Notes under the pieces: generated by a model
What the model saw: the letters and a program-made list of their open reading frames with translations, nothing else
The model's database searches: none
What the model was told of the DNA's origin: nothing
Part shown: one piece after another, positions 1 to 64,000 of the stretch
Layout of the letters: the number at the start of each line of letters is the position of its first letter
Numbering within the stretch: the first letter of the stretch is position 1
Program-made: the position numbers and the translations under genes
DNA from: Escherichia phage kaset
Reading direction: 5' to 3' (one strand)
Sequence record: PV245935.1
DNA length: 64,000 nucleotides

Positions 1-1461
1 ATGAATAAAATATTAACACATAATTGGAAAGTCATGTACCAGTTGAATCCTGCTTTAAGAGAAGTCTGGAAGACGAAAGCGCGATACAAAGTGATATACG
101 GCGGTCGTGCATCTTCCAAATCGCATGATGCCGCTGGTTTTGCTATTTATTTGGCGGCAAACTTCAAATTAAAATTCCTTTGCGTTCGACAATTCCAGAA
201 CAAGATTTCTGAATCAGTATATACGCTACTAAAAGACAAAATAGAAATTTCTGATTTCAAAGATGAGTTTAACTTATTAAAGAACTCTATTGAACACAAA
301 AGAACAAAATCTGAATTCTTATTTTACGGTATCGCACGCAACGTTGACGAAATCAAATCAACAGAGGGCGTTGATGTTCTTTGGCTTGAGGAAGCGCATG
401 CACTGACTGAAGAGCAATGGGATATTATTGAGCCGACAATTCGTAAGGAAGGGTCCGAAATATGGATCATATTTAACCCTGATGAAGAGGCTGATTTCGT
501 CTACCAGAACTTTGTCATGCGACCGCCGAAGAATGCCATCGTTAAGAAGATTAACTGGCAGGACAATCCATTCTTGTCGCAAACAATGCTTGATGTTATC
601 GCTGGAATGTATGATCGTGACCCGAAAAAGGCAGAACACGTTTATGGCGGAGTACCGAAGACTGGCGGCGACAAGTCGGTAATCAACCGTGCATTTGTCA
701 AGGCCGCGCTAAACCTCCACAAACACCCTACGCTGGGATGGAGCTTGTCAGGGTCTAACCGTATAGGCTTTGACGTGGCGGACGACGGCGACGACTTAAA
801 CGCCACAGCATTTGTCACTGGCAACGTATTGCGCGGCATCAAGACATGGGAAGGTCTTGAAGATGAGTTGCTTAAGTCCGCAAGCGGAGTCTGGAAAGAT
901 GCATTGACATTCGGCGCATCAATTACCTATGACGCCATCGGTGTTGGTGCATTTGCTGGTTCAAAATTTGATGAGCTTAATGAGTATGCAATCCATGAAA
1001 ATCCAACATTCCCAAGAATCGAATTTAATGCGTTCAACGCGCAAGGTGCTGTTGATGATCCTGATGACGTCTTCCTTGAGTTACCACACGTTGAAATACT
1101 CAATAAAGACCATTTCGCAAACATAAAAGCGCAAAAATGGACTGAGATTGCCGAACGATTCAGGAAGACATATGAGTATGCGACAGGGCAGGCCGTATAT
1201 CCGACTGATGAGTTGATTTCCATCGACACGGACGGCATTCCAGAACTTGGTATTCCTGCTTGGACTGCGGAAGAGATTGAGACGTTTCTTTTTGAGATGT
1301 CAGCGCCGCGCAAAGACACGTCTGTTCTTGGTAAGTTCAAAGTTGAATCGAAAAAAGATATGGCAAAGCGTGGAGTCAAATCGCCTAACAAAGCGGACGC
1401 CGCAATTATGGCATTGATGAAACCAATTGTTGCAGCATCCGGCTTCTTCTCTAACCTTTAA
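1..1461 (+). CDS. terL: terminase large subunit (ATPase + nuclease)
   Basis: 486 aa ORF starting at window position 1; P-loop-like YGGRASSKS, Walker B-like LWLEEAH, acidic C-terminal nuclease-like half; heads the morphogenesis block. Confidence 0.8.
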   Translation: MNKILTHNWKVMYQLNPALREVWKTKARYKVIYGGRASSKSHDAAGFAIYLAANFKLKFLCVRQFQNKISESVYTLLKDKIEISDFKDEFNLLKNSIEHKRTKSEFLFYGIARNVDEIKSTEGVDVLWLEEAHALTEEQWDIIEPTIRKEGSEIWIIFNPDEEADFVYQNFVMRPPKNAIVKKINWQDNPFLSQTMLDVIAGMYDRDPKKAEHVYGGVPKTGGDKSVINRAFVKAALNLHKHPTLGWSLSGSNRIGFDVADDGDDLNATAFVTGNVLRGIKTWEGLEDELLKSASGVWKDALTFGASITYDAIGVGAFAGSKFDELNEYAIHENPTFPRIEFNAFNAQGAVDDPDDVFLELPHVEILNKDHFANIKAQKWTEIAERFRKTYEYATGQAVYPTDELISIDTDGIPELGIPAWTAEEIETFLFEMSAPRKDTSVLGKFKVESKKDMAKRGVKSPNKADAAIMALMKPIVAASGFFSNL

Positions 1462-1464
1462 CAA

Positions 1465-1704
1465 TTAAAGCATTCCGTGCTGAAGGTCGAGCTTTCTTGC
1501 GGCAAACGACCTGGCACGGAATCGCTTACCCGCTCTTACTGCCTGTCGAATCTTCTTTTGCAAACACTTACGGTCAAAATCGTTGCGGTCGACGGCTTCG
1601 AGTAAATCGCGACGCAGCGCACCCAGTGTCGACTTATCGGAGACTTCAACGCCCAGCGCGGCTGCAACGTCTTTCAAAACATCGAGTTCGGTTAAAGTTC
1701 TCAT
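1465..1704 (-). CDS. hypothetical protein with HeH/Rho-N-like helix-hairpin motif
   Basis: 79 aa ORF; N-terminal LTELDVLKDVAAALGV resembles HeH/SAP DNA-binding motif; start overlaps stop of upstream minus gene (ATGA). Confidence 0.4.
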   Translation of the reverse strand: MRTLTELDVLKDVAAALGVEVSDKSTLGALRRDLLEAVDRNDFDRKCLQKKIRQAVRAGKRFRARSFAARKLDLQHGML

Positions 1705-2117
1705 TTGATAATCCCCTTGATGTCTGATTCTGCCATAAAAATTGGAGTGCCGCCGCCAGGAACAATCGAGCGCGTAACTTTGTCAAACATATCGTTTTCT
1801 TCAACTTGAATACGATAAAATTTATTTTTGGATGAAGATGGGCACAATCCCATAAATTTGCCGATGCCGCGAACGCATTCATCTTCAAAATATACTGTTT
1901 CACCTTGAATCGAGTCGATGTCTTCTACTGGATAGACCTTGCGACCCAACAACCACTCATCCAAAGTCGCCTGCAAGACGTTGCGCGCATCTAAAATCCA
2001 CGGGTCAATAGTAGCACCTTCGTATCGCGCAGCAGTAGCATTTGCCAGTTCTTCATATTCGCATACGTTGACGACTTCGCCTTTGTGCAAGACGACAAAT
2101 ACAATTGTTGTGCTCAT
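1701..2117 (-). CDS. hypothetical protein
   Basis: 138 aa ORF, opposite strand to the flanking terL and portal genes, preceded by AT-rich divergent promoter region. Confidence 0.5.
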   Translation of the reverse strand: MSTTIVFVVLHKGEVVNVCEYEELANATAARYEGATIDPWILDARNVLQATLDEWLLGRKVYPVEDIDSIQGETVYFEDECVRGIGKFMGLCPSSSKNKFYRIQVEENDMFDKVTRSIVPGGGTPIFMAESDIKGIIK

Positions 2118-2212
2118 TTCAATCTCCTTTCGTTTGGTTAACTAAAATATAACTCAAAATGATACAAAAGCAAAATATTTTATGAACTATTTATGATCAC
2201 CATACATATCAT

Positions 2213-2241
2213 TTGCTTACAAACACATGAATATTTATAAT
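2213..2241 (+). promoter_or_regulatory. sigma70-like promoter upstream of portal gene
   Basis: TTGCTT-N17-TATAAT in AT-rich intergenic region 2118-2279. Confidence 0.35.
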
Positions 2242-2279
2242 ATAGATTGATTCCCTTTCACTGTCAGGTGGCGTTAACA

Positions 2280-4655
2280 ATGAAAATTCTTGGCATAAAA
2301 CTCTGGGAGAAGACGCAACCAGAAGCCGAACCAGCGGAGATGCCGCCAGGCGACCCATTGGCACCGTTTGAACGCCTTGAAAGGCGCGGCAGCGGTCAAC
2401 GCTGGGACAAGACCGAAAGCAATCGACCGACCTTTAAAACGGTTGATGACTTCCCTTTATATGAGCCTGATATTAATGGCGACGGTGTTGCGATCATAAA
2501 AGGTCGCTCAGTCGATTCTGCAACAGTATCCAAAAAGGTCATGGACAATGCCTTAAAGAACATTAGTTCAGAAGGGCAGGTCAACCCATACACAGTACCT
2601 ATTCAACTTCAAAACTGGTATTTGTCACAGTCATTCATCGGCTATCAAGCTTGTGCCATTATCGCACAGCATTGGCTGGTGAACAAGGCGTGTTCCATGG
2701 TAGGACGCGATGCTGTCCGTAAAGGCTGGGAAGTTAAATCCAGTTCTGAGTCAGAATTGTCAGTACAGGCGAGCGAACGCCTAAAGCAAATTGATAAAGA
2801 ATTTAATATCAAAGAGCACTTAGTTGAAGCCGAACGATTCAAAAATATTTTTGGTATCCGCGTCATCATATTTGATGTGCGTAGCGATGACCCAGAATAC
2901 TACAGCAAGCCTTTTAACATTGATGGCGTGACAAAGGGGTCTTATAAGGGAATCATTCAGGTTGACCCTTATTGGATGATGCCATTTCTTACGTCTGAAA
3001 ACACCGCCGACCCTGCATCACAGCACTTCTATGATCCAGAATACTGGGTGATAAGCGGCCAGCGTTATCATCGCAGCCATCTAATCATCTTGCGCAATGA
3101 TGAACCAGCTGATATTCTCAAGCCGACTTATATCTATGGCGGCATTCCTTTGACTCAGCAGATTTATGAACGCATCTATGCCGCTGAACGTACCGCTAAC
3201 GAAGCCCCATTGCTGGCGATGTCCAAGCGTACGACCACGCTGCGGACCGACGTTGACAAAGCTATTGCCAATGAGCGTTCTTTCGCAGAGCGTTTGATGA
3301 TGTGGATTAAGTACCGCGACAACTATGCAGTCAAAGTGCTTGGTCAAAAAGAAGAGATGGACCAGTTCGACATAAACTTGTCAGACTTCGATAGCATCAT
3401 CATGAACCAGTACCAGCTGGTGGCCGCAATCGCAAAAGTTCCGTCAACCAAACTGCTTGGGACTTCGCCAAAAGGCTTTAACGCCACTGGTGAATTTGAG
3501 ATGGTCAGCTATCACGAAGAGTTGGAAACTTGCCAGCAGCATGACCTGACAAAAATTCTCGACCGCCATTACAAAATCCTTCTCAAATCAGAAGGGGTGG
3601 AAGTCGATGTTAAGGTTGCATGGGAACCAGTTGGCTCACTTACTGCCACTCAACTTGCGGAAATCAACGACAAGAGAGCTAACACTGGCAAAACTCTTAT
3701 TGATGCTGGCGTCATTTCTCCTGATGAAGAGCGCGACCGCATCAAAGACGACAAAAACAGCGGCTACAACCGCTTGCCGGAAGATGCAGCAGAAGAAACC
3801 CCAGGGATGTCTCCAGAGAATATGGCATTGCTTGGCAAGTCTGCTGGTGAAGTCCTGCAAGGTAAAGCCGATATTGAACAGGCGAAGGCTGATGTCGTTA
3901 AGATGGGCGGCCAGTTCTACAGCGAAACAGGTATTATGCCAGAAGGTGCCGCGCGTGGTGAGTTGGCGGAAAACCCTGACAGAGCGCCTGTCGAAATCAA
4001 CATGGACGATACCGATGATGAATCAAGCCATCAGGTTGATGTTCTAACGCAGCTGAAGGAAGGTCTGGAGGGTATTGCGGATTACTACCTGAAAGAAGGT
4101 CAGGATGTGGATTTTGACCCTCAAAAAGATTCACGGTCGGTGCAACCGTCTACCCTTCCAAGCGTCAAAGGTAATGTCGTTAACTTACGACACAACGTTG
4201 GAAAGATGGACGCAGCATCGTTACCTAAGATGAAGTTGCACGGGCTGATTCTTGGGATTGAGAATCCTCGCAACAGCATCCGTAGAGGGAACAGCCTTGA
4301 CGGTGAATGGGCAGTCAAGATGCCGCATCACTACGGATTCATCAAGGGCACTAAGGGCGCGGACGGCGATGAAGTCGACTGCTTTGTTGGTCCAAATATG
4401 AAGTCGCCGAAGGTCTTTATCGTTAACCAGAACGATAATTACTCTGGCGAGTTTGATGAACACAAGTGTATGCTTGGATTCGATTCAGCAGAAGAAGCGA
4501 AAGAAGCTTATCAAGCATCATTTGGTAACGGTTGGAATGGATTCGACTCAATCCACGAATTAGATGTGAACTCATTCAAGGAGTGGTTGAAGGGTGATTG
4601 CTCTCAAGCATACGGAGCACTCAATAATCCTACTAATTCACCGAAGCAAGGTTGA
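2280..4655 (+). CDS. portal protein with C-terminal extension
   Basis: 792 aa from ATG 2280 (RBS AGGTGG upstream; ORF track TTG 2247); position directly after terL, size and central region typical of portal proteins; C-terminal ~180 aa of unknown function. Confidence 0.6.
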   Translation: MKILGIKLWEKTQPEAEPAEMPPGDPLAPFERLERRGSGQRWDKTESNRPTFKTVDDFPLYEPDINGDGVAIIKGRSVDSATVSKKVMDNALKNISSEGQVNPYTVPIQLQNWYLSQSFIGYQACAIIAQHWLVNKACSMVGRDAVRKGWEVKSSSESELSVQASERLKQIDKEFNIKEHLVEAERFKNIFGIRVIIFDVRSDDPEYYSKPFNIDGVTKGSYKGIIQVDPYWMMPFLTSENTADPASQHFYDPEYWVISGQRYHRSHLIILRNDEPADILKPTYIYGGIPLTQQIYERIYAAERTANEAPLLAMSKRTTTLRTDVDKAIANERSFAERLMMWIKYRDNYAVKVLGQKEEMDQFDINLSDFDSIIMNQYQLVAAIAKVPSTKLLGTSPKGFNATGEFEMVSYHEELETCQQHDLTKILDRHYKILLKSEGVEVDVKVAWEPVGSLTATQLAEINDKRANTGKTLIDAGVISPDEERDRIKDDKNSGYNRLPEDAAEETPGMSPENMALLGKSAGEVLQGKADIEQAKADVVKMGGQFYSETGIMPEGAARGELAENPDRAPVEINMDDTDDESSHQVDVLTQLKEGLEGIADYYLKEGQDVDFDPQKDSRSVQPSTLPSVKGNVVNLRHNVGKMDAASLPKMKLHGLILGIENPRNSIRRGNSLDGEWAVKMPHHYGFIKGTKGADGDEVDCFVGPNMKSPKVFIVNQNDNYSGEFDEHKCMLGFDSAEEAKEAYQASFGNGWNGFDSIHELDVNSFKEWLKGDCSQAYGALNNPTNSPKQG

Positions 4656-4656
4656 T

Positions 4657-5508
4657 ATGGCTTTTAAAGCTTCGAAAAAACGTGAGCGCCGCTCACCCGA
4701 TAGAATCGGGCGCGGCAGTCCGATAATCCCATCAAACGCTATTGCGATGGCCTACCGTCGTGAGATGAAAGGTCTTTGCTATGCGATGATTGATGACTAT
4801 CAGGAAGGCATTTCAGAATGGCTTGACAAGAAGCAGGTGCAGAAGTTTTTTGCGCAAGACTCTGCTGATTCGACATTCCAGACCCTTATGAAACGGCTGC
4901 AGCTGAAATGGGCAAAGGCGTTTGCACGTGTTGGGTCGAAGATTGCTGCTGATTTTGTCAAATCGGTCGAAAAGGGTGCCACTTCTGCTACATTCGCCAG
5001 CCTTAAGTCCGCAGGCATAGAAGCGCCAAAGGCCACGTACAACAAATTCGTTGAGAACACTCTTAGAACAAGCGAGACATTTAACACGACTCTAGTGACC
5101 AAGGTCGGCGAGGATATTCACAACAGAGTGTACGAAGCAGTAATGCTTTCACTGACTTCGCCCGACCCAGCCAAACAAGGCACGTCAGGCATTCAGGCGG
5201 CGCTGCGAAACGTCAAACACTTTTCTGCAAAGAGAGTCGATTTAATCGCTAAAGATCAAACAAGTAAATTGTATTGCGTTCTAAGCGATGAAAGAATGCG
5301 CCAGAATGGAGTTGAAGAATTTGAGTGGGCGCACTCAGGAGCAGGAAAGGAGCCGCGAATCTCTCATGAACACGTCGACGGAATGAGATTCAAACTTGAT
5401 GACAAGCGTCTATGGGAAGTTGGCGGAGAATTGAAGTTCAAAAAGGGCGACATCGGTCCTCCTGGATGGGCGATACACTGCAAGTGCAGGAAAATACCAA
5501 TCATTTGA
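4657..5508 (+). CDS. minor head / head morphogenesis protein (Mu F / SPP1 gp7-like)
   Basis: 284 aa; starts 2 nt after portal stop; typical gene order portal then MuF-like protein. Confidence 0.5.
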   Translation: MAFKASKKRERRSPDRIGRGSPIIPSNAIAMAYRREMKGLCYAMIDDYQEGISEWLDKKQVQKFFAQDSADSTFQTLMKRLQLKWAKAFARVGSKIAADFVKSVEKGATSATFASLKSAGIEAPKATYNKFVENTLRTSETFNTTLVTKVGEDIHNRVYEAVMLSLTSPDPAKQGTSGIQAALRNVKHFSAKRVDLIAKDQTSKLYCVLSDERMRQNGVEEFEWAHSGAGKEPRISHEHVDGMRFKLDDKRLWEVGGELKFKKGDIGPPGWAIHCKCRKIPII

Positions 5509-5515
5509 GGTCATT

Positions 5516-6436
5516 ATGACGATACCAATCAGCACGTTTCCTCTATCTGGACAAACGCCAGTATTACCTGCTGTATATGCGAACGGTTTGGCGATTGTTT
5601 CAGAATTTACATCCGATAAAAATTTGATTGTTCCATTGAGTCCGCCATTGGCATCTGGATACAATTCAGTCGGACAATTCTTTATGATCGGTAATGATGG
5701 AGATTCTACCAGCAAACCGAATCTGACCCTTTCAGTCCCCAAAATGAACATAACAGACGTGCAGACTGGTTTGACTGCATCTACAATCACCATCGCTTTT
5801 GGAGAAGCAGTGATTATAGGCATGGAGTCTGGAGGGTCCAAGAATGCTGTCGCCGTTAAAGTAGTCAAATCCAGCGGCAACCAATACACATTACCAGCAG
5901 CAACGGCTTCTGTTCTTGGCGGAGTCAAAATAGGGAGTGGCATAAGCGTTGCAGGTGACGGTACAATTAGCGTGACTCAATACTCATTACCGATTGCATC
6001 AGCATCAACCTTGGGTGGCATAAAGGTAGGTACGACACTATCAATTGATGGTTCTGGAGTTCTCAATGCTGCTGCAAGCACTGTGCAGAACGCAAGCAAC
6101 AGCGTAAGCAATCCTCCGACAACTCTGGTGAATCTGGCAACCTTAAACCTGCCTGCAGGGAAATGGCTTGTGACAGCAAGTCAGTTGACTGTTGCGACAG
6201 AAGGAGTTCAAGCGAATACCGGAATTACAGTCAAACTGTCAACAAGTAATTCAGATATTACGGATGATGCATTTACGATGTCAGCTGGCATTCGGGCTGC
6301 AGGTCGTTTCGGCGGCAATATTCCAACAAAAATAATTACTCTTGCCGCGCCTGGCAACGTGTATCTAAACTATCAATGCACAGACGCATTGACATCTACC
6401 GTTTACGGACAGATCACCGCAATTAAGTTGAACTAA
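5516..6436 (+). CDS. hypothetical virion protein with internal Gly/Ser/Thr-rich repeats
   Basis: 306 aa; repeated segments ASVLGGVKIGSGISVAGDGTISV and ASTLGGIKVGTTLSIDGSGVL. Confidence 0.5.
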   Translation: MTIPISTFPLSGQTPVLPAVYANGLAIVSEFTSDKNLIVPLSPPLASGYNSVGQFFMIGNDGDSTSKPNLTLSVPKMNITDVQTGLTASTITIAFGEAVIIGMESGGSKNAVAVKVVKSSGNQYTLPAATASVLGGVKIGSGISVAGDGTISVTQYSLPIASASTLGGIKVGTTLSIDGSGVLNAAASTVQNASNSVSNPPTTLVNLATLNLPAGKWLVTASQLTVATEGVQANTGITVKLSTSNSDITDDAFTMSAGIRAAGRFGGNIPTKIITLAAPGNVYLNYQCTDALTSTVYGQITAIKLN

Positions 6437-6446
6437 AGAGGAAGTT

Positions 6447-6584
6447 ATGCAAAAGATTATTCAGTCACGTTACGTTAAAGTGCGAAATATTAATTGCAAC
6501 TCTTTGCTTTCTTGGAAATGGGCTGTTTACGACTCGATGCTGATTGGCGTTTTAGTTGCTGGAGTGCTTTTTAATATTCACTGA
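6447..6584 (+). CDS. small hypothetical protein (45 aa, hydrophobic C-terminus)
   Basis: ATG 6447 preceded by AGAGGAAG RBS; not in ORF track (under 60 aa); C-terminal MLIGVLVAGVLF hydrophobic stretch. Confidence 0.35.
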   Translation: MQKIIQSRYVKVRNINCNSLLSWKWAVYDSMLIGVLVAGVLFNIH

Positions 6585-6589
6585 ATCGC

Positions 6590-6960
6590 CTGGCAGTGGA
6601 TTGCCGCAGGATTTTACGCGTATAATGACGTATCATCCGTATCAAGTAAGTAGTTGTTTTCAAAAGAATCTTACGGATGATACGGATGATACGCGTTGCC
6701 GCGATACTTTATAGGAATTCAAATAAATTAATTTAAAATTATATATCTAATTTAATTTTATTTTTTTATAAACTCTTATATATGAAAAGTATCCGTATCA
6801 TCCGTATCATCCGTAGCACACCAGTGATAGCGCGGCTTATACACCGATACGGATAAAAATACGCCTCATTTTATCCGTATCATCCGTATCACACTAATTA
6901 AGGCGCGGCTATATCGGTTGTTATACATATTCAAACCATAATTATTGTTTGCCTAAGTTT
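6590..6960. repeat. noncoding region with 9-bp ATCATCCGT/ACGGATGAT repeats in both orientations plus CGTATAATGACGTA box (copy A)
   Basis: tandem copies at 6631-6644, 6672-6695 (inverted), 6791-6816, 6872-6890; a ~45 bp core is nearly identical to 58758-58800. Confidence 0.7.
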
Positions 6961-6977
6961 TTTTCATTAGATATAAT
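6949..6977 (+). promoter_or_regulatory. sigma70-like promoter upstream of protease/scaffold gene
   Basis: TTGCCT-N17-TATAAT, 24 bp upstream of ATG 7001. Confidence 0.4.
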
Positions 6978-7000
6978 ACACAATACTTATTTGAGGGTGG

Positions 7001-8422
7001 ATGCGAATGCAAACGGCACGCGAAATTGACAAAAATGGATTCTTGACGATTGTGGGTTGTCCCATTTCGTCATTTGGCATTTTTGATTATTCTGCAGGTC
7101 AGGTTGGACTTGATGGTGATCCGAATCGCATCGTAAAAGTTTATCGCCCAGAGTCAGCGGTGAAAGACCCCGAAGCGATAGATTCATTCAAAAATATCCC
7201 TTTCATCGACAATCACGAAATGCTTTCTGGATTCGAAGGTGATGAGGATAACACGGCACCCGAAGAGTATGGCGTTGATGGAGTTCTAACTGGCAATGTT
7301 TATTATGACAAGCCATGGATGCGCGGCGACCTTAAAGTTTTTAGCCGTCGTCTGAAGAAAGCCATCGATTCTGGAAAGGTTGACTTGTCTTTGGGCTATG
7401 ACTGTGAATTCATCATACAGTCTGGAGAGTTTGACGGGCAGCCGTATGAAGTGGTACAGACAACTCTTCGCGGCAACCACATTGCTCTCGTGGACGTTGG
7501 TCGAGTACCAGGTGCACGGGTGCTGGATGGTCGTTGCTTTGACCATCTTTGTTTGACGACTGTAACACCATCCAACGAGGATTTAGATATGCCAAAACCG
7601 TTAAAAGGTAAAGCGCGTGATAATGCTGTTGAACAGCTGAAATCACTGATCCCTGCGCTCGAACAATTTCTGAATGAAGAGAGCACCGAAGCTGCTCATC
7701 AGGATGAAGTTGAAGTGAAAGCAGAAGAGAAGGATTCAACCGAAGAACGTGAAGAAGTGATGGTTGATCCAGAAGTCAAAGCAGAAGCTGAAGAGACTCC
7801 AGAAGGTGAAGAGAAGTTTGAAGTTGAAACTGAATCTCACGCTGGTGGCGAGCTTCCGCAACTGATCAGCCAAATCGAAGCACTTATTGCAAAACTGAAA
7901 GGTGGCGCGGTAGGTGATGAAGAAGAAGTTGAAGCCGAAGTCAAAGACGAAGAAGAAGTTGAAGTCAAGGCTGAAGATGTATCACCTTGCGACAAAGCTG
8001 AAGATGTGGTTAGCGGCCTGCAAAACAGCAACGTAAAGGGGGCTTCGGTCGAAAAAGATGACAAACCGACAAAAGCGGCGAAAGCGTCGCCAGGTCCAGC
8101 AAAAGGGGAACACTCAATGGCATCTGATTCAGCAGTTGCTGCTTTCTACGCTGATTCTGCTCGTAAGAATAGCCTCTACCAGCGCCTGTCTAAAGTTGTT
8201 GGTGCCTTTGATCATGCAACTATGGACTCCAAGTCCGTAGCGAAATATGGCGCTAAAAAGTTAGGCTTGAAGTGCGTTGATGGCGCTGAGTTTGACGTTG
8301 TGGATAACTATCTGCGCGGCGTTGAACACGGTCAAAAACAGCGTGTAGTCGCAAAACAAAAGGCCGCTGCGGATTCTGCAGCAACTGACGAAGCATTTGA
8401 AGCTTGGTTGAAAGGGGAATAA
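7001..8422 (+). CDS. prohead protease / scaffolding fusion protein
   Basis: 473 aa; globular N-terminal domain followed by highly acidic Glu/Val/Lys-rich coiled-coil region (EEVEAEVKDEEEVEVKAED) typical of scaffolds; lies before the capsid gene. Confidence 0.5.
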   Translation: MRMQTAREIDKNGFLTIVGCPISSFGIFDYSAGQVGLDGDPNRIVKVYRPESAVKDPEAIDSFKNIPFIDNHEMLSGFEGDEDNTAPEEYGVDGVLTGNVYYDKPWMRGDLKVFSRRLKKAIDSGKVDLSLGYDCEFIIQSGEFDGQPYEVVQTTLRGNHIALVDVGRVPGARVLDGRCFDHLCLTTVTPSNEDLDMPKPLKGKARDNAVEQLKSLIPALEQFLNEESTEAAHQDEVEVKAEEKDSTEEREEVMVDPEVKAEAEETPEGEEKFEVETESHAGGELPQLISQIEALIAKLKGGAVGDEEEVEAEVKDEEEVEVKAEDVSPCDKAEDVVSGLQNSNVKGASVEKDDKPTKAAKASPGPAKGEHSMASDSAVAAFYADSARKNSLYQRLSKVVGAFDHATMDSKSVAKYGAKKLGLKCVDGAEFDVVDNYLRGVEHGQKQRVVAKQKAAADSAATDEAFEAWLKGE

Positions 8423-8424
8423 AC

Positions 8425-9042
8425 ATGACTTTCCAAACTAGTGTAGGCCGTCAATATACAACTGGCTTTCCTGGCGACATCGTTCGCGACGGCCCACAGC
8501 GTGGGAAGCCAGGCCGAATTGCCAACGCTAACGAAGGCGCAAACGTAAACGCCATCAGCCGTGTGTTCGGTTTTAAGACTGACGTATCCTTAATGGGTAC
8601 TGGTCAAACCAAAACTTTGGGCGCGCAGGACTTTGAAGTTGAGCTGGGCGGCACTAACTACTACGGCATCCTCGGTAATAGCAAGCGTTACGCGCTGTAT
8701 GGCAACTCTACTGGTCCTTTAGGTGCCAGCATGGTTCTGCCTCAATATAGCGAAGGCGAGTTTTACGATATGTGCACGGGCCTTGTAGTTGAAGTATTCA
8801 ACCCAAGCACCAGCCCGCAGACGCTTAACTATGGCGACCTGCTCGCTTATGTACCTAAAGGCATTTCCGGCGCGAACAACCCGAACAACTTGCCTATTGG
8901 CGCAATTATCGCCTATACTGGCTCACTGCCAACTGGCATGGTTGCCATCCCAGGCGGTATTGTGATTGACCCGACTGCTATTGCCCTTTCCGGTCCAAGC
9001 GTCCAGTCTTCCACTTATACCATTGTACAATTGACTCGTTAA
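8425..9042 (+). CDS. hypothetical head protein (possible decoration protein)
   Basis: 205 aa between scaffold and major capsid genes; Gly-rich. Confidence 0.4.
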   Translation: MTFQTSVGRQYTTGFPGDIVRDGPQRGKPGRIANANEGANVNAISRVFGFKTDVSLMGTGQTKTLGAQDFEVELGGTNYYGILGNSKRYALYGNSTGPLGASMVLPQYSEGEFYDMCTGLVVEVFNPSTSPQTLNYGDLLAYVPKGISGANNPNNLPIGAIIAYTGSLPTGMVAIPGGIVIDPTAIALSGPSVQSSTYTIVQLTR

Positions 9043-9056
9043 TAGGCAGGTGAATA

Positions 9057-10196
9057 ATGACTCGCATTAGCCAAACACACTCTCGCCTCCCAGCGAGCAA
9101 GGTGCGCCCTTTTGATATGCAATCCGTTACCGACGCGGCTGTTTCCCAGCTTGCTCGTATCGGTATTGTGTTTGATTCCGCGATTGTGCGTGATCAGATT
9201 GAGCACTTAAACCGTGCAGGCGCTTTCCGCGTAGGTGACGCCGCGTTTACTGCACCGCAGACCACGCCATCAATCCCGACCCCGCTGCAGTTCCTGCAAC
9301 AGTGGCTGCCTGGCTTCGTCAAAATCATGACCGCTGCTCGTAAAATTGACGAGCTGGTTGGTATTGACACCGTTGGCCAGTGGGAAGATGCAGAAATCGT
9401 TCAGGGCATTGTTGAACCAGCTGGCACCGCAGTTGAATATGGTGATTTCACCGCCATTCCTCTGGCAAGCTGGAACGTAAACTTTGAACGCCGTTCCATC
9501 GTTCGCGGTGAAATGGGCATGGCAGTCGGCATGCTGGAAGAAGGTCGCGCGTCTGCGATGCGTCTGAACTCCGCAGAAACCAAGCGCCAGCAGGCTGCTG
9601 TATCTCTGGAAATCATGCGTAACGCAATCGGCTTCTATGGTTGGTACAACGGGAACAACCGCACGTTCGGCTTCCTGAATGATCCAAACCTGCCAGCGGC
9701 GATGACTTCAAACACCACTTCCGGCTGGGCTACTGCGACCTTCCAACAGGTGACTGCAGACATCCGTTTGATGGTTCGTCAAATTCGTGTAAACTCTCAG
9801 GACCAGATTGATCCAGAGAAGGTTGACATGACTCTGGCGCTGCCGACCAACTCTATTGATTGGCTGTCAAACACCACCGACTTCGGTATTTCTGTACGTG
9901 ACTGGATCACCCAGACTTATCCGAAGATGAAGATCAAATCTGCACCGGAACTCAACGGCGCACTTGGCAGTGACCCGACTTTCCTGAACGTGGCATATCT
10001 GTACGCTGATCACATCGATTCCTCAATTGATGGCTCAAGCGATGATGGTTCCGTATTCAGTCAGCTGGTCCAGACTAAGTTTATGACTCTGGGCGTTGAG
10101 AAACGTGCTAAGAGCTACGTTGAAGACTACGCAAACGCAACAGCAGGCGTTCTGCTCAAGCGTCCTTTCGCAGTCGTCCGTATGACTGGTATCTAA
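9057..10196 (+). CDS. major capsid protein
   Basis: 379 aa; follows scaffold; host-preferred codons (CTG, CGT, GGT, GAA) consistent with high expression; size typical of HK97-fold capsid proteins. Confidence 0.65.
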
Positions 10197-10311
10197 TTGC
10201 TGTGATTACACAGTAAAACACATGGGGCGTGGTCGAAAGGCTTCGCCCCATATCAATAGACCTCAAGGGCTGTAGGGGCTTATCTGAGGCTTATATAAAT
10301 AGGACTACAAA

Positions 10312-10776
10312 ATGCCAAAATATATCGTTTCAACTATGTCTATGTCAGTCAACTACACTTTCTATACTGAAGTGAAAGAAAACCCGAACGCAAAAGCTGG
10401 TTCAGGCGCTCTTCCAAATATTCGCAAACAGATTCTGATTAAGGGCGGCGCTGGCCTTACTTCGGCAACCTCCGGCTTTGGTGAAATGGCAAAAGGCGCT
10501 GATGGTGCACCTTTGTGGACTCCTGAAGGAATCGTCACCGTTGTAAGCGATGCTGATTTTGAACATCTAAAAGATCATCACGTATTCAAGCAACACCTTG
10601 AAAAAGGTCTGGTTAAAGTCGTAAATCACGACATTGTTGGCAATCACAAAGCTGTCGCTAAAGAAGTGCGCGGCATGTCAGATGACCCGTTCGCACCTAT
10701 GACGCGTGAGACGGCTGACAAGCGCATCAAGGTTAAATTGAGCGGCGACCAAGAAGATGATTTGTTCCGCGTTTAA
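10312..10776 (+). CDS. hypothetical structural protein
   Basis: 154 aa ORF downstream of capsid gene. Confidence 0.45.
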   Translation: MPKYIVSTMSMSVNYTFYTEVKENPNAKAGSGALPNIRKQILIKGGAGLTSATSGFGEMAKGADGAPLWTPEGIVTVVSDADFEHLKDHHVFKQHLEKGLVKVVNHDIVGNHKAVAKEVRGMSDDPFAPMTRETADKRIKVKLSGDQEDDLFRV

Positions 10777-10790
10777 ATAAGGTGAATGCC

Positions 10791-11246
10791 ATGTCATTAG
10801 ATTACGAAAAGTTCAGAATAAAATTTCCACAGTTTGCTGATCAGGTCAAATTCCCTGACACAACGCTTCAAGTATTCTATGACATGGCATGTGAATTTAT
10901 TGAATCACAAGACAGTCCTTGTCGTGTTTTAAATGGCAGTAAATTGGAGCTGGCATTGGAATATATGACGGCTCATCTTTTATGCATAGCCGCAGACCAA
11001 CAGGTGTCTGTGTCTTCTGGTGACGGAGTTGAACAAGGCGGTTTCGTGACTGGTGCAACAATCGGTGACATCACCGTGAATAAAGTAGCGCCGCCTGCGA
11101 GTGATGGTTGGGAATACTGGCTGTCAAGCACTCCTTATGGCATGGCGTTGTGGGCGCTTCTTCAAGCACTGGCCGTTGGCGGCTTGTCATTCGGTGGGCT
11201 TCCAGAGCGCGAAGGATTTCGTAAAATTGGTGGGGTATTCTGGTGA
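10791..11246 (+). CDS. hypothetical head-tail connector region protein
   Basis: ORF with AAGGTGA RBS; in head-tail joining gene block. Confidence 0.45.
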   Translation: MSLDYEKFRIKFPQFADQVKFPDTTLQVFYDMACEFIESQDSPCRVLNGSKLELALEYMTAHLLCIAADQQVSVSSGDGVEQGGFVTGATIGDITVNKVAPPASDGWEYWLSSTPYGMALWALLQALAVGGLSFGGLPEREGFRKIGGVFW

Positions 11247-11629
11247 GGATTCCTGGCGTAAACTTATATCGAGTTGCGACAAAGGTCATCGGTCGCCAAC
11301 CGATTCAATATTACATGTACAAGGGGCGCACTCTTGATAAAATGCGCAACTACGTTACAACTTATGAAGAACCAATCACGCTACTTGCTTCGGTGCAGGC
11401 TGTTCTTCGAAATCAATACGTCGAGCTTGGATTAGAGCTTCAAAAGAACTATGTCAAAATCTGGGTAGACAAAGACATTGTTGACCTTGACCGCGATGCT
11501 TCCGGCGACTATTTTGTGTTTGGTGGGAAAAAGTATAAAATGGAAGATGAAACGACATGGTTTGACCAAGATGGTTGGACGTCTTGCCTTGCCGTGGAAG
11601 TAAAACAAAGCTTTCCAGTGTCTACTTGA
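11243..11629 (+). CDS. hypothetical head-tail connector region protein
   Basis: 128 aa; GTG start overlapping upstream stop. Confidence 0.4.
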   Translation: MRIPGVNLYRVATKVIGRQPIQYYMYKGRTLDKMRNYVTTYEEPITLLASVQAVLRNQYVELGLELQKNYVKIWVDKDIVDLDRDASGDYFVFGGKKYKMEDETTWFDQDGWTSCLAVEVKQSFPVST

Positions 11630-11636
11630 GGTGTAT

Positions 11637-12212
11637 ATGACAGATGTCGACCTGATTGACATGCTGGCAACGCGAATTGAAGAAGGTCTGGCGGCGTATA
11701 GTCGTGCAGACCTTTCTGCTGTTCCGGTCCAGAAAAAGTATCAACCGACTCAACAGGGCATTCCGACTGGTGATCAAATTTGGTTTAACCTTTTATTCTC
11801 AGTTCCTTTTGGATGGTCCATGAGGAAAAGTGAATTTGCCAATGATGAGTCTCAATTCGTAAACGGCAAATTTAAAGATATTGAAGATCAGATATACGCA
11901 ACACGTTTTCAAATCAGCGGCTTATTTCCAGAAGTTCCTGGCAATCCAGAAAAGCCTACTGCTAATGACGTGTTGACTTATTTGGCAAGATTCATAACTC
12001 ATAAAGCTAATCTGAGAGATTGGTTCAAAAAGCATCAGGCATCAGTATATCGAATCGACATGAATAATAATGAAAAGTTTTATGATGACATGTCACAATT
12101 CGAATCATTCCCTTCTTTTGATTTAGTAATACTTCACAGAAACGCAATTTCAATTGATACTCCTGCAGTGGCAAGAGCTGTTAATAATGATTTGGGTGAC
12201 GTTCCGGTGTAA
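11637..12212 (+). CDS. hypothetical protein
   Basis: ATG 11637 after GAGGTG RBS (ORF track GTG 11631). Confidence 0.4.
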   Translation: MTDVDLIDMLATRIEEGLAAYSRADLSAVPVQKKYQPTQQGIPTGDQIWFNLLFSVPFGWSMRKSEFANDESQFVNGKFKDIEDQIYATRFQISGLFPEVPGNPEKPTANDVLTYLARFITHKANLRDWFKKHQASVYRIDMNNNEKFYDDMSQFESFPSFDLVILHRNAISIDTPAVARAVNNDLGDVPV

Positions 12213-12213
12213 T

Positions 12214-12699
12214 ATGACAAAATCAAAAATGATAGAAAAACAGATTAAGGCACTTCAATCTATGAAGGGTCTTACTGTTGAGGCAGGATGGTTTGATTCT
12301 ACCAGATACCCTTCAGAAACTGGTGGAGAAGGCATGCTGGTGTCAGAAGTCGCGCGGCTTAACGAGTTTGGTCACATAGCCGTTTTGAACTTTGGACAAG
12401 GCCCAGTCAGGGTAGAAGTGCCACCCAGACCATTCATGAGATATGCCTATGAATTATTCGTTAGTGAGCGCAGTGAAATAGAGAATAAAATTGCTAAAAA
12501 GATTTTTTCCGGTAAAATAGACGCTAGACAGGCATTGGGTCAAATTGGGCTTGCGATGGAAGCAAAGATTGTCGAATCAATTAAAAACGGACCGTGGCAA
12601 CCAAACGCCAGATATACTGTACGTGTGAAGGGATTCGACAAGCCTTTGATTCACACTAGCCTCATGTGGCAATCTGTCAGCAGCCAAGTCATTAAATAA
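12214..12699 (+). CDS. hypothetical protein (possible virion morphogenesis / tail completion)
   Basis: internal ATG of ORF 12154-12699 right after upstream stop; position before putative sheath. Confidence 0.4.
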   Translation: MTKSKMIEKQIKALQSMKGLTVEAGWFDSTRYPSETGGEGMLVSEVARLNEFGHIAVLNFGQGPVRVEVPPRPFMRYAYELFVSERSEIENKIAKKIFSGKIDARQALGQIGLAMEAKIVESIKNGPWQPNARYTVRVKGFDKPLIHTSLMWQSVSSQVIK

Positions 12700-12711
12700 G
12701 AGGACACCGAC

Positions 12712-14250
12712 GTGATCAGTCAATCTCGTTATATTAAAATTGTATCAGGGGTCGGAGCAGGCGCGGCTGTTGCAGTTCGCAAACTGTCGCTTCGCGTCAT
12801 GACTTCTAATACAGTTCTGCCGCCAGGCATTGTAGCAGAATTTTCAACGGCTGATGCTGTTGGATCATATTTCGGTTATTCTTCCGAAGAATATAAGCGC
12901 GCAGCATTATATTTTGGATTCATCAGCAAGCAAATTAACTCGCCTGATTCAATCAGCTTCTCGCGTATTGTTTCAACTGCGATCCCAGCAATGGTCATCG
13001 GTGATACTGAGCCTAAAGTGCTTGCTACGTTTCAAGCATTCACTGGCGCTATCTTAAGCATCACTTATGATGGCACAGACTACCTGACTGACGCAATTAA
13101 CCTTTCAGCGGCAACAAGCCTGGCAAATGTGGCTGAACTTCTGGAAACGGCAATCAATACTAAATTTGCAGCAGAAGGTGGCACGTCGGTGCCTGCACTT
13201 GCTGATGCAGAAGTGTATTGGAACGCTAATACTCAGCAGTTCACGCTGGAAGCAGCGCCGTCGACCGCTGGTGCAGGCAATCTGTCTATCAACGTCACAG
13301 GCCAACCGACCGACCCGTCTCAGGCATTGGGTTGGACCACCACTGGCACCGTAACCGTTGCAGGCCAGGGCGTTTCAAGTCCGGTAGAAGCCATCGCGGC
13401 ATCTGTGGAAATCTCCAACAACTTTGGCTCATTCCTTTTTGCTGGGGCTGACCGAACTCTGGAAGAAATTACCGCTGTGGCAGCGTGGACTCATTCGCAG
13501 AATAATATGTACATGTATTTATTCTCGACTTCGTTCGCTAATATCGGGTCATACTACACCGCTCTGAAAGGGTACTCAGGCGTTGGCATGATGATTCGCG
13601 CAACTAACCTTGCCAACGATTACATCGACCAAGCACCTGCTGAAATCCTCGCGGCAACAAACTATAATACTGTGAATGCGACTCAAAACTACATGTATTA
13701 TCAGTTTGATACTCGCAACGTGACTGTTTCAACTGACTCTCGCGCAGATACTGCTGATCAAAACCGTGCGAACTACATCGGTGCTACTCAGCAGGCCGGA
13801 CAAACCTTGGCATTCTTCCAGCGCGGCGTATTGATGGGCGGGTCAACAGCAGCAGTTGATATGAACACTTATGCCAACGAAATGTGGCTCAAGTCTGCTA
13901 TTACATCTCAGCTGTTCAGCATGTTCTTGAATCTTGGTCGCGTCCCTGCTAACGAAGAAGGGAAAGCGACTGTGCAAGCCATGATTCAGGTTGCTGTGGA
14001 TAACGCAAAAGTGAACGGCACCATCTCTGTTGGCAAGGCGCTGACTGAGATTCAGAAACAATACATCACGCAAACTTCCGGTGACAACACTGCTTGGCGG
14101 CAGGTTGAAACTATCGGTTACTGGCTGACTGTAGATTTTGATACTGAAACCACTTCCGATGGGCGCACCGAATACTATGCAACATACACGCTAATCTACT
14201 CTAAAGATGATGCTGTGCGTCGCGTTGAAGGTCGTGACGTTCTTATCTAA
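12712..14250 (+). CDS. putative tail sheath protein
   Basis: 512 aa, GTG start with AGAGGA RBS; followed by small tube-like paralogs and a short tape measure, consistent with a contractile tail. Confidence 0.4.
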   Translation: MISQSRYIKIVSGVGAGAAVAVRKLSLRVMTSNTVLPPGIVAEFSTADAVGSYFGYSSEEYKRAALYFGFISKQINSPDSISFSRIVSTAIPAMVIGDTEPKVLATFQAFTGAILSITYDGTDYLTDAINLSAATSLANVAELLETAINTKFAAEGGTSVPALADAEVYWNANTQQFTLEAAPSTAGAGNLSINVTGQPTDPSQALGWTTTGTVTVAGQGVSSPVEAIAASVEISNNFGSFLFAGADRTLEEITAVAAWTHSQNNMYMYLFSTSFANIGSYYTALKGYSGVGMMIRATNLANDYIDQAPAEILAATNYNTVNATQNYMYYQFDTRNVTVSTDSRADTADQNRANYIGATQQAGQTLAFFQRGVLMGGSTAAVDMNTYANEMWLKSAITSQLFSMFLNLGRVPANEEGKATVQAMIQVAVDNAKVNGTISVGKALTEIQKQYITQTSGDNTAWRQVETIGYWLTVDFDTETTSDGRTEYYATYTLIYSKDDAVRRVEGRDVLI

Positions 14251-14256
14251 ATAATT

Positions 14257-14274
14257 GCCGCCGTAACTGGCGGC
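14257..14274 (+). other. stem-loop between putative sheath and tube genes
   Basis: GCCGCC-gtaact-GGCGGC perfect 6-bp stem; no T-tract, so attenuator or RNA-stability element rather than a classical terminator. Confidence 0.3.
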
Positions 14275-14297
14275 CATCTCTCTGAGAGGAATCTGTA

Positions 14298-14765
14298 ATG
14301 ATTAACGTTTCCGGTTTTGGCGCTTCGATTCGTTTAGTGGCATCAAACACTTTTCCAAATGGTGTAACTCTTTCTGATTTCGCAGATGATGCTGATCCGA
14401 TTGACGCGCCTGATCTTCAAATCTCTGAAGCAGCAATGGGATTGAACGGTGACCTGGTAGTATGGAACCGTGCCAACCCTCTTGAAGTAGGCGTCAACAT
14501 CATCCCTACTTCTGAAAGCGATGTGAACTTAGATGTTCTGGCAGCGGCTAACCGTGTAGGCAAGCGAAAGAACTCTGCGAAAGACGTGATCACCCTTATT
14601 CTGACCTACCCTTCTGGCATGGTCATTACACTGAACAAGGGCACTTTGACGACTGGCTCAGTAATTCCTGGCATCCAGTCTCAGGGTCGTGTAAAAACAC
14701 GTCAATATCGCTTTAAGTTTGAGAACGTAGTCAAAACTGGCGTGAGCAACCAAGAGATTTTATAA
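14298..14765 (+). CDS. putative tail tube protein
   Basis: 155 aa; N-terminus MINVSGFGASIRLVA paralogous to MVNISGFGTSIRIVA of ORF 15716-16213. Confidence 0.45.
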   Translation: MINVSGFGASIRLVASNTFPNGVTLSDFADDADPIDAPDLQISEAAMGLNGDLVVWNRANPLEVGVNIIPTSESDVNLDVLAAANRVGKRKNSAKDVITLILTYPSGMVITLNKGTLTTGSVIPGIQSQGRVKTRQYRFKFENVVKTGVSNQEIL

Positions 14766-15094
14766 TGTATCAAATACCACTTGACAGCGTACCTAACCAG
14801 AATATCAGCTTTAACGTTGACGGTGCTTATTGGCAGCTGCACATATTCGCCGCAATTGAGCACATGTGCGCAGATGTTTACCGCAATGGCGAATTGTTGA
14901 TTCAGGGGGTACGTTGTTTTGGTGGTATACCAATGGTGCCTTATAAATATCTCATGATTGGGTACGGCAATTTTATTTTTGACAGCACACCCGATTATGA
15001 GAATTTTAACTCTGGCGGCTGTAATTTATATTACATGTCAGAATCTGAGTTGGCTGAATTCCAGAAAACTGCTGAAGCGGAGTTTGCAATTTGA
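14765..15094 (+). CDS. hypothetical protein
   Basis: 109 aa; ATG overlaps upstream TAA. Confidence 0.4.
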   Translation: MYQIPLDSVPNQNISFNVDGAYWQLHIFAAIEHMCADVYRNGELLIQGVRCFGGIPMVPYKYLMIGYGNFIFDSTPDYENFNSGGCNLYYMSESELAEFQKTAEAEFAI

Positions 15095-15447
15095 CAACTC
15101 TAACGATTGAAGTTAATGATAACAACGACCTGTTTCTGCCTGATGGAAGAAATTTGAATATTCTGTCAGGAGAAAAGGCCATGGTACAAGTTATCAAGGC
15201 GGCGCATCAAATGCGACTTGGTGAAGACTTGTACGATGTTGAAAACGGAGTCGATTATTTAGGCACTGTTTTCAAATCGCCCGTTGATGAAGACGGTGCG
15301 AGAAAGTCGATTGCAGATGCTATTCTGAAGAAAGCAGACGTTGCCGGAATCGACTCATTGACTGTCACCATCCAAAACGGTATTCTTGGATTCACCGCTG
15401 AAGTGGTGACTATTTATGGCGAACGTATAAAGGTGAGTAATCAATAA
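15091..15447 (+). CDS. hypothetical protein
   Basis: 118 aa; non-ATG (TTG) start per ORF track. Confidence 0.35.
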   Translation: MTTLTIEVNDNNDLFLPDGRNLNILSGEKAMVQVIKAAHQMRLGEDLYDVENGVDYLGTVFKSPVDEDGARKSIADAILKKADVAGIDSLTVTIQNGILGFTAEVVTIYGERIKVSNQ

Positions 15448-15713
15448 TGGCACAAGTAATTCATTTTGCTAATGGCGTCATGAAATTTGGCGAAAAATTT
15501 GAAGACGCATCTGAATTATTTAACAAGACTTCAAAGCCTGTTGCGGAGAAGAAAGAACAGGTCGAAGAGAAGACATTAGAGTCGAAAGTTGATTTTGATT
15601 CAATGAGTGTCTCTGAATTGAAGGCTTATGCAAAGGAACATGAGATTGACATCAAAGGTCTTTCTTATAAGGATGAAATTCTTGCGGCAGTTAAATCTGC
15701 ATCTGCGGAGTAA
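15447..15713 (+). CDS. hypothetical protein with HeH-like motif
   Basis: 88 aa; C-terminal SVSELKAYAKEHEIDIKGL resembles Rho-N/HeH motif. Confidence 0.4.
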   Translation: MAQVIHFANGVMKFGEKFEDASELFNKTSKPVAEKKEQVEEKTLESKVDFDSMSVSELKAYAKEHEIDIKGLSYKDEILAAVKSASAE

Positions 15714-15715
15714 AC

Positions 15716-16213
15716 ATGGTCAATATTAGTGGATTTGGCACAAGCATTAGAATTGTCGCTCTCCAATCTTTTCCTGTTGGGCTGAACATCAGTTCTTTGT
15801 CTGATGACCAGGATTCGCTAATTATTGAGGAAGTTGAATCAGTAGGCTATCAACTTACTTATGACGGCGGCATTTGTATTTACGACAAGGCCGCCGTCGT
15901 TCGCGTATCCATTTCGGTGATCCCAAACACTGAAGACGACATAAACCTAAAGCTTTTGCTTTCCGCTCGTAAAGGCGGATTCAAGTGGCTTCCTATACAG
16001 GATGTCACGTCAATGCTTATTACATATCCTGATGGCGGCAGAGTGGCATTTTCAAACGGAACCATCATCAGCGGTCCGCTTGGCGACTCCATTGAGCAAT
16101 CCGGTCGTCGTAAGACAAACAGATACACATTCGTGTTTGCCAGCTACGGCGGCGCACAGAGCACATCGCAAATTGCAAAAGGCGTGGTGCAGAGCATATT
16201 GGGGTCAATTTAA
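15716..16213 (+). CDS. putative tail tube protein (paralog of 14298-14765)
   Basis: 165 aa; shared N-terminal motif and similar length. Confidence 0.45.
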   Translation: MVNISGFGTSIRIVALQSFPVGLNISSLSDDQDSLIIEEVESVGYQLTYDGGICIYDKAAVVRVSISVIPNTEDDINLKLLLSARKGGFKWLPIQDVTSMLITYPDGGRVAFSNGTIISGPLGDSIEQSGRRKTNRYTFVFASYGGAQSTSQIAKGVVQSILGSI

Positions 16214-16746
16214 TGGCTATCGATTTATTGTCATATAGTCTTTCCAACAGAAGCTTCACAATAAGAAGCTTCAACCTTGGGGAAGTGTCAACGCTTGGTT
16301 GGGCAATTGTTAACGTTAAAATAAGACTCCAAGCAAAGATATTCAAGAACCAAAGGGAAGATGGAAGCTATATTGTCGATGGCAGAGTCAAAATGCCTAG
16401 AATATTGACTGTGACTGTAATAGCACAGACAAAAAGCGCATCCGACGCAATCGCAAAGATGTTGCAGAACAGGTCCACGATATACACAATAAATTCTCGT
16501 GGGCTAATATTTGAACGTATGGTGCTGCAAAATAACAATTTCAGCCAAGACGCTGACAATATAACTTCACAACCCATACAACTGGTCTTCCATGAGATAT
16601 TAACACAGCAGGACGTGTCTATTCAAACAGCGCAAGCAGCCGACTCCACTGTCATTGAGCGCGGCATCGCTTATATAAAAGAGACTACTGCCAGCGTCAC
16701 TGGCGTTGCAACAAAGGTGATGAATGGCATCAAGGGGATGTTCTGA
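16213..16746 (+). CDS. hypothetical tail protein
   Basis: 177 aa; stop-start overlap with neighbours. Confidence 0.4.
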   Translation: MAIDLLSYSLSNRSFTIRSFNLGEVSTLGWAIVNVKIRLQAKIFKNQREDGSYIVDGRVKMPRILTVTVIAQTKSASDAIAKMLQNRSTIYTINSRGLIFERMVLQNNNFSQDADNITSQPIQLVFHEILTQQDVSIQTAQAADSTVIERGIAYIKETTASVTGVATKVMNGIKGMF

Positions 16747-17306
16747 TGGACTTTGTTTCGATTCTGCTTTCTGGTCAATCTCTGACCATAACGAATGAGT
16801 CGACAGGGCTTCCTGTCTGGACAAGGCTTTCTCCAGTGTCTGCAGAAATAACATCACCAGCAGAAACTACTCAATTTCCACTTGCTGGAACGGCGATGCA
16901 GGTGGTGGAAGTATCAAGCACATCCTCAGTAAGCAATTTACAGGCGGCAAAAGTAATAATGCCAGCGCACATGGCGCTAAACGTAATTTGCAACGACCAA
17001 TCGACTATTGAAAACATAATTAATACATTCGACAATGATGAAGTCACATTTTCGATAACTTCTCGAAGCATAATTGCAAGCAAAATGTCGATGTCTGATG
17101 TCGAAATAACTCAGTCAGAAGAAAACCTGAATGGAGTCTCAATTGTAATAACATTTGAACAGACGTCATTTAGTATTCAAGGAAGCTTTGACCCTAAACA
17201 GTCCGCAGATGAATCGTCAAATGGCGTGGCTATTAAAGAGCCAGTCAGTTTGACTACAACTGTGAGTTCGTTATATAATAAAATAAAATCAACAGTAGGA
17301 ATATAA
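16746..17306 (+). CDS. hypothetical tail protein
   Basis: 186 aa, Ser/Thr-rich. Confidence 0.4.
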   Translation: MDFVSILLSGQSLTITNESTGLPVWTRLSPVSAEITSPAETTQFPLAGTAMQVVEVSSTSSVSNLQAAKVIMPAHMALNVICNDQSTIENIINTFDNDEVTFSITSRSIIASKMSMSDVEITQSEENLNGVSIVITFEQTSFSIQGSFDPKQSADESSNGVAIKEPVSLTTTVSSLYNKIKSTVGI

Positions 17307-17307
17307 A

Positions 17308-17724
17308 ATGAAGATCACCAATAAACAAACTGGTCGCAAAGTAGAAATTAAAATCAGCAAAATGACTGCGATGGAAGGTTGGAACATACAGCGACGATTC
17401 ATCGAATTTGCGATGTCAAAAGACCCTGCCTTTCGTTCAGAATATACAATGGAAGTATTAAGCTTTGCGAAGGTTGAACTTGATGTCGGGCAAGAAATTC
17501 CTCTGAGCACTGGCGCACTTATTGACAACCATCTTGGCGACTGGGAAAACTTGAAATTGGTTTTCGAAGCGGTGTTGATGGAAAACGGAATCAACCCAGA
17601 GACTCACGCTGAACGTGAAGGATACTGGGAACAAGCTGGCGGCGAAATGGCTGCAGCATTTATTGGCGAATCGATGCGATTAATCGCGCCATTCCTCAGC
17701 GGCGAGACTCCAAACAAGGGGTAA
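17308..17724 (+). CDS. putative tail assembly chaperone
   Basis: 138 aa acidic protein immediately upstream of tape measure gene. Confidence 0.35.
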   Translation: MKITNKQTGRKVEIKISKMTAMEGWNIQRRFIEFAMSKDPAFRSEYTMEVLSFAKVELDVGQEIPLSTGALIDNHLGDWENLKLVFEAVLMENGINPETHAEREGYWEQAGGEMAAAFIGESMRLIAPFLSGETPNKG

Positions 17725-17727
17725 ACT

Positions 17728-19908
17728 GTGTCTGACTCATTAGAAAAATTTGTTCTTCAATATACGGTGGACTTGAAAGAGTCCATCAATCGTCTTGAGC
17801 AATTGCAAGATAAGGTTGATCAGACAAACAAAAAGGCAAAGTCCGCTGGTAAAGACTTCACCGGAGCATTCAAAGATGTATTTGGTGAGTTGAAGCCTCT
17901 CACAGCTGAACTGGGGTCTATTGACGGAATCCTTGCGCGGCTTACTTATCGCTTTGCCGCGCTCGTTCCTGTTGTCGCAGGATTGGCTGTTGTAGTTAAA
18001 TCAATCGTTGATGTTCGAAAAGAATATGAAGCGCAAAGGAAGCTTGGATTTGAAGCAGGACTTTCACCAATCGGAGTGGAGCAACTACAGCGACAATTGA
18101 ATGAAAGTTCAGGCGGCATCCTTGGTGCGCAGGGATCAAGGGATTTGATCAGCAAGGCTTCTAATCTCGCATTCAACGCATACACCAACCCCGATGTGAT
18201 GAACAAGGACAACTTGCTGCTGAACAAGATGGGGACCAGTCCTTTCAACAGTAACGGCGGCATCAAAGACACAAACCAGCTGCTTGATGAAATTGGCACA
18301 AAGCTGAGAAGTGTGAATGAGCAGACCGCTCGTGCTATTGGTGCTCTGGCAGGTTTTACCGCCGATGAAGTCCGTGCGCTTCGTGAGCGAAATCAATCAG
18401 TCAAAGAAAGTACCCGTATAAGCGACGAAGAAACCGCGAAGCTGCAAAGACAGCAGGCCGCGCTTGAAACGATACGAAACAGCATGGGCCAAATTCAAGA
18501 AGACTGGCGACGCATTGAACTGGTAATCGGTGAAAACGTGATGCCTGCATTCTCGACGCTTGTCAGCAAAACCGCCGATACAGTCGAAGGATTCCAGATG
18601 ATGTTCCAAAGAATGTCTGATGGATGGTCCGAATTTGTCGACAATTTCATTGCTGACTTGAAGCACCCGTTTGATAAACAGGCGGCTGTCAACGAGCGCC
18701 ACGAGCGTGCCGTTGATAGATGGATCACACAGATGGCAGACGGTGATGTGAAACGTCAGAGGAACCAGGAGCAAAACGCGGCTGAACAACGTTCTGCGCA
18801 AGCACTTTTCACTCGCGATATAAACCTGTTTTCAAGCGCCGTTTCAACCTTTGCTGGTGTTATTGATGAGCGACAAGCGTGGGCTGCATGGGCTGGTGAG
18901 ATAGGACGAAGCGCAGGTCAATCCGCAATGCCTGGCACGCCAGCACTAAGCACTGGTGCGACCGTAGGCAACAACTTGGGGTCAGGCAATCCGACTGCAT
19001 ATGACTCAATCTATGAGGAAGCCTCCAAGCGTTATGGAATCCCTGTTGCGATGATGAAGGCCGTCACAGAAGTTGAATCCGGATTCAACCCTAATGCTGT
19101 GAGCGGAGCAGGCGCAACCGGATTGATGCAAATAATGCCTTCCAACTTCAAAGGTCTTGGAATCACGGACGGTAACGACCCAAGACAAAACATTATGGGA
19201 GGCGCTCAACTTCTCAAGGAATATTTAACTGCTGCCAATGGCGATTGGAATCTTGCTCTGACGATGTATCACGGCGGATACGACCGCAGCGGATGGGGGA
19301 AGAACACACGTGCATATCCTGGCAAGGTCATGGCTGCTCTCGACCGACAGGCGAATGGAGAATACGCCACAGGAGCGCCGCAAGGTGCACCAGTAACTCC
19401 AGTCCTTAGCGGTAGCGGAGCAGAAGCGCCGAAAGGCAGTTACGCACCAGTACAAGGCCAATCCCGCCAAACGGTGCAATACAGACAGTTGCAAGAAGCC
19501 ATTGCAGGATACCTAAATGTGCCAGTTGAGCAGTTGATGCAAGGGCAAGTTAACAAAGGCGATATTGACTTTGCTCAAACTTACCTTAAACTTGGAACGC
19601 AAAGGGATTATATTAAAAACATGCAGCTGGCTTCAACTCCAGGCGTAAGACCGAACATTCAGGCCGAAGCGATGAAGAATGCTCGTCTTGCGGCATTCCA
19701 GCTTGAGGCATTCCAGAAATACGGCAGCGACCTTTCCGCTAATAGTCGACCTGGTGGGCGTGATATTACTATGGGTCAGAAAAACGTTGTCATCAACGTC
19801 AACGGCGCTCAAGACCCAAGAAGCACGGCATTCGAAACAAAACGAGTGCTTGAACAAGATGATATCAATGACATAAACAACCTTACTGCTACACCTTTGA
19901 AGTGGTGA
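17728..19908 (+). CDS. tail tape measure protein with C-terminal lytic transglycosylase (SLT) domain
   Basis: 726 aa, GTG start; coiled-coil N-terminal part; C-terminal motif MMKAVTEVESGFNPNAVSGAGATGLMQIMPSNF matches the SLT catalytic region. Confidence 0.75.
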   Translation: MSDSLEKFVLQYTVDLKESINRLEQLQDKVDQTNKKAKSAGKDFTGAFKDVFGELKPLTAELGSIDGILARLTYRFAALVPVVAGLAVVVKSIVDVRKEYEAQRKLGFEAGLSPIGVEQLQRQLNESSGGILGAQGSRDLISKASNLAFNAYTNPDVMNKDNLLLNKMGTSPFNSNGGIKDTNQLLDEIGTKLRSVNEQTARAIGALAGFTADEVRALRERNQSVKESTRISDEETAKLQRQQAALETIRNSMGQIQEDWRRIELVIGENVMPAFSTLVSKTADTVEGFQMMFQRMSDGWSEFVDNFIADLKHPFDKQAAVNERHERAVDRWITQMADGDVKRQRNQEQNAAEQRSAQALFTRDINLFSSAVSTFAGVIDERQAWAAWAGEIGRSAGQSAMPGTPALSTGATVGNNLGSGNPTAYDSIYEEASKRYGIPVAMMKAVTEVESGFNPNAVSGAGATGLMQIMPSNFKGLGITDGNDPRQNIMGGAQLLKEYLTAANGDWNLALTMYHGGYDRSGWGKNTRAYPGKVMAALDRQANGEYATGAPQGAPVTPVLSGSGAEAPKGSYAPVQGQSRQTVQYRQLQEAIAGYLNVPVEQLMQGQVNKGDIDFAQTYLKLGTQRDYIKNMQLASTPGVRPNIQAEAMKNARLAAFQLEAFQKYGSDLSANSRPGGRDITMGQKNVVINVNGAQDPRSTAFETKRVLEQDDINDINNLTATPLKW

Positions 19909-19912
19909 TAAT

Positions 19913-20785
19913 TTGAAAAAGAGAATCCTTAAAGTCACCTTATCCATGCCGGATGGCACAAGCCAAGTGCTTGATGAAGGGTTGATGCTTAGATGCCGAA
20001 TCAAAAAGGCAGCACTTTCCGTTCAGAATAAGGCCACGATTGAAGTTGCAGGATTGACAGGGTACTTGAGAGAGTACCTGCTTTCTAACTTCACGGCATT
20101 CAACAAACGTCTGCGCGACCAAGGCCAGCTGGCGGCGAACTACGTCAACGTGACTATTGAAGCTGGATACAGAGAGGGGAGCGTAATCAGCAGCAACTTG
20201 GTATACAAGGGACAGGTGACGACGGTGGAGATAACAGCGCCGCCGCCGAATATCGTCATCAGAATCACGTGTTATACAAACCAAATAAACAGAACTAAGT
20301 TCATAACTCAAGCCGCGCCATCCAACCCGACTTTCAAAGAGTTTGTGGAATGGTCTGCAAAACAAATGGACATCGACACTGTTATTTGCGACACGTCGAT
20401 TAATAATCAGCGCCTTGTGAATCCAGGAAGAACGACATATGTTGCTGCTGCGCTGCTGCTTGAGATCCAGAACTATCAACGCAACTCAATCGCGGCATAC
20501 ATTGATGACGATACGTTAATTGTTAAGGATAAAGACAAAATTCTAAATCCAGACCAGATTACAGTCATTGAGGAATTTGTCGGAATACCGATGTGGAACG
20601 AGTGGGGTGCAGACTTCACTTGTATGTATAACGCAGATTTGAAGCTTGCACAAGGTGTTAAATTCAAATCAGTCTTAAACCCAAGCTTGAACGACACCAC
20701 ATTTGTCATCATGCAACTTGAATATGATTTAGCGAGTCGTGATGATATATTTACGGTGACGGGCGGCGTTGCACCATCGGCATAA
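19913..20785 (+). CDS. putative baseplate / distal tail protein
   Basis: 290 aa, immediately after tape measure. Confidence 0.4.
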   Translation: MKKRILKVTLSMPDGTSQVLDEGLMLRCRIKKAALSVQNKATIEVAGLTGYLREYLLSNFTAFNKRLRDQGQLAANYVNVTIEAGYREGSVISSNLVYKGQVTTVEITAPPPNIVIRITCYTNQINRTKFITQAAPSNPTFKEFVEWSAKQMDIDTVICDTSINNQRLVNPGRTTYVAAALLLEIQNYQRNSIAAYIDDDTLIVKDKDKILNPDQITVIEEFVGIPMWNEWGADFTCMYNADLKLAQGVKFKSVLNPSLNDTTFVIMQLEYDLASRDDIFTVTGGVAPSA

Positions 20786-20787
20786 AT

Positions 20788-21309
20788 ATGAGAAAGAATA
20801 AAATAATCGACTTGTTTGGCGTAACTTATGAAATTCATCAATTCAGCGCAATAGATGCATTTGAAATGGTCGATGACATAAGTATATTAACCCCACTTGA
20901 ATTATTGAGTGAATGTTATGTAATCAAATACGACGGGTCCAAAGTAAGGCTTAATTCTGAAAAAGTAATTAGCGAGGAAGTGAAAAGTATTCCTAATCAC
21001 TTGCCGCCTAATCTTGTGTTGAAAGTATTGATGGAAGCCGTTAAAAAGCACAACTTTGGATTCCTTAGCGATTGGAAAAGCACCAAAATTCCAAATAGAT
21101 TCTTGGCTGATGCACCGACAGTAGAGCCTAATTATCTTGAGCCAATGGTTGCAAGTCTAATAAATAACGGCCTTGCATCTTTAAAGGAGTTGGAAGAATA
21201 CTATTCACTGCGTGATGCATTTGCCATGTTTGATGGTTTAATAGCAAAATCACTTAATGAAGCCTACTCAAACGAAGCTGCCATTAAAGAATCAAAGTCA
21301 AATCGCTAA
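20788..21309 (+). CDS. hypothetical protein
   Basis: 173 aa, AT-rich codon usage within tail module. Confidence 0.4.
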   Translation: MRKNKIIDLFGVTYEIHQFSAIDAFEMVDDISILTPLELLSECYVIKYDGSKVRLNSEKVISEEVKSIPNHLPPNLVLKVLMEAVKKHNFGFLSDWKSTKIPNRFLADAPTVEPNYLEPMVASLINNGLASLKELEEYYSLRDAFAMFDGLIAKSLNEAYSNEAAIKESKSNR

Positions 21310-21366
21310 AATATTGCTTATAGACTCCTTATAGATTATAATTTGTTGATCAGATATAAGGAGTCT

Positions 21367-22095
21367 ATGATGGCAGAAAAGTTAACCCAACTTACAAGCC
21401 CCAACCAAACTGACAAATCAAGTATGTTTGCCGCGCTTCAGGGAATGCTGGACCGTGGCAAGTATACCACTGACGGCATGATTCCTGCGCAAGTAATATC
21501 TTATGACCGCGCTAAAAATTTAGCAGTCATAAAACCTGTAATTCATTTCGTAAGTCTTGATGATAAACCAGTGGAGCGTCAACCTTTGGTGTCAATTCCG
21601 GTATTGGCAATCGGCGGCGGCGGCTTCGTGATTAACTTCCCTTTGAAGGAAGGGGACTTGGGCTGGATATTCGCTGGCGACCGCGAGTTGTCGACATTCC
21701 TTGAAGAATTGAAGCCGACTGCGCCTACCAATGGCCGTGTAAAAACTTTCGCTGATGGACTGTTCATACCGGATGTATTCCGAAAATACACCATAAGCGG
21801 AGAGGATGCAGGGTCAATGGTAATTCAATCCCTCAGCGGCGCTGTGAGAATTGCACTAAGCGATGACTCAATAAACATAACTGCGTCTGCTGGAGTAAAC
21901 GTCAAGACCCCGATAACCACTATCGATCAACAATTGATAGTAAATGGAAAGGCAACATTCAATGGTGGGATAGAAGGCAAAGAAGGAACGACGGCAACGC
22001 TTCCGACTGGCACAACGGTCGGCGGCATTGATGTATCCACTCACGGGCATATCGGTAACGGGCCTGGAAACAGAACTGGGAATATGATAGAATGA
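21367..22095 (+). CDS. putative baseplate central spike / hub protein
   Basis: ATG 21367 after AAGGAG RBS; Gly-rich C-terminus with STHGHIGNGPG. Confidence 0.4.
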   Translation: MMAEKLTQLTSPNQTDKSSMFAALQGMLDRGKYTTDGMIPAQVISYDRAKNLAVIKPVIHFVSLDDKPVERQPLVSIPVLAIGGGGFVINFPLKEGDLGWIFAGDRELSTFLEELKPTAPTNGRVKTFADGLFIPDVFRKYTISGEDAGSMVIQSLSGAVRIALSDDSINITASAGVNVKTPITTIDQQLIVNGKATFNGGIEGKEGTTATLPTGTTVGGIDVSTHGHIGNGPGNRTGNMIE

Positions 22096-23363
22096 GTGCA
22101 CAATATTCTTACATAGTAAGCACTGGTGTGATCACCATTGACACGGCAGATTTATTGGCTGATGTTCAAGGTGAATGGATTGAGTCTTTAGGGGTCGGGC
22201 TTGATGTTGATGCTTCGACGCCGCAAGGCACGCTAATCGCAACAGAGACATTGGCAAGAACTTCAGTGATGAAGAACAATGCCGAATTGGGAAGTCTCAT
22301 CAACCCTAACTACTCATATGGAGTATATCTTGATGCAATCGCGGCGCTTCTTGGTATCGAGCGAACAAAGAACGTAAGCACGATGTTGAAAGGTGTGACT
22401 GCAGAGGGAACGCCGCTGCTGGAAATTCCTGCTGGAAGTCTTCTTACTGATTCAAATGGTACATACTGGTATGTTCTGGAAGACGTTCAAATCACTTCGA
22501 CTGGCAAGACAAGCAATATGACTCTTGCGTCAAAAGATTATGGATCATTCACTGTTGCGCCTGATGAAGAGTTTACAGTGGTGCAAGGTTATGACGTCAT
22601 CGGATGGTCAAGAACTTATTCAACGTCGGCAACAACGACCGTGCCAGGAACACAATACATGAGCGACGGAGCATTAAAGGCCGCTCGTGTTAAGCGTCTT
22701 TACCAGCAGGGCATTGCATCGCTTGGTGCCATTCGCGCTCGCGCCATGTCGGTCGACGGTGTAGAATCTGTGATGGTCGTGGAGAACGACACAGGAGCGC
22801 CTGGAACGGTGCGCGGCATCACCTTCTCAACGCCTAACGGTGTTTGGGTGTGCGCAAGCGGAACATTTGACAAGCAAGTGTTTGCGGAGACGATATTCAA
22901 GGCGAAGATGGGCGGTCAACCTTGGGACTTTGGCGCTGCTAATCAAGGTGATCCGGTAAACTCGCCTGATGGAATCGAAGTGGTCGATGCAGAATCACAG
23001 CTGTCTTATTTCGTCAAATTCAACACTGCAGTGATATATGATTTGTATGTTGATATAACCGTTTCAAGAGGAACGGCTACCGCTGATGCTGAGTCTATCA
23101 TTGCCGCTGTGCTGAATTACGGCAATGGCAATTTTAACGGTGAGCAGGGATATACAGTAGGCCAATCTCAATCTTCTTTTGAAATTGCTTCAGCAGTATC
23201 CTGTGAATATCCAGGACTTTATATCAAAGATTGCAAAATTGCAGCAGTCAAAAGCGGACAGGCAGCGCCAACTTATCCTTCCGATTATGGCAGCGAGTGG
23301 ATTGCCAATCCATGGGATAAGGCCAATACTATGCGCGGCTTCATCAACGTTAAATTTGTGTGA
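22092..23363 (+). CDS. putative baseplate wedge protein (gpJ-like)
   Basis: 423 aa; position between spike and fibre genes. Confidence 0.4.
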   Translation: MSAQYSYIVSTGVITIDTADLLADVQGEWIESLGVGLDVDASTPQGTLIATETLARTSVMKNNAELGSLINPNYSYGVYLDAIAALLGIERTKNVSTMLKGVTAEGTPLLEIPAGSLLTDSNGTYWYVLEDVQITSTGKTSNMTLASKDYGSFTVAPDEEFTVVQGYDVIGWSRTYSTSATTTVPGTQYMSDGALKAARVKRLYQQGIASLGAIRARAMSVDGVESVMVVENDTGAPGTVRGITFSTPNGVWVCASGTFDKQVFAETIFKAKMGGQPWDFGAANQGDPVNSPDGIEVVDAESQLSYFVKFNTAVIYDLYVDITVSRGTATADAESIIAAVLNYGNGNFNGEQGYTVGQSQSSFEIASAVSCEYPGLYIKDCKIAAVKSGQAAPTYPSDYGSEWIANPWDKANTMRGFINVKFV

Positions 23364-23369
23364 GGAACT

Positions 23370-26108
23370 ATGCAAAAGTTTGACACAAACCTGTTGCAAA
23401 ACCTTAAGTGGATGCAGAACAACGCGCCAAACATCACATCTTTGGTTCAGAAGAAGAGTGACTGGTATGAGCGATATCAAGATCAGTTTTGGATTGACTG
23501 GTACAAGAACATATTCAACATTGATACTTGTGATGCAATGGGCATCTATATTTGGTGTGACATCCTATGCATACCAAGGGATTTTGTTGACTTAAGCAAC
23601 TATGAGCACAACTGGGCGTTTGGACCCACACGCGACAACTTCGAAGGGCCGGACAATATCGGCGGCAACTTCTTTGGTGCTGGCGGAAAGGTTGTGAAAA
23701 ACATCGAAGAAGCCCGCATCCTTCTGAAGCTTCGTTATCTGACGCTTACAAGTGATGGCCGCATAGAAAGCATCAACCGTATGCTTAAGTGGATTTTCAA
23801 CCGTGGAGAAGATTGGGATTACTCTTCATCGCGCTACGCATATGTGACAGATAATACTCAAGGCGCGGTGTCTTCTTCTGAAGCAACAAACGGCTCATTC
23901 CTTCTGTACGACTGGCAGGGGTCAACTGAGATTCAGCACGATTATAAACAAGTCCTTTTGAGCCACGGCAACAACGCAGGACTTACCATAAGTGGGGTGG
24001 CAGGGACCGTTTCGCGAATGGCACACCCAGACTGGTATTCATGGGGTAATGGTTCCGGCGCTGGTATTGTCGGCGGCGATACACGACAATATGGCGGCCC
24101 TGACTATTACGGCCAACTGTGCGGTGACTACCCAGGAGAGGCCATAGAGAATTTCGCCAACGCAGTACGGGTCATCAAGACCGCTTCCAGCGGCGAGCCT
24201 GTGTATTCTTTGGCCAATAATCCAAGCGCCCAATCTATTGCGCTTCCTTCTCAGGCTGGTGTCAACGTTTGCTATAGCTTCTACATAAAAGTGCTTTCTG
24301 AAAACGTGGCTTCTGTTTCCGTAACAGAGAACAGTGATGCATCGAGTAATGGAAAACTTTTCGACCCAGTGACTGGTCAGTTCAATCTTGACTCTTCTTT
24401 GAGTTATTTCATCACAGGCAAGTTCGATGGTGTGAGAAGGGAATCAAACCGTGGTGGCATCAAGGCAATCGGCGGCGATTGGTACAGAATCTGGATTGTA
24501 GAGCAAACTGCAAACGCGACGGCTGGGGTGAAAACAAGCTTTTCAATTGAGTTGAAAGCAACTGCCGCTGGATCAACCCAGACTCGCGAATTGCCTGAAG
24601 GGTCTGATGCGCTTCTTTTTGGATACTCCATTTGCGTTTGCGACCCTGTTCAAAATCCTAATGGGCCTGAGCCTTATTTCTATGGGACTCAAAATCCTCC
24701 TGCAGATGGAACGGCAATCCTGTCTGTTACGGCAGGAACGCTCAACAACATATCTTGCGCAAACGGTCCGTTGACCACAAGGGATGGCGTGGTAGGTGAA
24801 TCATTCATGCAGCCTGGTTCATCGCTTGCATACTCTGGTTCAATCGGCGGCTACCCGTACCCAGGAAACGCAACATTGATTGCAGAGACAGATGGAATCA
24901 GACGCTCATGGAACGTTAGCCGACTGGACGGAGTACCGCCGCCGCCGACCGCTGACTATTACATGGAATATGTCATCGGACCTTATTTCGCCAACAACTT
25001 GTCTGATAACTTTAAGACGCTAGTTGGCGACAGGAATGAAGGATTCTTGCCAGCAAATGCCGGAATACGTTGGCAGCTTTACCAAGAAGTCGCAGACTTA
25101 TCTGATATTGATTTGACTGTCAGCAACATAACAGACACGCGAGTAGGATTTGAAACGGAAGGTGTCGCATGGATTAACACTGACGGCATCATCAGAGTTG
25201 GCGGCATAAACGAGTGGCCGTTGAACAACTTCAAAGGTGTTATACGACAGCTTGAATCTTTGAAAGGTGTGAACCAAGTTATCGACGGCGCACTTGTCAA
25301 CGACTATTCAATCTCAAAAGCATCAAGAGATGACTTTGGTCGTGAAATCCCACGTGCCGCGATCACAAACTACTGGCGATACACACAACCCAATGACGGC
25401 ACATCTTTTGGAAATATCGTCAAGGACGGAGATAACACGGTAACGGCGACGCCAATCAGCGGTGTTCCCAACCAGTTCCCATCATTCAAGCTTTCCGCTA
25501 CAATAGGGACTGTGCCAGCGTCCGGCTATGCACGTGCTGTACTTGCTACTAAATACACTGGCAACCTGACTGGTCCTTTGTCATTTATCGCAATAGTTAA
25601 AAACAACACGGCAAACGGTCAAAAACTTTTCGTAACCGTACCGGATGGTATGGGCGGCTATATCCCTAAATTCTACAGCATAGGCGCAGGTGATTTGCAA
25701 CGCATCGAAATTGACCTTGCCGCTGAGATTGTTGCAGGAACGACTTGGGATGGTTCGACAGGTGGAATCAGCATTGGTTTGATATCAGGGAAAGACTTGC
25801 CGACCGAAGTCGGTACGACTCTTGAACTTGATATTTTAAGCTTGATGCTTGTTTCTGGTAATACGATGAATGCGCTTGCGATTTCAACAAGCGAAGACTT
25901 TGCAAAGAAAACTGCAACTTCCATATACATCAAAAACCCAGGGTCACTGGCGACTGGAGTTCAATTGATAGCTTCGAATGGGGATGTTGTAGCGACAGTA
26001 AACTTTCCAAGAAGTGCTGCTGGCGGTTATGTTTCAAGCATGAATATAACTGACTTAACTGGTGATTGGGCATCGACCCTTTTATCAAAAATTAAATACA
26101 TCGTGTAG
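23370..26108 (+). CDS. tail fiber / baseplate-associated fibre protein
   Basis: 912 aa, Gly/Ser/Thr/Asn-rich, RBS GAGGAA. Confidence 0.5.
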   Translation: MQKFDTNLLQNLKWMQNNAPNITSLVQKKSDWYERYQDQFWIDWYKNIFNIDTCDAMGIYIWCDILCIPRDFVDLSNYEHNWAFGPTRDNFEGPDNIGGNFFGAGGKVVKNIEEARILLKLRYLTLTSDGRIESINRMLKWIFNRGEDWDYSSSRYAYVTDNTQGAVSSSEATNGSFLLYDWQGSTEIQHDYKQVLLSHGNNAGLTISGVAGTVSRMAHPDWYSWGNGSGAGIVGGDTRQYGGPDYYGQLCGDYPGEAIENFANAVRVIKTASSGEPVYSLANNPSAQSIALPSQAGVNVCYSFYIKVLSENVASVSVTENSDASSNGKLFDPVTGQFNLDSSLSYFITGKFDGVRRESNRGGIKAIGGDWYRIWIVEQTANATAGVKTSFSIELKATAAGSTQTRELPEGSDALLFGYSICVCDPVQNPNGPEPYFYGTQNPPADGTAILSVTAGTLNNISCANGPLTTRDGVVGESFMQPGSSLAYSGSIGGYPYPGNATLIAETDGIRRSWNVSRLDGVPPPPTADYYMEYVIGPYFANNLSDNFKTLVGDRNEGFLPANAGIRWQLYQEVADLSDIDLTVSNITDTRVGFETEGVAWINTDGIIRVGGINEWPLNNFKGVIRQLESLKGVNQVIDGALVNDYSISKASRDDFGREIPRAAITNYWRYTQPNDGTSFGNIVKDGDNTVTATPISGVPNQFPSFKLSATIGTVPASGYARAVLATKYTGNLTGPLSFIAIVKNNTANGQKLFVTVPDGMGGYIPKFYSIGAGDLQRIEIDLAAEIVAGTTWDGSTGGISIGLISGKDLPTEVGTTLELDILSLMLVSGNTMNALAISTSEDFAKKTATSIYIKNPGSLATGVQLIASNGDVVATVNFPRSAAGGYVSSMNITDLTGDWASTLLSKIKYIV

Positions 26109-26118
26109 AGGAACGGCA

Positions 26119-27906
26119 ATGCCAACACTTATTAACAGACCTTTCGCGCAAAGCGGTGATGTATCCGTGGTGCCGGATGCAAGCCCAAGCGGTTATGTGA
26201 ACTTCCAGCGCGGCTACACTCCTGACTATGCGCTTGCGCTGGAGGCCGGAAACGTCGCCGCGAAAGCTGTTGAGCGCGAATCGATGAACTGGTTGCTGAA
26301 TTTGATTACAGACAACCTTATGTTTATTCAAGATCATGGCGCTCAACAATATTTCTCTTCTGACTTGAAGCCGGATGGATACCCGAAAAACGCCATTGTT
26401 GTCAGCAACTCTGGAACGCCTTCAGCACCTGAGTGGCGCATCTTTCAAAGTGTGGTTGACGGCAACACAAGCGCAGTACCAGCTAACGGAGAAACGGAAT
26501 CTTGGCAGGAATTAACACTGCCCAGCGAAGCGCGAAAATACATTCCTATGCCTGCTGGCGGCGATGCGCAAAACCCGTATTTTGTTCGCGGATTGATTTC
26601 AAGCGTTGTCGACTTTGACAATATTACGACTTCCACAACTATTGTCATCCAATCCGATGCCGTTGCCGCTCTGTGCTCTAATATTCCGAATGCTGTTGGC
26701 GCGACGAAGGTTGCAGGTCGCCTTCAGGTTTGCGCTTGGCAGGTCGATGCGCAAACGTTTGCGCTGCAACAATACACGTCAATGAACGGATATGTTTTTA
26801 CCCGCTCTTATACGTCTGGTGCTTGGAGTGCTTGGATTCAAAATGCCACCGTTCAAGATGTGCAAATTGGAACGCCGAATCTTGCATCAGGTAAAGGCGC
26901 GCAAGATATAATCCTCACCGTTCCAGCAGGGTATTCATGGCCTCCGTCAGCAGGTAGTCGTTTGACAATCGTCAATGATGTAACGACTACCGGACCTGTC
27001 ACCGTGACCATTGGTGTAAACAAAGTTGCCGTTCTTGGATTCGACGGCGGCGAGCTGCCAGCTGGCGCTATCGTAGGCTTGTTGCCATTCACCATAATTT
27101 ATGACGGCACTGTTTGGCGTCTCCTTCAGGCGTTTGGCGCGGCGCAAATCGGCGTTGATGCTACTGAGCCGCAACAGTTTGTTACAAAGCGCCAACTCGA
27201 TGCTTTGGCTGCGAAATTGATCACTATGGGCGACGTATTCGAAGTCGGTGAGACTCGATTCCTCACCAACGGAACAGACCCGAATACTAAACTGGGCGCT
27301 TACGGCCAGGTATGGACACGACTTCCTGATAACATGGTCATCAGAACATCTGGCACGGCGCGAAACGGTCTTGCCACTGGCGGCGCGGACTCTGTTACTC
27401 TCACCGCTGCAATGCTTCCTCTCCACAATCACAGCGTGAACATTACCACGCGACAAAGTGGTCCATGGTCTAATACCACTGGAGATGCTGGAAATCACAA
27501 CCACACAGGTGATACAAGTCAAAACGGTGCTCACGTGCATGGAATGGATACGGCAGGCAACCATCACCATGACAGCAGCTGGGGTGAAGCCAATACTAGC
27601 GATGCGCGGTACGGCGTTTATGATGGGACACACAACAACTTCGGAAGTCGCAAAGGCGGCGACTGGGATAACTACAAATACAACACTTCGACTAACGGCA
27701 ACCACGTCCATAATATTCAATCTTCTGGATCACACACCCATGGATTGAATATAAATTACGCTGGCAATCACAGCCACAGTTATACCCTTCCCGCTCACAC
27801 TCACGATGTGGTCGGTAACACTGGCAACGCAGGGCAGTCGGTGCCAACGGCTGTTGCGACTTTGCCGCGATACGTTGTCTTGAATGGCTGGTACAGAAGC
27901 GCATAA
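26119..27906 (+). CDS. tail fiber protein with collar-like domain and His-rich repeats
   Basis: 595 aa from ATG 26119; C-terminal region has repeated HxH motifs (NHNHTGD, AHVHG, NHHHD, NHVHN, SHTHG, NHSHS, AHTHD). Confidence 0.6.
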   Translation: MPTLINRPFAQSGDVSVVPDASPSGYVNFQRGYTPDYALALEAGNVAAKAVERESMNWLLNLITDNLMFIQDHGAQQYFSSDLKPDGYPKNAIVVSNSGTPSAPEWRIFQSVVDGNTSAVPANGETESWQELTLPSEARKYIPMPAGGDAQNPYFVRGLISSVVDFDNITTSTTIVIQSDAVAALCSNIPNAVGATKVAGRLQVCAWQVDAQTFALQQYTSMNGYVFTRSYTSGAWSAWIQNATVQDVQIGTPNLASGKGAQDIILTVPAGYSWPPSAGSRLTIVNDVTTTGPVTVTIGVNKVAVLGFDGGELPAGAIVGLLPFTIIYDGTVWRLLQAFGAAQIGVDATEPQQFVTKRQLDALAAKLITMGDVFEVGETRFLTNGTDPNTKLGAYGQVWTRLPDNMVIRTSGTARNGLATGGADSVTLTAAMLPLHNHSVNITTRQSGPWSNTTGDAGNHNHTGDTSQNGAHVHGMDTAGNHHHDSSWGEANTSDARYGVYDGTHNNFGSRKGGDWDNYKYNTSTNGNHVHNIQSSGSHTHGLNINYAGNHSHSYTLPAHTHDVVGNTGNAGQSVPTAVATLPRYVVLNGWYRSA

Positions 27907-27914
27907 GGTGATTT

Positions 27915-28559
27915 ATGATTAATGCAAACGTAATATCTAAAGGGACCGGATGCAGCATGGATGTTGCAGAGAAATGGGTGGACCCTTTCAAGCAGGCTTG
28001 TGAGCACTACGGAATCAAAAGCAAGAATGCCATCGCGGCATTCCTTGCAAACGTAGGAGTAGAGACGGGCAGCTTGAAAACCTTTGTGGAAAATCTCAAC
28101 TACTCTGCTCAAGGTCTTGCCAATACATGGCCTAGTCGTTACAGCGTCAACGGTCGTTTCGGCGGCGCACCCAACTCCTTGGCATTGTCGATTGCCCGTA
28201 AACCAATGGAAATCGCCAATAATACATACGCAAACCGCATGGGCAACGGTTCAGTATCATCTGGCGACGGTTGGAAGTACCGTGGCCGTGGTGCCATTCA
28301 GCTAACCGGAAAGGCTAACTATGCTGAATATACGCGTCAATCAGGCTATGATGCATTGAACAATCCTGATATTCTGACTGAACCAAAATACATTGCTGAC
28401 AGCGCGGCGTGGTTCTTCAAGAACAGCGGTTGCATTCCACTTGCTGATGCAGGCGCATTTGATTCGACTGTGAAGAGGATTAACGGGGCCGCGCCGAATA
28501 CGGCTAACCATGGGGATTTGCGACGGAAGCGTTACAAGGATGCACTAGCAGTTATGTAA
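27915..28559 (+). CDS. endolysin, glycoside hydrolase family 19-like
   Basis: 214 aa; motifs FLANVGVETG and YRGRGAIQLTGKANY match GH19 catalytic signatures; AAGGTGA RBS. Confidence 0.8.
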   Translation: MINANVISKGTGCSMDVAEKWVDPFKQACEHYGIKSKNAIAAFLANVGVETGSLKTFVENLNYSAQGLANTWPSRYSVNGRFGGAPNSLALSIARKPMEIANNTYANRMGNGSVSSGDGWKYRGRGAIQLTGKANYAEYTRQSGYDALNNPDILTEPKYIADSAAWFFKNSGCIPLADAGAFDSTVKRINGAAPNTANHGDLRRKRYKDALAVM

Positions 28560-28560
28560 G

Positions 28561-28591
28561 AAAAAGGCCCATATGGGCCTTTGTTTATTTT
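28561..28591. terminator. bidirectional Rho-independent terminator
   Basis: AAAAAGGCCCatatGGGCCTTTGTTTATTTT; hairpin flanked by A-run and T-run; between convergent genes. Confidence 0.6.
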
Positions 28592-28815
28592 ACGGCTTCA
28601 ACTTGGACGGGCGGAGCGGAACTTGTATCAATGTCTGGCAAGTCGAAGTAATACCCCGCCATACCAATCACACCTACAATCGCGGCCCGTGCCACCTTGT
28701 TGCTAATTGACTCCCCAATAAGCTTTACCAACAGGGATAAGATTTGAGACGTCAAAGCCTTTTTCAGCCTTTTGTTTTCTTCCAAATCTTTCTGCATAAC
28801 TACCACCCATGTCAA
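28585..28815 (-). CDS. small membrane protein
   Basis: 76 aa; hydrophobic segment VARAAIVGVIGMAGYYF. Confidence 0.45.
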   Translation of the reverse strand: MTWVVVMQKDLEENKRLKKALTSQILSLLVKLIGESISNKVARAAIVGVIGMAGYYFDLPDIDTSSAPPVQVEAVK

Positions 28816-29354
28816 CGCACTTCCTGTGTCTTAACATTACCTGAAGCATCTCTCAAGGGCAGTGGATAGTAGGCCATTTGGTAGTCTGATACGCCTTCAA
28901 TGTGATAAAACACGATTACGTCTTTGCTGTTGATGAGCATGTTAACGACATCTGATTTATCTTCTGGAGTGAGTATTAGTGCGCCGCCTGTCCTGCTGTC
29001 TACTGCAACAGGGTATGTCTTGTCGACAAGGCCGCTGTCCAATGTATTATACCTGACAACGATTTCAGGGGCATCAACTTTTGCCATCGACATTCCGAAC
29101 ACAAACGACACGACCTGCCGACCGCGATCATTCATTACGCACATCTTTTCTTTGTCAAATCTTTCTTTTATTACGTCGTATTTATTCCAGCAAAACTCAA
29201 ATGACTGCCCATTGTTGAAATATCTTGTCAAAACTTTTGCACTTCCATTCGGCGGCGTAAACATATTTTCAGCCGATGCAGTCTTGGTGAAGAATATAAC
29301 TGTCAGCATAGCCATGATGATGATCAAAACAATCTTTAATTTGTTCGCTTTCAT
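28812..29354 (-). CDS. secreted / periplasmic protein
   Basis: 180 aa; N-terminal signal peptide MKANKLKIVLIIIMAMLTVIFFTKTASA. Confidence 0.5.
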   Translation of the reverse strand: MKANKLKIVLIIIMAMLTVIFFTKTASAENMFTPPNGSAKVLTRYFNNGQSFEFCWNKYDVIKERFDKEKMCVMNDRGRQVVSFVFGMSMAKVDAPEIVVRYNTLDSGLVDKTYPVAVDSRTGGALILTPEDKSDVVNMLINSKDVIVFYHIEGVSDYQMAYYPLPLRDASGNVKTQEVR

Positions 29355-29370
29355 TATAATTCACCTTTTG

Positions 29371-29398
29371 ATTATGAATATTAATAGTATAGGCTCAA
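29371..29398 (-). promoter_or_regulatory. sigma70-like promoter for the 29354-28585 two-gene unit
   Basis: on minus strand TTGAGC-N16-CATAAT followed by AAAAGGTGA RBS. Confidence 0.35.
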
Positions 29399-29419
29399 GG
29401 TTTTGAAAGTAAATACGCC

Positions 29420-29458
29420 GAAAGTAAATAAAAGAAAAGCCGGAAATTTCCGGCTTTA
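29420..29458 (-). terminator. Rho-independent terminator downstream of ligase gene
   Basis: perfect hairpin AGCCGGAAA/TTTCCGGCT followed on minus strand by TTTCTTTTATTT. Confidence 0.5.
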
Positions 29459-29529
29459 TGTATACACTGTATATTAAATTCTAGAAAACGGCGCGATAGA
29501 TTATACGCACCAATTATTTATCCAGTGTG

Positions 29530-30504
29530 TTAAAAATACTCCATATCGGTAATATCACGGAAGCATTTATACAAGGCAGAGCGCGGCACGTCAACGATGC
29601 CAAAGTTGAAGAATTTATATGTCAGATACTTGTTGCGATAATTCTCGCGATTCTCCCAAAGCATTTTTCTCTCTGCCATAGGCATTGAACCAGCGGAGAC
29701 GCGGAAAGGAATCATTTCACCTTTCTCATCAACATATTTTGGATTGACAACCACAAATGATCCAAGGTATCCTTTTGCAACTAAGCCTTCAGCCTCTTTC
29801 GAACGCTTAGTGCGACCCAACTCATCAATGAATGCTTCGTTGTTGTTCTCCATCATCTCAACGAAGTCTATGATCAGTCCTTCTTCATCGGTCCACGGCT
29901 TGTCCTTCCACACATCACGTGACTTTGGCGTCGCGCGACCATGCTTGTATTTGCCCGTCCAAGACTTGCCATACAAGCCTTCATAGCCAAGTTGGTCTGC
30001 TTCGATTTGCATTGCCGCGTACTGTTCCATATTTTCGATGTTGCGATATTCGAGAGCGCGAAGGAATGGACGTCGGCCATGGTCAATGAGATATTGATTG
30101 ACCTCAGCAACGCGTCGATTATACTGCTCATAACGTGCCGAGAAAGGCAAATCAGGTTCGCTAAAGTCATCAAACACCCACCATGTGAAGTTTGTTATAG
30201 CATCGGTATTCATGCAGGCGGTATAGGCTTGCTGCATTACGTTCTTATCATTCGGATTGCCGTCAATAAGCTCTCCATCAAGGCCGTGAATCAATTCACC
30301 CAAAAAGAGGAACTCTTTTTTAATCTGGACGTTTCGAAGCGCCATGCCGGACGTACCCATTGGCAAGTTGTCATACGCCATCGCGCGTATGCCATCGACC
30401 TTGAAGGACAACCCGCAAGGCAGCGGCACATCTTCGCCACGCTCGATAATTTGTTTACGCTGGCAACCTTTCATTGGTTTTAATGCTTTGATTTCCCCTG
30501 CCAT
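29530..30504 (-). CDS. ATP-dependent DNA ligase
   Basis: 324 aa; adenylation motif KVDGIR (KxDGxR). Confidence 0.8.
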   Translation of the reverse strand: MAGEIKALKPMKGCQRKQIIERGEDVPLPCGLSFKVDGIRAMAYDNLPMGTSGMALRNVQIKKEFLFLGELIHGLDGELIDGNPNDKNVMQQAYTACMNTDAITNFTWWVFDDFSEPDLPFSARYEQYNRRVAEVNQYLIDHGRRPFLRALEYRNIENMEQYAAMQIEADQLGYEGLYGKSWTGKYKHGRATPKSRDVWKDKPWTDEEGLIIDFVEMMENNNEAFIDELGRTKRSKEAEGLVAKGYLGSFVVVNPKYVDEKGEMIPFRVSAGSMPMAERKMLWENRENYRNKYLTYKFFNFGIVDVPRSALYKCFRDITDMEYF

Positions 30505-31097
30505 TACTCGCGACCCTCATTCATTACTTGTTCCATTGCGTAGGCATAAGCCTGATCAGTCGATTTGATAAACGTGCCGTTGTACATCACCCCTTTACGG
30601 TCCTTGATGTCTTCATAGGCGGCTTGAGCGCAATCAGACAGTCGAAGTCCATAATCATGCGCTACGCCGGAAAGATAATCGACTGCGGCCATGATAGTGA
30701 CATCAATATCCATGCTTTGATTTTTAGCAATGGCGTCACCAAGCCGTCCGAGAGTCTTCGCCAAGCGAAGGATAAAGGAATGAGGGTGAGCGCCTTTGTC
30801 AGCGCAACCGCCGCCGATGATGTCTTCGATTTTTGCACCATTTTGCGCGGCAAGAATAGTTAACACAACAAGGCAATCACCGATGTCGTCCTTGATTGCG
30901 GCTTGCAAATCACAAATGGCCTGCTCTGTATATCCGATTTCAGGGTCAAAGAACACAAGGTCATGGAGTTGATCCACGTGGTCGGTCAACTCCCCAAACT
31001 CGCTAATAAGCTTCGGGTATTGGTCTTTAAGGTCGCAACCTTTGATGATGTTACGGTCAGAAGCCCATTGGCGAATGTTTGCATAAATCTGGTTCAT
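30504..31097 (-). CDS. MazG-like nucleotide pyrophosphohydrolase (putative)
   Basis: 197 aa; all-alpha pattern KLISEFGEL ... IGDCLVVLTILAAQNG resembling MazG/NTP-PPase motifs. Confidence 0.4.
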   Translation of the reverse strand: MNQIYANIRQWASDRNIIKGCDLKDQYPKLISEFGELTDHVDQLHDLVFFDPEIGYTEQAICDLQAAIKDDIGDCLVVLTILAAQNGAKIEDIIGGGCADKGAHPHSFILRLAKTLGRLGDAIAKNQSMDIDVTIMAAVDYLSGVAHDYGLRLSDCAQAAYEDIKDRKGVMYNGTFIKSTDQAYAYAMEQVMNEGRE

Positions 31098-31612
31098 TTA
31101 TTTTCCTTTGATGCGTTGAATTGGTCGATTTTAATTTTAGCCTGATTATAAGTATCAATCAAGCTATTAACTTTCTCTTTTAATCGGTTCGTTTCTGCGG
31201 CGAACTGAACAAGAAATCGGACATCCTCTTCTGATAGTCCACAGTTTCCTTCTGGGATAGAGAGGCGTCCAGTGGTCGCAGAGTAGGGCACACTCCTGAG
31301 TAATTCACGGGAACAGCTGAGTTGCTCGCGCAGCTTGATATTCCCAGACTTGTAACGAGCAATAGTGTCATCAGCAACCAGTTGCGCTTCCTGGCGACCC
31401 TTCTCATATGCCGATGCCGATTCAACCTGTAAAGATGCAATTTGCTCTTCGAGTGCATTTATCTTGTCCTTACGCTCATTAAGCGATGTCAGATATTGAT
31501 TGTCCTTGGCCAGTGATGCGTTGGTTTGCTGAAGGTCTTCAACGTATGATCCAGCGGCGAACGCGCCAACAAGGGCCAGAATCTTCAGTAGCGGTACAAT
31601 TCTTTCTATCAT
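31094..31612 (-). CDS. Rz: i-spanin (Rz-like)
   Basis: 172 aa; N-terminal TM segment, coiled coils, C-terminal LREQLSCSRELLR region resembling lambda Rz; contains embedded lipoprotein ORF in another frame. Confidence 0.55.
   Translation of the reverse strand: MIERIVPLLKILALVGAFAAGSYVEDLQQTNASLAKDNQYLTSLNERKDKINALEEQIASLQVESASAYEKGRQEAQLVADDTIARYKSGNIKLREQLSCSRELLRSVPYSATTGRLSIPEGNCGLSEEDVRFLVQFAAETNRLKEKVNSLIDTYNQAKIKIDQFNASKENK
31180..31407 (-). CDS. Rz1: o-spanin (Rz1-like lipoprotein) embedded within Rz
   Basis: internal start of ORF 31180-31458; signal MRRVARKRNWLLMTLLLVTSLGISSC with lipobox ISSC; Pro-containing mature part. Confidence 0.5.
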   Translation of the reverse strand: MRRVARKRNWLLMTLLLVTSLGISSCASNSAVPVNYSGVCPTLRPLDASLSQKETVDYQKRMSDFLFSSPQKRTD

Positions 31613-31669
31613 GATGCACCAGATAAATAAAAGGCCGCCAATCGGCAGCCTTGTTGATTTGATTGTCGA

Positions 31670-32530
31670 TTAAAACTCTTCTGCGTCGGTCGGAGTTTCA
31701 TTGACAGGACCAGCGGCACCACTTGCTTCTTCCTGCTTGCTGCGGTCAATGTTAACGTTGCCGCCAACTACGTCGTTGTGGAACGCTTTGGCGACTTCGT
31801 ACAGGCCTTTGTCCTGCACCAGACCTTCCAGCTCAAACTTCAGGACGGACCAGGTGTTGCCGTCTTTGGACTGAGACGCAGTACCCATGCGAACGATGTT
31901 CATGAAGGTCGGCGGCATTTTCAGGCCCTGCGGAGTCTGAACTTTCTTCTGCTGCAGCGCGGTCATCAGCATGCGAGACGGCTTGATCATGGAAGAAGTC
32001 AGAGACAGCATTGCGCTACCAAATTCACCAGTTTCTTCGTTCAACAGGATCACAAAGTGGTTACGTGTATCTGCGTAGTAAGGTGATTTCTTCTCGTGCA
32101 CCTTGCCGTTTTCGTCTGGAACAAACACCTTACCGTTGATCTCAACAGCGCGGCCTGCCGCGACTTCTGCATCAACGTGCTCTTTGGTAAATTCACCTTT
32201 AAAGCCTTTATCGTCGGACTCGCGACCGCCCCAAAGGATGAAGGTGCGTTTGAATGCACAAGGGATGATCTGCACGCCTTTCTTGCCGTCATACAATTCA
32301 CCAGTAACGGTATTGTACAACATACCAGCTTTTGCGCCAGGAACGTGTTTTGGATCATCTTCGTCGACCATCGGAGACATCTTTTGCAGTACGACGATAA
32401 AAGGAATGGCATAAGCGTCGGCATCGGCACCTTCAAAACCAGCGCCAAAATCGGTCATATCGACAAAATCAGCCATAGCGGACATCTGGGTGTTTTTCAC
32501 TGCAACTTCGGTAGTTTCTTTCTTAGACAT
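31670..32530 (-). CDS. putative ssDNA-binding protein (acidic C-terminal tail)
   Basis: 286 aa ending in acidic tail ...ETPTDAEEF, as in T7 gp2.5-type SSBs; within replication module. Confidence 0.35.
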   Translation of the reverse strand: MSKKETTEVAVKNTQMSAMADFVDMTDFGAGFEGADADAYAIPFIVVLQKMSPMVDEDDPKHVPGAKAGMLYNTVTGELYDGKKGVQIIPCAFKRTFILWGGRESDDKGFKGEFTKEHVDAEVAAGRAVEINGKVFVPDENGKVHEKKSPYYADTRNHFVILLNEETGEFGSAMLSLTSSMIKPSRMLMTALQQKKVQTPQGLKMPPTFMNIVRMGTASQSKDGNTWSVLKFELEGLVQDKGLYEVAKAFHNDVVGGNVNIDRSKQEEASGAAGPVNETPTDAEEF

Positions 32531-32589
32531 TTGATGTTTTCCTATAGTATCAAGTTTCGTGGCAACCTGATTTCAAGATAAAGGTTAAA

Positions 32590-33147
32590 TTACTTTTTGC
32601 TTTTAGGCAAGGTTATTTTAGCTTCTTTATACTCAAAGACGCTAATATCTTCACTGACTGGATTACCCGCTTCCAGCTGTTCTTTTACGAATGACTTCAG
32701 TGTAGCAGAATGAACGCCTTGTTTCAACGTGGCTTCAATACCGTCTTCACGCAGCGCGGCAACAATCTCTTGCGCTTGCTCGATTTCTTCGCGACCGAAC
32801 TCAGCCGTGACGCTGGACTTGATCAAGCCGCCGTAACCGTTGTTGACAAGCCAATCGAATACTTTCAATTCATTTTCTTTCTTAATTGAAGCATTGACTT
32901 TTGACTCGACCTTGATTTTGGTCTTGTCTTCAAGCTTGATTTCGGACACGCCAAGCTCATCCATAACGCCAGGAAGCAGAACAGTTTTGATTTCACTGAT
33001 GCGCTGCTTTTGCATATCAGCTTCATCTTCAAGCTCTGTCAAAGCTTCTTGGCGTTCTGCCAATTCCGATACTAAGCGCGCAAGGCGCTCTTGGATGCTC
33101 TCAGGAGCGACCTGCGGCAAATCATCTTCCCAATTAATATTGCTCAT
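32590..33147 (-). CDS. hypothetical replication/recombination-associated protein
   Basis: 185 aa, coiled-coil N-terminus; start lies in copy 1 of a 52-bp tandem duplication. Confidence 0.45.
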   Translation of the reverse strand: MSNINWEDDLPQVAPESIQERLARLVSELAERQEALTELEDEADMQKQRISEIKTVLLPGVMDELGVSEIKLEDKTKIKVESKVNASIKKENELKVFDWLVNNGYGGLIKSSVTAEFGREEIEQAQEIVAALREDGIEATLKQGVHSATLKSFVKEQLEAGNPVSEDISVFEYKEAKITLPKSKK

Positions 33148-33240
33148 ATTTTACCTTCTTGCATTAGCCCTTCAACACGGGTCATTTGATATTGCTCATA
33201 TTTTACCTTCTTGCATTAGCCCTTCAACACGGGTCATTTG
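33137..33240. repeat. perfect tandem duplication, 2 x 52 bp
   Basis: 33137-33188 and 33189-33240 are identical (atattgctcatattttaccttcttgcattagcccttcaacacgggtcatttg). Confidence 0.85.
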
Positions 33241-33459
33241 ATAACGTTCAGGTTTCCAAGCCGCCAAAGCCTTCTCAGCGCCTTTTAAAGTTTTATATGC
33301 CTTGATGCCAGGCATAATGACGGTATTCACCCCAGCACCGTTGCCATAATCAAACTCTTTTACAACGCGGAACATGCCGTCAATTTCTTTGACCAAAAGA
33401 CGTTTGAACGCGATTGCGCCAGTAGCTTCATTTTTGTAACGTTCAAGGATGCGTACCAT
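33196..33459 (-). CDS. hypothetical protein
   Basis: 87 aa; stop lies in copy 2 of the 52-bp duplication. Confidence 0.45.
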   Translation of the reverse strand: MVRILERYKNEATGAIAFKRLLVKEIDGMFRVVKEFDYGNGAGVNTVIMPGIKAYKTLKGAEKALAAWKPERYQMTRVEGLMQEGKI

Positions 33460-33533
33460 TTTGTATTCTTCTATTTCGTTTCGATGAAGTAATTATGACT
33501 CATCTTCCGTGACAAGTCAAATTATTTTTGATA

Positions 33534-35057
33534 TTAATTCATCTTTTTGCCGTCGAGGATGTGATCAGCAAGCATAGACTTCATACTTAGTGAACGCTGA
33601 ATTTCTTCATCGATGGTGTCAACACCAATAAAATCAACATACAACACGCTTGATTTGGTGCCGATGCGGTGATTTCGGTCTTCGGATTGCTTGCGCAACT
33701 CGTTGTCGTAGTTGCAAGAATAATAAATTGCCAAGTCAGCGGCTGTAAGCGTGATGCCGATGCCTGCCGCAGCAGCGTGGCAGACCAATACTTGTGTTCC
33801 ACCATTCTCGACTGTGTTTTTCTGGAAGTCATCAATCAAGAACTCACGCTGCTCTTTTGACGTTTCACCGTTGTATACACCCGTGACCACGCCTTCAGAC
33901 TCAAGCCAATCCTTAATCTGGTTCATCTCTTCCTTAAAGATGGCCCAAACAATGAACTTGCGCTCTGGGTCGTCTTCCAGCACCCCTTCCACATAATCCT
34001 TAAAGGCCGTGAATCGTGGGTTGTCTTCCATGTAGACCATCTCATCATACACCTTAACAAAACCGGATGTCACCTGCTTCATCTTAGTGCGCGACGCGAT
34101 CATCTCAAACTTGACGTTTTCTTCTTCGCCCTTGTATTCCATCAAATAGTTGTACTCATTCTTGAGTTCATCGTAAACATCGCGTTGTTTAGGCGACAAC
34201 TCGAAGTCAATAAACTTGTACACCTTCTCTGGAAGGTCAGGCAAGTATTCTGCTTTTGTTGCACGAAAATAGTGCGGTTCCATCAGCCGGATAAGCTTGT
34301 CAAGGTTCTTGTACATCGGTCGGCCAAACTGGTCTTTGCGCGGCACTTGCGGAATCCCATAGCCATTGCCGCCGATTTTCTTGAGGATGGCTTGCATCTC
34401 TGGGTCGTGCGCTTCAAGCAGCACAGTGAATTCAGAGTTGAAGGCGCGGAAAGATTTGGTGCCGAGCAATCCTGCTTCAAGGAAGTGATATTGCATGTAA
34501 ATATCAGCAGGCGAGCGCGGCAACGGCGTGCCAGAAAGGATTCGACGGGCCTTTGCCAGCCGTCCCAATTCCACAACCTTGATGGAGCGTTTGGCTGTGT
34601 TATTCTTGATGCGCGTTGATTCGTCGATGATCATCAGGCAGCGGTACTTCTTCAAGACCGACTCGATGTGTTGATAACCGACTGGTGTGTTGACAGTATC
34701 GATGTTGAATGAGAAGATGCGCGCAGGCACTTCGCCTTCGGGGTAGTGATCAGCAAACATCTTCTCCCAAAGCGCCTTGCCCTTTTTAGTTTTCATCTTA
34801 TCATTGCCGCGCCAGTAGTGCCCAATCCACTTGATGGAAAGGTGTTCTGGTGCTTCACGACGAATCCAGTTTGAGTGGACGCCGTTTGGAGCGATGACGA
34901 CCATGGCATCGAACGCGCCAGCGGTGAAGTGCTTTTCAAACTCTGCCAAAGCGGTCCAAGTTTTACCAAGACCCTGTTCCATAAAATAGGCAAAGTATTT
35001 TCTGCGGCCTGCTTTATCAAGCGCCAATAGTTGGTGGCGCATTCCTTGTGTTTTCAT
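33534..35057 (-). CDS. SNF2-family (DEAD/DEAH-like) helicase
   Basis: 507 aa; GLGKT Walker A, IIDESTRIKN DExx box, LSGTPLPRSP motif, C-terminal QSEDRNHRIG. Confidence 0.75.
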   Translation of the reverse strand: MKTQGMRHQLLALDKAGRRKYFAYFMEQGLGKTWTALAEFEKHFTAGAFDAMVVIAPNGVHSNWIRREAPEHLSIKWIGHYWRGNDKMKTKKGKALWEKMFADHYPEGEVPARIFSFNIDTVNTPVGYQHIESVLKKYRCLMIIDESTRIKNNTAKRSIKVVELGRLAKARRILSGTPLPRSPADIYMQYHFLEAGLLGTKSFRAFNSEFTVLLEAHDPEMQAILKKIGGNGYGIPQVPRKDQFGRPMYKNLDKLIRLMEPHYFRATKAEYLPDLPEKVYKFIDFELSPKQRDVYDELKNEYNYLMEYKGEEENVKFEMIASRTKMKQVTSGFVKVYDEMVYMEDNPRFTAFKDYVEGVLEDDPERKFIVWAIFKEEMNQIKDWLESEGVVTGVYNGETSKEQREFLIDDFQKNTVENGGTQVLVCHAAAAGIGITLTAADLAIYYSCNYDNELRKQSEDRNHRIGTKSSVLYVDFIGVDTIDEEIQRSLSMKSMLADHILDGKKMN

Positions 35058-35476
35058 GACAATTCCTCTAAATACTTAATGATGTGATGAATAGTTCCCT
35101 TCACGATTATCTCACGTTGAACGTCTGCAATATTATAACGCTTTAATTCAATCGAAGGGTGGACTAAATAAAACATCTTCTCAGAATCGACTTTAAGCAA
35201 AACAAATGATGGGTATTTCCAATCATTCCACGAAGAAAGAAAGCTGCACTGACCTTTCTCAAATGCATTTCTGAAAGGTGCAGTGGTAGCCCTTGCAGGC
35301 CACGATTCAAAGAACTTCATTTCAAGCCAAAAGCCGCGCCCTTTCCGGTTGGTGCCGATTACATCCGGCACACCATCACCCGTCATGGATTCGATTCTTT
35401 GAAGCTTCAATACTGATTCCGAATGCTTCTTCAAAGGTACGAATATGTATTTCTGTTCACGGTTGTTTGTTGCCAT
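35054..35476 (-). CDS. VRR-NUC domain nuclease (putative)
   Basis: about 140 aa; GVPDVIG...GFWLEMKF pattern of PD-(D/E)xK VRR-NUC; 5' end overlaps DnaE-like gene so an internal start was chosen. Confidence 0.45.
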   Translation of the reverse strand: MATNNREQKYIFVPLKKHSESVLKLQRIESMTGDGVPDVIGTNRKGRGFWLEMKFFESWPARATTAPFRNAFEKGQCSFLSSWNDWKYPSFVLLKVDSEKMFYLVHPSIELKRYNIADVQREIIVKGTIHHIIKYLEELS

Positions 35477-38360
35477 CTGGATACACCTGTTTGATAACGT
35501 CGACGATGAACATGTCAATGCCTTCAAGTTTGCGACCTTTCATCAGGAAGAATGCACCGTTCCCGACGTTCTCTGCAATGTACTTCCCGTACTTCTGGAA
35601 CTTCTCTGGGCGAATCCTGAAACGCATTGGCGAATCGGTCGAATCGTCTTTGCACATAAGGTCGATGAACTGAGTTTCAAGCTTGTTTCCATACTGGTCA
35701 AACTCTGCGTAGCGGCCATCGGCCTGAAGACCCTTTTTAAGTTTGCCGTGCTTTGTATAAATGCCGCGCTCAAGACGTTTACGGATTCGTGTTGCTTCGT
35801 TCTCGTCTGCCAGCACTTTCTTGGTCAACTTGCCGATTACTATTGCACGCTCATCATCGCCTACTTCCTTCATCTGGCGTATTGAAGCACCGGAAGTAAC
35901 GCCAATCAGATAGGGGTCATTATACGCCCAGCCGAACTTGGTGTGCATCTCTGTAAGGTCGCCGTATTTGACTTCAGCATTGGCCAATGCATCCTTTTGC
36001 TTTTGCGTTAAGGTTCCGGCTTCACGTGCTTCGATATACTTCATCGCCTTCACCATTCCGTACCCTTTAGCGTTCATGATGCCGCCGATTAGCTTTCCGT
36101 TAGCGATGGTCCAGTTCATTGAAGAGTGATCAGGGTCGATTGGCACATAATCCACGCCTTCCTTCGCAAGTTCACGTAATATCGCAATCGTCTGGTCTTC
36201 GTCCTTAGCAGCGCGTAAGCAGGCAGCGGCAAATTCCAACGGGTAGTGTCGTTTAAGCCACAAGGTCCAGTAGGTCACGACCGCGTATGATACGGAGTGT
36301 GACTTGTTAAAGCCCCATGACCCGAACGTCGCCATCGCTTGCCAAAGCTTTCTTGCATCCGCTTCCGGTACGCCGTTATTTATTGCGCCTGCAACGAAGT
36401 CTTCGCCAAGCTTGTTAAAGTATTCCTCACCCTTACGGCCTGACATCGCCTTACGTACAGCGGATGTCTTCGCCCAGTCAAATGAACCAATCTCTTTCAC
36501 CACGGCCATGATTTGCTCTTGGTAAAGAAACACGCCGTAAGTCTCTTTTAAGTACGGCTCAAGCTGCGGCACGTCGTACTCAATCGGCGCACGTCCTGCC
36601 GCGCGTTCAATGTATTTCTGGGCCATACCGGATGACAACGGGCCAGGTCGACCAAGTGCTGTCAGGTTATCGATTTTGTTAAAGTTATCAACGTGCACAA
36701 AGTTGGTTACTGAGCGTACAGCATCGCCTTCGAACTGGAAGATGCCTGACATCTTATTTTCGTTAAGGATGTCAAGGACGCTTTGATCATTGAGCTTGAT
36801 TCCGTACAGCGTTTCAGCATCTATCACGCCAGTATCGGAAATTATTCCGAGTGTGCGGAGGCCCAGCGCATCAAGCTTCAAAAGGTTAAGGTATTCGCTG
36901 TCAGGCTTATCAATTTGCGCAATCCCTTCCGCCGTTACCGTACAGTAATCAGAGATTGGATCATTACACACGATGATTCCCGCTGCGTGAACGCCAGTGT
37001 GGGAAGGGTGAATCTCAAGGTCACCCATGCATCGCGCGGCGTCAGGATATTTCGCCACGAACTCTTGGCCCGTGGTCGTGGTTGCAAAGGTATCCTCCAG
37101 GCCGTGACCATAACGGGCGTCACCGGATGAGTATTCAAGCAATGCGTTTTTAATGTTGGCCGTTTCGTGATAGCCGATGTTGAACTTCTTACCAACCTGA
37201 GCCATTACTGAGTTGGCCTTAAGCGTGTTGATGTTGCCAAGTTTTGCAACGTTCATTTCGCCGTATTTTTCTTTAAGGTAATCAAACACCATATAGCGTT
37301 TGGTATCCTCAAAGTCAATATCAATATCAGGAAGGTCGGCGCGGCTTACGTCGATGAATCGGGCAAACAACAGCTTATACGGGATTGGGTCAACTTCCGT
37401 GATGCCGAGACAATAGCAAACCAGTGAACCAGCCGATGAGCCGCGAGCGGGTCCGACGAGCATTTTTGTCTTTGCGAATCGTACAAGGTCTGCTACCACC
37501 AGAAAGTATGAGTCGAAATCTTTCAGCTGAATCTGGTGAATCTCTTCGTTGAATCGGTCCTCATATTCCTGAGTCCATTCTTTGATGTGGCCTGCCTTGA
37601 GGCGGTACTCCATCCCCTCACGAGCAAGTTTAACCATGTCACCAGCAAGGTGAATAATCGGTGCCTTGCGCAACTTCAGGCCAAGCCCCACGATTCCGTT
37701 TGCGATATCAACAGCATTGGACGTTGCTTGATTCAACTCATCTTCGGTAAGGATTCCTTCAAGCTGTTTTCGCAAGTCTTCCGCGTCAACGATGCAATGC
37801 GGCTTAACTGTGTCGCGAACTTCCCACGCATAAGCAAAGTCGACGTGCTCAGGTGAAGGCATATGGTTGTATCCGGTTAAAACCAGCGGCCTTCCGTTGC
37901 TGCGGTGAGCCAATGCCTGGCGCTTAGCCAAAAGGAACGATGATGGGTTGACGTCTATATAATCGTAGTCCTCTGGCAGCAGCAACTCCACGGCACCGCC
38001 ACAGAATTTAACGACTCCATCGAGCGCCCCGAACTCTGCACGGGTCAGTCCGCCGCGCTGTGTTGCAAGTGTCGTAGCGTTGTAAAAAGATTTCAGGTCA
38101 AGGGCCAATATCCAAGCCTTCGGTTTGAATCCCTTTTTCGGGTCCGCATCAGGGTCAATGATTGGAATCTCCATGCCGAACATAGGCTTGATATCATTCT
38201 TCTGACATTCCTTTTCCCAGCGAACGTGACCCCATGTATTGTTGTCAACTAATGCCGCGACTTCGCAGCCCAACTCTTTGAGCCGTGCTATAATTTCAGG
38301 ATGCCGTCCATATACTTCTTTGAACGTGTAACCGCTGCGAACTCTCAATTGTGGAAACAT
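35457..38360 (-). CDS. dnaE: DNA polymerase III alpha subunit-like replicative polymerase (DnaE family)
   Basis: 967 aa; N-terminal PHP-like region; palm motif GPARGSSAGSLVCYCLGITEVDP. Confidence 0.85.
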   Translation of the reverse strand: MFPQLRVRSGYTFKEVYGRHPEIIARLKELGCEVAALVDNNTWGHVRWEKECQKNDIKPMFGMEIPIIDPDADPKKGFKPKAWILALDLKSFYNATTLATQRGGLTRAEFGALDGVVKFCGGAVELLLPEDYDYIDVNPSSFLLAKRQALAHRSNGRPLVLTGYNHMPSPEHVDFAYAWEVRDTVKPHCIVDAEDLRKQLEGILTEDELNQATSNAVDIANGIVGLGLKLRKAPIIHLAGDMVKLAREGMEYRLKAGHIKEWTQEYEDRFNEEIHQIQLKDFDSYFLVVADLVRFAKTKMLVGPARGSSAGSLVCYCLGITEVDPIPYKLLFARFIDVSRADLPDIDIDFEDTKRYMVFDYLKEKYGEMNVAKLGNINTLKANSVMAQVGKKFNIGYHETANIKNALLEYSSGDARYGHGLEDTFATTTTGQEFVAKYPDAARCMGDLEIHPSHTGVHAAGIIVCNDPISDYCTVTAEGIAQIDKPDSEYLNLLKLDALGLRTLGIISDTGVIDAETLYGIKLNDQSVLDILNENKMSGIFQFEGDAVRSVTNFVHVDNFNKIDNLTALGRPGPLSSGMAQKYIERAAGRAPIEYDVPQLEPYLKETYGVFLYQEQIMAVVKEIGSFDWAKTSAVRKAMSGRKGEEYFNKLGEDFVAGAINNGVPEADARKLWQAMATFGSWGFNKSHSVSYAVVTYWTLWLKRHYPLEFAAACLRAAKDEDQTIAILRELAKEGVDYVPIDPDHSSMNWTIANGKLIGGIMNAKGYGMVKAMKYIEAREAGTLTQKQKDALANAEVKYGDLTEMHTKFGWAYNDPYLIGVTSGASIRQMKEVGDDERAIVIGKLTKKVLADENEATRIRKRLERGIYTKHGKLKKGLQADGRYAEFDQYGNKLETQFIDLMCKDDSTDSPMRFRIRPEKFQKYGKYIAENVGNGAFFLMKGRKLEGIDMFIVDVIKQVYPDGNKQP

Positions 38361-38902
38361 TATTTACTCCATATGTCATATACGCCAATTTGTTGGCAGA
38401 CTTTGTGCAGTAATATTACGTCGTCTAATGCACGGTGCTTCTGTTCATATTTTCCGAAATATAATTCATACAACTCTTGAAGCTTAACTCTTCGGCCAAA
38501 AATAGGCAAGGTTTGCTCGACTGTACAAATGTTTATTTCTGGAAAATTAACATCACCAAGTGTAAGACCTTCGCGCTGTAATGCATAGTCAAGAATGTTT
38601 TTATCAAACGCATGGTTGTGCGCGATAGTTGCATCCGTCTTCTTGAATATTTCTTTTAGCTGCGGAACGAAATGAATAAATGGTGGATTGCACTCAAGGT
38701 CTTCGTTGGTTAATCCGGTAATCTTCGTGATGATTTCTTCAATCACAATTTCAGGATTAATTATGAACTCGAACGTTTCAAGAATCTCTTTGCCGTCCGT
38801 CAACAGGCCTGCAAATTCAATAGGGCGCGGCTGCATTCCAAGCGGCGCTTTCGGGTGCACGGTTAATCCGGTTGTTTCGAAGTCATAAGGGAGAAATAAC
38901 AC
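38360..38902 (-). CDS. DnaQ-like 3'-5' exonuclease (DEDDh)
   Basis: 180 aa; Exo I YDFETTG, Exo II IAHNHAFD, Exo III HRALDDV; 1-nt overlap with DnaE-like gene start. Confidence 0.8.
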   Translation of the reverse strand: MLFLPYDFETTGLTVHPKAPLGMQPRPIEFAGLLTDGKEILETFEFIINPEIVIEEIITKITGLTNEDLECNPPFIHFVPQLKEIFKKTDATIAHNHAFDKNILDYALQREGLTLGDVNFPEINICTVEQTLPIFGRRVKLQELYELYFGKYEQKHRALDDVILLHKVCQQIGVYDIWSK

Positions 38903-38913
38903 ATTGGCCTCCT

Positions 38914-38940
38914 ACAAAAAGGCCGCCCATTAGGACGGCC
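38914..38940 (-). terminator. hairpin plus U-tract (attenuator/terminator) upstream of exonuclease gene
   Basis: on minus strand GGCCGUCC-UAAU-GGGCGGCC then UUUUUG, then AGGAGG RBS. Confidence 0.35.
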
Positions 38941-38956
38941 ACAGATTCAAGATTCG

Positions 38957-39508
38957 TTATGCAGTGTACGGAGTGCCGTCTTGATTCAACCGCACGATGA
39001 ATTTAAGGTCTACACCGATGATTTCACGCGTATCAAAGATCACATAGTTGTAACGACGCTGACCAGCAATATTTGGGTTGGTGTGAGAGTCAGTTACGAC
39101 TTCCTGCGCAACCTGAATGCCTTCTTCTTTAAAGAACTTACGCCATTCAGCAAGTTCAGCGACAGTCACGTGCATACCAAGATGGCTGACCTGATTATCG
39201 TGCGCATCGAGCATGTCGATGTTTTCGTTGATCCAGTTGCAACCTTTTGTGTAGTCAAGAATTTCAAGTTCAAGAGGCTTGCCAGCGCCGCCATCGGTGC
39301 CGTTGCCAGCCTGATAGTTGAAGCGCAAGTCAGCTTCATTGGTGCAATCGTCGCGACGACCTTTAAATTCATCAGCTTCAAATACGCGACCAGTAGCAAC
39401 AACATGATCATGGAACCATTCTGTCAGGCCGATTTTGGCCAGAAAATCCTGTGCACGCTGAGCATCTGGAATTGACAGGGCGATTTGTTCAATTTTAAAG
39501 TGTGGCAT
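38957..39508 (-). CDS. hypothetical protein (possible VOC/glyoxalase-like fold)
   Basis: 183 aa; tentative fold assignment from His/Glu spacing only. Confidence 0.3.
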   Translation of the reverse strand: MPHFKIEQIALSIPDAQRAQDFLAKIGLTEWFHDHVVATGRVFEADEFKGRRDDCTNEADLRFNYQAGNGTDGGAGKPLELEILDYTKGCNWINENIDMLDAHDNQVSHLGMHVTVAELAEWRKFFKEEGIQVAQEVVTDSHTNPNIAGQRRYNYVIFDTREIIGVDLKFIVRLNQDGTPYTA

Positions 39509-39528
39509 TTTGTTTCCTTAATTAAATA

Positions 39529-39744
39529 TTATTGATTAATTACTGTGTTGTCTTCGTCCTGTTTCTTTTCAGGAGCGGGTGTGACAACTTCAAATTTAGG
39601 TTTGGGCAATTCACCTTTAGCACCTGGGACTTCAACGACAATCTTTTTGTCAGGCTCAACAGGATTTGGAACTTCAAATTTGATCGTGTATCCTAATACA
39701 ACAAGAAGCACTAAACCGATTACCGCTACCCAGGCTTTGTTCAT
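39529..39744 (-). CDS. small membrane-anchored protein
   Basis: 71 aa; N-terminal TM helix AWVAVIGLVLLVVLGY then Pro/Lys/Glu-rich tail. Confidence 0.4.
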   Translation of the reverse strand: MNKAWVAVIGLVLLVVLGYTIKFEVPNPVEPDKKIVVEVPGAKGELPKPKFEVVTPAPEKKQDEDNTVINQ

Positions 39745-39747
39745 GAT

Positions 39748-40431
39748 TTATTTCCCAAATGGAATATCAGTACCAGACATAAAGCGCCATGCGCCCGTAA
39801 TTAAGATATGGCGAATGAAGTCAGCAATTACTTGCGGCTCAGTCTCCAATCCATTCATCAACGCCTTTTTCTGGTATTCAGCAGCATACTCAGGAGTCCA
39901 GCCGCGAGTCGCGCAAACAGCATCTTCAATCTGTTTAGACATACCAGTGCCGCGCAACTTGTTAGGACTAATAGAGAATACCGTGATCCCGTATTTAGGC
40001 GTAAGTTCGTGGGCCATCTGCTTACTGATCATAAGCGCAGCGGCCTTGGAAGCATTATAACACAAGCTGGACGTCATAGGAATATGCGCAGCGTTGGAAA
40101 CGATATTGATCACAAAACCTTTGTTGTCGATAAGACTTTTCAGTGTCGCCTGAGTCGTGTTAACGAAAGAGAAAGCGTTGGTATGCATAACGCGGTTAAA
40201 TTCTTCGTAGTTGACATCTTCAAACCAGTTGTTGGAGTTTACGCCAGCACAGTTGATCAAGCCTTCTACATCATATGGGCTTAAAATTTCTTTCATCTGT
40301 TTAGCGTCGCGGACGTCATATCCGTATGCTGAATCGATGCCAAGCACGTTATGACCGTAAGCGCCAAGGGTGTCAAAAATAGATTTACCAAGACCAGAAT
40401 TGGAACCTGTTACAACAATTACTTTTTTCAT
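39748..40431 (-). CDS. short-chain dehydrogenase/reductase (SDR)
   Basis: 227 aa; Rossmann motif VVTGSNSGLGKS, NCAGV, catalytic YNASK (YxxxK). Confidence 0.75.
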   Translation of the reverse strand: MKKVIVVTGSNSGLGKSIFDTLGAYGHNVLGIDSAYGYDVRDAKQMKEILSPYDVEGLINCAGVNSNNWFEDVNYEEFNRVMHTNAFSFVNTTQATLKSLIDNKGFVINIVSNAAHIPMTSSLCYNASKAAALMISKQMAHELTPKYGITVFSISPNKLRGTGMSKQIEDAVCATRGWTPEYAAEYQKKALMNGLETEPQVIADFIRHILITGAWRFMSGTDIPFGK

Positions 40432-40452
40432 TTATTTATCCTTTTTGGACTT

Positions 40453-40486
40453 CGTTTCGATGAGATAAATATAACTCATCGAAACG
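40453..40486. promoter_or_regulatory. perfect 12-bp inverted repeat with AT-rich loop
   Basis: CGTTTCGATGAG-ataaatataa-CTCATCGAAACG between HAD and SDR genes. Confidence 0.5.
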
Positions 40487-40496
40487 CACAAGTAAA

Positions 40497-41369
40497 CTAT
40501 TTATTGAAATTAATATTGTGGGTGTTGACGAGACGTTCACACATGGCGCTGTAAACACCATCATCGTGTATAGAGTCTTCGTGCTTCAGGCCGCTGATTG
40601 CGAAGCGTGTAAGCTTGACAATCTTAAGCTCGAACAGATGCCACATGTGGTAGTCTTCCGGCGTTTTCAACGTTACGCCATTAGGGAAAAGCACCTGCAT
40701 AACCTGGCCAACCATCACGGCGTTATCGCCATAGACAGCGTTGCGCTCACGGAAGGTTGCCGCCATTGCATCAAGAATATCGGCGGCAGTGGCCGGAGAT
40801 TGTTCAATTTCCACAGCCTTAGTCTCTTCTTGCCCTGTTGCGCTTGGATCAATTGCTAATTGTTGCACCACTTCACCTGCCTTGCAAAGATTAAATGTAA
40901 AAGCGATTTTATTTTGAGCAACGGAATTATAATACAATGCTTCATCTTGCATCCGCGCGAGCACGTCTTGTCGGTCGTCGAATACATTGATGATTCGATA
41001 ATCGCCGTGCCGCAATGCGTGCGATAGCCATGCAGATTTCATAATAGTTGATGGACGTTTGTCGCCATAGTCTCTCATCTTGATTGTAAATTCATCAAAA
41101 GGAAAAACATTGTCCAGACGTTCAAAAGTCACTTGTCTGTATTTTTCTGGCCTTGCAGTCCAATATTCAACCGCCTCACCGCGAAGAGATGCCGACTCTA
41201 CTGCTGATGCAATGTGAGGATAGAACTGATCATAACCAATACCGCTGTGATAGTCATCATAGTCTGACAACGGACCTGCCACCTTGATGCGGTCTAAGCG
41301 CCAACGGTCATCAAACAGCGTTCCGTCAAGGTCGAATACGTTTAAGATTTCGCTGTTTTTAATGCTCAT
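40497..41369 (-). CDS. HAD-superfamily phosphatase-like protein with C-terminal extension
   Basis: 290 aa; motif I FDLDGTLFDD, later VFDDRQDV; C-terminal ~130 aa of unknown function. Confidence 0.5.
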   Translation of the reverse strand: MSIKNSEILNVFDLDGTLFDDRWRLDRIKVAGPLSDYDDYHSGIGYDQFYPHIASAVESASLRGEAVEYWTARPEKYRQVTFERLDNVFPFDEFTIKMRDYGDKRPSTIMKSAWLSHALRHGDYRIINVFDDRQDVLARMQDEALYYNSVAQNKIAFTFNLCKAGEVVQQLAIDPSATGQEETKAVEIEQSPATAADILDAMAATFRERNAVYGDNAVMVGQVMQVLFPNGVTLKTPEDYHMWHLFELKIVKLTRFAISGLKHEDSIHDDGVYSAMCERLVNTHNINFNK

Positions 41370-42211
41370 CCTTTTGATACTCCATCTTTAGCGACTGGAT
41401 TGTTGGTGATTGGCATCGCACTCCAAAACTGGATGCGCAACTCTTCTTGCTGTGCCGTGGTATCCATCCAATCACGATACCAAGGGCAATGTGCTTTACC
41501 GTGACGGGGAAATGCGCACTTACCCATACCGATGCATTGCGGCTGTAGTAAAGGATTAGCCCAAGGGTGCACCTTGAGGACTTCCGCAACCATTGCACGA
41601 AATACTTCTTGATACTCGCCTTGAGTGCGCGTGCACAAGCGGTTTGACGCCATCTGCTGCAGCGTGCGCAAGTTGAACTTTGCCATGATATGCGTTTGCA
41701 TATTAGAAGGCAACACGGCACGTGCATCCTGAATCTCTGCGCCAGCCGCGCGAAGTTCTTGGTATAGGGCGTCAATGGTTGCCATTGCATCATCCCACTT
41801 CTCTGCCAGCACACTTCTTTTTTCAGAGTCCCAGTATCCTTCTTCATCCTGGTCGAAAAAGTCTTTTTTACCAAGATCATCTAAACTATCAAAATCACCA
41901 TCCCTTTCAAATGCCTTCGGACGAATTGCATCAAACGCAGACGACTCCTGAGCGCGGCTAGTGCGTTCTTGATATGCGCCTGTGCGTGTGCGCACCATCT
42001 GATGGGTCATGTTCTTTGAAACATCAGTGATGTCAAAGATATAGTCCACAAAGTCAAAGGGCGACTTGATTGTATCAAGCATGTAGCGCCAGTGCTCTTG
42101 CTTCTCTGATTCTGTCATCTCAGAGACAGGCTTGCCAGTCATGCGCGTGTTCTTTGTTTCCAGCAAAAGGTCAAGTGCATCTTGGGTGTATCGAATTAAT
42201 TCAACTTTCAT
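41366..42211 (-). CDS. thyX: ThyX-like flavin-dependent thymidylate synthase (variant RTR motif)
   Basis: 281 aa; VRTRTGAYQERTSR aligns with the ThyX signature RHR-x7/8-S but with His replaced by Thr. Confidence 0.55.
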   Translation of the reverse strand: MKVELIRYTQDALDLLLETKNTRMTGKPVSEMTESEKQEHWRYMLDTIKSPFDFVDYIFDITDVSKNMTHQMVRTRTGAYQERTSRAQESSAFDAIRPKAFERDGDFDSLDDLGKKDFFDQDEEGYWDSEKRSVLAEKWDDAMATIDALYQELRAAGAEIQDARAVLPSNMQTHIMAKFNLRTLQQMASNRLCTRTQGEYQEVFRAMVAEVLKVHPWANPLLQPQCIGMGKCAFPRHGKAHCPWYRDWMDTTAQQEELRIQFWSAMPITNNPVAKDGVSKG

Positions 42212-42225
42212 TTTAATTATTCCTA

Positions 42226-42672
42226 TTAACGGTAATTCACTAATTGCTGATCACCAGAGAAGGTGCAATGATAAACGAATTGTGCGTTGTAAAGCAACTG
42301 AAAACTTTTCTTTGGTTCACTATTAGCACTCATCGATGTGAATACTTCTGCACCGGAACGGTTTTCACCAATCAGATTGATAAAGCCGCCAGTTGAACGA
42401 GGTTGAACGAAAGTGAAACGTTGCATCCACGGAGTCCGGTTGGCACCTTTACCCGTGAATCCTTGAATCTGAATATTCAGACCTTCTTGCTCATTCACAC
42501 CGATGTAAGTGGTAATCTTCGCACCAGTCGTTGCTGCGGTCTTGCCGTCCATCGCTTCGCAATCGTAAACAGCGATTGAATCGGAAGTACGGATGGCAGC
42601 TTCAGTCGCTTCCATATACATGGTGCCGAGAATAGCAGTTGCGGCAAGCGCGATTCCAGTGATTCGTTTCAT
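42226..42672 (-). CDS. secreted protein of unknown function
   Basis: 148 aa; signal peptide MKRITGIALAATAILGTMYMEATEAA. Confidence 0.5.
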   Translation of the reverse strand: MKRITGIALAATAILGTMYMEATEAAIRTSDSIAVYDCEAMDGKTAATTGAKITTYIGVNEQEGLNIQIQGFTGKGANRTPWMQRFTFVQPRSTGGFINLIGENRSGAEVFTSMSANSEPKKSFQLLYNAQFVYHCTFSGDQQLVNYR

Positions 42673-42689
42673 TTCGTTTCCTCTATGAG

Positions 42690-42730
42690 TTCTGCTTCAA
42701 TGATTAAAGTATACGCCCATTGAAGCAGAA
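42690..42730. promoter_or_regulatory. perfect 13-bp inverted repeat
   Basis: TTCTGCTTCAATG-N15-CATTGAAGCAGAA; loop contains TATACT; directly upstream of secreted-protein gene. Confidence 0.5.
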
Positions 42731-42736
42731 AGCAAA

Positions 42737-43732
42737 TTATTTATTGGCAATATAAGCAAATTTTTGATAGTTATTTGCTTTGATGAGTTTTTCAACTTCA
42801 ACAAGGTCATGAGCGACGTCATCAAGCAAAATGTTGCGCCAGGTAGCGAATCGACCAACACTAAACACGTTCAAATCCATAGTCAGCTGCAGGAGTAGGG
42901 CGTGTCGCAAGTCTTTCGGAATGTCGACAATCTTGCCATATTTCTGGTCGACCTTTTCAACTTCTTCAAGAGCAATGTCACTCCATGAAAGGCCAAAGGC
43001 CGTCAACACTTCGTCGACTTCTGCGCGAAGCTTTATGTCACGGTAACGAGTGATGCCGCCAGCGGCTTCAACTGCAGCTTCACTTACGCTGACCAAAGGA
43101 ATTGTTTCAATGATAAGCGTGTCACCAGTAATTGATGCGCGGTAAGTTCTGACTGAGTAGTCAGGGAAGTAAATTGTTTGATACAACTCACACTTACGTT
43201 TAATCTTAAAGCGGTAAACACGAATGTTTGCTTTATCAAATGAGAAATCAAGCTTTTGATCAATCCCAGCAAGCTTCAGCATGACTGGCAGCGGCGATGT
43301 GTTGATGATTGGCGTCTCGCTATAGCCGCAAAGAGTATCAACCGGAGTATTAAAGAATATGCGGTCACCCAGTTTGTCGACAAGCTGATCATAAAAGTCA
43401 TCAGGCGCAATATAACGCGTTGCAGTTTTAAGCTTCATGATTGAACGGCTGCCAAACTGATTGGTGACCTTCATGGAATACATATTGGCAAGGTTAATTG
43501 GGCAATGGTCGTGGTAGTAGTTGCCGCGAAAATACACAGCCTTGTCAACTGTCACGGCCTTAAAGGGGATTCCGGTAATACGGCTTACTTCTTCGCCACG
43601 GAAGCGTAGCAACGCCTTGTGCTGTTGCGCCCGTTCCCCTGCTTCGTACACAATAGAGTTCGGGAAGTGACACGCTGTGATAAGTCCTGCCAGTCCGCCG
43701 CCGATAATCATTACAGGTTGTTTCATGTTCAT
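42737..43732 (-). CDS. FAD/NAD(P)-binding oxidoreductase
   Basis: 331 aa; N-terminal dinucleotide-binding motif VMIIGGGLAGL. Confidence 0.5.
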   Translation of the reverse strand: MNMKQPVMIIGGGLAGLITACHFPNSIVYEAGERAQQHKALLRFRGEEVSRITGIPFKAVTVDKAVYFRGNYYHDHCPINLANMYSMKVTNQFGSRSIMKLKTATRYIAPDDFYDQLVDKLGDRIFFNTPVDTLCGYSETPIINTSPLPVMLKLAGIDQKLDFSFDKANIRVYRFKIKRKCELYQTIYFPDYSVRTYRASITGDTLIIETIPLVSVSEAAVEAAGGITRYRDIKLRAEVDEVLTAFGLSWSDIALEEVEKVDQKYGKIVDIPKDLRHALLLQLTMDLNVFSVGRFATWRNILLDDVAHDLVEVEKLIKANNYQKFAYIANK

Positions 43733-43810
43733 TTGTCCTTTGTGGGTGATATGAGAAGTATAATAGCTAAATTATTTTACAGCAACAAGTCATTTTATTT
43801 AGTACAGATG

Positions 43811-43837
43811 AAAAAAGACCCACAACAAGTGTGGGTC
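43811..43837 (-). terminator. Rho-independent terminator after KAE-rich protein gene
   Basis: minus strand GACCCACAcuugUUGUGGGUC then UUUUUUC. Confidence 0.55.
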
Positions 43838-43864
43838 AATTACCGCTGCATAACCGTCCTAAGG

Positions 43865-44710
43865 TTATTCCGCTTGATCACCGTCTTCGGCATCGTCGTT
43901 GGATTCAACATCGACAAACTCGATGTGGCCCATCTCTTCCAGCTTGCTCAGGTAGGAGCGAACGGAAGCGCCAAACAGTTGATCTTTAACTTTTTCGCCC
44001 AGCTCATCGATAGACTGCGCCACGCCAACTTCGCCTTCTTTGATCGCCGCTAGAACGCGTCCACGGGTGGAATGCTCTTGCGGCTGGCTCAGGCCATTGC
44101 CAGTGTAGATGAAGTGGGTTGCTTTTGCACGACGCTGACCGTTTGCCTTTTTAGCAGCCTTACGTTCTGCGATGGCTTTGCGACGTTCTTCAGCTTCTTG
44201 CTTACGCTGTTCTTTCTGCTGTTCTGCAGCTTCTTTTGCCGCAATCTTAGCAGCTTCACGCTCTGCCTTGCGTTTCGCTTTAGCTTCTTCTTTGGCCTTC
44301 TCTTTTTCGGCCTTCGCTGCAGCACGGGCTTGATCACGCTCTGCTTTCTTAGCAGCAGCTTGTTCAGCTTTCAGGCGCTTGGCTTCTTCTTTAGCCTTTG
44401 CCTTTTCGATTTCTTTCGCTGCTTTAGCGGCTTCACGCTCTGCTTTCTTAGCAGCAGCCTTTTCTGCGCGCTCTTTGGCCTTCTTAGCTGCTTCTTCAGC
44501 ACGCTTCTGAGCCTTCTCATCAGCAGCCTGCTTGCGTTTCAGTGCAGCTTCTTCACGCTTGGCTTGTTTTTCCTGCTCACGCTTCTGGCGTTTTTCTTCG
44601 GCTTCTTTCTTTTTAGCCAGGCGTTTTTCTTCAGCCACGCGACGACGTTCTGCTGCAGCTGCTTGTTTTTCTTCTTTAGATAATACTTTGATTGCTTCGG
44701 CCATGTTCAC
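43865..44710 (-). CDS. Lys/Ala/Glu-rich helical-repeat protein with C-terminal winged-helix-like domain
   Basis: 281 aa; ~200 aa of KAE/R-rich low-complexity helix (TolA domain II-like) then ~80 aa globular C-terminus. Confidence 0.55.
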   Translation of the reverse strand: MNMAEAIKVLSKEEKQAAAAERRRVAEEKRLAKKKEAEEKRQKREQEKQAKREEAALKRKQAADEKAQKRAEEAAKKAKERAEKAAAKKAEREAAKAAKEIEKAKAKEEAKRLKAEQAAAKKAERDQARAAAKAEKEKAKEEAKAKRKAEREAAKIAAKEAAEQQKEQRKQEAEERRKAIAERKAAKKANGQRRAKATHFIYTGNGLSQPQEHSTRGRVLAAIKEGEVGVAQSIDELGEKVKDQLFGASVRSYLSKLEEMGHIEFVDVESNDDAEDGDQAE

Positions 44711-44863
44711 AGTCCTTAAATAAATTAGTTTATTTTATATTCCCCGTTTGGGATAACTTAATTATGCCTTCAGTCGCCGCCAGTAGCAACTAAAAACTCT
44801 GGCGGCAATGCCACTTTAATTAAACTGATTTTCAGTTTTATTTTTCGTAAATTTACGTCAACA

Positions 44864-46048
44864 TTAACGCGCTTTCAAATCACGGTACACGGTCAGATTC
44901 TTTTTAGCGCGGGTGATGGCGGTGTACATCATCTTGGAGTACGGAACGCCGCGCAAGATTTCTTCCAGCACGCACACATTGTCCCACTCGCTGCCTTGCG
45001 ATTTGTGCACCGTTATGACATAGCCATAGTCCATGCCTCCAACAGCGCGTTGGGCCTCTTTGCGCACTTCCTGATCAGTAGAGAAGGAAAGAGGATTTAT
45101 CTTCACCTTTATATCTTTGCCATCGGTAAGCGAGCGCAAATTGACATACATTATTTCATTGGACTCGTCTTCATCCCTTTCAAAGTCCGGTACTGGCTCA
45201 TAACTAATAACAATCCCTTGCTCGCCATTACAGAATCCTGGACCGTGTTGGTTGAATGTGCAAATAACTTTCTCGCCGATTCCTGGCATTGGCGTTATAC
45301 GTCCGCTCACTTGGCGCAATAATGAATTCCATTTATCTTTGGTGCTATTATATGAGCAAATAATTTGATCATCTTCGCCCATGAATTTCTTCAACGCAGT
45401 AACGCGCGGCGATTCAGCCAAAACCTTGACGTCATCGTATTCACGCGGAGGAAGTCGGTTGCCCTGTCGCACGAAGAAGGAAGCGCGGATTATGTTTGAC
45501 TCTTTTCCTTGCCGCATGATTTCGGTTAACAGTACGTCAACGGCATCTTCAGTAAAGTAGGCGGCGGCTTTTACCGGAGGGACTTGTCCAATGTCGCCTA
45601 ATGCCAGAACAGGGATGCGGTGATCAAGAAGGCGCTCTGTGTCCCACTCGCCAACCATTGAAGCTTCATCAAGGACGACAAGATGCGGCCTTTCATCAAG
45701 CGTTGACTTCCTTGCAAAGATTGGTTCATTGTCATCGTTAACGCCGCGCACGTTATAGATGAACTGATGAAGGGTCTTAGCGCCACGACACCCTTTCTGC
45801 TTCAATCGGCTGGCGGCCTTTCCGGTCGGCGCAATATAAATGGCACCGTACTCACCGACACAACGGCGCACAATCTCACGCGCAATAGATGTTTTACCTG
45901 TTCCTGCATAGCCAGCGATGAAAAACACGCGCTTCGTTGTTTTACCGTCCTGCAATCGCTTGTACCATGCAACGGCCTTTTCGATGGCATCAATTTGTTG
46001 CGCGTTGAACTGAATCACTGGCTCATTATTAAATTCTGGAATGTTCAT
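44864..46048 (-). CDS. dda: Dda/RecD-like SF1 DNA helicase
   Basis: 394 aa; Walker A GYAGTGKTS, HLVVLDEASM, TVHKSQGSEWDNV, YTAITRAKKNL. Confidence 0.8.
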   Translation of the reverse strand: MNIPEFNNEPVIQFNAQQIDAIEKAVAWYKRLQDGKTTKRVFFIAGYAGTGKTSIAREIVRRCVGEYGAIYIAPTGKAASRLKQKGCRGAKTLHQFIYNVRGVNDDNEPIFARKSTLDERPHLVVLDEASMVGEWDTERLLDHRIPVLALGDIGQVPPVKAAAYFTEDAVDVLLTEIMRQGKESNIIRASFFVRQGNRLPPREYDDVKVLAESPRVTALKKFMGEDDQIICSYNSTKDKWNSLLRQVSGRITPMPGIGEKVICTFNQHGPGFCNGEQGIVISYEPVPDFERDEDESNEIMYVNLRSLTDGKDIKVKINPLSFSTDQEVRKEAQRAVGGMDYGYVITVHKSQGSEWDNVCVLEEILRGVPYSKMMYTAITRAKKNLTVYRDLKAR

Positions 46049-46374
46049 TATAACTCCACTACGCTTTCAAGGTCCAGATATACTGGAATAAAATGGCAAT
46101 CTTCTTTTCGTTCAAACATCTCGCCGTCAACGTGACTGAAGAAGACAGTTGTGTTTGGTATCTTCCACCCTTTCTCGTCGCGCACCAGGTACGCCATGGA
46201 TTCAACAGGGATGTAAAGCGATACCGGATTCGCGGCAAAGATGAATTTGATTCTGTCTGGTTGACCCAGGAATCGCATAATTGTAAGACTTGAATTCAGT
46301 CTTGTATTAAGGAAGGACTCAACAATGCCGACGTGTGTTGCACGTTCGCGTTGCTTCGTATCTTTTTCGTTCAT
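46048..46374 (-). CDS. hypothetical protein (first gene of leftward operon)
   Basis: 108 aa; start faces divergent promoter region 46375-46534. Confidence 0.45.
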   Translation of the reverse strand: MNEKDTKQRERATHVGIVESFLNTRLNSSLTIMRFLGQPDRIKFIFAANPVSLYIPVESMAYLVRDEKGWKIPNTTVFFSHVDGEMFERKEDCHFIPVYLDLESVVEL

Positions 46375-46477
46375 TTCAGGCGACCTTTGTTAGTGCGGAA
46401 ATATTTTCTGATAGTATAATTGCAGATATAGTATAAAGCAAAGTAAATCGAAATTGTGAACTAAATGGTAAATATTG

Positions 46478-46505
46478 TTGACTTTGTATCACTCAATATT
46501 ATACT
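46478..46505 (+). promoter_or_regulatory. sigma70-like promoter for rightward early operon
   Basis: TTGACT-N16-TATACT, 30 bp upstream of ATG 46535. Confidence 0.45.
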
Positions 46506-46534
46506 GCAGGTATTGATCACCGAAGGAAAGAAAG

Positions 46535-47617
46535 ATGGCTAGTTTAAGAGAAGAAGCAAAAATAATCGAAGAGTTTTTGACGGAACTCCAAAGAGGCATT
46601 CCAGAAGATGAACGCGTCATGACTGTGTTTGCGCCTGAAGCAACGGTGCAGACCGACGAGCGCGGCAAAAAGATTAACAGCAGCTTCTGGCCTAAGCCTT
46701 GGAAGCTTGGCAAGCCGCTGATGCAACATCAGAACGGTTACGCCTGCATAAGTTCAATGCGCAAGTCTCCCAACCCAAAGACAGGCGAGATGCGATACTG
46801 GCGCACGGAATCGGCTTTCGGTCATGGCATGGCAATGATGGTCGACGACATCGGACACGGTAAAGGGTCAAAGGGCGATTTAGATTTGGAGTTCTTTTTC
46901 GAGCGTCTGAAGCCAACCGTTATCGTTGAGACTTCACCGAACAACCATCAGCTGTGGTACTTCTTTAAAGAACCGATTGACCATCTTATTCAGTTCAAAG
47001 CATTCCTTGGGTCTTTCGTAAACATGGTACTCAAGAAGGGCGGCGACAACACGATTAAAGACGTGACGCGCGTGGGCCGTGTTCCTGGGTGCATCAACAA
47101 TAAGCGTGTGACTCACGACGGCCCCTATAAATATGTCGATGAGAACGGCGACCCGTTCCGCTGCCGACTTGTTCATGCAGACTATTCTTTGCGCTACACA
47201 ATCGAAGAGATTTGCCAAGCATTCGGTTTCCACGTCGTTATGCCGCAAAAGCGTGAAATTCAAATCGACGTTGACGAATACAAATATGACGCTGTTTGGT
47301 ATAAGATAGCCCAGCAAATCCTTGCGCGCAATAAGATGGGCGAAGGGTCCGATGGCGATGTGGTTGAAAACATGTCAGGTAAATGCCGCATCATCTGTCC
47401 TTGGGGTGAAGAGCACACCAACGGCGACCCATACGGCGCTTATTTTCGCGGCCCAATCCCTGGCGCTGAACATGAATTCGTTTTCGGTTGCGCTCACGAC
47501 TGTCACCGGAAAGGGGAAGGCAAGAAAGGCTGGACCGCTTTTGTTGAAGCAGTAGTCATGCCTTATATTGAGAATCAACTTGATATGATAAATCGTCGCG
47601 CAGGTGGCATAAAATAG
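46535..47617 (+). CDS. primase-polymerase-like protein (AEP family) with C-terminal zinc-binding region
   Basis: 360 aa; MVDDIGHG (DxD-like), NHQLWYF (His motif), Cys/His cluster CRIICPWGEEH...CAHDCH. Confidence 0.5.
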   Translation: MASLREEAKIIEEFLTELQRGIPEDERVMTVFAPEATVQTDERGKKINSSFWPKPWKLGKPLMQHQNGYACISSMRKSPNPKTGEMRYWRTESAFGHGMAMMVDDIGHGKGSKGDLDLEFFFERLKPTVIVETSPNNHQLWYFFKEPIDHLIQFKAFLGSFVNMVLKKGGDNTIKDVTRVGRVPGCINNKRVTHDGPYKYVDENGDPFRCRLVHADYSLRYTIEEICQAFGFHVVMPQKREIQIDVDEYKYDAVWYKIAQQILARNKMGEGSDGDVVENMSGKCRIICPWGEEHTNGDPYGAYFRGPIPGAEHEFVFGCAHDCHRKGEGKKGWTAFVEAVVMPYIENQLDMINRRAGGIK

Positions 47618-47664
47618 TTTGCTTTTATTTTTCTAGCAACTATAATCATTTTATGAACTGAAGC

Positions 47665-47822
47665 AGAGGTGATTTATGAAAAGCGAAGAATTGAATATCG
47701 AGCTTGAAGGTCTGTTAAAGTCGTTAGAACCTAAGCCCGTAGAGCTTCCCACCCTTGAAGGTGTCATGGCTCACCACCAATCGGCTGCGGCCAAACACTA
47801 CTATGAATTTGTTAAGGAATAA
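47665..47822 (+). CDS. small hypothetical protein (52 aa)
   Basis: ATG 47665 with AGAGGTG RBS; below ORF-track size cutoff. Confidence 0.3.
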
Positions 47823-47824
47823 AA

Positions 47825-48115
47825 ATGAACGAACCAAAAATGATGACTCCTGAAGAAGCGCAAAAACTTCGCGTGGAGAACGAGCTTAAGCTTGTCAATG
47901 AAATCCTTCCTCTGTTTAAAGGCTATGCGGTTGAAGAAGTCGTTGGCGCAATCCTTAATGTGTCGACGCACGTGGCGATGAATCTGAATGCAGAGCGTTT
48001 CAATACTTTGCTGACGATTAACAACTTTACTGTCAGTGCAACGTTTACCGTTGAGCCAGTGAATTTTGAAGAAGCTGCAGCCGCGATTCAACAACAGCGA
48101 GATCAAGAGGTGTAG
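47825..48115 (+). CDS. hypothetical protein
   Basis: 96 aa; AAGGAA RBS. Confidence 0.4.
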   Translation: MNEPKMMTPEEAQKLRVENELKLVNEILPLFKGYAVEEVVGAILNVSTHVAMNLNAERFNTLLTINNFTVSATFTVEPVNFEEAAAAIQQQRDQEV

Positions 48116-48116
48116 C

Positions 48117-48380
48117 ATGGGTGCTTTCCGCAACGAGTTCGTTTGGAACGTCACAAGCAGTCTTTCGACTTGTCCTAACTGTGCAAGTGATGTGATCAAG
48201 GTGCGGCAGCATCGCAATGCAGAGGAAGGTGCCTGGGAGGACGGCGACCTTGTAGAGTGCCAGTGTTGCTCTCACGAAGGCGTGGTGGAGCTTTACGCCG
48301 GAGAAGGTTGTCCACCAGCAGAACGTACAGCACGCGTTGAATGGGATGCGACAGACTCCATTGGTGATCCTCAACAGTAA
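48117..48380 (+). CDS. small zinc-ribbon protein
   Basis: 88 aa from ATG 48117 (RBS AGAGGTG); CPNC ... CQCC. Confidence 0.4.
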   Translation: MGAFRNEFVWNVTSSLSTCPNCASDVIKVRQHRNAEEGAWEDGDLVECQCCSHEGVVELYAGEGCPPAERTARVEWDATDSIGDPQQ

Positions 48381-48398
48381 ATTTAGGTATAGATACAT

Positions 48399-48503
48399 AT
48401 GAAAGCCGTAAAGAAATACACATTAATCATTTCCCTTGTTATCATCCTGGGGCTATTATATGTATTGGATATGGCATATTATTTGGCAGGGGTGAGTAAA
48501 TGA
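48399..48503 (+). CDS. small hydrophobic peptide (34 aa)
   Basis: MKAVKKYTLIISLVIILGLLYVLDMAYYLAGVSK; stop overlaps next ATG (ATGA); weak RBS. Confidence 0.3.
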   Translation: MKAVKKYTLIISLVIILGLLYVLDMAYYLAGVSK

Positions 48504-48790
48504 ATATTGTAATTCTTTATGGTGAGAATATCAGCGATGACGACATCGAAGTTGCCGTTGATGTTTACGGTATCGATGAGGTGAAACGTGTTGAAGAAAT
48601 TAATGGCGCAAATCTTAACGAGATTGTCAAAGAAGCTGGTTGCCCTTCGGAAGAGATTCTGGTGGTTACTAACGATGACCTGTCTTCTATGGATTGTTTG
48701 CGCCGCATCTTCACCGATTGCCAATACCTTCATGCTGTTCAGTCAGTAAACAAATTGAGAAAGACATACGCTGACCAATTTCCTTGCTGA
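48500..48790 (+). CDS. hypothetical protein
   Basis: 96 aa acidic protein. Confidence 0.4.
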   Translation: MNIVILYGENISDDDIEVAVDVYGIDEVKRVEEINGANLNEIVKEAGCPSEEILVVTNDDLSSMDCLRRIFTDCQYLHAVQSVNKLRKTYADQFPC

Positions 48791-48840
48791 TAGTTCACCA
48801 GTTATATTGCTTTAAACTGAGTTTTACTATATTAATATAC

Positions 48841-48866
48841 AACGCCAGATTTCTGGCGTTTATTTA
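48841..48866 (+). terminator. Rho-independent terminator
   Basis: AACGCCAGAtttcTGGCGTT followed by TATTTA. Confidence 0.5.
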
Positions 48867-48926
48867 CCGCACCCTGAAAGGATATATCCATGCAACAATA
48901 TAACAAAGCCGTATCAGGAGGATTAA

Positions 48927-50597
48927 ATGTCAATTGAACATGACAATCTTCCAGAGGATACAGGTGATGAATTTGGTGCAATCTTTGACGAAATTCAAGA
49001 TGCTGGTGTTTCAGAAGAAATGCAAGCGGCAGAGCAGCAAGGCACCAGAGCTAAAATAAGCCTTCAGCACAAGGCTGTTGAGAAAGATGCAGAGCGCATG
49101 GAATGCTACGGTGAAGAAGACTTGGTTGAAAGAGCACGTTTGCTCGCCTCACTTCAGGTAATCAAGTTCCCTCACTACAAACCGACGAAAGATGATTTTG
49201 TTCTTCAGGCGGACCGGACGAGTGACATGAACCGTTATGCGGTTTTCGACGCGTTGTTTGATAAGGGAAGCGGCATCGTCCCATTCCCTCACAAAGATAC
49301 TTTTCGTGGACGCTTAGTCGACCATCGCGGCGAAACATTCACCGACCGGACATTGGAAGTCACAGAGATAGTTGCCGCTGTCGACGCAGCAGGTCTGTCC
49401 AACCCAAACTCACGTCAGGTCGCTCAATCCTATAAGGAATGGGCCATGCGTTATCAGCGCGACGACCTGATGGACTTCTTCTACAAGAAGCTGCCTGAAT
49501 GGGACGGTACTGCGCGCATTGAAAAATACCTTATCGAGCTATTCCGACCGTTCGATACAGAGTTAAACCGACAAATCGGTGTGTATTTTTGGCTATCGCT
49601 CTATAACCGCCTGACCAATCCTGGCTGTCAAGCGCCAATCTCCATTGCGCTCATCGGCGGCCAGAACGCAGGGAAGAGTTATTTTAGTAAGCTGCTTTGC
49701 GAAGCTATTATGAACGACCGCCACGCAACACCGATTCCGTTGAACTTGGCCGCGCAAAACTTCAACCCGTTCTTGCGAGCTATTACGGGTCGCTCAATTA
49801 TCGCGAACGTTGGCGAGATGACAGGCTTTAAAAAGGCTGACATCGAAAACATGAAAGCATTCCTGACTAAGACGGAAGATGACCTGGACTTCAAATTTGA
49901 AGATACGCAGGTTAAACCACGCCAGTGGATTGCTATCATGGACGGCAACGAATACGCAGGCATGCAGCGTGACGATACGGGCAACCGTCGTGTGTATCCT
50001 ATCTTTGTTGGCCAACTCGCCGACAAGGACGGGCAACCGAACTGGTCTAAAGACTTCCAAGCTGACCTTTCCACTTTGAAAGAAGACGTTTGGCAGCTGA
50101 TGGCTGAGTGCGCTGCGTGGATGGAGAAGCACGGCGAAGCAGGTTACAACGCCTTTGTTGGTGAAACATCTCGTATGCTTACTGAGTTCAGTAAGAACGA
50201 AATGGAACGTGCGCGCGGCGTTATCCGTGATGAGATGGTCGACAACGACCTTGTTGAAGTCATCATCACCGCGCCTTATGACCGACATCACAGCGGACGC
50301 TGGCACATCACCAGTGGGGCAATCGCTATGGGATTCAGAGCTAAGTGCGGCAAGTCGCCTTTCTCACGTACCCTTGCGCCGCACATGTCGAAGCTTGGAT
50401 TTGAGCCTGCAACCTATCGCAACCAGCGTGGCTACTTTACGCCGCTGATTAAGAATGAAGCAGGGGAATACATTTCTGACTTGATGACCATCTTAGCGTA
50501 TCTTATTCGCGACGAGTCTGACCCTGAAGATATTGAATTCTTGAAGAAGGTTATTGAACGCAAACGTTCTTTAGGAAGAGATAAGGATGAATTCTGA
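48927..50597 (+). CDS. VirE/D5-like primase-associated P-loop NTPase (putative replicative helicase)
   Basis: 556 aa; Walker A IALIGGQNAGKSY; follows primase gene. Confidence 0.55.
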   Translation: MSIEHDNLPEDTGDEFGAIFDEIQDAGVSEEMQAAEQQGTRAKISLQHKAVEKDAERMECYGEEDLVERARLLASLQVIKFPHYKPTKDDFVLQADRTSDMNRYAVFDALFDKGSGIVPFPHKDTFRGRLVDHRGETFTDRTLEVTEIVAAVDAAGLSNPNSRQVAQSYKEWAMRYQRDDLMDFFYKKLPEWDGTARIEKYLIELFRPFDTELNRQIGVYFWLSLYNRLTNPGCQAPISIALIGGQNAGKSYFSKLLCEAIMNDRHATPIPLNLAAQNFNPFLRAITGRSIIANVGEMTGFKKADIENMKAFLTKTEDDLDFKFEDTQVKPRQWIAIMDGNEYAGMQRDDTGNRRVYPIFVGQLADKDGQPNWSKDFQADLSTLKEDVWQLMAECAAWMEKHGEAGYNAFVGETSRMLTEFSKNEMERARGVIRDEMVDNDLVEVIITAPYDRHHSGRWHITSGAIAMGFRAKCGKSPFSRTLAPHMSKLGFEPATYRNQRGYFTPLIKNEAGEYISDLMTILAYLIRDESDPEDIEFLKKVIERKRSLGRDKDEF

Positions 50598-51244
50598 TGA
50601 ATAAAGCAATCAACATCGCTAAATTCTTTCAACATCTCGGTGAACTGAACAAAGAGAGTGACGTTCACGGAGAAGAAATGAACCGGATGATTTCAACCGT
50701 GTTGCGTGGTTTTGGGTACGATAAGGACTCCATCACCTGTAAACGCACGAAGCTTGTCGATGAGACATACCTTTACTACGTTGAATTGCGCGTAGGCAAG
50801 GATTTGATGATCATCGACCCTAAATTGGAAGGGGCGCACTGTTTTGGCGCTCACCCTCGTGCGAGTGAATTCAAGGGGCGCGGTCGCAACCGACTCCAGA
50901 AGCTTGATGATGCAGGCGACCTGAACATCTCGATGTTCCTCAAAGAGTTCCTTGCTCTGCCGAAGGTTGCATCCTCAACAGGTCGTGATGACCTGTGCAA
51001 GATTGGATTCAGAACTAAAGATTTGCGCAATGCGCTACGCAAGAAGGGATTTGTGCCTTCTTATGATAACGTCGCCGCGCTGATGGCTTCCATGGAGGAA
51101 GCTGAAGCAATGGATAAAGTGCGCGGCTATTTCCTGAATACAGGCTACACAATGTATGAGTGGCACACCAAAGGATTGACTGTCGCCGACTTCATCTATT
51201 CATTAGAGCAGAAGTATGTACGCAATATGCAGGCCACAGGATAA
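50597..51244 (+). CDS. hypothetical protein
   Basis: 215 aa; ATGA overlap with upstream stop. Confidence 0.45.
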   Translation: MNKAINIAKFFQHLGELNKESDVHGEEMNRMISTVLRGFGYDKDSITCKRTKLVDETYLYYVELRVGKDLMIIDPKLEGAHCFGAHPRASEFKGRGRNRLQKLDDAGDLNISMFLKEFLALPKVASSTGRDDLCKIGFRTKDLRNALRKKGFVPSYDNVAALMASMEEAEAMDKVRGYFLNTGYTMYEWHTKGLTVADFIYSLEQKYVRNMQATG

Positions 51245-51283
51245 TTATCATCAAAATATTTGCTTTTCTGACGAGGTGATATT

Positions 51284-51508
51284 ATGATTAATTTAGACAG
51301 GATTGAGTTAGCACTTAGTACCTTAATCAAATATTACCAGTTTGCTTTTAAGGCTAGTTTGTTTGGCTTGTTCAATCCTCATCAAGCAGCAAAGGCTCGA
51401 AGCAATGCCAACCGCCTGCGCTGCACTGGTATAGTCATCCACGACCGGATATTGACAGAGGGTAGATTCAGCCATGAATACACAAGGGAGAATAACAAAG
51501 CAACGTAG
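51284..51508 (+). CDS. hypothetical protein
   Basis: 74 aa; GAGGTGA RBS. Confidence 0.35.
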   Translation: MINLDRIELALSTLIKYYQFAFKASLFGLFNPHQAAKARSNANRLRCTGIVIHDRILTEGRFSHEYTRENNKAT

Positions 51509-51683
51509 GGCTTTACAAGTCCTCATCTACTACCTGACACGCCTTTATCCAACGGCGCACGAGCAGAATCCATCAACGGGTCACCTGTTTAAGCGCCGTA
51601 ACCTTTCGTTGAAAACATTCGCTTTAATCCAATACGACCGCTACCTGGACGGGCGCTACTGCGGCCCGAAGGACTCACTATGA
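51474..51683 (+). CDS. hypothetical protein
   Basis: 69 aa; stop overlaps next start (ATGA); overlaps previous ORF by 35 nt, so true start uncertain. Confidence 0.3.
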   Translation: MNTQGRITKQRRALQVLIYYLTRLYPTAHEQNPSTGHLFKRRNLSLKTFALIQYDRYLDGRYCGPKDSL

Positions 51684-51958
51684 TTACTACATACAAAGTA
51701 TTCTTTGTCAAATGCACATCATCGATTGATGACCAGTTTACTGCTGGAAAGAATTATCCCGTGATTTCTGAGTCAATACTAGATATAATCTTGAACGATC
51801 ATGAAATCTATGAGCCGATGCCAGCGACTGCGTTTGATGTTATCGGTCACGTTCGGATTAAGACGAATGTTGAAACGATGCATGACCCGTTGTTCAAGAA
51901 GCAAATTAAGAATGCCATGCAAGACTTTTGCGCGGCTATGTTCAAATACTATAAGTGA
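51680..51958 (+). CDS. hypothetical protein
   Basis: 92 aa. Confidence 0.4.
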   Translation: MITTYKVFFVKCTSSIDDQFTAGKNYPVISESILDIILNDHEIYEPMPATAFDVIGHVRIKTNVETMHDPLFKKQIKNAMQDFCAAMFKYYK

Positions 51959-51965
51959 GTTGAAG

Positions 51966-52187
51966 ATGAGCAAGAAAACTCTTAAGGCTGGCGACCGTAT
52001 CCGTTGGATGTCAGGGCAGAATATGCGCGCAGGCACCATCCTTGAGCTGGACCAATACCTTACTGATTCACGCGGTCGCAATCATTACCGCGTTCGAATC
52101 GATACGGTAAAAGAAGATGACAAGTCACTTGTTGGTGAAGTGGTCATCGTTACTCCACGTCAAATTAAGGCGGCTTGTGAAGCATGA
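51966..52187 (+). CDS. hypothetical protein
   Basis: 73 aa from internal ATG of ORF 51801-52187. Confidence 0.4.
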   Translation: MSKKTLKAGDRIRWMSGQNMRAGTILELDQYLTDSRGRNHYRVRIDTVKEDDKSLVGEVVIVTPRQIKAACEA

Positions 52188-52339
52188 ATAAATTTCAGTT
52201 TAACGATAACAAGGTTAGTAAAGCAGACGCAATCAAGCAGCTTCGCCGCGTGCTTGAAGCCAGCGGCCACACGAAAGAGCGCGCACGCGTCTTAGCCAAA
52301 GAACATTATAAACGTTTCGTGTCACAAATCAGAGGTTGA
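52184..52339 (+). CDS. small hypothetical protein (51 aa)
   Basis: ATGA overlap with upstream stop; below ORF-track cutoff. Confidence 0.3.
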   Translation: MNKFQFNDNKVSKADAIKQLRRVLEASGHTKERARVLAKEHYKRFVSQIRG

Positions 52340-52341
52340 CC

Positions 52342-52689
52342 ATGGCTCATGTTAAAGACGAAGTGCTGTTTGGCGCAGAGATTAAGAAGCGTGTCAGAGA
52401 AATGGCAGGAGAAGAAAGAATGAAGCCACTGCGAAAAGGTTTTGATCACATCAATGGCGTATCCGGCACGAAGGAGATGGGTGTGTTGGTAAAAGACATT
52501 CGCGTTGGCGATGTCATGGTCATCGACCGACAAGCGCGAGTCGTTATCCAGGTGCAACCGAACGATGATGAAGGATGTGTCCTATTGAAGCTGAAGAAGC
52601 TTTCATCCAGCCCAGCAAAGGCCGTCATCAAGAAGGTCTGGCCAGAAGGATTACGCAAACTCATTCGTCGACCCGTGGAGAATGTGTGA
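52342..52689 (+). CDS. hypothetical protein
   Basis: ATG 52342 after AGAGGT RBS. Confidence 0.4.
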   Translation: MAHVKDEVLFGAEIKKRVREMAGEERMKPLRKGFDHINGVSGTKEMGVLVKDIRVGDVMVIDRQARVVIQVQPNDDEGCVLLKLKKLSSSPAKAVIKKVWPEGLRKLIRRPVENV

Positions 52690-52925
52690 TGGAAGATTAT
52701 ATCAATTCTATGTACATGGCATTCTATGTCGTACAACTTCCCAATGGCGCGGTATTTTATGGCGAGTATACCTTTGACGTTCAATATGACGTCTCAGAGC
52801 GTACAGTGTTAACAAGGGAGTTGATTGCGGACCTTAAGGACGACATCAAGCGCGTCGCGCGGCAGCAGTTCAATTTGGATGACACCGTCATCGTTCGAAT
52901 TACCGGAATAACAGAGGTGCAGTGA
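52689..52925 (+). CDS. hypothetical protein
   Basis: 78 aa; start overlaps upstream stop. Confidence 0.4.
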   Translation: MEDYINSMYMAFYVVQLPNGAVFYGEYTFDVQYDVSERTVLTRELIADLKDDIKRVARQQFNLDDTVIVRITGITEVQ

Positions 52926-53254
52926 TGACCCGTGATCAGATACTCGCCGCGCATGAGCGTGAAAAGGCGAAAGAAATCTGGAAAAGACACAACGCCTTTG
53001 CCGAGTCCTATTACTTCTTAAAGAGGTGCATAAAAGAGAATGTGAGGATGGGTGATACCGTTTTGACATTTAACATTTTGTCTTATGGTAATAAGCTTAA
53101 TGCAATATATGCTTGTCGACTAGCCAACATGAAGTTCGATAGAGGAGGTGACGGAGAGTTGACCATCTATCGATTCTCTCACCGGACGGGTGATACAAAG
53201 ATAACAAGGACACGTGAACAGATAGAGATTGACTTACTTCACTATGTAAAATGA
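52922..53254 (+). CDS. hypothetical protein
   Basis: 110 aa; ATGA overlap. Confidence 0.4.
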   Translation: MMTRDQILAAHEREKAKEIWKRHNAFAESYYFLKRCIKENVRMGDTVLTFNILSYGNKLNAIYACRLANMKFDRGGDGELTIYRFSHRTGDTKITRTREQIEIDLLHYVK

Positions 53255-53259
53255 ATATC

Positions 53260-53292
53260 AAAAAGGTGAGCTAAATGCTTGCCTTTTCTTTT
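53260..53292 (+). terminator. hairpin + T-tract (copy 1 of repeated terminator-promoter cassette)
   Basis: AAAAAGGTGAGCtaaatGCTTGCCTTTT then CTTTTAT; same element at 54522-54553. Confidence 0.5.
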
Positions 53293-53339
53293 ATCAATAC
53301 TTATACTCTTTTCATCAAGACTAACAAGCGAGGTGAATT

Positions 53340-53657
53340 ATGATTTACTTAGGCATCGACCAGGAACAAGATGAGCAGTTAGGAAGCGTGTTAAACGTAG
53401 AATTAAACACAGCTGTACACGTCAAGCCTTGGCCAGAGGCGCACCCCGACGTAGTTGTACCCGTTGCACCTTGGACGCGTTACGTTGCCATTGACGATAA
53501 CGGCCTTGTCCATTGTTACTCAGAAAAGCCGACATACTTCGAAAAGTATCACCAATGGCTTATGACTGGTTGGGCAAAGGTGCGCTGTTGCGGCGAAGTC
53601 GGCCTGGAAGGATGGGGCTTCAAGGCTAGTGAATCATGCGTCGAGGTGCAATTATGA
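53340..53657 (+). CDS. hypothetical protein
   Basis: 105 aa; RBS GAGGTGA. Confidence 0.4.
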   Translation: MIYLGIDQEQDEQLGSVLNVELNTAVHVKPWPEAHPDVVVPVAPWTRYVAIDDNGLVHCYSEKPTYFEKYHQWLMTGWAKVRCCGEVGLEGWGFKASESCVEVQL

Positions 53658-53872
53658 ATGCCGCGCTGGGTAAGCTGTCTTTCAACAAACGCAATGAGCT
53701 GCGCATGGTATCGCTCTTTCAACAAACGCATTTATCACTAATCAAGATTGCAAACAAGGCCTACTCTCTAAATTGTCCTGAAGAAGAATGGAAAGAATTG
53801 AATGAGCGTCGTAAACAATTACAAAAGGCTGCATTCAAGCTGCAGCAATATGCCATGGAGTATGCAAAATGA
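53654..53872 (+). CDS. hypothetical protein
   Basis: 72 aa; ATGA overlap. Confidence 0.4.
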   Translation: MNAALGKLSFNKRNELRMVSLFQQTHLSLIKIANKAYSLNCPEEEWKELNERRKQLQKAAFKLQQYAMEYAK

Positions 53873-54261
53873 GAATGAAACGTTGCCCGTATTGCCACGA
53901 TGTGATGCATCTTCCACATGAAGAGTTTGTGCAGCACATGACTCATTGTGATAAGAATCCTAAAAGCGAGAGTCAACTTGAAGAAAGAATGTTTCTGGTT
54001 TCGTTCAAGTATTCAGCTTATGACGCGCAACTGGCTTACGGTGCGAGCGGTGCACCAAATGCTATTTACCGACCAACAACATTGAGAAGCGACATAGACT
54101 CAATACAGCTTGTGGCCTGGATTAACGTTAAGGAAGGAATCACGGCGCACTTTATCGCGCGCATCCAATCCGAGATTCTACGAATCAAGCGCGAATACAA
54201 CCGTGACATTACTGAAGTGAAGGTGCTGACCATCACACCGATGAATAAGGAGTTGCTGTGA
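53869..54261 (+). CDS. hypothetical Cys/His-rich protein
   Basis: 130 aa; N-terminal CPYCHDVMHLPHEEFVQHMTHC. Confidence 0.4.
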   Translation: MRMKRCPYCHDVMHLPHEEFVQHMTHCDKNPKSESQLEERMFLVSFKYSAYDAQLAYGASGAPNAIYRPTTLRSDIDSIQLVAWINVKEGITAHFIARIQSEILRIKREYNRDITEVKVLTITPMNKELL

Positions 54262-54518
54262 ACAAGGGTCCGATGACTAAGCTGGCCGTTGCCGCGCGGA
54301 AGCTTCGACAAGCTGTTAATGGGTCGCGGCCCGTGGTGTTAACACTCGACGACGCGAAGGCGCTGGTAGAGCTGCTCGACGAGCACAACCGACGAAAGAA
54401 TCTGGAGAACACATTACGCTGGCGCGTCACCCCAGCCGGGCGGGAGAGCGAGAAGAAAGCTTACTTGCGACGCAAACTAAGGTCAGTCGGCCTTCACGAA
54501 GAGGCGAAGAATATTTAA
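54258..54518 (+). CDS. hypothetical protein
   Basis: 86 aa basic protein. Confidence 0.4.
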   Translation: MNKGPMTKLAVAARKLRQAVNGSRPVVLTLDDAKALVELLDEHNRRKNLENTLRWRVTPAGRESEKKAYLRRKLRSVGLHEEAKNI

Positions 54519-54521
54519 TTC

Positions 54522-54553
54522 AAAAAGGTGAGCTAAATGCTTGCCTTTTTATT
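54522..54553 (+). terminator. hairpin + T-tract (copy 2 of repeated terminator-promoter cassette)
   Basis: CAAAAAGGTGAGCtaaatGCTTGCCTTTTTATTT; followed by TATACT and AAGGAG RBS. Confidence 0.5.
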
Positions 54554-54596
54554 TGCCTGTATTATACTTAGTTCATCAAGCAAAGGAGAATTGATT

Positions 54597-54893
54597 ATGA
54601 GTTACGACGAAAGGTTTGGCAGAAGCGGGCTGTTTCATGATGCTGTATACAAAGACAGCCAAGATGTCGTCTGCGTATTGAGAAATGATTCTTACGGCGT
54701 GCTCAAGCCGTTTAAGGTCGGTGAGACATACGAATTGTTTCACGGATGGATTACGCAACCAAACAACCTTCCTGATATGGAAGTCTGGTGGATAGAATAC
54801 AAGGGCCAGGCGCATCGTTGCAAGGTCGTAGAAATACGCGGCGTGACACACTATCAATCTATTATCAGCGGATTTGTTTTTAAGGAGATTTGA
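54597..54893 (+). CDS. hypothetical protein
   Basis: 98 aa; FKVGETYELF motif shared with ORF 56345-56686. Confidence 0.4.
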   Translation: MSYDERFGRSGLFHDAVYKDSQDVVCVLRNDSYGVLKPFKVGETYELFHGWITQPNNLPDMEVWWIEYKGQAHRCKVVEIRGVTHYQSIISGFVFKEI

Positions 54894-54895
54894 TT

Positions 54896-55198
54896 ATGAG
54901 TACCGAAGCGATGAAGAAAAAGGTTTTGAACGCTTTGCAAGAAGCCGTGAACTGTGGTGCCATTAAAGTATTTCATGAATTGCAATTTGGTGAAGGTGAC
55001 GCGGTAGAATTTTACAGCAATAAAGACGGTCTTGCGACAATTTTCTTTTCAGAGCAAAGGGTTGGTGAGTGCATCCTGCAAATTGGTGGATATAGGCTTG
55101 TCGTCGACGATGCATTTATCACCTGCGCTGATGGCCTTAATCCGATGTTGACGTTTGAGCGTCGCGGCATCCGTGTTGCAACATTTGGAGGACAGTGA
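54896..55198 (+). CDS. hypothetical protein
   Basis: ATG 54896 after TAAGGAGA RBS. Confidence 0.4.
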   Translation: MSTEAMKKKVLNALQEAVNCGAIKVFHELQFGEGDAVEFYSNKDGLATIFFSEQRVGECILQIGGYRLVVDDAFITCADGLNPMLTFERRGIRVATFGGQ

Positions 55199-55383
55199 TG
55201 AGCACCGAAGTACACAACGCATCAGCCTTGGTAAGCTTTTACCGTAACAAAGGCGTGTCGCTCGTTAAAACGCCGCAAGGGATGTTGTTCTTTGGCACGC
55301 GATTCCTTAAAGCATCGGAGCGTGAAACGCTGTCCAAGTTCGACCAGAAAACATTACACGCAGTTTGGAGAAGACAACAATGA
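55198..55383 (+). CDS. hypothetical protein
   Basis: 61 aa; RBS GGAGG. Confidence 0.35.
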   Translation: MSTEVHNASALVSFYRNKGVSLVKTPQGMLFFGTRFLKASERETLSKFDQKTLHAVWRRQQ

Positions 55384-55673
55384 GACTAAGCCTAGCGCAA
55401 ATTCAAACATTATACCGAATGGAAGACGGCACGCCATACATGCTGCGCGGCGACCGCAAGAAGGCTTATGAAAAGCGGCCATCACTATTTCACGACATCA
55501 ATGCGCCATCAATACCTGTCTTATTCCGGCTTGGTCTTGTTGATTGGGCGGTGCCAGGAGAGAAAGACCCGACGCGTTATTCATCCGTGGTGATGACAAA
55601 AGCAGGTCGCGCGGCATTAAAAGAAATTAAAGAGAATATGGCTGGAGGTAAATATTATGACATCAAATCTTAA
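55380..55673 (+). CDS. hypothetical protein
   Basis: 97 aa; ATGA overlap. Confidence 0.4.
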   Translation: MRLSLAQIQTLYRMEDGTPYMLRGDRKKAYEKRPSLFHDINAPSIPVLFRLGLVDWAVPGEKDPTRYSSVVMTKAGRAALKEIKENMAGGKYYDIKS

Positions 55674-55839
55674 GGCCCGTTTATTATTCATCAATCCGCA
55701 TGTGCCGTATAAGATTAGCAAGCGCACCTGGCTTAATATTTACAACCGCAGCGGCGACCGTTGCTTGTACAAGGCGAAGCGACGCAATAAAAGATACTTT
55801 CGTGTAGCGCAACCAAGTTTTCTCGGAGTAAAGAAATGA
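55657..55839 (+). CDS. small basic protein
   Basis: 60 aa; GGAGG RBS; stop overlaps next ATG; overlaps previous gene by 17 nt. Confidence 0.35.
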   Translation: MTSNLKARLLFINPHVPYKISKRTWLNIYNRSGDRCLYKAKRRNKRYFRVAQPSFLGVKK

Positions 55840-56345
55840 AAATCGAACAACTCGAAGCAGTACTGGAAATGGCTGTAAAGGCAGGCGCAATCAAAAGCTA
55901 TCGTCGCGAGAAGTCTGAGGATTCTGCACACTTTTGTCGCAACTTCTATATCGTCGGCAACCTTAACGACCACTACACCATCGAGTGGTATATTAACATA
56001 ATGACCCTTAAGTCGCGCAGCATGGAGCTTTGGTGTGATGACATCTGTCTTTCGAATACTCACCCAAGCTATGATGTCGCCCTGGCGTTCTATCACGGAA
56101 GCCGTCAACCTGTCGCCCACATCGGTGAGAAGCATGAGCAATTGAAGGAGAAACCAACGGCAGCTGACGGCTGGGTTGATTGGGACGGCGGCGACTTGAA
56201 TCCAGTACCAGGAAAGAAGGTGCTTTACATTCTGCGCGACGGTGCTACAGCTACAAAGCCGATTGCATCAAATGAATTGCGCTGGGAAAAGATTGAGCGC
56301 CACCGCGATGGCGATGTCATCAAATACAAAGTCGTGGAGGAATAA
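55836..56345 (+). CDS. hypothetical protein with W-x-W-GG-NPVPGK C-terminal module
   Basis: 169 aa; C-terminal WVDWDGGDLNPVPGKKV paralogous to C-terminus of ORF 57229-57897. Confidence 0.45.
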   Translation: MKIEQLEAVLEMAVKAGAIKSYRREKSEDSAHFCRNFYIVGNLNDHYTIEWYINIMTLKSRSMELWCDDICLSNTHPSYDVALAFYHGSRQPVAHIGEKHEQLKEKPTAADGWVDWDGGDLNPVPGKKVLYILRDGATATKPIASNELRWEKIERHRDGDVIKYKVVEE

Positions 56346-56686
56346 TGGAAGAGCAAGAAGGCCGTGAGCTAACGTTCGACGAGCAAATGAAAGAGCTTCA
56401 GCGCACATCGCCGCTGCGCGGTAAGGTTGTTGACATTGAGGCGAGCGAATCCAATCTCACCAAGTGGCGAATCAAGTGCACCAGCACAAGCAAGGATATG
56501 TTAAGCTTCAAAGTCGGTCAGACTTATTTGCTTTATGAGGCAAAAGGACTTATTATTGATGGAAGGCAAATTGTCTTCACGGTAGTCAACGGCATGCGTT
56601 GGTTCGTGAAGCGTGATGTAGAGGGTCGTGACATGTTTGTCGCAGGCTTCCCAGAAACAAGATTCAAATTGGAGAAGGTTAAATGA
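56345..56686 (+). CDS. hypothetical protein
   Basis: 113 aa; RBS GGAGGA. Confidence 0.4.
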   Translation: MEEQEGRELTFDEQMKELQRTSPLRGKVVDIEASESNLTKWRIKCTSTSKDMLSFKVGQTYLLYEAKGLIIDGRQIVFTVVNGMRWFVKRDVEGRDMFVAGFPETRFKLEKVK

Positions 56687-57012
56687 AATTGAAATGGTAC
56701 GTGGACCCTGAGCCAACAGGCCAATACAGGTCATTCCAACGTCGCGGCTGGCCGACTTGTTACAGCGGTAATCCCGATAAAGAAGATTGCGAGCTGCTTG
56801 CCGCTATCGTAAGCCTCGACCGTCACGGCTATGAAGGCCACTACGCGAGAGCAACCAACCTTCGGCTTAAGGTGCGCATCCATTTCAAGGTCGCAGGCGA
56901 GGACCGCACCGGACTCTCCAAGGAAGAGTTCAGCAGCATCGCTGAAGCAAAGGCATGGCTCAAGGCGTTCTATAAGAACAACCCTAAATTCTATCCAACT
57001 AAGGATGCATAA
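56683..57012 (+). CDS. hypothetical protein
   Basis: 109 aa; ATGA overlap. Confidence 0.4.
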   Translation: MKLKWYVDPEPTGQYRSFQRRGWPTCYSGNPDKEDCELLAAIVSLDRHGYEGHYARATNLRLKVRIHFKVAGEDRTGLSKEEFSSIAEAKAWLKAFYKNNPKFYPTKDA

Positions 57013-57245
57013 TGACCGATAAACAATACGCAGTCGGGCAACGTGACATCGAGCAACTCGACGAGGGCGGCTATTATACGCGCCACATCTATGCCATGAC
57101 GCATGAAGGACTTTACAGCAAGTCGGACATCGCCGCTGAACTGGCCCATCGTGACTTGCAAATTGACGTGTTGCGTCTCGCGCTTGAGAAGCAAACGCAA
57201 ATCGCTATTGAAATTTTGGAGAAGTTAAATGATACAACGTTATGA
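57012..57245 (+). CDS. hypothetical protein
   Basis: 77 aa. Confidence 0.4.
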   Translation: MTDKQYAVGQRDIEQLDEGGYYTRHIYAMTHEGLYSKSDIAAELAHRDLQIDVLRLALEKQTQIAIEILEKLNDTTL

Positions 57246-57897
57246 TGTTGATTATTGCACGCAGCACGCTTGTACATGCGAAGTTGTAAAGGATGATGAA
57301 GGCGGCTACGTTGAATATGAGGACTATGCCGCGCTGGAAGCGAAATATAGTTCTCTTACGTACATTGACAGCGAACCGTTTGCATACATCATTCAGGACA
57401 AGTATGAAAGGGAGAAAGGATTAGATGGTCATCTCAGTCGCAGTCATGTATCCAAATATGTTAGCCAGGAAGACATCAACGAGCATGAAATAACTTGCAT
57501 CCCGCTCTATCGCCAAGCACAGTTGGCGATAGCAATAAAACCGTTGGCAAAAACCGATGATGAGGACTACGCCGCGCTGGAAGCGAAATATGGTGAAGCG
57601 CAACGCGAGTTGGTTGCATTACGCTCACAGGTCCGTGATGCGTCGGCGCTCGTTAAGCAGTTGCACGACGTTGTTGCTACTATAGGCGTGGATGTTGATG
57701 CTTGCGAAAAGCAGGAAGAAGCGTGGACCGCGTGGTTTGGTGGAGAGAATCCGGTGCCTGGGAAGATGGTTGTGTTTGAGTTGTTAAACGGTTACAAATC
57801 AAAAGAGGCTGTGCCTTCGGATAATTTGAACTGGGGTGCAGTGGCAAGCCCTTTTGGCGAAGACATTGTTGCTTATCGGGTCGTTAAGGAGGGGTGA
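57229..57897 (+). CDS. hypothetical protein with internal repeat and W-x-W-GG-NPVPGK C-terminal module
   Basis: 222 aa; EDYAALEAKY occurs twice; C-terminal WTAWFGGENPVPGKMV. Confidence 0.45.
   Translation: MIQRYDVDYCTQHACTCEVVKDDEGGYVEYEDYAALEAKYSSLTYIDSEPFAYIIQDKYEREKGLDGHLSRSHVSKYVSQEDINEHEITCIPLYRQAQLAIAIKPLAKTDDEDYAALEAKYGEAQRELVALRSQVRDASALVKQLHDVVATIGVDVDACEKQEEAWTAWFGGENPVPGKMVVFELLNGYKSKEAVPSDNLNWGAVASPFGEDIVAYRVVKEG

Positions 57898-64000: not shown

Follow-up and report, generated by a model that had tools for sequence, protein, structure and literature searches.

A duplicated, mirror-symmetric repeat module in a Wifcevirus genome: a candidate pair of replication origins, one of which encloses the left end of the terminal repeat

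Origins in which short repeats surround an AT-rich centre have been described for SaPI (Staphylococcus aureus pathogenicity island) elements, where the AT-rich middle is flanked on both sides by two or more iterons in opposed orientation and the whole lies directly downstream of rep (PMC9371898). The iterons are short and are bound by the C-terminal winged helix of Rep, which loads itself without a loader, and a structure of SaPI1 Rep1 bound to DNA is available (PDB 7PDS; PMC9371898). [quoted passage not shown] PB1-like phages (Pbunavirus, Wifcevirus and relatives) are in wide use in phage therapy and are now being rebuilt synthetically. In the literature on these phages, neither a defined replication origin nor a description of the module reported here was found, and the one published origin proposal rests on GC skew (PMC12390725).

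The DNA considered here, termed the window, is a stretch of 64,000 nucleotides from a Wifcevirus, an E. coli myovirus that is distant kin of Pseudomonas phage PB1. It is collinear with records that open at the large-terminase gene and corresponds to the first 64 kb of a unit of approximately 67.5-68.3 kb. Two copies of a repeat-bearing module, A and B, were studied (Table 1). The DNA around both matches 28 Escherichia/Shigella Wifcevirus phages, including WFH, WFC, ECML-117, FEC19, Mansfield and Bas98-101, at identities of 94-99.5% for the surroundings of copy A and 85-97% for those of copy B, and the farther matches are to Pbunavirus (PB1-like) phages. Since the unit is longer than the window, the two cores lie approximately 15.5-16.2 kb apart across the junction, and the spacing of about 12 kb given in an earlier note made from the sequence is too short. 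That note placed copy A between a virion-protein gene and the scaffold gene; the right neighbour is indeed the head protease/scaffold gene, but the left one is a 45-aa open reading frame that follows a head-fibre-like gene. To the left of copy B is the last gene of a long plus-strand operon. On its right, approximately 120 bp from the end of the module, starts terS, the homologue of which carries a TerS annotation in the Mansfield and other records, and which stands to the right of copy B in all lineages that were examined; copy A is near no terminase gene.

All the sequences quoted in the earlier note are present in the window. The 9-mer ACGGATGAT has ten exact matches in the window against 0.55 expected, a count reached in none of 100 shuffles, and nine of the ten fall inside 6632-6887 or 58761-58946; apart from a stray match at 6260, the 9-mer is thus restricted to the two loci. 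The TATAAT box GCGTATAATGACGTA occurs exactly twice in the window (6618-6632 and 58673-58687), as does the 28-nt sequence TCTTACGGATGATACGGATGATACGCGT (at 6669 and 58757), and alignment of the two regions widens the latter match to a 66-nt repeat of 85% identity (6668-6733 versus 58756-58821). The core of about 45 bp that had been reported as shared is therefore real, although its exact span is 6669-6713 in copy A and 58757-58801 in copy B, where the preceding TATAAT box begins at 58673. When TACG/CGTA is taken as the oriented core of each unit, which is how unit order was read, both regions reach 14 such cores per 300 bp, compared with a genome mean of approximately 1.7 per 300 bp, and they are the two top-scoring intervals for this density. 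No third cluster lies outside the window, as judged from positions 55-67.5 kb of the relative RCIP0363. The exact double repeat was found by an IMG/VR search in Wifcevirus genomes only and so is genus-specific.

The description of both elements as non-coding also holds. Each region is interrupted in all reading frames by 6-14 stops, with no open stretch longer than 55 aa, and a coding function was rejected because all frames are broken and the small annotated ORFs vary from record to record. A scan of the whole window against Rfam gave zero matches, which makes a known RNA unlikely.

Both copies are built to the same plan. From the left, a minus-oriented GCGGC box is followed by at least three minus units, three plus units and a GCCGC box; then come the AT core, two or three minus units, a plus GCGGC box and two or three plus units, and further plus GCGGC boxes close each module on the right. 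The result is a non-coding, mirror-symmetric module of 330-400 bp in which tandem 9-bp repeats run in opposite directions on either side of an AT core of 87-91 bp, and GCGGC boxes lie outside the 9-bp repeats, in minus orientation on the left and in plus orientation on the right. [quoted passage not shown] The cores of copies A and B rank first and second in the window for AT content, whether measured over 60, 80 or 100 bp, and they hold the same ranks for nearest-neighbour duplex instability. Over 80 bp, the free energy is -75.9 kcal/mol for the core of copy A and -81.1 kcal/mol for that of copy B, against a window mean of -110.6 (sd 6.9), and the two cores lie 5.0 and 4.3 sd from this mean, respectively.

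Table 1. Coordinates of the two modules, their parts and associated features in the window
Feature	Position	Strand	Remarks
Left neighbour of copy A	6447-6584		45-aa ORF behind head-fibre-like gene; terminator-like hairpin after ORF
Copy A (proposed oriA)	6598..6915	.	Entire mirror-symmetric module, from hairpin of ORF 6447-6584 to protease/scaffold promoter
GCGGC box GGATTGCCGCAGG, left outer edge of copy A	6598..6610	-	
Three repeat units, left of copy A	6618..6643	-	Spacing 10 and 9 bp; first is the degenerate "TATAAT box" unit
Three tandem 9-bp units TCTTACGGATGATACGGATGATACGCG, copy A	6669..6695	+	
Inner GCCGC box and TATAGG-type edge box TTGCCGCGATACTTTATAGG, copy A	6696..6715	-	
AT-rich core of copy A	6704..6790	.	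90% A+T; proposed DNA-unwinding element
Three tandem 9-bp units, copy A	6791..6816	-	Opposed to 6669-6695 across AT core
Right flank of copy A	6829..6915	+	GCGGC boxes 6829-6843 and 6901-6915
Right-flank units of copy A	6846-6864; 6873-6890	+; -	Two plus units; two minus units
Promoter into protease/scaffold gene	6949..6977	+	Sigma-70-like, TTGCCT-17-TATAAT; outside repeat module
Right neighbour of copy A	7001-8422		Head protease/scaffold gene
RepB-type (archaeo-eukaryotic-like) primase	46535..47617	+	Candidate priming enzyme; Pfam PF16793; 65% identical to PB1 homologue
VapE-like SF3 helicase	48927..50597	+	Candidate initiator; C-terminal winged-helix region (aa 436-505); Pfam PF05272
Copy B (proposed oriB and packaging start)	58609..59012	.	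Module from last gene of plus-strand operon to terS
GCGGC box GGATTGCCGCTTG, left outer edge of copy B	58609..58621	-	
Repeat units, left of copy B	58657..58706	-	Include TATAAT box 58673-58687
45-bp core of copy B	58757..58801	+	Three tandem 9-bp units and inner GCCGC box; common to copy A
AT-rich core of copy B	58802..58892	.	84% A+T
Left boundary of direct terminal repeat	58827..58828	.	Left physical end of virion DNA; by homology to WFH, WFC and Mansfield
Direct terminal repeat	58828..62497	.	~3670 bp; inferred from homology to WFH, WFC and Mansfield
Right flank of copy B	58890..58960	.	Two minus units 58890-58906; three plus units 58935-58960
Box AAAGACTTGCGGCAATA, right flank of copy B	58921-58938		Deeply conserved; PB1 equivalent AAAGTCTTGCGGCAGTA
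Two extra GCGGC boxes between copy B module and terS	58973..59012	+	
terS, small terminase subunit gene	59134..59661	+	phmmer E=9.8e-33 to PDB 7UXE (E217 TerS)

The earlier note had also called for a comparison with related phages, and the module proved to be conserved in Wifcevirus, PB1, metagenomic lineages and the Serratia phage MTx. Across Wifcevirus, copy A is 95-99% conserved, and Bas101 lacks exactly one 9-bp unit at 6669..6695. Copy B to the left of 58827 is strongly divergent and partly non-homologous between Wifcevirus subgroups, despite which repeat units survive there (TACGGATGATACGGAT, ACGTCATGATACG, TATCCGTA). In 11 Wifcevirus genomes, the sequence that spans the terminus, which falls between AATTAACTCC and ATTTTGAA, is itself invariant, and copy B is almost unchanged from there rightwards. 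Beyond the genus, PB1 and two metagenomic lineages have the module at both syntenic sites, and MTx and a third metagenomic lineage show it at the copy-B site alone; the metagenomic relatives were located via their helicase and protease proteins. In PB1, the syntenic non-coding gaps measure 551 bp, upstream of the head protease gene, and approximately 920 bp, where the gap separates the helicase gene from that of gp79. Both gaps hold the tandem 9-bp repeat of PB1, GTAATTTGG (GGTAATTTGGTAATTTGG), an AT-rich stretch and the box AAAG(T/C)CT(T/C)GCGGCA(G/C)TA, of which AAAGACTTGCGGCAATA is the version in the window. The lineage L024/L027 (75% helicase identity) has ATGATACGT and ACGGATGAT at both sites and keeps AATTAACTCCATTTTGAA in copy B; L025/L028 (56%) has TATCCGCAAGA at both sites, with the unit orientations ordered as in the window; at the copy-B site, L026 (50%) has CAGATAGA and MTx has CGAAAA.

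The tandem repeat sequence therefore changes between lineages, but matches at both sites inside each two-site lineage. The GCGGC boxes behave differently: in nine elements from five lineages, GCCGC stands to the left of the AT centre and GCGGC to its right (20:1 versus 0:24; Fisher p=6.6e-12, a value that overstates independence, as the elements are homologous). From these comparisons, two repeat classes are apparent, one universal and strand-polarised, and the other lineage-specific and evolving in concert at loci approximately 16 kb apart. Such concerted change is the mark that a trans-acting, sequence-specific protein with targets at both loci would leave.

Among approximately 35 neighbouring and early proteins scanned, only a helicase and a primase were informative; PHROGs and Pfam searches of this set showed no regulator, ParB or classical initiator, and partition genes of the ParA/ParB type, which a partition-type site would have as neighbours, did not appear in it. 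Pfam scans detected no DnaB-type helicase, and the other replication proteins that they recovered are SNF2-type and Dda-like helicases. The only significant solved relative of the VapE-like helicase by sequence is SaPI1 Rep1 (PDB 7PDS, E=4e-11). Its AlphaFold model (mean pLDDT 85) matches 7PDS with E=7e-17 over approximately 480 columns, with other SF3 helicases far behind, and on this model the helicase is a full-length structural homologue of SaPI Rep1. Residues 436-505 are predicted to adopt a winged-helix topology (helix-strand-helix-helix-hairpin) and form the least conserved globular part of the protein, with a mean identity of 26% versus 59% for the ATPase. Matching of a repeat class to its protein by co-variation was attempted and abandoned: the helicase winged helix and TerS both diverge with phylogeny, and a comparison in which every candidate does so has no discriminating power.

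Taken together, these data are best accounted for by a pair of replication origins arranged like oriL/oriR of SPP1, with copy B doubling as the packaging start, and the probability of this interpretation is put at roughly one in two. Origin-type iterons, one of the functions raised in the earlier note, thus remain the best-supported reading, on the grounds of repeat layout, AT cores and Rep1-like helicase. It accounts for both copies, their symmetry, the instability of the cores, the concerted repeats and the presence of a Rep1-like initiator. In the proposed mechanism, the Rep-like helicase would use its winged-helix domain to bind one or the other repeat class, melt the AT core and load itself on both sides. 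The primase would then begin synthesis on the displaced strands, which are the GCGGC-bearing strands: on each side, the boxes lie on the strand that an outward-moving 3'-to-5' helicase would displace and may serve as sites of the first primer. By analogy with SaPI, the universal, short and opposed GCGGC boxes would fit the description of helicase sites; the variable 9-mers fit a variable winged helix, but a ring-shaped TerS would suit them too. With approximately 16 kb between them, the two origins may follow the SPP1 scheme, in which one would fire early and the other would serve either as a bound barrier or as a second start, and in Wifcevirus and MTx oriB would also be where terminase makes the left end, which would unite replication and packaging signals in one module. 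Other observations run against an origin function. In the window, oriB lies 8 kb beyond the end of the helicase gene, at 50597, rather than adjacent to its rep-like gene, and GC and cumulative skew of the window carry no origin signal, the skew tracking gene orientation.

The resemblance to the SaPI origin extends to opposed short repeats on both sides of an AT-rich centre, to an SF3 helicase as candidate initiator, with a winged helix in its C-terminal part and the primase on a separate protein, and, in PB1 and MTx, to a module directly downstream of the helicase gene (PDB 7PDS, 7OLA; PMC9371898). In contrast to SaPI, which has one copy, the phage has two per genome, and it has two repeat classes, lineage-specific 9-mers and universal GCGGC boxes; moreover, its module is 8 kb from the helicase gene, its primase is RepB-type and one copy holds the genome terminus. 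With SPP1 oriL/oriR, the phage shares two loci of the same organisation, approximately 16 kb apart here versus approximately 13 kb in SPP1. The late-segment origin of SPP1 presumably lies between the Mu-F-like gene 7 and the scaffold gene, which is the position of copy A here. However, SPP1 relies on gp38 as initiator, gp39 as loader and a DnaB-type helicase, whereas the phage candidates are a self-loading SF3 helicase and a RepB-type primase, and in SPP1 oriL is located inside gene 38 and pac is separate from both origins.

Two further systems are instructive. Phage T7 has an AT-rich, promoter-associated primary origin, as well as phiOL and phiOR beside its terminal repeat, and these latter elements have been linked to concatemer processing. 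AT-rich elements similarly occur here at an internal position (approximately 22% from the left end, compared with 15% for the T7 origin) and beside the terminal repeat. Unlike what is proposed for the phage modules, the T7 elements depend on T7 RNA polymerase promoters rather than on initiator-bound repeats, and the T7 terminal repeat is 160 bp versus 3.7 kb here; the PB1-like group is not known to have a phage RNA polymerase. In the satellite phage P4, ori and crr are several kb apart and are both bound by the C-terminal winged helix of the alpha primase-helicase. The presence of two separate repeat-bearing loci is common to P4 and the phage, but the P4 repeats are octamers, crr is an enhancer and not a second complete origin, and a single fused protein provides both primase and helicase. 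The kind of element is therefore already known, namely an iteron and unwinding-element origin with a Rep-like initiator and dual origins. The unusual feature is the terminal-repeat boundary inside one module, which opens the link between replication start and genome end to experiment. For PB1-like phages, the analysis offers two precise candidate origins and a candidate initiator, together with a rule for finding them in relatives: large non-coding gaps upstream of the head protease gene and of terS, each with an AT core surrounded by polarised GCGGC boxes and by tandem repeats particular to the lineage.

The position of the genome end follows from several deposited records. WFH and WFC were deposited with a 3.7-kb terminal repeat (PMC6563267); the first base of either record corresponds to 58828, and 62497 is where the repeat ends. 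For Mansfield, the record was made to begin at the boundary that PhageTerm gave for a repeat of 3,673 bp (PMC6753283); the last base of this record is the equivalent of 58827, and terS at 358-831 puts its start at 58828. These record boundaries place the left physical end inside the AT core of copy B, 26 bp past the 45-bp core. In MTx, a distant relative with a PhageTerm-predicted repeat of 3,566 bp, the record starts at the equivalent place: before the start are the helicase gene, a terminator, GCCGC boxes, CGAAAA repeats and a TATAAGG box, and past it are AT-rich DNA, four GCGGC boxes, a promoter and terS. Among the members with terminal repeats, the cut or start site is 21-26 bp into the oriB AT core, right after the left repeat array.

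This location raises the question of whether both modules are instead terminase-recognition elements, with copy B as the packaging start, TerS-binding repeats around the cut site, and copy A as a second, uncut TerS-binding locus, for instance a synapsis partner. Models for such a layout of copy B exist in lambda (cosN-cosB-Nu1), P1 (pac) and SPP1 (pacL-pacC-pacR), and in T4 two pac-like sequences have been proposed as synapsis partners. A physical end of virion DNA inside the element and an adjoining small-terminase gene, both typical of cos/pac-type sites, are found at copy B only, the end by homology to WFH, WFC and Mansfield. As in the lambda, P1 and SPP1 sites, the genome end of copy B lies between short repeats, a few hundred bp upstream of the small-terminase gene, and packaging would proceed towards that gene. 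Given the terS neighbour and the genome end, a packaging role explains copy B just as well as an origin does. The three record sets, the equivalent MTx start and the unfailing presence of terS on the right all favour it, and the 9-bp tandem spacing would, by inference, suit adjacent subunits of a decameric TerS ring. Copy A is the difficulty, since it has the full grammar, including the AT core, and no end has been reported there: the Mansfield PhageTerm analysis and the WFH and WFC records give only two repeat boundaries, of which the right one (62497) is without these repeats. Moreover, the pair is conserved in Pbunaviruses, which package by a headful mechanism and have no fixed ends (PMC12390725, PMC12345254), and in vitro the TerS of E217 did not bind DNA to any appreciable extent (PMC9611059). 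Two-sided mirror symmetry and strand-polarised boxes are also foreign to cosB-type sites, and, in contrast to the lambda, P1 and SPP1 sites, there is a full second copy without a known end, the layout is symmetric about the core and the ends are direct terminal repeats rather than cohesive. Terminase recognition therefore explains copy B very well and leaves copy A, and the pair in headful phages, unexplained; as an account of both modules, it is considered unlikely.

If the origin reading is retained, the left end in Wifcevirus and MTx could conceivably arise at, or by the action of, an active replication origin, although this is a speculative extension and rather doubtful. Melting of oriB, or rightward synthesis from it, would duplicate the 3.7-kb terminal repeat on concatemers, and would present a structure at which terminase, encoded directly downstream, could begin packaging. 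If true, an initiator-bound origin would be tied directly and mechanistically to the way in which long direct terminal repeats form, which is so far not well understood.

Control of transcription is a quite improbable function for the modules, in which a phage regulator would bind the repeats as operators or enhancer-like sites and so control the promoters of the protease/scaffold operon (copy A) and of terS (copy B), with the conserved TATATAGG-type boxes at both edges of the AT cores as promoter elements. Strong sigma-70-like promoters do lie 60-150 bp to the right of each module (6949-6977 and 59107-59153), across lineages the AT core is bordered by conserved boxes, TATA(T/A)AGG on the left and its inverse on the right, and both downstream genes serve head assembly or packaging. 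The TATAAT box, however, which the earlier note had suggested might mark transcription start regions, cannot be sustained as a promoter -10 element: promoter scans found no -35 partner at 16-18 bp, and at its position copy B of the WFC subgroup reads GCGTATCATGG, an ordinary repeat unit. It is accordingly interpreted as a degenerate repeat unit and not a conserved promoter, and it stands in register with its neighbours, at spacings of 10 and 9 bp. In addition, other late operons, such as that of the portal gene at 2280, are without the repeats, Pfam and PHROGs reveal no DNA-binding regulator among the neighbouring genes, and a mirror-symmetric array of 330-400 bp far exceeds the size of an operator and fits origin architecture. 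Regulation thus accounts for the promoters close by, but leaves the modules' size, symmetry and composition without an explanation.

Finally, it is very improbable that the repeats are sites for host proteins, such as weak DnaA boxes through which the phage borrows host initiation factors: the units are 9 bp long, the best of them in the window (TTATCCGTA, at 58897-58905 and 6871-6879) are two mismatches from the DnaA box TTATCCACA and the L025 unit TTATCCGCA is, by eye, one mismatch from it, but the window contains no cluster of 9-mers matching TTATCCACA, and the repeats of PB1 (GTAATTTGG), L026 (CAGATAGA) and MTx (CGAAAA) are unlike DnaA boxes. DnaA boxes are conserved across Proteobacteria; the lineage-specific repeats of these phages point rather to a phage-encoded specificity factor.

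Several public assemblies break within copy A or copy B, the paired modules of repeats and an AT-rich core that are proposed as origins. The record of phage ECO71P1 starts at the equivalent of window position 58893, and the IMG/VR contig L010 ends where the copy A core begins; assembly has probably been disturbed by the core that is common to both modules. In the metagenomic relative L025, from the lineage whose helicase is 56% identical, a 1-kb gap lies ahead of its copy B and at 12440-12680 holds an uncalled open stretch starting near AAATGCCGACCG, and this gap may contain a small unannotated gene besides the module.

A single exact copy of the 9-mer repeat unit ACGGATGAT is located at 6260-6268, within a head-fibre-like gene and ~370 bp to the left of copy A, which may be an outlying repeat unit or a chance occurrence. 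The stretch at 2138-2252 ranks third in AT-richness across the window (80-83% A+T) and is situated between divergent genes, upstream of the portal gene. This stretch carries none of the copy A/B repeats and probably serves as a conventional promoter region for the divergent genes.

The small-terminase gene (59134-59661), viewed against window 1-1461, lies within the direct terminal repeat, and virion DNA thus carries two copies of this gene. Further to the right in the terminal repeat, a small gene (61305-61607) is bracketed by one inverted and one direct repeat pair (Table), which resemble promoter or terminator modules that have been duplicated. The terminal repeat has its right boundary, at 62497, inside a non-coding stretch of ~700 bp (62005-62700) with its own set of repeats, unlike those of copies A and B, and the repeats around the boundary may be right-end processing signals.

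Table. Repeated elements outside the paired modules
Element	Copies or identity	Position	Location
Inverted repeat, 33 nt	88%	61159-61191 / 61605-61637	Inside terminal repeat
Direct repeat, 27 nt	89%	61244-61270 / 61642-61668	Inside terminal repeat
(G/C)(C/G)AATCATT	x3	62368-62424	Right-boundary non-coding stretch
TGTAACG	x2	62431-62452	Right-boundary non-coding stretch
AAATTTGCAGTACAC	x2	62520, 62618	Right-boundary non-coding stretch, just beyond terminal repeat
Tandem duplication, 52 nt	96%, perfect register	33131-33234	
Direct repeat, 35 nt	94%	53258-53292 / 54520-54554	Small early gene block
Direct repeat, 35 nt	94%	57317-57351 / 57560-57594	Small early gene block, within coding sequence

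The tandem duplication straddles the boundary between two genes on the minus strand, at 32590-33147 and 33196-33459, and appears to copy a gene start or ribosome-binding region. Of the two 35-nt pairs, the leftward one resembles repeated units of a terminator or ribosome-binding site.

Follow-up and report, generated by a model that had tools for sequence, protein, structure and literature searches.

A conserved gene pair for a predicted secreted protein and a small protein with a hydrophobic stretch beside the endolysin gene of Escherichia phage kaset and its PB1-like relatives

Between the DNA ligase gene and the endolysin gene of Escherichia phage kaset lie two short genes on the minus strand, one encoding a protein of 180 aa with a signal peptide and the other a protein of 70 aa with a hydrophobic stretch. 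The first-pass annotation of this DNA read them as a moron-like unit, an autonomous cassette for envelope-targeted proteins serving superinfection exclusion or interaction with the host, and alternatively as the missing holin and antiholin. This raises the question whether the pair was acquired recently or belongs to the established gene set of these phages, and whether it takes part in lysis. PB1-like phages, Pbunaviruses included, rank among the Pseudomonas phages most widely used in therapy, and to our knowledge no convincing holin has been assigned in this supergroup. Their relatives in E. coli, the Wifceviruses, have been reported as unusually fast lysers. The window analyzed here, a stretch of 64,000 nt from sequence record PV245935.1, comes from such a Wifcevirus, an E. 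coli myovirus, and is about 95% identical to the phages ECO71P1, WFH and Mansfield.

Both open reading frames are real; each annotated record of a relative that we examined lists them as hypothetical genes, as is the case for the 70-aa gene in Mansfield and MTx. The features of the locus and of the neighbouring lysis genes are:

27915–28559, plus strand: GH19 endolysin gene (Glyco_hydro_19, E 1.4e-7; phrog_181, E 2.6e-69)
28563–28582, both strands: bidirectional terminator (8 bp), common to the 70-aa and endolysin genes
28585–28797, minus strand: gene of the 70-aa protein, family phrog_5165; ribosome-binding site GGGTGG at 28803–28808
28645–28686, minus strand: Gly/Ala-rich hydrophobic stretch of the 70-aa protein, residues 38–51
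28705–29085, minus strand: block of about 380 nt poor in synonymous variation among seven Wifceviruses, reaching across the 3′ half of the 180-aa gene into the 5′ part of the 70-aa gene
28812–29354, minus strand: gene of the 180-aa protein, predicted to be secreted; ribosome-binding site AAGGTGA at 29361–29367
29271–29354, minus strand: predicted signal peptide of the 180-aa protein; the mature 152-aa part corresponds to 28815–29270
29371–29398, minus strand: promoter proposed in the first-pass annotation, TTGAGC-N16-CATAAT, matching at 9 of 12 positions
29386–29413, minus strand: likeliest promoter (P1), TTTACT-N16-TATACT, sigma-70-like, 9 of 12 matches
29405–29430, minus strand: 11-bp direct repeat TATTTACTTTC in two copies, starts 15 nt apart, overlapping the −35 element of P1
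29436–29457, minus strand: Rho-independent terminator after the DNA ligase gene, with a 9-bp stem, a GAAA-type loop and a T-run
31094–31612, minus strand: gene of an Rz-like i-spanin (phrog_1327, E 1e-26), three genes upstream of the pair
31180–31458, minus strand: o-spanin gene embedded in the i-spanin gene; i- and o-spanin are annotated in Mansfield

A TTG at 28815 had been taken as the start of the small gene; it lies across the stop codon TGA of the 180-aa gene and yields a product of 76 aa. This start is unlikely. All annotated records examined use the ATG at 28797 (MQKD..., 70 aa), which is preceded by GGGTGG 5 nt upstream, and the additional residues TWVVV have no counterpart in any orthologue. 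With the ATG as the most likely start, the two genes are separated by 14 nt and do not overlap. The overlap behind the suggested translational coupling is thus lost; proximity may still couple the two genes. On the other side, the 70-aa gene converges with the endolysin gene, leaving 25 nt between the stop codons.

The terminators that were said to bracket the pair are both supported by hairpin energies and z-scores, and they are independently annotated in the Mansfield and WFH records. The hairpin at 29436–29457 has a dG of −13.6 kcal/mol (z −3.26), and among seven Wifceviruses its stem is kept and its loop is variable. The hairpin shared with the endolysin gene reaches −13.2 and −15.3 on the two strands (z −2.6 and −2.9) and occupies the whole gap between the stop codons; it is likewise annotated in PB1, 14-1 and Mansfield and predicted in Kyle. 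The region holds more terminator-like sites than expected (14 compared with 5.3 ± 2.8), and the leftward arm as a whole is divided into terminator-bounded units, such bracketing not being peculiar to this gene pair.

As promoter, the sequence TTGAGC-N16-CATAAT had been proposed. Matches as good as this one are no commoner than chance predicts (10 found, 7.7 ± 2.4 expected) and both hexamers vary among the seven Wifceviruses, with TTAAGC and TTCGGC replacing the first and CGTAAT the second. Moreover, CATAAT ends 4 nt before the Shine-Dalgarno sequence AAGGTGA, hence a transcript would start inside the latter. This element is probably not the functional promoter. The most likely candidate, judged by sequence, is TTTACT-N16-TATACT, which is invariant in all seven Wifceviruses and from which transcription is predicted to start near position 29379; the leader would then measure about 25 nt, ribosome-binding site included. 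Its hexamers are common to about eight other intergenic promoter-like sites of the phage; the −10 element TATACT recurs at other intergenic operon starts in the window, in two cases together with the −35 element TTTACT. The site resembles those before operons of several kinds and, because structural operons carry sigma-70-like sites too, the promoter class gives no indication of timing. The direct repeat TATTTACTTTC occurs in the window in only two exact copies, both at this site; it is no genome-wide motif, and in a window of this size two copies are no more than chance would give.

Two terminators and a conserved promoter-like site make the pair look like a transcription unit of its own, as had been claimed, and we predict it to be one. 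In the distantly related Pseudomonas phage 14-1, gp48, the orthologue of the small gene, was identified by ONT-cappable-seq as the monocistronic unit TU021 with its own mapped start and stop (PMC10914365), no secreted-protein gene preceding it there. PB1 gp49 is also preceded by a terminator followed by a promoter-like site.

The signal peptide claimed for the 180-aa product is of textbook Sec type. The positively charged n-region MKANKLK is followed by a 15-residue hydrophobic h-region, IVLIIIMAMLTVIFF, and by the AxA-type cleavage site TKTASA/EN; the signal peptide contains no Cys and there is no lipobox. Cleavage sites of the AxA type are retained in homologues, e.g. AAAA/EN, ADA/SN and VAVA/QD. 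Targeting of this protein to the envelope is therefore well supported as a prediction. The mature 152-aa part is beta-rich, and Cys55 and Cys72 are kept in the homologues from Wifcevirus, Kylevirus and Myosmarvirus. With the full-length protein and an alignment of four sequences, AlphaFold2 reached a pLDDT of 43 and the model was discarded; removal of the signal peptide and addition of three divergent homologues raised the pLDDT to 89. Among viral structures, the protein encoded at the corresponding position in Serratia phage MTx matched best (E 2.4e-7, TM 0.64), and the third match was a Carpasina protein of 253 aa, equal in length to FoX6 gp37c; hhalign gave a probability of 70% (E 4e-5) for the secreted protein. 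Positional, structural and profile-level homologues were found in four to five of six lineages. The match to the 1250-aa repeat protein P0011 was rejected as spurious, its score building up over the repeats.

Outside phages, a fold likeness was seen to IalB (invasion-associated locus B of Bartonella, PDB 3dtd) and to chain A of PDB 8z5n, a component of the Vibrio polar flagellar motor that is probably MotY, in both cases at a sequence identity of 3–7%. Foldseek against the PDB returned no significant match, the TEAD matches obtained being non-significant, and in Pfam there was no match to the IalB family PF06776. We consider the 180-aa product a very rare periplasmic protein with a predicted fold resembling IalB and the N-terminal part of MotY. 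Since IalB itself has no known molecular function, this likeness indicates a location rather than a mechanism.

The 70-aa protein matched phrog_5165 with an E value of 2.3e-8, as did PB1 gp49 (1.4e-54) and the proteins of Kyle (8.6e-8) and MTx (2.9e-12). A tblastn search yielded 332 phage records, 289 of which belong to Pseudomonas Pbunavirus. With PA1-LRP, the product of ORF13 of Pantoea phage PA1, the protein shares 54% identity over 50 aa (E 2e-13). Judged by sequence, 14-1 gp48, PB1 gp49, PA1-LRP and the 70-aa gene of Wifcevirus are members of one conserved family. The layout consists of a basic N-terminal part, the motif L-I-G-E-S-x-x-x-K-x-x-R, the Gly/Ala-rich hydrophobic stretch and an acidic, proline-rich tail; across six genera, L15, L23, G28, E29, R37, G42 and P63 do not vary.

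The first-pass annotation assigned one hydrophobic helix to this protein. A hydrophobic stretch is present, but as a transmembrane segment it is only marginal: the uncharged run comprises 14 residues (AAIVGVIGMAGYYF) between R37 and D52, and the best 19-residue Kyte-Doolittle mean is 1.34 compared with 2.39 for the neighbouring signal peptide. For PA1-LRP, TMHMM likewise reported a 'hydrophobic region' and not a TMD (PMC11538084). Both ends of the protein are charged, the N-terminal part being net positive in nine of nine orthologues and the C-terminal part net negative in eight of the nine (net 0 in L028). Among known holin families only phrog_6384 was hit, at E 0.16, and searches of Pfam, NCBIfam and PADLOC gave no match. 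An assignment of the 70-aa protein as a helix-turn-helix regulator was not supported by the Pfam and PDB profile searches.

The gene order ligase, secreted beta-protein, small protein and convergent endolysin is found in Wifcevirus, Kylevirus, Myosmarvirus, Carpasinavirus and an uncultured relative, and Pbunavirus keeps the small gene only. Both genes are present in 28 of 28 Wifcevirus records. In every relative examined, covering six lineages (Kyle, PB1, 14-1, MTx, TropicalSun, FoX6, L027 and L028), the small gene adjoins a convergent endolysin; in L028 it holds the same position even though the ORF at the endolysin position shows, by eye, a VanY/M15-like motif instead of GH19. This synteny at the same place across six lineages speaks against an acquired accessory cassette, and relative to collinear relatives the pair is not an extra insertion. 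The GC content does deviate, as expected of a moron, with 33–47% across 28550–29450 compared with about 47–52% in the flanks. Both genes are under ordinary purifying selection at rates like those of their neighbours. By its conserved position, we regard the pair as an old module of PB1-like phages rather than a recently acquired moron.

Within the block 28705–29085, one to three codons per 30 are synonymously variable, compared with 5–19 in the flanking genes. An RNA element or overlapping gene was looked for, but there was neither an Rfam match nor a strong fold (z-scores −0.9 and −2.45), and the depletion was not reproduced in the pairs Kyle/PA1 and MTx/TropicalSun. This makes recent recombination within Wifcevirus the simpler account of the block.

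In the GH19 endolysin no signal peptide, no signal-anchor-release (SAR) domain and no hydrophobic segment was found, so that a membrane-permeabilizing partner is needed, and the Mansfield record has no annotated holin. Correspondingly, the PA1 orthologue was reported to have neither a TMD nor a signal peptide, and no holin was found in PA1 (PMC11538084). The 70-aa gene lies beside the endolysin gene in all relatives, as a holin gene might, convergent and here at the distance of 25 nt. A better-looking holin candidate is a 71-aa protein with two TMDs that is encoded just outside the window and occurs in 28 of 28 Wifcevirus records. Other candidates are gp10 of PB1 with three TMDs and a membrane protein of 201 aa (phrog_1544) that PB1, Kyle and MTx have in common. 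PB1 gp52 was considered as a GTA_holin_3TM protein and rejected, as its score of 16 bits (E 0.018) fell short of the cut-off, 24.8.

Over-expressed in E. coli, PA1-LRP lowered the OD by 13–20%, released beta-galactosidase and left 24.7% dead cells, while the Lys-LRP fusion yielded an OD 69% lower than Lys alone, fusion of the hydrophobic part of LRP alone to Lys gave 40.6% cell death, and fusions of Lys with the neighbouring LPP or LVP did not inhibit growth (PMC11538084). These assays relied on 24 h of T7 over-expression and on translational fusions, the proteins not being co-expressed in trans, and a two-hybrid test did not find contact between Lys and LRP (PMC11538084). Toxicity in such a setting is common among small hydrophobic peptides. 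The holin/antiholin alternative thus has weak experimental backing for the small gene, through PA1-LRP (PMC11538084), and none for the 180-aa gene.

Taken together, we tentatively favor, at somewhat less than even odds, the reading of the pair as a conserved bicistronic envelope module, probably a transcription unit of its own, that combines a lysis-associated membrane-active protein with a periplasmic partner. Transcription of the ligase operon would stop at the hairpin 29436–29457, host RNA polymerase would re-initiate at the conserved TTTACT-N16-TATACT, and the transcript of the pair would run as far as the bidirectional hairpin that also serves the endolysin gene. The 180-aa product is predicted to be exported by Sec and cleaved after Ala28, and its mature part may fold in the periplasm into a beta-rich, probably disulphide-bonded domain of the IalB/MotY-N-like type. 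The 70-aa protein, translated 14 nt downstream, would keep its basic amphipathic N-terminal part in the cytoplasm, place its short Gly/Ala-rich helix in the inner membrane and expose the acidic proline-rich tail to the periplasm, a topology that we infer from the charge asymmetry in eight of nine orthologues. By orthology to PA1-LRP, the one member for which such an effect was shown, weakly, it might perturb the cytoplasmic membrane so that the signal-less endolysin reaches the wall. Acting from the periplasm, the secreted protein could bind or restrain the 70-aa protein; we propose this step from the predicted co-transcription, the short spacing and the joint conservation of the two genes. 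The two proteins are linked by position alone, and the adjacency to the endolysin may be mere genome-wide synteny of the group. A bolder version, which we consider improbable, is a new lysis-control system in which a short membrane protein of the LRP type with its N-terminus in the cytoplasm triggers endolysin release, and, in the lineages infecting enterobacteria and Xanthomonas, a co-translated periplasmic protein of IalB fold serves as antiholin or timer by acting on the short periplasmic tail of the membrane protein.

Several other explanations have to be weighed against the favored lysis-associated module. Superinfection exclusion or envelope protection similar to that by T4 Imm and Sp is a serious rival, even if unlikely; the pair would be made from a host-type promoter soon after infection and would block DNA entry or the tail wall hydrolase of later phages, or prevent lysis from without. 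A periplasmic protein combined with a small protein probably located in the inner membrane would suit this function, as would the own sigma-70-like promoter site and terminators, the stand-alone unit of the small gene in 14-1, and the tail lytic transglycosylase of these phages as a possible target. In addition, the slot between ligase and small gene holds varied envelope proteins in relatives, among them a multi-TMD protein and a 55-aa lipoprotein in FoX6 and L028. However, neither sequence nor fold matched Imm, Sp or known exclusion proteins in Pfam, PHROGs, PDB or BFVD, signs of an arms race are missing, as changes are mostly synonymous and amino-acid identities like those of neighbouring genes, and the sole experimental data on the family concern membrane damage and assistance to the endolysin (PMC11538084). 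A true moron, i.e. a recent and dispensable cassette benefiting the host or widening host interaction, is very improbable in spite of the terminators, the promoter-like site, the GC content below that of the flanks and the absence of the 180-aa gene from Pbunavirus and L027. The authors of the 14-1 study did call gp48 'moron-like' and noted a GC content lower than in its neighbours (PMC10914365), but the occurrence of the syntenic pair in the four genera and the uncultured relative named above largely refutes this reading, these phages are strictly virulent, and homologues were found on phage contigs of 61–73 kb only and none in bacterial genomes.

Two further readings concern the small protein above all. 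It could be the primary holin and sole hole-former, a protein of one helix whose N-terminus lies in the cytoplasm, with the periplasmic protein as its antiholin, like T4 RI acting on T. The position beside an endolysin devoid of an export signal in a phage without an annotated holin points this way, as do the permeabilization of cells and potentiation of endolysin by PA1-LRP, and the order of a putative inhibitor followed by a toxic membrane protein would fit. We nevertheless find it hard to credit, since the conserved small proteins with several TMDs encoded elsewhere fit the definition of a holin better, LRP toxicity is mild and not abruptly lethal, Pbunavirus and L027 carry the small gene without the proposed antiholin, the transmembrane segment is marginal, and the only likeness to a holin family is the poor phrog_6384 match. 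Alternatively, the 70-aa protein could be a soluble cytoplasmic factor of two helices, e.g. a regulator whose N-terminal arm is basic, and have no functional tie to the secreted protein. Its hydrophobic run of just 14–18 residues is flanked by Arg and Asp, the motif L-I-G-E-S/T-V-K-D-R and the basic N-terminus (net +2 to +9) suit a helical hairpin binding nucleic acid or protein, and in Pbunavirus the small gene stands alone. This is doubtful as well, because a profile of six orthologues had no Pfam or PDB match, its best non-significant one being the membrane helix PsbX (E 0.5), and because PA1-LRP released beta-galactosidase and its hydrophobic part was active on its own.

These results place the phrog_5165 family beside the endolysin at the convergent junction of two transcription arms and pair its gene, in several genera, with an overlooked gene for a putative periplasmic protein of the same predicted fold. 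The synteny across genera argues against the published 'moron-like' suggestion for 14-1 gp48 (PMC10914365). The pair is a concrete two-gene knock-out target in tractable E. coli phages, e.g. Bas98-101 of the BASEL collection. If true, the lysis-control reading would explain why a convincing assigned holin is lacking in the PB1-like supergroup; should the genes turn out to have no part in lysis, they would be an ordinary conserved pair without assigned function.

The analogous systems in phage T4 differ from the pair in several respects. In T4 the membrane lysis effector T, which has a cytoplasmic N-terminus and an external C-terminus, is under the control of the secreted periplasmic protein RI, and RIII is a cytoplasmic antiholin. 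This serves as a working analogy without similarity in sequence or fold: T has a large periplasmic domain, the 70-aa protein a tail of about 20 residues, and RI has a signal-anchor-release domain, the 180-aa protein a predicted cleavable signal peptide. The superinfection-exclusion proteins Imm and Sp of this virulent myovirus reside in the inner membrane and the periplasm, respectively, the same combination of compartments as proposed here; there is no homology or shared fold, and their genes are not adjacent, whereas those of the pair are.

Closer likenesses exist within the PB1-like phages. PA1-LRP (Tian et al. 2024, PMC11538084) is an orthologue of the 70-aa protein, with the basic N-terminus, an L-I-G-E-T motif and a Gly-rich hydrophobic stretch in common, and its gene occupies the same slot, between a gene for a secreted protein of 186 aa and the convergent GH19 endolysin gene. 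It comes from another genus and host, its function was seen by over-expression and endolysin fusion only, and the secreted protein encoded upstream was overlooked in that study (PMC11538084). 14-1 gp48 (ORF47) and PB1 gp49 (Putzeys et al. 2024, PMC10914365) belong to phrog_5165 (PB1 gp49 was the one scanned) and share the position at the convergent endolysin gene and the bidirectional terminator; the C-terminal tail of gp48 is longer than that of the 70-aa protein. With phage morons as defined by Juhala et al. (2000), the pair has the promoter-like site, the terminators and the deviant base composition in common; unlike them, it is no insertion relative to close relatives and is kept in place across genera of strictly virulent phages.

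The region 27900-30600 is matched at 90-96% identity by 27 Wifcevirus records, which are 67-72 kb myoviruses of E. coli and Shigella and include ECO71P1, WFH, ECML-117, Mansfield and the BASEL phages Bas98-101. Toward the endolysin, the minus-strand gene order is helicase, two unknown genes, Rz/Rz1 spanins, MazG, DNA ligase, the gene of a 180-aa secreted protein and a small gene. The relevant features are:

27915-28559, plus strand: GH19 endolysin, 3′ of the tail fibres
28585-28797, minus strand: small gene (70 aa), converging on the endolysin
28812-29354, minus strand: 180-aa gene, between DNA ligase and small gene
29530-30504, minus strand: DNA ligase, upstream of the 180-aa gene
31094-31612, minus strand: Rz/Rz1 spanins, separated from the ligase by MazG

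Both ORFs of the pair are real; every annotated related record that we examined lists their products as hypothetical. The first-pass annotation had let the small gene overlap its neighbor from a TTG start at 28815. This start is unlikely: ATG 28797, with GGGTGG 5 nt upstream, was chosen in all annotated records examined, and the additional N-terminal TWVVV has no counterpart in the orthologues. Starting at ATG 28797, the small gene is therefore separated from the 180-aa gene by 14 nt. The promoter assigned to the pair, TTGAGC-N16-CATAAT, is probably not the functional one. Its 9/12 match belongs to a class found at chance frequency, both hexamers vary among seven Wifceviruses, and transcription would start within the Shine-Dalgarno sequence. 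An overlapping site, TTTACT-N16-TATACT, is invariant in these seven phages, has hexamers in common with about eight further sites at intergenic operon starts of the same phage and is the probable promoter. Sigma-70-like intergenic sites with the -10 element TATACT occur at 29391(-), 42713(-), 43762(-), 46418(-), 46500(+), 53302(+), 54563(+), 61244(+) and 61642(+), positioned before operon starts, with TTGCTK, TTGCCT or TTTACT as -35 element 16-17 nt upstream; the structural operons differ in using TTGCTT-N17-TATAAT or TTGCCT-N17-TATAAT.

The flanking terminators were confirmed. Both hairpins rank among the best terminator-like sites of the region (z -3.3 upstream and -2.6/-2.9 downstream versus shuffled controls) and were independently called terminators by other annotators; the downstream one is bidirectional and fills the whole 25-nt gap up to the endolysin stop codon. 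Such bracketing is not distinctive for the pair, as the leftward arm has further terminators at 31631-31652, 38921-38940 and 43817-43837. The strong hairpins 31631-31652(-) and 38921-38940(-) lie within about 20 nt of the i-spanin and polC-like gene starts. Because this leaves no room for a promoter, these genes must depend on read-through, with the two terminators acting as attenuators. Elsewhere, about 420 nt of non-coding DNA preceding the head-protease gene contain 9-bp iterons (ATCCGTATC) at 6629-6891, arranged as tandem doublets or triplets (6629-6644, 6791-6818, 6873-6891) and in inverted orientation (6672-6693, 6846-6858) around roughly 95 nt of very AT-rich sequence. In appearance, this array resembles a replication origin or a site bound by a regulator.

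As proposed, the 180-aa product carries a canonical Sec signal peptide, consisting of MKANKLK, a 15-residue hydrophobic core and TASA|EN, without a lipobox; the AxA-type cleavage site is kept by its homologues. Relatives of the protein are very few: five turned up in a word-indexed search, and scanning all 1.84 billion representatives with HMMER yielded six matches, one of which was judged spurious. C55 and C72, which may form a disulphide bond, are invariant in the aligned Wifcevirus and Kylevirus sequences, recur in the Myosmarvirus homologues and are absent from the proteins of FoX6 and the uncultured contig L028. With the signal peptide removed and seven aligned sequences as input, AlphaFold2 gave a confident, beta-rich model (pLDDT 89, pTM 0.83). 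Its best match among predicted viral structures was an uncharacterised 169-aa protein of Serratia phage MTx (E 2.4e-7, TM 0.64), the third a 253-aa protein of Xanthomonas phage Carpasina. The positional counterparts of the 180-aa gene, a 169-aa gene in MTx and a 253-aa gene in FoX6 (Carpasinavirus), have the same lengths as these structural matches.

Five lineages keep the order ligase, optional small genes, signal-bearing protein of 169-253 aa, phrog_5165 protein, convergent endolysin and tail fibre, among them Kylevirus (Kyle, PA1), Myosmarvirus (MTx, TropicalSun), Carpasinavirus (FoX6) and the uncultured 69-kb contig L028. When the secreted proteins of Wifcevirus/Kylevirus were compared, profile against profile, with those of MTx, TropicalSun, FoX6 and L028, the match reached a probability of 70% (E 4e-5, 149 columns). 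Since this match combines with fold and position, the secreted proteins at the ligase/small-gene slot are likely homologous across these genera. The Pbunaviruses PB1 and 14-1 and the contig L027 have the small gene only, with a terminator and a promoter-like site upstream of it. In L028, the endolysin position is taken by a 156-aa ORF (4205-4675) with a VanY/M15-like motif, seen by eye only, instead of GH19, with the flanking small gene and tail-fibre genes unchanged in position; the endolysin appears to have been exchanged in situ.

The small protein was assigned to phrog_5165 (E 2.3e-8); of the 332 phage records with tblastn matches, 289 belong to Pseudomonas Pbunaviruses. All database names for the family are "hypothetical", and no resemblance was found in Pfam, NCBIfam, PADLOC or PDB sequences. 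An alignment across six genera displays a very basic N-terminus and the invariant core L..L....GE.......R....G, followed by a hydrophobic stretch rich in Gly/Ala/Ser and a tail that is acidic and proline-rich. The hydrophobic segment noted at first pass is present, but it comprises only 14 uncharged residues between Arg37 and Asp52 and is of modest hydrophobicity. In all nine orthologues, the part ending at the conserved Arg carries a net charge of +2 to +9, and in eight of nine the tail is net negative. This asymmetry is compatible with a cytoplasmic N-terminus and an external C-terminus, provided that the segment spans the membrane at all. That the protein is a soluble regulator appears unlikely. 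The FoX6 gp36c gene as annotated (L016, 4495-4677) probably begins too late; extending it by 21 codons to an in-frame GTG gives the family-typical basic N-terminus (MARKKKPVKLP...).

The description of the pair as moron-like agrees with its composition (GC 33-47%, compared with about 47-52%) and probably with its transcriptional autonomy, but not with the defining criterion, insertion relative to collinear relatives. Its shared position across lineages marks the pair as ancient in this group of phages. Among seven Wifceviruses, variable codons are synonymous-only versus amino-acid-changing in 39 versus 18 cases for the 180-aa gene and 11 versus 1 for the small gene, and the Kyle/PA1 and MTx/TropicalSun identities of both genes resemble those of ligase and endolysin. 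Judged by these comparisons, both genes are under ordinary purifying selection. A true moron is very improbable. The ligase-small-gene slot also houses other envelope proteins, namely a multi-TMD protein (FoX6, L028) and a 55-aa lipoprotein (L028). The strongest competitor of the lysis reading given below, although less probable than it, is an exclusion function of the Imm/Sp kind. Across the gene junction, a block of about 380 nt (28705-29085), which takes in the 3′ half of the 180-aa gene plus codons 1-30 of the small gene, has almost no synonymous variation among the seven Wifceviruses (1-3 synonymous-variable codons per 30 versus 5-19 in flanking genes), and its flanks vary normally. Because the block matches no Rfam family, folds weakly as RNA and has no comparable depletion in Kyle/PA1 or MTx/TropicalSun, recent recombinational spread within the genus is the simplest explanation, and it is probably a recombination sweep.

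The endolysin lacks an export signal and hence requires a factor that permeabilises the membrane; the Mansfield record annotates no such factor. Several proteins could fill the suggested holin role. The small protein is the only one of these candidates with any experimental support, but ranks lowest in hydrophobicity. Just beyond the window, all 28 Wifcevirus records keep a 71-aa protein that has two strong hydrophobic segments (67160-67372 in the collinear record RCIP0363; 8797-9012 in Mansfield, MK903282.1). A 113-aa protein (7814-8155 in Mansfield) adjoins the terminase/tail-fibre cluster and has an N-terminal signal or TMD plus a C-terminal TMD. Both are candidates for an unannotated holin or antiholin. 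The equivalent neighbourhood of PB1 contains gp08 and the 3-TMD protein gp10. Where Wifcevirus has Rz/Rz1, the phages PB1, Kyle, PA1 and MTx encode a 201-aa membrane protein (phrog_1544; PB1 sequence L004, 2564-3169; PA1 sequence L031, 1621-2226) with a sub-threshold GTA_holin_3TM match. At the same position, FoX6 gp42c (L016, 803-1402) seemingly joins an i-spanin-like coiled coil to two additional TMDs at its N-terminus; a separate lipoprotein comes next. That the pair is the sole holin/antiholin is quite improbable.

We tentatively favour a lysis-associated module, in which the pair would be transcribed as its own unit at the junction of two transcription arms and a membrane-active small protein of the PA1-LRP type would be co-expressed with a periplasmic partner of IalB-like fold, with which it may interact. 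The small-protein orthologue of Pseudomonas phage 14-1, gp48, whose position we verified, forms the monocistronic transcription unit TU021 in ONT-cappable-seq, has a GC content below that of the adjacent genes and, as the authors of that study noted, may be moron-like (PMC10914365). In Pantoea phage PA1, the orthologue is ORF13 or PA1-LRP (L031, 4550-4771), as we confirmed on the phage's own sequence; it is 54% identical to the small protein across 50 residues. No holin was found in PA1 by its authors; over-expression of PA1-LRP in E. coli lowered the OD by 13-20%, released beta-galactosidase and left about 25% dead cells, and two-hybrid assays found no Lys-LRP contact (PMC11538084). A Lys-LRP fusion gave an OD 69% below that of Lys alone, and Lys fused to only the hydrophobic part of LRP caused 40.6% cell death (PMC11538084). 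Such results are suggestive, although obtained with fusions and prolonged over-expression. By analogy with these relatives, in which they were observed, independent transcription and membrane permeabilisation with endolysin assistance may also apply to the pair of phage kaset.

Follow-up and report, generated by a model that had tools for sequence, protein, structure and literature searches.

The locus at 31094-31612 on the minus strand of the window, the whole 64-kb stretch of phage DNA analysed here, raises two questions: whether a gene that stands among DNA-metabolism genes and encloses a lipoprotein-like frame encodes a genuine spanin pair, and whether its separation from the endolysin gene bears on the timing of lysis. 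The window belongs to a Wifcevirus, a PB1-like E. coli myophage (ECML-117/WFH/Mansfield-like). With a probability of about 0.9, we assign the locus to a two-component spanin of the embedded Rz/Rz1 architecture, a functional class set out by Summer 2007 and Kongari 2018, its function being attributed by analogy. The pair is already known and ordinary for the genus. Indeed, an i-spanin and an o-spanin are annotated at the same locus in MK903282 (Mansfield) and PQ850605 (Bas100), RefSeq Wifcevirus records label it 'Rz-like spanin', and ECML-117 is catalogued among the embedded i-/o-spanin singletons in the spanin survey of Kongari et al. 2018 (PMC6139136). Many other Wifcevirus GenBank records give both frames as 'hypothetical' or leave the o-spanin out. 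Since several GenBank entries for the genus already name the pair, naming it again adds little annotation value. ECML-117, Mansfield, WFH and Bas98-101 carry the same genes (i-spanin identity 96.5-100%) in the same place, flanked by the Pam3_Gp34-like gene and the MazG-like gene. The window is nevertheless a distinct isolate, 98% identical to other Wifcevirus records at the spanin locus, with 92-96% identity among the records listed in its last 2.5 kb.

The outer gene and its membrane segment are located as follows.

31094..31612, minus strand: i-spanin gene, 172 aa, open reading frame matching PHROG 1327 'Rz-like spanin' (E = 1e-26)
31544..31600, minus strand: i-spanin membrane helix IVPLLKILALVGAFAAGSY, codons 5-23, Kyte-Doolittle 1.8 to 2.1

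The PHROG 1327 profile match covers residues 6-160 of the 172, and by its sequence the product belongs to the PHROG 1327 or PY54-ECML-117-type family. Residues 5-23 are the sole hydrophobic segment on the Kyte-Doolittle scale and predict a single N-terminal transmembrane domain (TMD) of type II topology (N-in/C-out), which bears out the i-spanin-like gene with a membrane helix that had been proposed here. In the AlphaFold2 model of the monomer (mean pLDDT 80), a helix at residues 5-106 is followed by a linker at 107-127 and a second helix at 128-170, giving the periplasmic domain of two helices and a linker that is expected of an i-spanin. We compared the gene with that of six relatives (L008-L011, PY54 and LIET2; i-spanin identity 26-65%). 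The periplasmic Cys100 and Cys124 are invariant across the seven aligned sequences and, like Cys57 of the o-spanin, would be available for homotypic intermolecular disulfides. The membrane segment contains an AFA↓A motif, a possible signal-peptidase site. Because this motif is not conserved in L011, PY54 and LIET2 in the alignment, the segment is more likely an uncleaved signal anchor than a cleaved signal.

The second frame lies wholly inside the first, in the classic Rz/Rz1 arrangement that the initial annotation had recognised.

31180..31458, minus strand: long form of the o-spanin gene (92 aa), nested completely within the i-spanin gene, +1 frame; start as in GenBank (Mansfield, Bas100)
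31180..31407, minus strand: o-spanin, short form from an internal ATG, with the 25-aa canonical lipoprotein signal MRRVARKRNWLLMTLLLVTSLGISS followed by C; extent given in the initial annotation
31330..31341, minus strand: lipobox I-S-S-C, fitting [LVI][ASTVI][GAS]C, with Cys as predicted lipoylation and signal peptidase II site
31467..31471, minus strand: AAGGA Shine-Dalgarno site, 8 nt 5' of ATG 31458, kept in L008-L011

The proposed ISSC lipobox holds: it matches the published consensus (PMC6139136) and is kept in the six relatives, where the site reads ISGC, ISSC or TSSC. It is preceded by a basic n-region and a 12-residue hydrophobic stretch, its Cys codon is 31330-31332, and the residue at +2 is Ala. 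Asp at +2 is the inner-membrane retention signal for lipoproteins; given Ala at this position, the product would be sorted to the outer membrane. The mature o-spanin runs from Cys43 to Asp92 (50 aa) and has a second cysteine, Cys57, which is invariant across the seven sequences. As for the start, ATG 31407, at which the frame had been begun, is indeed conserved, but the upstream ATG 31458 has the Shine-Dalgarno site and is the GenBank start. These codons lie 25 and 42 codons 5' of the Cys, respectively, and both are kept in four relatives (i-spanin identity 52-65%). The internal ATG at -25 is kept in all five Wifcevirus-like sequences and has no Shine-Dalgarno site. The AAGGA site also codes for a conserved R-K-D of the i-spanin. 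The long form would have a 42-residue signal, which is unusually long.

The conservation of the second frame bears on whether it is a gene at all. If it were a chance frame, the 172-aa protein would be a membrane-anchored coiled coil serving replication or DNA attachment rather than lysis. The neighbouring genes are those of DNA metabolism, and no Pfam spanin family was found at E ≤ 0.1 except O_Spanin_T7, below threshold for the o-spanin frame (E = 0.09; 13 bits vs a cut-off of 25); the other weak match of this frame is to PHROG 4306 (E = 6e-4). Moreover, when the i-spanin codons were permuted synonymously 5000 times and the +1 frame scored, 573 permutations (11%) kept that frame open over 92 codons or more. 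A lipoprotein-like signal appeared in the +1 frame in only 27 of the 5000, however, and the embedded frame, lipobox, mature o-spanin and periplasmic cysteines are kept in 6/6 relatives. Even at 26-30% i-spanin identity, the relatives retain the lipobox, both ATGs and the mature o-spanin. PY54 is one of them, and there the pair comes after a holin gene and an endolysin gene. The o-spanin motifs G-x-C-P and E-T-x-D-x-Q...M-S-x-x-L-F are invariant in the seven sequences. Within the overlap with the mature o-spanin, third positions of the i-spanin vary in 26 of 50 columns (52%) vs 64 of 72 (89%) outside it (Fisher p = 7e-6), and this comparison points to purifying selection on both frames. Together with the PHROG 1327 match of the outer protein at E = 1e-26, these data make a chance frame extremely improbable and favour the embedded spanin pair.

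The pair resembles lambda Rz/Rz1 in design: the i-spanin has a TMD at its N-terminus, a linker between two periplasmic helices, and two periplasmic cysteines, and the o-spanin is an outer-membrane lipoprotein with a periplasmic Cys, encoded in the embedded +1 frame. The mechanism is presumably the same. In contrast, there is no detectable homology. The 'lambda Rz-like C-terminus' that had been noted does not stand, as BLASTP of the i-spanin against lambda Rz gave a non-significant E = 4.8 and lambda Rz1 gave no alignment to the o-spanin. Membership in the lambda Rz (Pfam Phage_lysis) and Rz1 sequence families was thus rejected. The o-spanin here is not proline-rich, with 4 Pro counted in the 50 mature residues; lambda Rz1 is richer in proline. 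The lambda pair, unlike this one, is encoded downstream of S and R within the same late operon. The nearest relative outside the genus is ORF63 of PY54, a temperate, N15-like Yersinia phage (i-spanin identity 29%, tblastn E = 1e-13); tblastn matches also included the i-/o-spanin of Burkholderia phage Mica and the spanin of Pantoea LIET2. Judged by sequence, the window pair is homologous to the lysis-cassette spanin of PY54, which likewise has an o-spanin embedded in the +1 frame, with lipobox ISGC, G-x-C-P and E-T-x-D-x-Q...M-S-x-F-L-F. The PY54 pair ends a classical holin-endolysin-spanin cassette, whereas the window pair stands alone among DNA-metabolism genes. In the literature consulted, we found no published experiment on the PY54/ECML-117-type spanin family.

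By analogy with lambda Rz/Rz1, we infer the localisation, expression, complex formation and fusion activity of the pair. The spanin genes would share a transcript with the genes for the MazG-like protein and the ligase, downstream of the conserved terminator hairpin. The product of the outer gene would be an inner-membrane protein of type II, with two long helices and a linker in the periplasm, and that of the embedded gene a small lipoprotein, lipoylated at Cys43 and carried to the outer membrane. The two proteins would join through their C-termini, with disulfide cross-links at the conserved cysteines, into complexes that span the periplasm and stay inert within the peptidoglycan mesh. Removal of the wall by the GH19 endolysin would then allow them to fuse the inner membrane with the outer one and so free the progeny.

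The surroundings of the pair comprise the following features.

31631..31652, minus strand: intrinsic-terminator hairpin, 9 bp with 6 G-C pairs, then TTATTTAT; ends 18 nt before the i-spanin ATG
30504..31097, minus strand: MazG-like pyrophosphatase gene (PHROG 1992, E = 1e-64)
29530..30504, minus strand: ATP-dependent DNA ligase gene, last of the spanin-MazG-ligase unit (PHROG 114, E = 4e-41)
29436..29457, minus strand: terminator hairpin closing the spanin-MazG-ligase unit, also annotated in Mansfield
27915..28559, plus strand: GH19-type endolysin gene, 214 aa, last gene of the tail operon (Pfam Glyco_hydro_19; PHROG 181)
28585..28797, minus strand: gene for a PB1 gp49-like small protein with two weakly hydrophobic stretches (PHROG 5165), convergent with the endolysin gene

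The upstream hairpin is annotated as a terminator in Mansfield and kept in L008-L011, among which its changes are one-sided only, with no two-sided, compensatory covariation. The ATG of the MazG-like gene overlaps the i-spanin stop codon (ATGA), an overlap of 4 nt that recurs in L008-L011 and suggests co-transcription and translational coupling of the spanin and MazG-like genes. The endolysin (Glyco_hydro_19, 32 bits vs a cut-off of 25.5; PHROG 181, E = 3e-69) is encoded about 2.5 kb away, end to end; its gene lies on the plus strand and belongs to a different transcription unit, with terminators in between. The spanin is thus neither adjacent to nor co-oriented with the endolysin, as it would be in a canonical holin-endolysin-spanin cassette, and the split noted in the initial annotation is confirmed.

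From this split, however, it does not follow that lysis timing is separately regulated, as was further claimed. Taken as a regulatory design, the arrangement would put the spanins on a schedule separate from that of the endolysin and thereby help to set the time of lysis. The spanin unit is bracketed on its strand by the terminators 31652-31631 and 29457-29436, its translation appears linked to the MazG-like and ligase genes rather than to late genes, and the upstream hairpin, conserved in relatives and in PB1, could attenuate expression. However, in the published model the complexes build up without effect for as long as the endolysin has not removed the peptidoglycan, and it is the holin that sets the timing (PMC6139136). 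T4 provides a precedent for the split arrangement: it is a virulent myophage with dispersed lysis genes, and its spanin genes pseT.3 and pseT.2 are not near holin t or endolysin e (PMC6139136), although the two genes lie apart instead of one inside the other and are of an unrelated family. PB1, finally, has the same slot, terminator and ATGA overlap around an unrelated gene, so that the split arrangement predates the spanin and was inherited rather than built for it. We consider a regulatory design quite unlikely. The location in the 'replication module' is best explained by non-orthologous gene replacement in a slot that already existed rather than by a role in timing.

The order helicase, DUF7307, Pam3_Gp34, slot, MazG, ligase and convergent endolysin is shared by the window, L008-L011, PB1 and Hera. 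PB1 (Pbunavirus) belongs to the same virus supergroup and has the same backbone synteny. In Pseudomonas PB1 and Serratia Myosmarvirus, the slot is occupied by a three-segment membrane protein (gp52) that is unrelated to the spanin pair; this occupant is what is new here. PB1 gp52 (201 aa, three hydrophobic segments and a coiled coil) is not a spanin. It is called a 'putative holin' in one record, and its match to GTA_holin_3TM is sub-threshold only. As in the window, its gene is preceded by a terminator hairpin, of different stem sequence at the same place, and overlaps the start of the MazG gene (gp51) by 4 nt. Unlike the window, PB1 encodes a unimolecular spanin, gp08 (AWAC lipobox), near its terminase gene. 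None of gp52, gp08 (the u-spanin) and gp10 has a match in the window at E ≤ 1. The GC content of the i-spanin gene (0.451 vs 0.462 for the window) shows no anomaly that would indicate recent transfer.

The initial annotation had also recognised no holin. This holds within the 64-kb window, where a screen of all open reading frames for TMDs (positive controls: lambda S, the PY54 holin and PB1 gp10 and gp52), PHROG and Pfam revealed no recognisable holin, either beside the endolysin or elsewhere. About 4.25 kb of the genome lies outside the window, however, and in 28/28 Wifcevirus records this stretch encodes a 71-aa gp019-like protein that has two TMDs and an acidic C-terminus; Mansfield encodes a 113-aa two-TMD protein there as well. 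'No holin' is therefore partly a window-edge effect. From its class-II holin-like topology, the 71-aa protein is a candidate holin. Wifceviruses are in development against E. coli O157, and a concrete holin candidate sits just outside the window. A literature search on Wifcevirus lysis or a Wifcevirus holin found no paper.

The phage might instead have no canonical holin, its cytoplasmic GH19 endolysin reaching the wall by a non-canonical route, through a new membrane-permeabilising protein such as the gp49-like one or by a releasin-like or other mechanism. The 64-kb window encodes no small protein with at least two clear TMDs and gives no PHROG or Pfam holin match, and the CPT annotators, who look for lysis genes, named none in Mansfield. 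The gp49-like gene keeps its position beside the endolysin in three genera (Pbunavirus, Myosmarvirus and Wifcevirus), and non-holin routes do exist, that of phage Mu being an example (PMC9239132). Against this stand the 71-aa two-TMD protein encoded in all 28 Wifcevirus records, the great diversity of holins, which profile libraries often miss, and the short, weak hydrophobic stretches of the gp49-like protein (1.19 and 1.28). A route without a holin is unlikely in our judgement, and the gp49-like protein is a low-confidence candidate for a lysis regulator. A SAR endolysin, which would explain an absent holin, was rejected, as the endolysin has no N-terminal hydrophobic segment. To judge by its translation, the PB1 endolysin does not seem to be of the SAR type either, which is at odds with the association of the PB1 family with pinholin-SAR endolysin systems in Kongari et al. 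(PMC6139136).

Two other genes were set aside as holin candidates. The 180-aa protein of 28812-29354 was considered as a T4-T-like class III holin, but an A-x-A cleavage site and two Cys, all of them invariant, make a secreted periplasmic protein more likely; its AF2 model (pLDDT 45.6) is too poor to use. For the 71-aa single-TMD protein of 39529-39744, an ORFan with no family match, we found no support as a holin. The gene adjoining it matches a FabG-like reductase family.

It is possible, and we propose it tentatively, that the slot is an exchangeable site for envelope or lysis genes in PB1-like myophages, and that Wifcevirus-like phages swapped a holin-like gp52-type gene for a two-component spanin from an enterobacterial phage; the u-spanin and gp10 of Pbunavirus are also lacking. 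If so, lysis timing in Wifcevirus would be set by a so far unrecognised protein, with two candidates: the gp019-like ORFan (71 aa, two TMDs) encoded outside the window and the gp49-like protein, whose gene adjoins that of the endolysin. More generally, related genera use unrelated spanin genes at different positions for outer-membrane disruption, Pbunavirus with a unimolecular spanin near the terminase gene and Wifcevirus with an embedded pair in the gp52 slot. A published 'u-spanin' assignment touches on this comparison: ORF85 of the JJ01 paper (621 bp) lies directly before the helicase gene, as PB1 gp54 does, and appears to be mislabelled. PB1 gp54 is the DUF7307 protein, and its translation has neither a hydrophobic segment nor a lipobox; the real u-spanin of PB1 is gp08.

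The initial annotation described an Rz/Rz1-type spanin pair, with a lipoprotein ORF embedded in another frame of an i-spanin-like gene. This core interpretation is well supported: the two ORFs, the lipobox, their conservation in relatives and a dual-coding signal confirm that the locus is an embedded pair.

31094-31612, minus strand: i-spanin gene, ORF of 172 aa
31458 to 31180, minus strand: o-spanin ORF of 92 aa, in the open +1 frame
31341-31330, minus strand: o-spanin lipobox I-S-S-C, fitting the consensus [LVI][ASTVI][GAS]C

The sole strongly hydrophobic segment of the i-spanin, residues 5-23 (IVPLLKILALVGAFAAGSY; Kyte-Doolittle 1.8 to 2.1), agrees with the proposed TM helix. The AlphaFold2 model (six homologues; mean pLDDT 80) comprises a helix (5-106), a coil (107-127) and a second helix (128-170), the same arrangement as in lambda Rz (TMD, helix, linker, helix; PMC6139136). 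Residues C100 and C124 are invariant among the i-spanins aligned. The protein matches PHROG 1327 ('Rz-like spanin') with E = 1e-26, and Pfam returned no above-threshold family for the pair. A lambda Rz-like C-terminus had also been claimed, but it is unsupported because BLASTP gave E = 4.8 against lambda Rz and no alignment to Rz1. The pair thus resembles Rz/Rz1 in architecture, not in sequence. Beyond Wifcevirus, tblastn matches were found in the Yersinia phages PY54, vB_YenS-P840 and vB_YenM_P744, Burkholderia phage Mica, the Pantoea phages LIET2 and Nafs113 and Serratia phage MQ-4. In PY54 the homologous pair follows the holin and endolysin genes, which ties this spanin family to lysis.

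The 2.3 kb around the locus are 98% identical to Escherichia phage vB_EcoM_WFH and Shigella phage CWP003, and 96-97% identical to ECML-117, Mansfield and further members of Wifcevirus, which are PB1-like myophages infecting E. coli (PMC6753283; PMC6563267). The spanin pair is already annotated and catalogued, and is therefore not new. In Mansfield (MK903282), CPT_Mansfield_057 and 058 are annotated as i-spanin and o-spanin at equivalent coordinates; the label 'Rz-like spanin' stands in the Bas98-101 records and in RefSeq WFH, ECML-117, FEC19 and WFC; and Kongari et al. 2018 placed ECML-117 among the embedded i-spanin/o-spanin singletons (PMC6139136). Only two points are fresh: the slot replacement relative to PB1-like phages and the question of the Wifcevirus holin.

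The o-spanin lipobox is preceded by a hydrophobic stretch and a very basic n-region, and its cysteine is directly followed by Ala. Under the Lol-sorting rules, Ala at this position specifies the outer membrane, to which the o-spanin is thus predicted to be sorted. The mature protein is predicted to have 50 aa and to include a further Cys, residue 57 of the precursor. The o-spanin had been placed at 31180-31407; this start yields a textbook 25-residue lipoprotein signal, but it is an internal ATG without a Shine-Dalgarno site. The upstream ATG at 31458, chosen by the GenBank annotators, has AAGGA eight bases 5'. The i-spanin residues across it differ among relatives (N-A, Y-D, H-D, D-D, N-E), yet xAT-Gxx is kept in every version, which suggests that selection acts on this start codon itself. 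The mature lipoprotein is identical from either start.

In 5000 synonymous-codon permutations of the i-spanin gene, the +1 frame was open over at least 92 codons in 573 and carried a lipoprotein-like signal in 27. This single-sequence evidence argues moderately that the embedded ORF exceeds chance; the comparative evidence is decisive. A protein search retrieved four metagenomic relatives (i-spanin identity 52-65%) whose contigs all show the same gene order around the spanin. The +1 ORF is present in each of them with a lipobox (ISGC, ISSC, ISGC, TSSC), and so are two ATGs: one 42 codons 5' of the Cys, preceded by AAGGA, and another 25 codons 5' of it. A homologous embedded lipoprotein also lies within the more distant i-spanins of Yersinia phage PY54 and Pantoea phage LIET2. 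Invariant residues in seven aligned o-spanins include C43, G55, C57, P58, P62, E71, T72, D74, Q76, M79, S80, L83 and F84. Third codon positions of the i-spanin vary in 26 of 50 columns overlapping the mature o-spanin versus 64 of 72 non-overlapping columns (Fisher p = 7e-6), the signature expected of dual coding.

Pseudomonas phage PB1 has the same backbone as the window: helicase, DUF7307 (gp54), Pam3_Gp34 (gp53), slot, MazG (gp51), ligase (gp50), gp49 and convergent endolysin (gp48). The slot holds another gene.

PB1 (L004) 13738-14343, minus strand: gp52, in the slot of the window's spanin pair
Serratia phage Hera (L014, Myosmarvirus) 4501-5106: gp52 homologue, in the same slot

The hydrophobic N-terminus of PB1 gp52 (201 aa) is rich in Gly and Ala; the protein also has a coiled coil and, at its C-terminus, two TMDs. 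It shares with the window's spanin gene an upstream terminator-like hairpin and the overlap with the MazG start. Nearly every record labels it 'hypothetical', a single one 'putative holin', and its match to Pfam GTA_holin_3TM is sub-threshold (E = 0.018). Proteins of this PB1 type, membrane proteins with a coiled coil, are widely conserved. The unimolecular spanin of PB1, which carries an AWAC lipobox (PMC6139136), is gp08, encoded near the terminase gene, and its family is restricted to Pseudomonas and Pbunavirus-type records. The window contains no match to PB1 gp08, gp10 or gp52. On the simplest reading, the Wifcevirus-like lineage placed a PY54-type spanin pair into a pre-existing slot. 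The spanin gene has no GC anomaly, so a compositional trace of recent transfer is not seen.

Two metagenomic contigs carry a 150-aa endolysin of another type (PHROG 90) at the GH19 position (L008 9065-9520 and L009 9078-9530, both minus strand); the endolysin slot is thus exchangeable too. ORF85 of phage JJ01 (621 bp) has been labelled 'U-spanin' (PMC9583000). It lies directly before the helicase gene, as does PB1 gp54, a DUF7307 protein whose translation has neither a hydrophobic segment nor a lipobox. We infer that the label is wrong and was propagated by PHASTER; the genuine Pbunavirus u-spanin is the gp08 homologue.

The transcriptional context is defined by the following features.

27915-28559, plus strand: GH19 endolysin gene, last of the tail operon
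31652-31631, minus strand: terminator hairpin, stopping 18 nt 5' of the i-spanin ATG
29457-29436, minus strand: second hairpin, 3' of the ligase gene

The i-spanin stop overlaps the start of the MazG-like gene (ATGA), which abuts the ligase gene, so that the three genes form one unit. No sigma-70-like site was found between the upstream hairpin and the i-spanin ATG, and we infer that the spanins are probably expressed by read-through or from an unrecognised promoter. This hairpin is kept in the four metagenomic relatives, with one-sided changes only. The endolysin is not of the SAR type, since it has no N-terminal hydrophobic segment. The separation of spanin and endolysin genes had been taken to imply separate regulation of lysis timing. 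This argument is weak. The accepted model has spanin complexes build up inside the peptidoglycan mesh and become active only once the endolysin has cleared the peptidoglycan, and the T4 spanin genes also lie apart from t and e (PMC6139136).

All ORFs of the window were screened for hydrophobic segments, and the positive controls (lambda S, PY54 holin, PB1 gp10 and gp52) were all detected. Few real genes showed a clear TMD: those of the i-spanin, a 180-aa protein (28812-29354) and a 71-aa protein (39529-39744). PHROGs and Pfam gave no holin match in the window. The reported lack of a holin was thus reproduced inside the window, but it was overstated. On the Mansfield map, the window starts within the large terminase gene (9451), circles the genome and stops at 5205, leaving about 4.25 kb outside, where Mansfield encodes a holin candidate.

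Mansfield (L003) 8797-9012, minus strand: gp019, 71 aa, two TMDs, acidic C-terminus, class-II holin-like
Mansfield (L003) 7814-8155, minus strand: gp015, 113 aa, N- and C-terminal hydrophobic segments; also outside the window
28585-28797, minus strand: gp49-like gene (PHROG 5165), the next gene downstream of the endolysin gene, in convergent orientation
PB1 (L004) 11691-11942: gp49, homologue of the gp49-like gene
Hera (L014) 7840-8049: gp73, homologue of the gp49-like gene

Gp019 is present in 28/28 Wifcevirus records, labelled 'hypothetical' in each, and has no family match; it is a reasonable candidate for a putative holin. The gp49-like protein adjoining the endolysin is a weaker one. It is kept at the endolysin-convergent position in three genera (Pbunavirus, Myosmarvirus and Wifcevirus). 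Its N-terminus is basic, a conserved GESVKDK motif lies between two short hydrophobic stretches, and its Pro-rich tail varies.

Other small genes were noted.

28812-29354, minus strand: 180-aa protein gene, flanked by the ligase terminator and the gp49-like gene
38957-40431, minus strand: three genes, for a 183-aa ORFan, a 71-aa single-TMD protein and a FabG-like short-chain reductase
39529-39744, minus strand: the 71-aa single-TMD ORFan, Pro/Lys/Glu-rich, GC 0.40

The 180-aa protein is probably secreted, since its A-x-A cleavage site and two of its Cys residues are invariant. Its gene, found only in the Wifcevirus-like clade, has promoter-like sites upstream and a GC of 0.42, and looks like a self-contained, moron-like unit for a predicted periplasmic protein. 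The three genes at 38957-40431 separate the polymerase exonuclease-subunit and polynucleotide kinase genes, which are adjacent in PB1. Two tiny putative ATG-initiated ORFs, at 48399-48503 (plus strand, 34 aa) and 63811-63909 (minus strand, 32 aa), each encode mainly one strongly hydrophobic helix.

Follow-up and report, generated by a model that had tools for sequence, protein, structure and literature searches.

Microhomology-mediated events have been described as the dominant origin of tandem duplications across all domains of life and in viruses (bioRxiv 10.64898/2026.02.28.708716). They double a segment head to tail, typically over tens of base pairs, with direct repeats at the breakpoints and perfect copies. 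Many are sub-clonal and can revert, and in the MTDfinder-pro definition at least 1 bp of perfect breakpoint microhomology is sufficient. Gene junctions with ATGA/TGATG overlaps, in turn, are the setting of termination-reinitiation coupling (Huber et al. 2019, PMC6728339; 2023, PMC10666635), whose canonical form is a −4 overlap with the SD inside the upstream ORF. In three E. coli gene pairs, a stop-to-start distance of 38 nt cut reinitiation by 80–90% or abolished it (PMC10666635). Tandem copy number can also change by recombination in lytic E. coli phages, as in the amplification of tifA during experimental evolution of T4; such events amplify whole genes for dosage (PMC9391042), whereas the event described here involves 52 nt and adds no gene copy.

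The locus lies in the window, by which we mean the whole 64,000-nt stretch of Escherichia phage kaset DNA (PV245935.1). The phage belongs to Wifcevirus, a genus of E. coli myoviruses with genomes of ~68 kb. The features on which the analysis turns are the following.

33492..33520, minus strand: promoter-like site TTGACT-17-CATAAT upstream of the 87-aa gene, 10/12, a consensus match only
33196..33459, minus strand: 87-aa gene, phrog_27467, no Pfam match; from the ORF table, unaltered by the duplication
33241..33243, strand not applicable: perfect 3-nt microhomology, ATA on the plus strand, also at 33137-33139 and 33189-33191; from the period-52 comparison
33189..33240, minus strand: repeat copy 1, distal on the mRNA, identical to 33137-33188
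33137..33188, minus strand: repeat copy 2, proximal, the copy that aligns to the single copy of eight relatives
33182-33199, minus strand: mini-ORF 1, MSNIK and stop, from translation; its ATG overlaps the stop of the 87-aa gene (ATGA)
33144-33185, minus strand: mini-ORF 2, MTRVEGLMQEGKI and stop, from translation; a copy of the C-terminus of the 87-aa protein, with its ATG overlapping the stop of mini-ORF 1
33153..33158, minus strand: authentic SD of the 185-aa gene, GAAGGT, 5-nt spacer, duplex of −5.8 kcal/mol with the anti-SD
32590..33147, minus strand: 185-aa gene, PF23984 DUF7307 (“Pam3 gp33-like”); from the ORF table, unaltered by the duplication
31670..32530, minus strand: 286-aa gene, PF23977 Pam3_Gp34-like, last of an apparent three-gene operon; from the ORF table and a domain match
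31631..31652, minus strand: terminator-like hairpin after the 286-aa gene, a sequence prediction

By direct string comparison, positions 33137-33188 and 33189-33240 agree letter for letter, and Tandem Repeats Finder reported the array at 33137-33243 with a period of 52, 2.1 copies, 100% matches, and a score of 214. The period-52 identity therein extends over 107 nt, which equals two units plus the 3 nt (ATA) of microhomology. No second perfect tandem repeat longer than ~25 nt was found by the same program in the 64-kb window. Copy 1 runs on unbroken from the 87-aa gene, whose last 13 codons and stop it contains along with a decoy SD/ATG, while copy 2 consists of a redundant 3′ end of that gene followed by the 185-aa gene's authentic SD and ATG. 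A sequence-only reading of this DNA had described a perfect 52-bp tandem duplication over a gene junction and, on the minus strand, a resulting chain of ATGA-linked mini-ORFs. String comparison and Tandem Repeats Finder bore out the duplication, and the ORF table and translations showed the chain to be accurate in every detail. The 87-aa, 185-aa, and 286-aa genes appear to form one operon of the Wifcevirus replication module; phage Mansfield has an annotated terminator at the position equivalent to the hairpin that follows the 286-aa gene.

We compared positions 32590-33540 (951 nt) with 50,697 phage records by megablast. This returned 28 records at 95–99% identity, all of them from Wifcevirus phages that infect E. 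coli or Shigella. In 27 of the 28 GenBank records, the 951-nt query corresponded to 898–901 nt of the record (mostly 899), or ~52 fewer; 27 of the 28 Wifcevirus carry one copy of the unit along with the ancestral ATGA overlap, and in the 28th, TH32, a gene is inserted at that point. We also aligned eight relatives base by base (Mansfield, RCIP0319, ECML-117, WFH, WFC, Bas98, Eco4M-7, and FEC19). All have a single unit, which leaves a clean gap of 52 nt in the alignment with the window, while the flanks are otherwise nearly invariant; their annotations give a 4-nt overlap between the 87-aa and 185-aa genes. In IMG/VR, four contigs have the unit, each of them once. Exact-protein look-ups with the 185-aa and 87-aa products added 20 further Logan/ENA/NCBI loci, every one with the 4-nt overlap, one unit, and no duplication junction. 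An identical 185-aa protein is encoded on 15 other contigs, all with the single-copy junction, and an identical 87-aa protein is present on many other contigs.

Searches with a 35-mer and a 20-mer spanning the junction between the copies gave no match in IMG/VR, GTDB (one genome per species), or JGI metagenome contigs. Taken over GenBank, IMG/VR, and Logan/ENA/NCBI, the two-copy arrangement is absent from about 45 related genomes and assemblies. The 20 protein-matched loci included no independent assembly of the same isolate, as all were at most ~97% identical to the window. The comparison with related phages that had been proposed as a check on the sequence-only reading yielded one copy in all comparable relatives. 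Because the nearest of these are ~96–97% identical to the window (~96.6% over 24 kb), the event is placed on the terminal branch leading to this genome, and on the genomes compared here the duplication is private to that branch. The identity of the two copies dates it weakly, since we estimate that only 0.6–1.8 differences would be expected even at the age of the split from the nearest relative.

The breakpoints coincide with a short repeat. On the plus strand, the ancestral sequence reads CAATTA / ATATTGCTCAT ... GGGTCATTTG / ATAACG, where slashes mark the breakpoints. An imperfect direct repeat is found at these sites, CAATTAATA (33131-33139) vs. CATTTGATA (33183-33191), in which 7 of 9 positions are alike (CAaTTaATA and CAtTTgATA) and the final 3 nt are identical. 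On the minus strand, the same sites read TATcAAaTG in the 87-aa gene (Gln74-Met75) and TATtAAtTG in the 185-aa gene (codons 4–6). When 52-nt duplications were simulated at all window positions, at least 3 nt of perfect microhomology occurred in 5.3% of them, and the 3-nt microhomology taken alone corresponds to a p of about 0.05. At least 7 of 9 matches in this register occurred at 0.26% of simulated sites, a figure that is indicative only given that the register was picked post hoc.

Both features that define a microhomology-mediated tandem duplication at the sequence level are therefore present: an ancestrally single-copy segment has gone from one to two copies head to tail, and the breakpoints share at least 1 bp of microhomology, here 3 nt. 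In the slippage mechanism that we propose, the end of a nascent strand would re-pair, during replication or repair, 52 nt away at the other member of the short imperfect direct repeat. The 52 nt between the two sites would thereby be copied a second time, head to tail. Since the unit carries the upstream stop together with the downstream SD/ATG, each ORF and the downstream ribosome-binding site would still be present in one intact copy. Both ORFs and that ribosome-binding site are indeed intact in the window, and their survival is the likely reason that the event was tolerated. We consider it probable that the locus records a recent, private, and near-neutral microhomology-mediated tandem duplication in one phage lineage. 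It looks like an ordinary microhomology-flanked tandem duplication, a kind of event already known, and is distinctive only in having landed on a stop/start overlap and so regenerated both ORFs.

To describe how often a duplication of this size spares its surroundings, we used a crude gene set (91 ORFs, 89% coding) and the rule that a duplicated segment [p, p+51] spares a gene unless the unit lies strictly within that gene. By this rule, just 17.8% of random 52-nt tandem duplications in the window spared all ORFs, and only 3.5% of positions gave a unit holding the facing ends of two neighboring genes. As 52 is not divisible by 3, duplications at the other 82% of positions would be frameshifts. 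Survivorship alone accounts for the location, so no function need be invoked, and an ORF-sparing position combined with microhomology fits the pattern of a biological event filtered by selection. Duplications over a stop/start overlap regenerate both genes and thereby escape purifying selection. The junction is also permissive, as TH32 bears an extra ORF exactly between the 87-aa and 185-aa genes.

In TH32 (Escherichia virus TH32, MT446405), the inserted ORF encodes 82 aa (MSKKVLLIGPRNSGKTT...) at L003:845-1093 on the minus strand, corresponding to ~33147/33196 of the window. Its N-terminus is P-loop-like, and it matches phrog_2107 (thymidylate kinase) and, weakly, PF00004 (AAA, E = 2.9e-4). 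This insertion marks the junction as a place of gene gain in Wifcevirus.

The duplication nevertheless altered the spacing of the two real genes. The ancestral 87-aa/185-aa pair is a canonical case of the coupled arrangement, with its −4 overlap and its SD inside the upstream ORF, and 4-nt and 1-nt overlaps are found in 16 and 10, respectively, of the 75 same-strand neighbor pairs in this genome. In the window, by contrast, the stop of the 87-aa gene (33196) and the ATG of the 185-aa gene (33147) are 48 nt apart, such that the −4 overlap has become a +48 gap and neither of the overlaps expected of a coupled pair (−4 or −1 nt) remains between the real genes. What lies between them on the minus strand is a relay that runs from the 87-aa stop through MSNIK and MTRVEGLMQEGKI to the 185-aa ATG, and each stop/ATG pair along it reads ATGA, so that formally every step is an overlap of the coupled type. 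A relay of coupled pairs would also have, for every start, an SD within the ORF that precedes it. The native context, with the SD GAAGGT and a duplex of −5.8 kcal/mol, is retained in step 1 (from the 87-aa stop to the MSNIK ATG, which is preceded by the duplicated SD GAAGGT at 33205-33210) and in step 3 (from the mini-ORF 2 stop to the authentic ATG). Step 2, the start of mini-ORF 2 (ATGACC), has no usable SD and a duplex of −1.9 kcal/mol. RNA structure at the authentic start showed no meaningful predicted change, with a mean unpaired probability of 0.55 for one copy vs. 0.59 for two.

Given the +48 gap, the SD-less middle step, and the distances reported to impair reinitiation (PMC10666635), coupling has most likely been weakened or lost altogether rather than fine-tuned. 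Termination-reinitiation from the 87-aa gene has probably disappeared for the most part or been reduced to weak passage through the relay, and the 185-aa gene would be translated mainly by direct initiation from its own intact SD. Both mini-ORFs are by-products of the duplication, and we expect its functional effect to be modest.

The 52-nt unit also contains a sigma-70-like match on the minus strand, TTGAAG-16-TAAAAT (9/12), with copies at 33200-33227 and 33148-33175. In the single-copy arrangement, its −10 element abuts the ATG and a transcript would start inside the ORF. If transcription began near 33193, as placed by the distal copy (33227..33200), the transcript would take in the 185-aa gene's authentic SD and ATG. 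We regard this promoter-like element in the distal copy as a speculative lead only.

Three other explanations were weighed against a duplication of this kind. Chance similarity, or membership in an old conserved repeat family, has next to no probability: the array, with 52/52 identity and 107 nt in register, is the sole one of its kind in the window, which rules out chance, and the unit is single in every relative, which rules out an old family. An assembly artefact is unlikely but is the more serious concern. Here, a terminally redundant contig would have been opened at this point and the record rotated with its overlap untrimmed, leaving an internal duplication that is absent from the phage. 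Short-read assembly collapses terminal repeats as long as those of Wifcevirus, and the contig then closes on itself with an arbitrary opening point, which makes such an origin conceivable; the repeats in question measure ~3.7 kb (PMC6563267). The duplication is, as an untrimmed circular-contig overlap would be, short, perfect, and unique to one apparently rotated record. Rotation after assembly is itself probable, since the locus coordinate 32590 falls near those of the re-oriented records Bas98-100, RCIP0363, and OZ035737 (32556-32587). A length of 52 could also be read as k − 1 for a k of 53. However, the period left by an untrimmed overlap is the length of that overlap, and the usual odd values of k that SPAdes-type circular contigs leave (21, 33, 55, 77, 99, and 127) do not include 52. 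The repeat is internal rather than at the ends of the record, and typical reads are longer than a 104-nt structure, which assemblers normally resolve correctly. Moreover, the position of an artefact should be random, whereas this repeat spares the ORFs (17.8%) and sits on microhomology (at most 5.3%), two independent coincidences that jointly give a likelihood ratio of tens in favor of a biological event and speak against an artefact, though not decisively. Two variants of a technical or structural origin were considered separately and rejected: a SPAdes overlap at k = 55 (52 + 3), because an untrimmed k-overlap has period k and the period here is 52, and a physical genome end at the repeat, because the ~3.7-kb terminal repeat of Wifcevirus is located elsewhere.

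It is very unlikely that the arrangement is instead a selected mutation or device altering expression of the downstream DUF7307 and Pam3_Gp34-like genes, whether through the ATGA-linked mini-ORF relay, an extra SD that would serve as a standby site for ribosomes, or a relocated promoter-like copy. Such a role would draw on the ATGA overlap at every link of the chain, on the native SD kept by the first and last relay steps, on a junction that tolerates change (as shown by the TH32 gene insertion), and on the 9/12 promoter-like match, which is correctly placed in the distal copy and useless in a single copy. Yet the arrangement is conserved in none of the about 45 related genomes and assemblies, and the zero divergence between copies is consistent with a recent event. 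Relay flux can only be below that of the native overlap owing to the SD-less second step (−1.9 kcal/mol), a 38-nt stop-to-start gap in E. coli removes 80–100% of reinitiation (PMC10666635), and 9/12 promoter-like matches are common, with 10 found in 3.7 kb vs. 4.1 ± 2.3 expected by chance. The sequence-only reading had left the choice between a very recent duplication or assembly artefact and a device that tunes translational coupling. Its first alternative agrees with a repeat that is perfect, private, and flanked by microhomology, while the second is not supported, as nothing about the arrangement is conserved and the middle step lacks an SD; judged by conservation, the locus would belong to no conserved regulatory class. 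The most specific adaptive version is a long shot: a freshly selected mutation that would uncouple the DUF7307/Pam3_Gp34-like replication-module genes from the 87-aa gene and would also set a copied weak promoter, together with an SD standby site, 52 nt upstream. If it were true, expression of these two genes would be altered, for example during adaptation to the isolation host, and the locus would be a natural junction-spanning micro-duplication that rewires an operon while leaving its proteins untouched.

As a microhomology-mediated duplication, the locus carries little biological weight, being one instance of the commonest route to tandem duplication that happens to be harmlessly placed. 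Its practical value lies in curation, in that the 52 nt should be confirmed before both mini-ORFs are annotated. If real, the pair of arrangements would also be a natural construct, a −4 overlap vs. a +48 gap in identical local context, with which the dependence of the 185-aa gene on coupling could be gauged.

Several further observations concern the flanking genes. Sequence searches of the PDB with the two downstream genes (185 aa and 286 aa) gave nothing significant. The 286-aa Pam3_Gp34-like protein (31670-32530, minus strand) has an acidic C-terminal tail whose last residue is aromatic (...TPTDAEEF), similar to the tails of single-stranded-DNA-binding proteins. Seuratvirus siphophages have homologues of the 87-aa gene at the same length and with ~85–88% protein identity (CAjan, L010:1494-1757; GottfriedDienst, L011:1502-1765), where they are followed by a terminator-like hairpin instead of an overlapping gene. 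This distribution points to horizontal exchange of the 87-aa gene between unrelated phage lineages. The short Seuratvirus matches had also raised the unit as a candidate mobile or recombinogenic element, which we rejected because they are homologues of the 87-aa gene without the repeat. In Klebsiella phage 1611E-K2-1 (Jedunavirus, L012 ~1531-1575), an unannotated reading frame ends in ...MTLAEGLMQEGKI followed by a stop.

Other repeats occur elsewhere in the window. An iteron-like 9-mer in tandem, TACGGATGA twice (ATCCGTATC on the other strand), has five occurrences vs. 0 expected by chance, at 6672, 6789, 6798, 6871, and 58760 (regions 6630-6900 and 58756-58821). These sites lie in two long AT-rich stretches without ORFs of at least 60 aa (6437-7000 and about 58700-58990), which have a 66-nt segment in common at 85% identity and may be regulator-binding sites or an origin-like region. 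In addition, two 35-nt direct repeats at 94% identity occur at 53258-53292 / 54520-54554 (1262 nt apart) and 57317-57351 / 57560-57594 (243 nt apart).
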